Shown: positions 1-16,102 of the stretch, piece by piece | Position numbering within the stretch: the stretch's first letter is position 1 | How the letters are laid out: each line of letters begins with the position of its first letter | Assembly: GCA_042216675.1 (NCBI GenBank) | Contig: JBDGTS010000045.1 | Location: 1-16,102, forward strand | Source of the DNA: Halobacteriaceae archaeon | GTDB taxonomy: Archaea > Halobacteriota > Halobacteria > Halobacteriales > Halobacteriaceae | DNA length: 16,102 nucleotides | Direction of reading: 5' to 3' | Position numbers and translations under genes: made by a program | The notes under the pieces: model-generated | Told to the model about the DNA's origin: nothing | Databases searched by the model: none | Seen by the model: the letters and a program-made list of their open reading frames with translations, nothing else

Positions 1-411
1 GTCAATCAGGTCCACGCGCAGGTCGTCGGCAACGACGCGGCCGTCTCGACCGGCGCCGCGGGCGGCCAGATCGACCTCAACCTCTACAAGCCCGTGCTGG
101 CCTCGAACTTCCTCGAATCCGCCGACCTCGTCGCCAGCGCCGCCGAGGCGTTCGGCGAGAAGTTCGTCGCCAAACTGGAGGCAAACCGCGAGCACTGCGA
201 GCGGCAGGTCGAACAGAGCATGGCGCTCGCCACGGCGCTGAACCCGGCCATCGGCTACGACGCGGCCTCGAAGGTCGCAAAGCAGGCCCTCGCGGAGGGC
301 CGGACCGTCCGCGAGGTCGCCGTCGCCGAGGGCTACCTCACCGAGGAGGAGGCCGACGAGGTCCTCGACCCCGAGGCGATGACCCACCGGGGCATCCTCG
401 GCGACGAGTAG
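1..411 (+). CDS. fumC: Class II fumarate hydratase, 3' part (5' truncated by window)
   Basis: Frame is open from base 1 (VNQVHAQVVGNDAAV...GQIDLNLYKPVLASNF) and continues with ALATALNPAIGYDAASKVAK, typical of the C-terminal half of the fumarase/aspartase family; TAG at 409-411. Confidence 0.88.
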   Translation, partial: VNQVHAQVVGNDAAVSTGAAGGQIDLNLYKPVLASNFLESADLVASAAEAFGEKFVAKLEANREHCERQVEQSMALATALNPAIGYDAASKVAKQALAEGRTVREVAVAEGYLTEEEADEVLDPEAMTHRGILGDE

Positions 412-1257
412 CTACTCCGCCATCCCCCACACGTCGCTCTCCCAGTCCTTCTCGCGGTCGTCGTAGACGGCGTGGCCCCGGTCGCGCTCGTCCAGTCGTG
501 CCACGTCCTCGGCGTCGAGTTCCCAGTCGAGGACGTCCGCGTTCCCGCGGACGTGCTCGGGCGTCGAGGACTTCGGGATGACGACCACGTCGTTCTGGAT
601 GGCCCAGCGCAGGACGACCTGCGCCGGCGAGCGGTCGTACGTCTCCGCGAGGTCTCGTACCACCTCGTCCTCGAACACCTCGGCGCGCGCCAGCGGCGCC
701 GCCGCCTCCACGACGACGCCTTCCTCGCGGCACGCCTCGACCCAGTCCGGGCGCTGGAGCCACGGGTGGTACTCGATCTGGTTGACCGCGATGGGCACGT
801 CGCTGACGTGGGTCGCGGCCCGTAGCTGGTAGGGGCTGAAGTTCGAGACGCCGACGTTTCGCACCAGTCCCTCGTCGTGGAGGTGGGCCATCGCGTGCAG
901 CGTCTCCCGCACGGAGATGGCGGGGTTGGGCCAGTGAATCAGGTAGAGGTCCAGATACTCCGTGCCCAACCGGTCGAGAGACCGCTCGCAGGCCTCGACG
1001 ACGCTCTGGTAGTCGAGGTTCTTCGGGAGGACCTTCGAGGTGAGAAACAGGTCCTCGCGGTCCGCGTCGGCCGCGGCGAGCGCGTCGCCGATCTCGGCCT
1101 CGTTCATGTACCCCTCGGCCGTGTCGATGTGCGTGTAGCCGGCGTCGAGGCCGGCGTGCACGGCGTCGCGCACGGTGTCGCCGTCGATGTTCCACGTGCC
1201 AAGCCCGAGGGTCGGCATCTCGTCGCCGCTCGGAAGGGTGACTGTCGGAGCAGACAT
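412..1257 (-). CDS. Aldo/keto reductase
   Basis: GLGTW, IDTAEGY (catalytic D/Y), LFLTSKV (K), YLIHWP (H), GVSNF, NQIEYHP, IPKSS motifs. Start moved to ATG 1257 (MSAPTVTL); a TTACGG TATA-like element lies about 24 nt upstream. Confidence 0.93.
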   Translation of the reverse strand: MSAPTVTLPSGDEMPTLGLGTWNIDGDTVRDAVHAGLDAGYTHIDTAEGYMNEAEIGDALAAADADREDLFLTSKVLPKNLDYQSVVEACERSLDRLGTEYLDLYLIHWPNPAISVRETLHAMAHLHDEGLVRNVGVSNFSPYQLRAATHVSDVPIAVNQIEYHPWLQRPDWVEACREEGVVVEAAAPLARAEVFEDEVVRDLAETYDRSPAQVVLRWAIQNDVVVIPKSSTPEHVRGNADVLDWELDAEDVARLDERDRGHAVYDDREKDWESDVWGMAE

Positions 1258-1319
1258 CACCGAATCGTGGTGTCCGCCCGCCCGTAACTGTTGGCGTTCC
1301 GGCGACCCGGACTGCACGG

Positions 1320-1326
1320 TTTTTTA
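1320..1326 (+). promoter_or_regulatory. TATA box of gatE (probably leaderless)
   Basis: TTTTTTA ends 25 nt before ATG 1352 in an otherwise GC-rich spacer. Confidence 0.6.
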
Positions 1327-1351
1327 CCGACTCGTCCCCCACCGTCGAGCA

Positions 1352-3208
1352 ATGACGGACTTCGACTACGAGGAACTGGGCCTCGTGGCGGGACTGGAGA
1401 TTCACCAGCAACTCGACACCGCCACGAAGCTGTTCTGCGAGTGCCCGACCGACCGTCGGGACCCCGAGGAATCGACGCGGTCGTTCACGCGCTATCTGCA
1501 CCCGACGCGGAGCGAACTGGGCGAAATCGACGAGGCCGCCCTCGAAGAGAGCATGGTCGACCGCGAGTTCGAATACCTCGCCTACGACTCCACCTGCCTC
1601 GTCGAGGAGGACGACGAACCGCCCCACCGACTCGACGACGAGGCCCTCGAAGTCACCCTCGAAATCGCGCAACTGCTCGACATGGACGTGGTCGATCAGG
1701 CCCACGTCATGCGGAAAGTCGTCATCGACGGCTCCAACACTTCCGGCTTCCAGCGCACGTCGCTCATCGCCCGCGACGGCGTCATCGATACCTCTGAGGG
1801 TCCCGTCTCTATCGTGGACCTGATGCTCGAAGAGGAGAGCGCCCAGCGAGTCGCGGAGACGCCCGAGGGGGTCCGCTTCTCCCTCGACCGACTCGGCATT
1901 CCGTTGGTCGAAATCGGCACCGGACCGGACATCCGAAGCCCCGAACAGGCCCGCGAGGCGGCCGAGCGCATCGGGATGCTCCTGCGCTCGACGGGACAGG
2001 TCAAGCGCGGCCTCGGCACCATCCGGCAGGACGTGAACGTCTCCATCGCCGAGGGCGCACGCGTCGAGATGAAGGGCGTCCAGTCCCTCGACGACATCGA
2101 CGACCTCGTGGAACTGGAGGTCCAGCGGCAGGTCCGACTGCTCGAACTCGCCGAGGAACTCCAGTCCCGCGATGCATCCGTCGGCGACGCACAGGACGTG
2201 ACGCCGGTCTTCGCCGACACCGACAGCGGCGTCATCGCCGGCGCCGACTGCGTGATGGCGGTGCCACTCTACGAGTTCGACGGCGTCGTGGGCGAGGAAC
2301 TGCAACCGGACCGCCGCCTCGGCACCGAACTCTCCGACTACGCCAAGCACCGCGGCGCGGGCGGCATCTTTCACACCGACGAACTCCCGGCGTACGGCGT
2401 CACCGCCGACGAGGTGGCCGCTCTCCGCGACGCCGTGGGCGCGGACGCTGACGACGCCGTGGCAATCGTCGCCGCGGACCGCGACACCGCCGAGAGCGCC
2501 ATCGAGGCCGTCGCGGACCGCGCGGAGACGGCCCTCGACGGCGTGCCCGAGGAGACGCGCGACGCGAAGGAGGACGGCACCTCCGCGTACCTCCGGCCGC
2601 TCCCCGGCGCGGCGCGGATGTACCCCGAGACGGACGTGCCGCCCGTCGAACCGGACGTGACGGAGGTGCCGACGCCGGAACTGCTCACCGAGAAAGTCGA
2701 GCGCTACCAGTCGGAGTTCGGCCTCGACGCCGGCCTCGCGGAGCAGGTGGCCTACGGGCACCGGATGGACCTGTTCGAGGAGGCCGTCGAGATGGGCGTC
2801 GATCCGACGCTCGCGGCCTCGACAGTGGAGAGCACCGTCACGGAACTCCGGCGGGACGACGTGCCCGTCGAGAACCTCACCGGGGAGCACTACCGCGGCG
2901 TGTTCGAACTGCTGGCCGACGACGCAGTGCCACAGGAGGCCGTACCGGACCTCCTCGAAGCCCTCGCGGAGAACCCCGCGCTGACGCCCGAAGCGGCGGT
3001 CGAGCAGGAGGGCCTCGGGGGCGTCAGCGAGGCCGAGGTGCGGGACGCCGTGGAGTCAGTCGTCGCTCGTCACGCAGAGCAGGTCGAGGAGGAGGGCATG
3101 GGCGCGTTCTCGGCGCTCATGGGCGAGTGCATGGGGGAACTCCGCGGGAAAGCCAGCGGGGACCTCATCAGCAGCGTCCTGCGCGAGGAGATTCAGGCCC
3201 GGACTTAG
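1352..3208 (+). CDS. gatE: Glutamyl-tRNA(Gln) amidotransferase subunit E
   Basis: MTDFDYEELGLVAGLEIHQQL, KLFCECP, IDGSNTSGFQRT, LDRLGIPLVEI, RGLGTIRQDVNVSI, GGIFHTDELPAYG, RPLPGAARMYPETD, and C-terminal LMGECMGELRG. Start set at ATG 1352. Confidence 0.97.
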   Translation: MTDFDYEELGLVAGLEIHQQLDTATKLFCECPTDRRDPEESTRSFTRYLHPTRSELGEIDEAALEESMVDREFEYLAYDSTCLVEEDDEPPHRLDDEALEVTLEIAQLLDMDVVDQAHVMRKVVIDGSNTSGFQRTSLIARDGVIDTSEGPVSIVDLMLEEESAQRVAETPEGVRFSLDRLGIPLVEIGTGPDIRSPEQAREAAERIGMLLRSTGQVKRGLGTIRQDVNVSIAEGARVEMKGVQSLDDIDDLVELEVQRQVRLLELAEELQSRDASVGDAQDVTPVFADTDSGVIAGADCVMAVPLYEFDGVVGEELQPDRRLGTELSDYAKHRGAGGIFHTDELPAYGVTADEVAALRDAVGADADDAVAIVAADRDTAESAIEAVADRAETALDGVPEETRDAKEDGTSAYLRPLPGAARMYPETDVPPVEPDVTEVPTPELLTEKVERYQSEFGLDAGLAEQVAYGHRMDLFEEAVEMGVDPTLAASTVESTVTELRRDDVPVENLTGEHYRGVFELLADDAVPQEAVPDLLEALAENPALTPEAAVEQEGLGGVSEAEVRDAVESVVARHAEQVEEEGMGAFSALMGECMGELRGKASGDLISSVLREEIQART

Positions 3209-3990
3209 ACCGACGCGCGCCACGCCGTGCGCTCGACGGTCTGAGAAATCCAGTAGGCGATGCCGACCATCACGACGGCGATGCCGGCGTCCGAAAGCCA
3301 GTGGATGCCGAGGTAGAACGTCGAGACGACGATTGCGACGGCCATCACGGCCGCCATCCGGGCGTAGCGACGGTCCGTCTTCTGTGCGTACACCGCCGCG
3401 AGCACCGAGAGGCCGGTGTGGAGACTCGGGAACGCCTTCATCAGCGTGTCCGTCGCGCCCGCACCGGCCTCAATGACGGGGTGGAACTCGTAGAGGAGGG
3501 GTTCGACCGCGGCCACCTCGTAGCCGACGACGTGGACGGGGAACAGCAGGAAGAACGGCGCGGCGATGAGGACCAGACAGACGTAGGCGATTGCGTAGCG
3601 GCGCGCCTGTTCGGGGCAGTGGACCTTCAGCTTGAAGTACGTGAACAGCACGATGAACGGGAACCCGACGAGGTACACCGCGCCGAACAGCATCGTGAGC
3701 GGTTCGGCCGTCACCGTCTGGAACACGGCGACAGTCGAGCCTTCGAGTTCGTGGACCGTGTCGGTGAACGTCTCCTCGACGTGGAACTTCGCGACGTTGT
3801 TGATGACGACCGTAATCGTCCACGCGACGCCGAGATACTTCCAGTCCGTCGTGACGAACTCCCGAATCATGCCGAGGCGCTTCCCGGCCGGGAGATACAC
3901 GTACGCGCCGAGAATCAGGGCGAGCGCCGACGACACCGCGATGAGGGCCACGTACTGCAGGTCGGGAGGGAGGGGGTGTCCAAATGGCAT
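3205..3990 (-). CDS. PAP2/AUR1 (IPC-synthase-like) family membrane phosphoesterase/phosphotransferase
   Basis: Multiple hydrophobic segments with AFPSLH and STFYLGIHWLSD catalytic motifs. Start set at ATG 3990 (MPFGHP). Stop overlaps the gatE stop. Confidence 0.8.
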   Translation of the reverse strand: MPFGHPLPPDLQYVALIAVSSALALILGAYVYLPAGKRLGMIREFVTTDWKYLGVAWTITVVINNVAKFHVEETFTDTVHELEGSTVAVFQTVTAEPLTMLFGAVYLVGFPFIVLFTYFKLKVHCPEQARRYAIAYVCLVLIAAPFFLLFPVHVVGYEVAAVEPLLYEFHPVIEAGAGATDTLMKAFPSLHTGLSVLAAVYAQKTDRRYARMAAVMAVAIVVSTFYLGIHWLSDAGIAVVMVGIAYWISQTVERTAWRASV

Positions 3991-4160
3991 AGGTGGATAT
4001 GGAGCCCTACATATTCCATGCCCGAAAAGTTTTACATCTGACCGTCGAGGCCGAAATCGCCGGTGCAGCCACCGTCGCGTGCGGATTGCGGCCTCGCGGA
4101 CACCGGCCCGACGCCCGGTCGGCGCAACGCTCTTGCCCGTCGGCACCGACGCTCGGGTGA

Positions 4161-4598
4161 ATGCCGCTCTACTTCGAGGACCTCCCAGTCGGGGAGACGC
4201 GCGAACTGGGCACCGTGACGGTGAGCCGCGAGGACATCATCGCGTTCGCCGAGCGGTACGACCCACAGCCGATTCACGCCGACCCTGACGCCGCGGCCGC
4301 CGGGCCGTACGGCGGCGTCATCGCCAGCGGCTGGCACACGGCGTCGCTCTGCATGCGGCAACTGGTCGAGGGGTTCCTCTCGGAGACGGCGACCCGTGGT
4401 GCCCTCGGCGTCGACGGACTCCGCTGGCGTACCCCCCTCCGACCGGGCGACGAACTCACCGTCCGGGGGGAGATCGCCGAGACGGAGGTGTGGGACGACG
4501 ACCGCGGCCTCGCGCACTGCCGCGTCGAGGCGACGAACGGCGAGGGCGACGAGGTGCTGTCGATGGTCGGACTGGTGCTGTTCGCGCGCCGCGAGTGA
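4161..4598 (+). CDS. MaoC family (hot-dog fold) dehydratase
   Basis: YFEDLPVG, FAERYDPQPIHAD, GGVIASGWHT, LRWRTPLRPGDEL. Confidence 0.92.
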   Translation: MPLYFEDLPVGETRELGTVTVSREDIIAFAERYDPQPIHADPDAAAAGPYGGVIASGWHTASLCMRQLVEGFLSETATRGALGVDGLRWRTPLRPGDELTVRGEIAETEVWDDDRGLAHCRVEATNGEGDEVLSMVGLVLFARRE

Positions 4599-4599
4599 G

Positions 4600-5328
4600 T
4601 CAGTCCTCGGAGCGCCGCAGGCCCTCCTCCGCGCGTCGGAGGACGCCGCGGAGCGTCGTCACCTCGCGGCCGGTGGGGTGTGCGCGCCCGACGACGCGGC
4701 GCACGAGTCGGAGCGTCTTCTCACGCTTCTCCTCGGGGTAGTGCATCGCCCGCAGGAAGGAGTCGAACTGGTCGTAGAACCCCTCGATTTCGCGCTCGGC
4801 GGCCCGGTCGTGTGTCGGATCCGGCAGTTGGCTCTCGGCCATCGCCAACTCGCGGAGTTCGTACAGGGCGACGGTGGCGGCCTGCCCGAGGTTGAGGACG
4901 GGGTAGTCCGCGCTCGCCGGAATCGAGCAGACCTGATCGAGACGCTCCATCTCGTCGTTCGTCAGGCCGACGCGCTCTCGCCCGAACACGAGGACGGTGT
5001 CGGCCTCGACGTCCACGAGCGAGTCGGCGAGGTCGTCCGGCGTCTGGAACGGCCAGCGGACGTGACTCGCGCCGTTCTCGTTCGTGATGGCGGTGAAGCC
5101 GACCGTGTGGTAGTCCTCGACGATGCGGTCGAAGGTCACCTCCTCGGCGTTCGGCAAAATGTCGTCGCGGGCCTGTCCGGCGAATCCCCACGCCTCGCTC
5201 TCGGGTCCCACGTCCGGCGGGTCCACGAGGAGCAGTTCCTCGAAGCCGAAGTTCTTCATCGCCCGGGCGATGGTCCCGACGTTGCCCGAGGTTTTGGCGT
5301 CCACGACGGCGACGGCGGGCCGACTCAT
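4600..5328 (-). CDS. trmJ: SPOUT tRNA/rRNA 2'-O-methyltransferase, TrmJ/LasT-like
   Basis: GNVGTIARAMKNFG, LVFGRERVGLTNDE, YPVLNLGQAA...YEL, C-terminal REVTTLRGV. ATG 5328 overlaps the upstream TGA (ATGA). Confidence 0.85.
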   Translation of the reverse strand: MSRPAVAVVDAKTSGNVGTIARAMKNFGFEELLLVDPPDVGPESEAWGFAGQARDDILPNAEEVTFDRIVEDYHTVGFTAITNENGASHVRWPFQTPDDLADSLVDVEADTVLVFGRERVGLTNDEMERLDQVCSIPASADYPVLNLGQAATVALYELRELAMAESQLPDPTHDRAAEREIEGFYDQFDSFLRAMHYPEEKREKTLRLVRRVVGRAHPTGREVTTLRGVLRRAEEGLRRSED

Positions 5329-5921
5329 GACGGGTAGTCCACGTCGAGGTCCACGTCCGAGTCGTCGATGTCGTCCCCGCCGGGGTCGATTTCCTCCGAC
5401 GCCTGTGCCCCCGTCTCGATGCGCATCTCGCGGAGGTTGTAGCGGCGGCGCTCCTCCTCGGGGAGTTCGACGCGCGTCGCTTCGGCGTCGGGCACCGCCG
5501 GCGTCGGCACGTCGGCCGGTCCGGTCTCGACGTGTTCGAGGCCCTCGTAGTCTTCCGGCGCGCGGTTGCCCGTGGCGAACCACTCGTGGAACTCGTCCTG
5601 AAAGCGCTCCGTGCCGCGGTGTTCCTCGCCGCCCGCCTCGAAGTACCAGTAGTAGAAGTCGCGTTCGTGGTCGGCACAGAGCAACACCTCGGCATACGGT
5701 TCGCCGTACACGACTTCGGCGACGTTCGCCGCCTCGATGTTCGCGTCGCCGTGGACGAGATAGCAGGCGTCACACGGTTCGTCGTGAATGGCGGTCAGAC
5801 GGAGCAGACGGTCCCGCGCGTCGTCGGGCAGTTCGCTGACGCGGCGGAAATTCCCGTCCTCGTCGAAGACCTCCGACTCGTCGAACCGCCACCCGCGGAG
5901 CCCGATACTGACCTTGCCCAT
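5325..5921 (-). CDS. Hypothetical protein with CxxC...CxxH motif and very acidic tail
   Basis: Haloarchaeal-like acidic composition (MGKVSIGLRGWRFDE...), PCDAC and LCADH motifs, TTAAGC box 23 nt upstream of ATG 5921, coupled to trmJ. Confidence 0.82.
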   Translation of the reverse strand: MGKVSIGLRGWRFDESEVFDEDGNFRRVSELPDDARDRLLRLTAIHDEPCDACYLVHGDANIEAANVAEVVYGEPYAEVLLCADHERDFYYWYFEAGGEEHRGTERFQDEFHEWFATGNRAPEDYEGLEHVETGPADVPTPAVPDAEATRVELPEEERRRYNLREMRIETGAQASEEIDPGGDDIDDSDVDLDVDYPS

Positions 5922-5943
5922 GGTCGCGTCTTGCCCCCACGAA

Positions 5944-5990
5944 CGCTTAAGCGGACTGCTACGCGTCGGCGGAATGTGGGTCACTTTTGG
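5944..5990. promoter_or_regulatory. Divergent promoters for the hypothetical-trmJ operon (-) and folP (+)
   Basis: Palindromic CGCTTAAGCG (5944-5953) sits at TATA distance from ATG 5921; TTTTGG (5985-5990) ends 23 nt before ATG 6014. Confidence 0.5.
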
Positions 5991-6013
5991 GGCTGGCCCC
6001 CTCGACGGCGTGC

Positions 6014-7135
6014 ATGCAGAACGTCTCCGCCGGCGGCCTCGGCATCGGCGACGGGTACCCGCCCCGGATAATGGGCGTCCTGAACGTCTCGGAGGAGTCC
6101 CCCTACGACCCCTCGGTGTTCGACGACCCCGCCGAGGCGGCCGCGTACGTCGACCGCGAACTCGTCGACGAGGGCGCCGACATCGTGGACGTGGGCCTCG
6201 AATCCGCGAACAAGCGCTTCGAGGTGCTGTCGGCCGACGAGGAACTCGACCGCCTCCAGACGGCCATCGAGACGGTGGACCGCGTCGGGGGCGACGCCGT
6301 GTTCTCCATCGAGACGCGCTACCACGAGGTGGCCGAGGCGGCCCTCGACGCGAACTTCGACATGGTGAACGACATCTGTGGCTTCGCCGACCCCGAGATG
6401 CCCGCCGTCTGCGAGTCCCGCGACGCCGCCGTCGTGAAGATGGCGAGTCCGCGGGACCTCGAACGCCCCGGCGCCGTGGAGGACGTGGACGACATCTACG
6501 ACGCCCTCGAACGGAACGGCCTCACGGAGAAGACGATTCTCGACCCCGCGTTCGGCGGGTGGTCCGAGGCGAAGACCCTCGCCGACGACAGGGAGACGTT
6601 CCGGCGACTCCGCGAATTTCGGGCGCTCGACCGGCCCTTGCTCGTCTCCATCAACCGCAAGAACTTCCTCCGCGACCTCGCCGACCGGTCGACGGAGGAG
6701 GCGCTCCCCGTCAGCCTCGCGGCGACGTCGATGGCCGTCGAGCGCGGCGCGCACGTCATCAGAACCCACGACGTGGCCGAAACGCGCGACGCCGCCATCA
6801 TCGGTGACGCGTTCGCCCCGGACCTCTCGTCCAGTGACTGCGTCCACGAACTCGACGTGACCAGCGCCGCGGAACTCCGCCGTCACATCGTCGCCGTCGG
6901 CGGGGACAGGCGCCGCGCGCCGGAGGGGGTCTCCCGCGCGTTCCGCATCGAGGACGTCGCCGAGGAGGAACTCACGCACCTCGCGACGGCGGGCACCCGC
7001 GCCGGCGTCGTGGTGGAGGGTGGCCCCGACGAAGTCGTTCTCGCGGGGTCCGAGGGGGCGCTCCGATCCTTCGCCAATCGCGTGACGGACCGGGTGGAAC
7101 GGGTGTCTGACGCGGTGCGCGATACCCTGCCCTAA
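6014..7135 (+). CDS. folP: Dihydropteroate synthase (archaeal stand-alone type) with about 105-aa C-terminal extension
   Basis: IMGVLNVSEES, GADIVDVGLES, SIET, MVNDICG, ILDPAFG, SINRKNF, IRTHDV pterin-binding TIM-barrel motifs; adjacent to mptE. Start ATG 6014. Confidence 0.9.
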   Translation: MQNVSAGGLGIGDGYPPRIMGVLNVSEESPYDPSVFDDPAEAAAYVDRELVDEGADIVDVGLESANKRFEVLSADEELDRLQTAIETVDRVGGDAVFSIETRYHEVAEAALDANFDMVNDICGFADPEMPAVCESRDAAVVKMASPRDLERPGAVEDVDDIYDALERNGLTEKTILDPAFGGWSEAKTLADDRETFRRLREFRALDRPLLVSINRKNFLRDLADRSTEEALPVSLAATSMAVERGAHVIRTHDVAETRDAAIIGDAFAPDLSSSDCVHELDVTSAAELRRHIVAVGGDRRRAPEGVSRAFRIEDVAEEELTHLATAGTRAGVVVEGGPDEVVLAGSEGALRSFANRVTDRVERVSDAVRDTLP

Positions 7136-7168
7136 CAAGAAGACTTATGCCGAACCCCCAATACGAAC

Positions 7169-7242
7169 CGATTGGAGGTCGGCCGGGAGCACGGGTAGGG
7201 GTACGCGTTCGCTCCCGTCCGACACGAATCGACGGCTTCTAC
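7169..7242 (+). ncRNA. Putative structured RNA (5' leader of mptE or independent sRNA)
   Basis: GTCGG-C-CGGGAGC (7178-7190) pairs with GCTCCCG-T-CCGAC (7211-7223); outer CGATT/AATCG pairing; apical GGGTAGGGGTAC; TATA-like TTATGC at 7145-7150 preceded by purine-rich AAGAAGA. Confidence 0.5.
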
Positions 7243-7268
7243 GTGCGTCACGTCACATAGCATCAGCC

Positions 7269-7943
7269 ATGGACTTCGAGACGTGGGAGCCGGTGTACGA
7301 ACGGATTCTCGCCGACTTCGGCTACGACAGGGCCGCCGACGAGGCGGCCAGAGACGTGTTGGCCGACCTGACCGGCCCGTTCGACCGGCAGCGCCTCGAC
7401 TTCGAGGGACAGACGGTGGCCGTCGTCGGCGCGGGACCGTCGCTCCGGGCCTCGCTGGGCCGCGTGGGGGAGGCGGACCGGGTGGTGGCCGCCTCCACCG
7501 CCGCGCGGGTGTTGCGCGAGGTGGGCATCCACATCGACCTGATGGTCACTGACCTCGACGGACATCCGCCGACGGCGCGAGAACTGACTGCGGCCGGCAC
7601 GCCCGTCGCGGTCCACGCGCACGGCGACAACGCCGACGCCCTGCGGCGCCACGTCCCGACGTTCGAAGAGCCGAACGTGTTGCCGACGACGCAGGCTGAA
7701 CCCCGACCGCCGGTGTGCAACTTCGGCGGCTTCACGGACGGGGACCGCGCGGCGTTCACGGCGGACGCCCTCGGTGCCGAGTCGCTCACGTTTCCCGGGT
7801 GGGACCTCGACGACCCCTCGGCGAGCCAACTGAAGCGCCGGAAACTCCAGTGGGCGGCGCGCCTACTGGCGTGGCTCGAACGTCGGCGTAGCGAGTCTTT
7901 TGCGGTTCTCGACGGGCGCCGGGCGGACCTCGAACCGCTGTGA
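7269..7943 (+). CDS. mptE: 6-hydroxymethyl-7,8-dihydropterin pyrophosphokinase (MptE/DUF115 family)
   Basis: WEPVYERILADFGYDRAADE, VVGAGPSL, MVTDLDG, VHAHGDN, NFGGFTDGDRAAF, KRRKLQWA; located next to folP. Confidence 0.92.
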   Translation: MDFETWEPVYERILADFGYDRAADEAARDVLADLTGPFDRQRLDFEGQTVAVVGAGPSLRASLGRVGEADRVVAASTAARVLREVGIHIDLMVTDLDGHPPTARELTAAGTPVAVHAHGDNADALRRHVPTFEEPNVLPTTQAEPRPPVCNFGGFTDGDRAAFTADALGAESLTFPGWDLDDPSASQLKRRKLQWAARLLAWLERRRSESFAVLDGRRADLEPL

Positions 7944-7985
7944 GCCACAACGGCTTTCGGCTCGGCTCCCCTCCTAACTGACGGA

Positions 7986-8840
7986 ATGCAGGTGCCACGT
8001 CCCCGACGCGGCGCGCGTGCGGCCCGGTCAGCGAGTCAGTCGGTGTACGCGACGACCATCGACGTGCTGTTCACGGGCGTCGCCGTCGTCGTCCCCCTCG
8101 TCATCACCGTCTACGTGCTGAAGGCGGCCTACGACTTCCTCGTGGACACGATCGACCCGTTCGTGCGCCTCGTCAACTACGTCCTCCCGAGCGTCGGCCT
8201 TGCCGACCTGCCACTCGTCGGCGGCCTCCTCGTGTGGCTGTTCGACCTCCCGGGCCTCTCGCTCGTGAGCCAGTTCGCCTCGCTGTTGGTGATGCTCGGC
8301 GTCATCGGTTTCGTCGGCATCCTCGCACGGAACCGCTACGGCGAGCATCTCATCGAGTCGTTCGAGGGGGCAGTGATGGCCGTGCCCGGCATCGGGAGCG
8401 TCTACAAGAGTTTCCGGCGGATGAGTGACGTGATGATGGAGAGCGACGCGAGCAACTTTCAGGACGTGAAACTCGTGGAGTTCCCGTACCGCGACGTGTA
8501 CGTCATCGGCTTCGTGACGAACGACACGCCCCCCGCTGTCGAGGAGGCGGCAGGCGAGGAGGAGATGCAGACGCTGTTCTTGCCGCTGGCGCCGAACCCG
8601 TTCATGGGCGGCCACCTCACGAACGTCCCGACGGACCGCATCCTCGACGTGGACATGACCGTCGAAGAGGGGGTGCGGACCATCATCACCACCGGTATCG
8701 CGACGCCGCAGGGCGACGGCGACGAGGAGATGGCGGAGCTCGGCGTCGACGACTTGCCGACGGTGGAGTCGCTCGAGGAGCTAGTCGAACGGGAGCGAGA
8801 GCGCGTCCGCAAGTGGGAGGAGCGCCGCCACGAGGAGTAG
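7986..8840 (+). CDS. DUF502 family membrane protein
   Basis: TGVAVVVPLVITVYVL, VPGIGSVYKSFRR, LVEFP...IGFVT, LFLPLAPNPFMGG, MTVEEGVRTIITTG. Confidence 0.85.
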   Translation: MQVPRPRRGARAARSASQSVYATTIDVLFTGVAVVVPLVITVYVLKAAYDFLVDTIDPFVRLVNYVLPSVGLADLPLVGGLLVWLFDLPGLSLVSQFASLLVMLGVIGFVGILARNRYGEHLIESFEGAVMAVPGIGSVYKSFRRMSDVMMESDASNFQDVKLVEFPYRDVYVIGFVTNDTPPAVEEAAGEEEMQTLFLPLAPNPFMGGHLTNVPTDRILDVDMTVEEGVRTIITTGIATPQGDGDEEMAELGVDDLPTVESLEELVERERERVRKWEERRHEE

Positions 8841-8851
8841 CGGCCCGGGCG

Positions 8852-8857
8852 TTTATG
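8852..8857 (+). promoter_or_regulatory. TATA box of phr (probably leaderless)
   Basis: TTTATG ends 24 nt before ATG 8882. Confidence 0.6.
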
Positions 8858-8881
8858 ACCTCGCCGAGCGACGGGTCGCTG

Positions 8882-10255
8882 ATGCCCACACTGTTCTGGC
8901 ACCGGCGGGACCTGCGCGTCGCGGATAACGTCGGCCTCGCGGCCGCGTCCGACCCCGTGATTCCGGTCTTCGTCCTCGACGACGACGTCCTCGAACACGC
9001 GGGGCCATCTCGCGTGGCGTTTCTGGCCGATGCGCTCGAATCGCTGCGCGCCGACTACCGCACCCGTGACGGCGACTTGCTCGTCGTCCGGGGCGACCCG
9101 GCGACGGAACTCCCCCGCCTCGCGGCCGATTACGGGGCGGACACGGTGCGCTGGAACCGCGACTACTCGGGACTGGCCGCGGAACGCGACGAGGGCGTGC
9201 GCGCGGCGCTGACCGAGTGCGACGTGACGGTCACCGACGACGCACTCCTCCACGTCCCGGGGAGTATCACGACGAACGCCGGCGACCACTACTCCGTGTT
9301 CTCCTACTTCTGGGACAAGTGGCGGGACCGACCCAAGGACGAGCCCTGCGCCCCGCCGGCATCGGTCGTGGACGTGTCGAGCGACGGCGTTCCAGCCCTC
9401 GACGCCGACCCCGAAGCCGACGTGCCGCCGGCCGGCACCGACGCCGCGCGGGACCTACTGGCCGACTTCTGCGCCGCCGACGTCTACGACTACGCCGAGG
9501 CCCGGGACTACCCCGCCCGCGAGGGCACGTCGCGCCTCTCGCCGCATCTCCACTTCGGCACCATCGGGGTTCGGGAGGTGTACGACGCGACGGAGGATGC
9601 GAAGGCGGACGCCGATGACGAAGACGCGGCGGAGAGCGTAACCGAGTACCAGCGACAACTCGCGTGGCGGGAGTTCTACGCGCACGCTCTCGCCGCTCGG
9701 CCGGACGTCGTGACCGCGAACTACCGCGAGTACGAGAACGACATCGAGTGGCGCGACGACCCCGACGAACTGGCGGCGTGGAAGCGCGGCGAGACTGGCT
9801 ATCCGCTCGTCGACGCCGGCATGCGGCAACTCCGGGCCGAGGCGTACATGCACAACCGCGTGCGGATGGTCGTCGCGTCGTTCCTCACGAAGGACCTGCT
9901 CGTCGACTGGCGCGAGGGGTACCGGTGGTTCCGACGGCGCCTCGTGGACCACGACCCGGCGAACGACGCCGGCGGGTGGCAGTGGGCCGCCGGCACCGGC
10001 GCCGACGCTCAACCGTACTTCCGGGTGTTCAACCCCGCGACGCAGTGCGAGCGCTTCGACCCCGAGGGCGAGTACGTCCGCGAGTACGTGCCCGAACTCC
10101 GCGGCGTCGACGCGGACGCGATTCACGACTGGCCGACCCTCGACCCGGCCGAGCGCGAGCGCCTCGCACCGGAGTACTCCGCCCCCATCGTCGACCACAG
10201 CGAGCGACGCGAGGAGGCCATCGCGATGTTCGAACGGGCGCGCGGCGAGGACTGA
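8882..10255 (+). CDS. phr: Class I-type deoxyribodipyrimidine photolyase / cryptochrome family protein
   Basis: LFWHRRDLRVADN, TSRLSPHLHFG, LAWREFY, TGYPLVDAGMRQL, MHNRVRMVVASFL, GGWQW, PYFRVFNP, FDPEGEYVREYVPEL. Confidence 0.95.
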   Translation: MPTLFWHRRDLRVADNVGLAAASDPVIPVFVLDDDVLEHAGPSRVAFLADALESLRADYRTRDGDLLVVRGDPATELPRLAADYGADTVRWNRDYSGLAAERDEGVRAALTECDVTVTDDALLHVPGSITTNAGDHYSVFSYFWDKWRDRPKDEPCAPPASVVDVSSDGVPALDADPEADVPPAGTDAARDLLADFCAADVYDYAEARDYPAREGTSRLSPHLHFGTIGVREVYDATEDAKADADDEDAAESVTEYQRQLAWREFYAHALAARPDVVTANYREYENDIEWRDDPDELAAWKRGETGYPLVDAGMRQLRAEAYMHNRVRMVVASFLTKDLLVDWREGYRWFRRRLVDHDPANDAGGWQWAAGTGADAQPYFRVFNPATQCERFDPEGEYVREYVPELRGVDADAIHDWPTLDPAERERLAPEYSAPIVDHSERREEAIAMFERARGED

Positions 10256-10306
10256 CGGCGCGAACTGAAATTTTTACGTCGGAAATGTCTTGTTGCAAAC
10301 GCATTT

Positions 10307-11215
10307 ATGAGCGTACTTCCGGAAGCGACGGCCGCGGAGACAGTAGTGACAGACGGCGCGCGGCGGGCAGGAGACGCCGGCCGAGCGTTCGTCCGGAGTC
10401 CGGTGTTCCCCGGCGCACTCGCCGTGTCGAAGGGCGTCGTCTCGCTGACGCTCCTCTCGGCGGCGCTGAACCCCGTCCTGTTCGCAATCGGTTTCCTCGT
10501 CGCCGTGACGGTGTACACGCACAACCGACTGACGGACCTCGGTGAAGACGCCGTGAACCGCCCCGACGCAGCGGCGATGGCGGCCCGACGGAAGCGACTC
10601 CTCGGCGCTCTCGCCGGCGGGTCGTACGTCGCGGCGCTCGGGCTCGCGGCGCTGGGCGGCCTCGTGGCCGTCGCCGTGGTGCTGTTGCCCGGCGTCGCGG
10701 CCGCGGCGTACAGCGAACCGTGGCTCCCCGTCACCGGCTACGACCGACTGAAGGAGGTGCCCGTCGTGAACACCGTCGTGACGGCCGGCGCGTGGGCGCT
10801 CCCCCTCGGCTACCTGCCGGTGGCTTTCGCGGGCACGGCCGCGGGCCTCGCCCCAGCCCTCGTCGCGACGTTCCTCTTCTTGCGCACCGCCGGTGCGAGC
10901 GAAGTGCTGAACGCACGCGACGTCGATGGTGACCGAGAGGCGGGCGTCGTCACGGTGCCGATTGCCCTCGGCGTCGCCCGGACGCGTCACGTGCTCTACG
11001 CCGTCGACGCCGCCGCGGCGCTGACGCTCACCGTCGGCGTCGCGGCGGGCGCTCTGCCGACGGCCGTCGCCCTCGGTCTCCTGCCGGGACTCGCGTACTC
11101 CGTCCTGTTGACGCGCCGTCTCGGGCGCACTGACCCGGACGTCCTCGCCGTCGCCAAGGACGGCGAGTACGGGGTGTTCGCGGCAGGGGCGCTCGCCGCC
11201 GGATTGTTTCTGTAA
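10307..11215 (+). CDS. UbiA family membrane prenyltransferase
   Basis: NRLTDLGEDAVNRP (NxxxDxxxD), YS-x-P...RLKEVP and RDVDGDREAGVVT (DxxGD) motifs; many TM helices. Confidence 0.88.
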   Translation: MSVLPEATAAETVVTDGARRAGDAGRAFVRSPVFPGALAVSKGVVSLTLLSAALNPVLFAIGFLVAVTVYTHNRLTDLGEDAVNRPDAAAMAARRKRLLGALAGGSYVAALGLAALGGLVAVAVVLLPGVAAAAYSEPWLPVTGYDRLKEVPVVNTVVTAGAWALPLGYLPVAFAGTAAGLAPALVATFLFLRTAGASEVLNARDVDGDREAGVVTVPIALGVARTRHVLYAVDAAAALTLTVGVAAGALPTAVALGLLPGLAYSVLLTRRLGRTDPDVLAVAKDGEYGVFAAGALAAGLFL

Positions 11216-11282
11216 CCTCTGTCCTTAATTTTTGACCCGAAGGTAGAAATGACTTCGTGGTAAATCGCCGCCGGGGCACACC

Positions 11283-12965
11283 GTGGCAGTCTCACCATCA
11301 GTCGCAGTCTGGGTTCTCTGCATCGCCGCCCTCGTGGCGCTTGTCGTCGCCGCACTCGCGTGGCGCAATCGCGAGCGACCCGCGGCCCCGGCGCTGGCAG
11401 TCGCGATGGTCGCCGAGGCGTGGTGGGCCGCCGGCTACGCGGCCGAACTGCTCGCCGGACCGGAGACGACGCTCCTCTGGGCGAACCTCCAGTGGTTCGG
11501 GAGCGTCTGGGTCGCCGTCGCGTGGTTCGTGTTCGCGCTGGAGTACACCGGCAAGGACCAGTACGTGAACGCGCGCTCTCTCGCGGCGCTCTCCGTCGTC
11601 CCGACGCTGTCGCTCCTCCTCGTCTGGACGAACAGCACGCATGGACTCGTTCGCCGCGGCATCCACACGGTTCCCGAGGGGTCGCTCACCATCCTTCAGC
11701 AGACGTTCGGCCCGGGGTTCTGGCTGGCAATCGGCTACGGGTACGCACTCGCGGCCGTCGGGTCGGGCCTGTTCCTCCTGTTGCTCGTCCGCTCGCCGTC
11801 GCTGTTCGGGGCGCAGGCCGTCGCCGTCCTCGTGGCCGCGGCCGCGCCCGCCGTCGGGAACGTCCTCTATCTGACCGGGACCCTCCCGTGGCCGTGGTTC
11901 GACCCGACGCCGGTGAGTTTCGCCGTCTCGGGCGTGGCTGGGGTGTACGCCATTCGGAGCGAACGGCTGTTCGAGCGGACGTCCGTCCCGCAGGCGCTCG
12001 GTCGCTCAGCCGTCGTCGACGGAATGGACGACGGGGTCGTGGTCGCCGACGCCGACGGGCGCATCGTGGACGTGAACCCCGCAGCGAGGGAGTGTCTGGG
12101 CGTCTCCGACCCCGTCGGTCGGCAGGCCGCGGCCGTCGTGCCGGGCTTCGACGAGGAGGGGGCCGAAGACGAGGTGATCGTCAGCGGTGGGCCGGGGGAG
12201 GCCGACCGATACCTCGACGTGCGCGCCTCGATGATACGTGACCACCACGACCGGCCGGTGGGGACGGCGCTCGTTCTGCGCGACGTCACCGACCGGCACT
12301 ACCGCCGCCAGCAGCTCTCGGTTCTGAACCGCGCGCTCAGACACAACATCCGCAACGAGGTGAGCGTCATCGAGGGGTTCGCGGACCTGTACCGGAGCGG
12401 CGACGTGGACGGCGACAGACTCGCGTCCGTCACGGCGAGCCACGCCGGGAAGGTGCTGGACATGGCCGAGAAGGCCCGGACGGCGGAGACGGTGCTGAGC
12501 GCCGCTGACGCCAACCGCGACCCCGTGGCCGTCGGGGAGACGGTTCGATCCGCCGTCGAGGACGTGGCCGCGGCGTTTCCGGACGTCACAGTCGAGATGA
12601 CGGAAGCGCCCGCTGAGCGGGTGCAGTGTCGGTGGCTGTTGGGACCCGTCGTCGAGAACCTCGTGGAGAACGGAGCCGAACACAACACCGCGGCGGACCC
12701 GTGGGTGCGCATCGCGGCGTCGGCGGACGCGGACACCGTGACGGTGACGGTCAGCGACAACGGCCCCGGCATTCCGAAAATGGAGGCCGACGTGGTGCGG
12801 GACAGGGGTGAGACGCCCACCCACCACGGGCAGGGCATCGGCCTCTGGCTCGTGGCGTGGGGCGTCGACCGGATGGGTGGCGAGGTGTCCTTCGAGCGGG
12901 CATCCGAGGGCGGGACGGTGGTGACGGTGACGATGCCCAGAGCCGACGAGGCCGAGGGCAGTTGA
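11283..12965 (+). CDS. Sensor histidine kinase: N-terminal 7TM (HisKA_7TM-like), PAS, HisKA and HATPase domains
   Basis: Hydrophobic N-terminal region (FALEYTG, LVWTN, DPTPVSF), PAS (DGVVVADADGRIVDVNPAA...LRDVTDR), H-box LRHNIRN, N-box NLVENGAEHN, G1 SDNGPGIP, G2 HGQGIGLWLV. GTG start. Confidence 0.92.
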   Translation: MAVSPSVAVWVLCIAALVALVVAALAWRNRERPAAPALAVAMVAEAWWAAGYAAELLAGPETTLLWANLQWFGSVWVAVAWFVFALEYTGKDQYVNARSLAALSVVPTLSLLLVWTNSTHGLVRRGIHTVPEGSLTILQQTFGPGFWLAIGYGYALAAVGSGLFLLLLVRSPSLFGAQAVAVLVAAAAPAVGNVLYLTGTLPWPWFDPTPVSFAVSGVAGVYAIRSERLFERTSVPQALGRSAVVDGMDDGVVVADADGRIVDVNPAARECLGVSDPVGRQAAAVVPGFDEEGAEDEVIVSGGPGEADRYLDVRASMIRDHHDRPVGTALVLRDVTDRHYRRQQLSVLNRALRHNIRNEVSVIEGFADLYRSGDVDGDRLASVTASHAGKVLDMAEKARTAETVLSAADANRDPVAVGETVRSAVEDVAAAFPDVTVEMTEAPAERVQCRWLLGPVVENLVENGAEHNTAADPWVRIAASADADTVTVTVSDNGPGIPKMEADVVRDRGETPTHHGQGIGLWLVAWGVDRMGGEVSFERASEGGTVVTVTMPRADEAEGS

Positions 12966-13004
12966 GTCACGCGCCGAACATGTGATGTGCTAGCGTACGA
13001 CTCC

Positions 13005-13052
13005 TAAACGTTTAACCCGAAGCCAACAGATGTTTGCGATGGGTGAACTCAC
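13005..13052 (+). promoter_or_regulatory. sod promoter and short leader
   Basis: TTTAAC (13011-13016) TATA-like box; SD-like GGTGA (13042-13046) before ATG 13054. Confidence 0.55.
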
Positions 13053-13053
13053 T

Positions 13054-13656
13054 ATGAGCAACTACGAACTTCCCCCGCTTCCGTACGACTACGACGCGCT
13101 CGAGCCACACATCAGCGAACAGGTGATGACGTGGCATCACGACACGCATCATCAGGGCTACGTCAACGGCTGGAACAGCGCCGAGGAGACGCTGGCCGAG
13201 AACCGCGAGGAGGGCGACTTCTCCTCGTCGGCCGGCGCGATGGGTAACGTGACCCACAACGGCTCCGGTCACATCCTGCACTCGCTGTTCTGGCAGTGCA
13301 TGGGGCCGGACGGCGGCGACGAGCCCTCCGGGGCGCTCGCGGCTCGCATTCAGGAGGACTTCGGGTCCTACGAAGCCTGGAAGGGCGAGTTCGAGGCCGC
13401 GGCCAAGGGCGCCGGCGGCTGGGCGCTGCTGGTGTACGACTCCTTCAGCAACCAGCTTCGCAACGTCACCGTCGACGGCCACGACGACGGTGCCCTGTGG
13501 GGCGCACATCCCATTCTGGCGCTCGACGTCTGGGAGCACTCCTACTACTACGACTACGGACCCGCCCGCGGCGACTTCATCGACGCGTTCTTCGAGGTCG
13601 TCGACTGGGAGGAGCCGGCCGACCGGTACGACGAGGCAGTCGCGCTGTTCGAGTAG
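13054..13656 (+). CDS. sod: Mn/Fe superoxide dismutase
   Basis: LPPLPYDYDALEPHIS, WHHDTHHQGYV, GHILHSLFW, FGS, GWALL, DVWEHSYY. An alternative in-frame ATG exists at 13039. Confidence 0.97.
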   Translation: MSNYELPPLPYDYDALEPHISEQVMTWHHDTHHQGYVNGWNSAEETLAENREEGDFSSSAGAMGNVTHNGSGHILHSLFWQCMGPDGGDEPSGALAARIQEDFGSYEAWKGEFEAAAKGAGGWALLVYDSFSNQLRNVTVDGHDDGALWGAHPILALDVWEHSYYYDYGPARGDFIDAFFEVVDWEEPADRYDEAVALFE

Positions 13657-13672
13657 AACCCCAGCCGTCACA

Positions 13673-13690
13673 CCTTCTCCGTTTATTTCC
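13673..13690 (+). terminator. Possible pyrimidine-rich terminator after sod
   Basis: CCTTCTCCGTTTATTTCC shortly after the stop codon, consistent with archaeal U-rich termination. Confidence 0.4.
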
Positions 13691-13746
13691 GGCCGCGTAG
13701 CCGCTGGTCCACCGGCGTTTTGTAGGCGGTAGCCGTAGACGCCGCT

Positions 13747-14013
13747 ATGCCCAGAGCGAAATCGGAGTTCGAGGCGATTCACCCCTGTGACTTCTACACC
13801 CCCGAGGAACTGCTGGAGGCGGGACAGATGTACACCGTCTACGAAATCGCGCGGCTGTTGCAGGGCCTCGACCCGGACGCCGAACTGGAGGCGGAGACGG
13901 AGACGGTGCTGCTGGACTGGGCCATCCCGTGGGTGATGTTCAACGCCGAGGAACTGGTGGTGGCGGAGCCACCCGCCGAGGACGAACCCGGGTATTACGG
14001 ACTGGCCGAGTAG
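13747..14013 (+). CDS. Small conserved haloarchaeal hypothetical protein (probably DUF5827 family)
   Basis: Acidic 88 aa with PCDFYTPEELL, YTVYEIARLLQG, LLDWAIPW, PGYYGL; TTTTGTA about 23 nt upstream. Family name recalled from memory, not verified. Confidence 0.75.
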   Translation: MPRAKSEFEAIHPCDFYTPEELLEAGQMYTVYEIARLLQGLDPDAELEAETETVLLDWAIPWVMFNAEELVVAEPPAEDEPGYYGLAE

Positions 14014-14058
14014 TGCGCCGACGCACTGGGGCCGTTCGCTCCGCGCGACCGACTCCCC

Positions 14059-14397
14059 TCAGTCGGCGTCCCGCGGCGCACTCACGAGCACCAATCGCGA
14101 CGGCTCGTCGCCGTTCACGATTTGGCGGGTATCCGCCGGATCGATGCGGAGCGCCTCGCCCTCGTCGAGCGCTACCGTCTCGTCCTCGACGTCGACGGCC
14201 ACGCCGCCCTCCACGACGTAGTACACCTCCTCTTGGCCCTCGTGGCTGTGCTCCTTGCCCGAGACGCCGGGTTCCAGTTCGAGGACCGTGAAGCCGAGTT
14301 CATCGGTGTCGAGCGCGTCCTTGAGGAACCACATGCCACCGGCGTCCTCGGGGAGGACCGATTCCACGTCGTCGAGACTCGCCTTCTGGTGTGCCAC
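14059..14397 (-). CDS. Cupin domain protein
   Basis: LEPG...HSHEGQEEVYYVVEG, GEALRIDP...RQIVN. GTG 14397 chosen because TTGAAG lies 24 nt upstream. Confidence 0.88.
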   Translation of the reverse strand: MAHQKASLDDVESVLPEDAGGMWFLKDALDTDELGFTVLELEPGVSGKEHSHEGQEEVYYVVEGGVAVDVEDETVALDEGEALRIDPADTRQIVNGDEPSRLVLVSAPRDAD

Positions 14398-14485
14398 ACT
14401 GACGGTTCGGTGGCGACGCACTTCAAGGTCGGACAGTCGCGGTAATTATGAGGGTGGGGGGCGGACTGTCGCCAACGCGACCCCC

Positions 14486-15496
14486 ATGGAACAGTACCAG
14501 TCACTCGTCGACACCGTCCTCCGCGAGGGGACGCACAAGCCGAACCGGACGGGCGTGGACACCGTGGCGGCCTTCAGCCAGCACTACGAGGTGGACCTCC
14601 AGCAGGGCTTCCCGCTTCTCACCACGAAGGACCTCGGGGGCGCGCGGTGGAACTCGCTCGTCCACGAACTGCTGTGGTATCTCTCCGGGCAGGAGCACAT
14701 CCGCGAGTTGCGCGAGAAGACCGGCATCTGGGACGCGTGGGCTGACGAGGAGGGCCGCGTCGACACCGCCTACGGCCGCTTCTGGCGGCGTTACCCCGTG
14801 CCCGAAGAGGGCGCGCAACTGCCCGGCGAGGCGTGGCCCGAGGACAGCCACCGGTGGATGAACGAGGACGAGCGGACGTTCGACCAGATTCAGTACGTCC
14901 TCGACCAACTGCGGGAGAATCCCCAATCCCGCCGCATCGTCGTCAACGCGTGGCACCCCGCGAACGCCGCCGTCTCGACCCTGCCGCCGTGTCACTACAC
15001 CTTCGTCTTCAACGTGCAGGGTGACGAACTCAACGTCCACCTCACCCAGCGGTCGGGCGACGTGGCGCTCGGGGTCCCATTCAACGTCGCGGCGTACTCC
15101 CTACTCGCGACGGCCGTCGCCCAGCAGACGGACTTCGAGCTGGGAAGGTTCGGCCACACCATCGTCGACGCGCACATCTACTGCGGAACGGGCGCCCGCG
15201 GCGACTGGTACGCCGAGCACCTCGACGAACTGCAGGCTCGCCTCGCCGACGTGGACGCCCGCGAGGAGTACGCGGACGTCGAGGCGTGGCTTCGCGCCGA
15301 GACGCCGGCCGACGAGACGGACGGCGAGAAGCCGGCCGACCACGTGCCGAACCTCCTGATGCAGTTGGGACGCGAGCCGCGCGAGCGGCCGACGGTCGAC
15401 GTGGCGGACAAGCCCCTCGACGACCTGACCTACGAGGACGTGGAACTGCGCGACTACGACCCCGCGCCGGGCATCGACTTTCGGGTCGCGGAGTGA
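14486..15496 (+). CDS. thyA: Thymidylate synthase (ThyA type; haloarchaeal hts-like)
   Basis: NRTGVDT, GFPLLTTK, ELLWYL, IWDAWAD, YGRFWR, SRRIVVNAWHP, LPPCH, QRSGDVALGVPFN, DAHIY. Start ATG 14486. Confidence 0.96.
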   Translation: MEQYQSLVDTVLREGTHKPNRTGVDTVAAFSQHYEVDLQQGFPLLTTKDLGGARWNSLVHELLWYLSGQEHIRELREKTGIWDAWADEEGRVDTAYGRFWRRYPVPEEGAQLPGEAWPEDSHRWMNEDERTFDQIQYVLDQLRENPQSRRIVVNAWHPANAAVSTLPPCHYTFVFNVQGDELNVHLTQRSGDVALGVPFNVAAYSLLATAVAQQTDFELGRFGHTIVDAHIYCGTGARGDWYAEHLDELQARLADVDAREEYADVEAWLRAETPADETDGEKPADHVPNLLMQLGREPRERPTVDVADKPLDDLTYEDVELRDYDPAPGIDFRVAE

Positions 15497-15978
15497 TGGA
15501 CGTCGTCATCATCGCCGCCGTCGCGGCGAACGGCGTCATCGGGGCCGACGGGGGGATTCCGTGGGACCTGCCCGCGGACCTCGCGCACTTCAAGCGCGCG
15601 ACGACGGGGCATCCGGTCATCATGGGGCGTCGCACCTACGAGAGCATCGCGGACCGAATCGGCGGCCCCCTGCCGGAGCGGACGAACGTCGTCCTCACGA
15701 CGCGGAACCTCGACGCGCCCGAGTCGGTGCGCACGGCTGAATCGGTCGACGTGGCACTTCACCACGCCGAGCAGACGGGCGCCGACAGGGCGTACGTGGC
15801 CGGGGGCGCGACGGTGTACGAGCAGTTCCTCCCCCGTGCCGACCGGATGGTGCTGACCGAACTCGACGACGCCTACGAGGGCGATACACACTTTCCCACG
15901 TGGGACGAAGACGCGTGGACGGCGGTGGCGCGGGACGAGCGTGACGGGTTCGCGTTCGTCACGTACGAGCGGGACTGA
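15496..15978 (+). CDS. folA: Dihydrofolate reductase (hdrB-like)
   Basis: NGVIG, IPWDLPADLAHFK, VIMGRRTYESI, PLPERTNVVL, AGGATVY, GDTHFP; TGATG overlap with the thyA stop. Confidence 0.96.
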   Translation: MDVVIIAAVAANGVIGADGGIPWDLPADLAHFKRATTGHPVIMGRRTYESIADRIGGPLPERTNVVLTTRNLDAPESVRTAESVDVALHHAEQTGADRAYVAGGATVYEQFLPRADRMVLTELDDAYEGDTHFPTWDEDAWTAVARDERDGFAFVTYERD

Positions 15979-16016
15979 GTGTGACGCGGACGCACGCCGT
16001 CGGCGAAACAAAACCG

Positions 16017-16022
16017 TTAAAC
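16017..16022 (+). promoter_or_regulatory. TATA box of tRNA gene
   Basis: TTAAAC preceded by an A-rich BRE-like stretch, 27 nt before the tRNA 5' end. Confidence 0.6.
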
Positions 16023-16049
16023 GAACTACCGCGTTAGGTGGAAGTGGAC

Positions 16050-16102
16050 GCTCCGTTGGTGTAGTCCGGCCAATCATCTTGCCCTCTCACGGCAAGGACC
16101 AG
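16050..16102 (+). tRNA. tRNA-Glu(CUC), 3' truncated by window end
   Basis: GCTCCGT acceptor 5' strand, archaeal Glu-type D-arm TGGTGTAGTCCGGCCAATCAT, anticodon arm TTGCC-CT-CTC-AC-GGCAA, start of T-arm CAG. Confidence 0.93.

Follow-up and report, generated by a model that had tools for sequence, protein, structure and literature searches.

We found that the spacer between folP and mptE in a haloarchaeal contig (analyzed over its whole 16,102 nt, hereafter called the window) encodes a conserved structured RNA, the arms of which differ between genera yet stay complementary. Among the genomes sampled, this RNA family is restricted to Halobacteria. The RNA is transcribed on the mptE strand as a near-obligate first element of the mptE transcript, and it is probably a class-wide cis-regulatory leader of mptE, of a riboswitch-like or attenuator-like kind. 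That the leader regulates mptE and that its apical loop acts as the sensor are conclusions that we infer from the comparative and transcript evidence given below, and the same applies to the target of the loop. The features of the region are listed in Table 1.

Table 1. Features of the folP-mptE region of the window
Feature	Position	Strand	Basis or remark
folP (dihydropteroate synthase)	5987..7135	+	PF00809, 2.3e-37; TIGR01496, 170 bits vs cutoff 162.6
BRE/TATA promoter AAGAAGACTTATGCC of the hairpin transcript	7137..7151	+	Invariant bases; fixed distance to the stem
Inferred transcription start (UG/G of UUGGAGG)	7172..7174	+	Promoter geometry; 4 to 6 nt 5' of the stem
Leader hairpin	7178..7223	+	Minimum free energy (MFE) fold, z = -3.1; double changes in 11/14 pairs; model match at 7172-7234, 59.3 bits
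Lower helix	7178-7182/7219-7223		
Upper helix	7184-7190/7211-7217		
Inner helix	7191-7193/7206-7208		
Near-invariant apical loop GGGUAGGGGUAC	7193..7204	+	Presumed recognition site; conservation in 31 sequences
Pyrimidine/AT-rich tract CTTCTAC	7236..7242	+	-33 to -27 from the ATG
Motif TAGCATCAGCC	7258..7268	+	Family consensus nAGCGACAGCY; immediately 5' of the ATG; A at -10, G at -9
mptE (archaeal 6-hydroxymethyl-dihydropterin diphosphokinase family)	7269..7943	+	PF01973 (MptE-like), 1.5e-16

The initial annotation of this DNA had described a 133-nt spacer containing a stem with 12 of 13 positions paired, and both readings are borne out by the sequence. The spacer spans 7136 to 7268, with the TAA stop codon of folP (7133 to 7135) directly 5' of the promoter, and the one unpaired position in the stem (7178 to 7190 with 7211 to 7223) is a C·U mismatch at 7183/7218. 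A tRNA search found none. The hairpin alone (7174 to 7227) has a folding energy of -30.6 kcal/mol (z = -3.1), matched by 1 of 200 shuffles; the entire 136-nt spacer does not stand out (z = -1.5 on the + strand and -2.4 on the - strand). The comparative evidence that the hairpin is above chance is far stronger than its folding energy. Two further helices had been proposed. The inner one (ACG with CGU) is present in the window where it had been placed, but it keeps a fixed register (i.e., at least two pairs) in only 30 of 52 distinct relatives. The outer one (CGATT with AATCG) was not confirmed, its 5' arm (7168 to 7172) being upstream of the inferred transcription start.

For the comparison, we fetched the loci of MptE relatives together with loci found by a DNA search of relatives. 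The hairpin arrangement occurs upstream of mptE in 31 of the 37 loci in which MptE is at least 50% identical, and the RNA is absent from six of them (L019, L042, L043, L044, L046, and L108). Shared by these leaders are GAGAAAACTTATRCC, approximately 25 variable bases, UGGAAG, and the hairpin with its loop CGGGUAGGGGUAC. The stem covaries: in a MAFFT alignment of 28 core sequences, RNAalifold detected compensatory double changes in 11 of 14 predicted pairs. When 71 copies (52 distinct) were aligned to a fitted model, a procedure biased towards the structure but with which the independent MAFFT alignment agrees, 95.3% of the cells were paired, 11 of 14 pairs were double-changed, and 74 cells were compensatory. 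None of 500 shuffles reached these pairing and covariation values, and structures slid by one to three columns gave only 22 to 54% paired cells.

The covariance model (R1; 61 positions, 14 pairs) recovered the window element with an E value of 1e-11 as the sole strong match in its own 2.15-Mb assembly, where the only other match at an E value of ≤1 scored 17.2 bits (E = 0.73). Across genomes sampled from the class Halobacteria, R1 matched 138 of 151 genomes and 50 of 58 genera (E ≤ 0.01), with almost always exactly one strong match per genome. Outside the order, a phylum-wide sample of 132 genomes belonging to other families gave no match (E ≤ 0.001).

Conservation within the hairpin culminates in its apex. 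The loop GGGTAGGGGTAC, at the position given for it originally, is essentially invariant among relatives, and the exact sequence occurs in 63 of 70 leaders compared. Among 31 aligned sequences, loop columns G64, G65, A67, and G68 to G71 are invariant and G63, T66, T72, and A73 are conserved at 90% or more, so that the invariant core is GGnAGGGG in 31/31. A candidate three-pair GUA/UAC mini-helix within the loop also hardly varies among the copies. A search for rRNA or tRNA mimicry by the loop (13-mer, at most one mismatch, four genomes) returned matches at chance level, like a reversed-pattern control, and none of those matches fell within an Rfam RNA.

The initial annotation had further suggested that GUAGGGG of the apex forms a pseudoknot with the downstream CUUCUAC, giving two competing folds. 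The CTTCTAC tract lies where it was said to lie, but the pairing was not supported. The optimal loop-linker duplex was no better than in dinucleotide shuffles (mean z = +0.35; RNAduplex, loop against the next 45 nt, 66 distinct leaders with 200 shuffles each), and f was ≤0.05 in 2 of 66 leaders, a result that a contact of 3 to 4 bp could escape. Loop variants in which C replaces U lack compensation downstream: the three lineages with GGGCAGGGG loops retain UUAUC-type tails. The idea of two competing folds is likewise not supported.

The promoter is conserved together with the hairpin. Haloarchaeal basal promoters consist of a BRE and a TATA box centered near -27, with W at -10/-11. The BRE/TATA-like element AAGAAGACTTATGC that had been pointed out at 7137 to 7150 proved to be a box conserved among relatives: a GAGAAAACTTAT-like BRE/TATA box is present in 65 of 65 distinct sequences, and G7139, A7140, A7141, C7144, T7145, T7146, A7147, T7148, and C7151 correspond to columns invariant in 31/31 aligned sequences. 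In all 65 distinct sequences, the distance from CTTAT to the first base of the stem is nearly constant, being 34 nt in 48 of them and 35 nt in 17, and A34, midway between the box and the stem, is nearly invariant in the 31-sequence alignment. For the family as a whole, the start of transcription would fall on the UG/G of UGGAAG, 4 to 6 nt ahead of the stem. The start near 7174 anticipated in the initial annotation is supported indirectly, by the constant promoter-stem spacing and by RNA sequencing (RNA-seq) at the equivalent place in a relative.

This relative, L165 (G057:C1:2744101-2747160), has public RNA-seq data, of which we used the stranded raw reads of one run (X24; 196 reads) and contigs (X9). 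Its TTAT lies at 1473 to 1476, its stem at 1507 to 1550, and the ATG of mptE at 1584. The X24 reads have the same orientation as folP and mptE. Their depth is 34 to 55 over the 3' end of folP, where 11 molecules terminate at 1483 (i.e., 24 nt before the stem), and it drops to 2.1 at 1494 to 1509, just 5' of the predicted start. It then climbs through 14.8, 30, and 38 across the hairpin (1510 to 1573), is 26.6 and 20.9 at 1574 to 1605, and reaches 40 to 60 deeper in mptE. Adapter-containing reads stop at 1570 and 1576 (5 reads each). Among the X9 contigs, which are an unreliable guide to ends or levels, one of 55 nt runs into adapter at 1558, 8 nt past the stem, and has a depth of 126, and the one running on into mptE has a depth of 46. 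We read these data as a new transcript that begins at the predicted place in L165 and of which about half reads through into mptE, while some transcripts end or are cut 8 to 26 nt past the hairpin and accumulate. The occurrence of 3' ends shortly past the hairpin suggests control of elongation, termination, or processing, not of ribosome access. On the alternative originally posed, leader or small RNA (sRNA), the answer is partly both: L165 has a short species as well as read-through, and some genera carry a separate free-standing copy.

These observations bear on two readings in which the hairpin would sense nothing. The first is a feature of the DNA itself, i.e., a palindrome bound by a transcription factor, a repeat element, or the terminator of folP, as might be supposed of an inverted repeat directly after folP. 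Complementarity that is kept while the stem sequence varies is instead the signature of an RNA. The model is also strand-specific (approximately 70 bits in sense against approximately 24 bits in antisense), the folP transcripts of L165 end ahead of the hairpin, no U-run abuts the stem in the window, and the element is single copy in its own genome, which together make a DNA-level feature highly improbable. An intrinsic terminator of folP is rejected on the same two grounds (i.e., no T-run abutting 7223, and the folP ends before the hairpin in L165). The second reading is a passive 5'-terminal stem-loop that shields the mptE mRNA against 5' exonucleases or flags it for processing. Such a role would suit a hairpin that starts 4 to 6 nt from the 5' end of its transcript and the stable leader fragments that accumulate in L165. 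Bacterial 5'-terminal stabilizer hairpins, such as that of the ompA leader, likewise place a stem-loop a few nucleotides from the mRNA 5' end, but they need no specific loop sequence, whereas the loop is the most conserved part of the mptE hairpin. Because protection requires no particular loop, yet the loop is near-invariant while the stem sequence drifts, we consider a purely passive element quite improbable.

The RNA is tied to mptE. All 41 loci that were retrieved solely with the RNA model (L115 to L144 and L154 to L164) have mptE downstream on the same strand, starting 47 to 275 nt past the loop. In the first 30 of these loci, folP is the upstream neighbor in only 22, and the RNA is still present in the other 8; since it occurs before mptE even without a neighboring folP, it belongs to mptE rather than to folP. 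The genomes lacking the RNA are equally informative about this linkage. All 13 of them retain mptE, each time abutting an upstream open reading frame (ORF). The folP stop codon is -11 to +5 nt from the mptE start in 10 of these genomes and 45 nt away in 1, and in the two genomes of genus g26 another ORF, of 380 amino acids, ends 6 nt before the mptE start. The RNA is not retained elsewhere in any of the 13 genomes. Promoter and hairpin are therefore lost together where mptE is operon-distal, so that the RNA appears dispensable once mptE needs no promoter of its own. This loss pattern is what is expected of a cis-acting expression element, unlike a housekeeping trans-acting RNA.

The stretch between the hairpin and the mptE start is less uniform. 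In 30 sequences with 38 to 48 nt from stem to ATG, AT content peaks at 57 to 73% at -32 to -28, A is found at -10 in 26/30, and G is found at -9 in 27/30. These last two bases belong to a motif, AGCGACAGC (nAGCGACAGCY), that lies 17 to 37 nt past the stem even where the ATG sits 60 to 130 nt away. The tails are otherwise variable, with the pyrimidine-rich tract taking the forms TTTATC, TTCTAC, ATTAC, and similar ones. The CTTCTAC tract of the window could serve as a weak proximal TATA box or, alternatively, as a U-rich site of pausing or 3'-end formation. In L165, the adapter-reaching reads stop right after the two AG dinucleotides of the motif (5 reads per site), a hint of a 3'-end or processing site there.

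Several other elements were sought in these tails. MFE folds revealed no common second hairpin and no conserved alternative pairing. Downstream pairing of the 3' arm was seen in single sequences only (CCGUC/GACGG in the window; L145) and is unconserved. A mini-hairpin that would sequester the AUG (7256 to 7271, CAUAGC-AUCA-GCCAUG; UAGC-GACA-GCUA in relatives) showed no covariation, A at -10 being unchanged whether position -1 is U or C. A leader peptide running from an NUG at the transcription start to the UAG of the loop is in frame in the window and several relatives, but stem indels break the frame, and its candidate first codon is CCG, TCG, or CTG in other relatives; this reading was rejected.

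The variable tails matter for a third reading, in which the distal promoter drives an independent trans-acting sRNA of approximately 55 to 75 nt and mptE is transcribed leaderless from the proximal TATA-like tract, the two being neighbors by synteny or through shared promoter space. In L165, the discrete and abundant short RNA ending at 1558, the adapter reads at 1570 and 1576, and the dip in depth at 1574 to 1605 followed by a rise could all be read in this way, the rise inside mptE being compatible with a proximal start. The AT-rich peak at -32 to -28 and the A(-10)/G(-9) ahead of the ATG in the 30 sequences provide, in about half of the lineages (AT peak with A at -10), a geometry fitting a second promoter and a leaderless mptE. 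The free-standing copies of the loop in g34, g37, and g73, each under a promoter of its own and ending in a T-run terminator, speak for the same possibility, as does a copy in G167. On the other hand, several lineages (e.g., L162, L039, L126, and the g34 loci) have only 16 to 29 nt between hairpin and ATG, too short a gap to accommodate a second promoter. In Natronomonas-like loci, a T-rich tract lies at -21 to -14. The short gaps, this position of the tract, and the fact that the motif stays with the hairpin all disfavor a general second promoter. Moreover, the depth at the junction in L165 (21 to 27) is about half that of the hairpin, so read-through exists. The linkage to mptE in 41/41 loci, together with the loss of the RNA from all 13 genomes in which mptE is fused into an upstream operon and its retention nowhere else in them, likewise runs counter to an independent gene. 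We therefore regard an independent sRNA as unlikely.

In a few genera of the Haloferacaceae type, the model has a second match, which is shorter (g34, L145 to L148; g37, L151 and L152; g73, L203; and G167, L150). These free-standing copies do not adjoin mptE. Each is equipped with a separate TATA box (ACACAAGAYTTTTA or GTTTATATA), and the outer stem is longer, but the apex is identical, CGGGUAGGGGUAC(A/U)(C/U)G, so that the loop of the leaders recurs unchanged away from mptE. A run of three to five T residues follows the outer stem in the g34, g37, and g73 copies, and L150 has only GTTATC. The g34 copies converge on a gene for a YdjM-family membrane protein (PF04307). These copies look like sRNAs built around the same loop. 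In addition, G124 contains a full extra copy (L149) with an mptE-type promoter and a fully covaried stem, located beside a TBP gene and approximately 170 nt upstream of a small membrane-protein ORF. The extra copies imply that the loop is a portable recognition module, able to work outside the mptE leader. No obvious folate link was seen among their neighbors, which makes a riboswitch dedicated to pterins less likely and allows for an effector that is a protein.

In a protein-based reading, the loop would be an operator bound by a dedicated regulator, or by an enzyme of the pathway acting on its own message, and the bound protein would control the stability, processing, or translation of the mptE mRNA, with the free-standing copies serving as decoys. 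Consistent with this, the conserved bases are in an exposed apical loop, not in a junction or pocket; the same loop reappears in a distinct sRNA with another scaffold, for which the decoy sRNAs of protein regulators offer a parallel; and a platform of alternative folds was looked for and none was found. Against it, no rRNA or tRNA site carrying the loop sequence was found for the loop to mimic, and the analysis yielded no candidate protein. We consider a protein operator possible but doubtful. It is compatible with a cis-regulatory leader, the effector of which may be of either kind, and because the question of the effector cuts across the claim of a cis-regulatory leader, the degrees of confidence that we attach to these readings overlap.

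The element matches no Rfam family. Searches of the whole window against Rfam 15 gave no match at the gathering score and none at an E value of ≤10 within 7050 to 7350, and the element in five relatives' loci gave nothing at an E value of ≤1. Families without a match include THF-I, THF-II/folE, ZTP, Moco, preQ1, snoRNA, and sRNA families. As the initial annotation had noted, signatures of a terminator or of an H/ACA or C/D guide are also lacking. H/ACA guides are defined by a K-turn or K-loop, an ACA box 3' of the stem, and a pseudouridylation pocket with at least 5 nt on either side, and C/D guides by RUGAUGA and CUGA boxes. The internal loop of the mptE hairpin is a single mismatch and the bases after the stem vary (CCCACA, CUCAAU, CGAGCG, and others), so the H/ACA class was rejected. 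The C/D class was rejected as well, since neither box consensus is conserved in the 31-sequence alignment and no Rfam snoRNA matches. A K-turn reading was rejected alongside these guide RNAs.

Two hallmarks of riboswitches are present, namely, a covarying fold with invariant unpaired bases and a location in the same-strand 5' leader of a gene from one metabolic pathway. The leader serves a single gene family (mptE), without regulon-wide support. By analogy, the closest known kind appears to be the small hairpin riboswitch, as represented by THF-II/folE, preQ1-I, and guanidine-II. The THF-II riboswitch (folE motif; RF03111) is a bacterial class with proven ligand binding and conserved bases in internal loops. 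The mptE leader resembles it in being a single hairpin of approximately 50 to 60 nt in the leader of a pterin/folate gene, with a covarying stem and few invariant bases; in contrast, its conserved bases form the apical loop, and no THF-II model match was obtained (E ≤ 10). With preQ1-I and guanidine-II, it would share the very small size of the candidate aptamer and the concentration of conserved sequence in a hairpin loop. preQ1-I requires a loop-tail pseudoknot and binds a guanine-related ligand, whereas the analogous pairing in the mptE leader is not above chance, and guanidine-II (mini-ykkC) uses two hairpins, whereas the mptE leader has one; neither class gave an Rfam match. Riboswitch classes reported in archaea (TPP, fluoride/crcB, and others) also occur in bacteria. 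Like the archaeal TPP and fluoride/crcB riboswitches, the element is a cis-acting structured leader in an archaeon, but unlike them, it was found only in Halobacteria (0/132 genomes elsewhere in the phylum).

The mptE leader RNA has apparently not been described so far. Literature searches on mptE, haloarchaeal folate riboswitches, RNA motifs of Halobacteria, and the loop sequence yielded no description among the matches listed, and supplementary tables of haloarchaeal transcription start sites or 3' ends may list the transcript as an unnamed 5' untranslated region or sRNA. PMC8305020 appears to contain nothing on RNA, and two 2026 bioRxiv preprints on genomic language models made no mention of Halobacteria, mptE, pterin, or folate.

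Taking the cis-regulatory leader as the preferred reading, the folP-mptE spacer would constitute a complete expression unit for mptE, combining a strong conserved archaeal promoter with a 5' leader of approximately 95 nt. The first 50 nt of this leader would fold into the conserved stem-loop with its near-invariant 12-nt loop GGGUAGGGGUAC. A factor recognizing the loop may then set the share of transcripts that are stopped or cut 8 to 26 nt past the hairpin relative to those continuing into mptE. This factor could be a small molecule from the pterin/folate or guanine-nucleotide area or a protein, and the outcome would be control of the pterin branch of folate synthesis. We propose only tentatively that the leader is a Halobacteria-specific riboswitch, i.e., that the G-rich loop GGGUAGGGGUAC of the 5'-terminal hairpin senses a pterin-, folate-, or guanine-derived metabolite and thereby determines the proportions of terminated leader and full-length mptE transcript. 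Alternatively, G-tract chemistry in the loop may make use of the molar K+ present in haloarchaeal cytoplasm.

Archaea have very few riboswitches and other structured cis-regulatory RNAs, and we know of no described regulation of folate synthesis in haloarchaea. A compact RNA of approximately 50 nt with textbook covariation, a defined promoter, and a presence in most of the haloarchaeal genera sampled makes this gap experimentally accessible, and many public RNA-seq runs exist for the relative with transcript evidence. The motif is suitable for inclusion in Rfam, where it would aid the annotation of haloarchaeal genomes. Should the effector be a protein, it and the leader RNA would make up a new regulatory pair in archaea, for which the paralogous sRNAs may act as the decoy. 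If the riboswitch reading is true, the leader would represent a class of metabolite riboswitches found to date in archaea alone, folate synthesis in archaea would have its first known control point, and the free-standing copies would be orphan aptamers of this class that act in trans.

The apical loop of the mptE leader (i.e., the hairpin RNA in the folP-mptE spacer), CGGGUAGGGGUAC, is common to a second RNA family, which occurs in some genera as free-standing sRNA-like genes of ~85 to 95 nt that carry a TATA box of their own and a long outer stem (see the table). The copies of genera g34, g37, and g73 are followed by a T3 to T5 run, and the g34 gene is convergent with a gene for a YdjM-family (PF04307) membrane protein. 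An additional full-length copy of the leader, at locus L149 of genome G124, has the promoter GGGAAAACTTATGCC, a covaried stem, and a loop identical to that of the mptE leader. This copy is not followed by mptE; ~170 nt downstream begins an ORF of 133 amino acids that is hydrophobic and has no Pfam match, and upstream lies a divergent TBP gene. Since the copy is near a contig end, it may be located on a mobile or plasmid region.

Locations of the additional RNA copies and of the genes downstream of mptE
Feature	Locus	Positions	Strand
Second RNA family match	L145 to L148	2001-2043 of each	
Second RNA family match	L203	1501-1529	
Second RNA family match	L150, L151, L152		
Additional full-length leader copy	L149 (G124:C29:833868-837926)	2001-2059	-
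DUF502 membrane protein gene	Window, downstream of mptE	7986-8840	
DNA photolyase gene (PF00875 + PF03441)	Window, downstream of mptE	8813-10255	

A folate-derived antenna cofactor is common among photolyases, and the proximity of the photolyase gene to mptE may or may not be meaningful.

Within the leader, the near-invariant UG at the inferred transcription start is part of an NUG codon, and the UAG of the loop shares its reading frame both in the window and in several genera. The resulting 8-codon micro-ORF (TTG GAG GTC GGC CGG GAG CAC GGG TAG; window positions 7172 to 7198) was rejected as a conserved feature; because its frame is not preserved across the leader family, we take it, on this comparison of sequences, as a by-product of the RNA structure.

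In genus g35 (L129, L133, L134, L136 to L138, and L141), ~90 nt are inserted between the conserved motif AGCGACAGC and the ATG of mptE; the insert has additional AGTGACAGCG-like repeats of this motif, and three of these loci (L133, L137, and L141) have ACG at the site of the ATG of other genera. Among the genomes without the RNA, folP and mptE overlap in L183, L185, L187, and L193 (mptE start at position 1501 in each) through a 4-nt GTGATG/ATGA type junction (gap, -1), as is typical of translationally coupled genes. The partner to which mptE is coupled in genus g26 (L194 and L195) is instead a 380-amino-acid protein that has a signal segment or membrane segment.

In L165, the relative's locus with public RNA-seq data, folP-derived transcripts stop sharply at position 1483 (11 molecules; 7 reads running into adapter), i.e., within the downstream promoter, immediately 3' of its TATA box. 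This site, in the region of positions 1478 to 1509 (corresponding to window positions ~7150 to 7177), has neither a T-run nor a hairpin. The folP transcripts of this relative could be terminated through collision with the initiation complex on this strong promoter.
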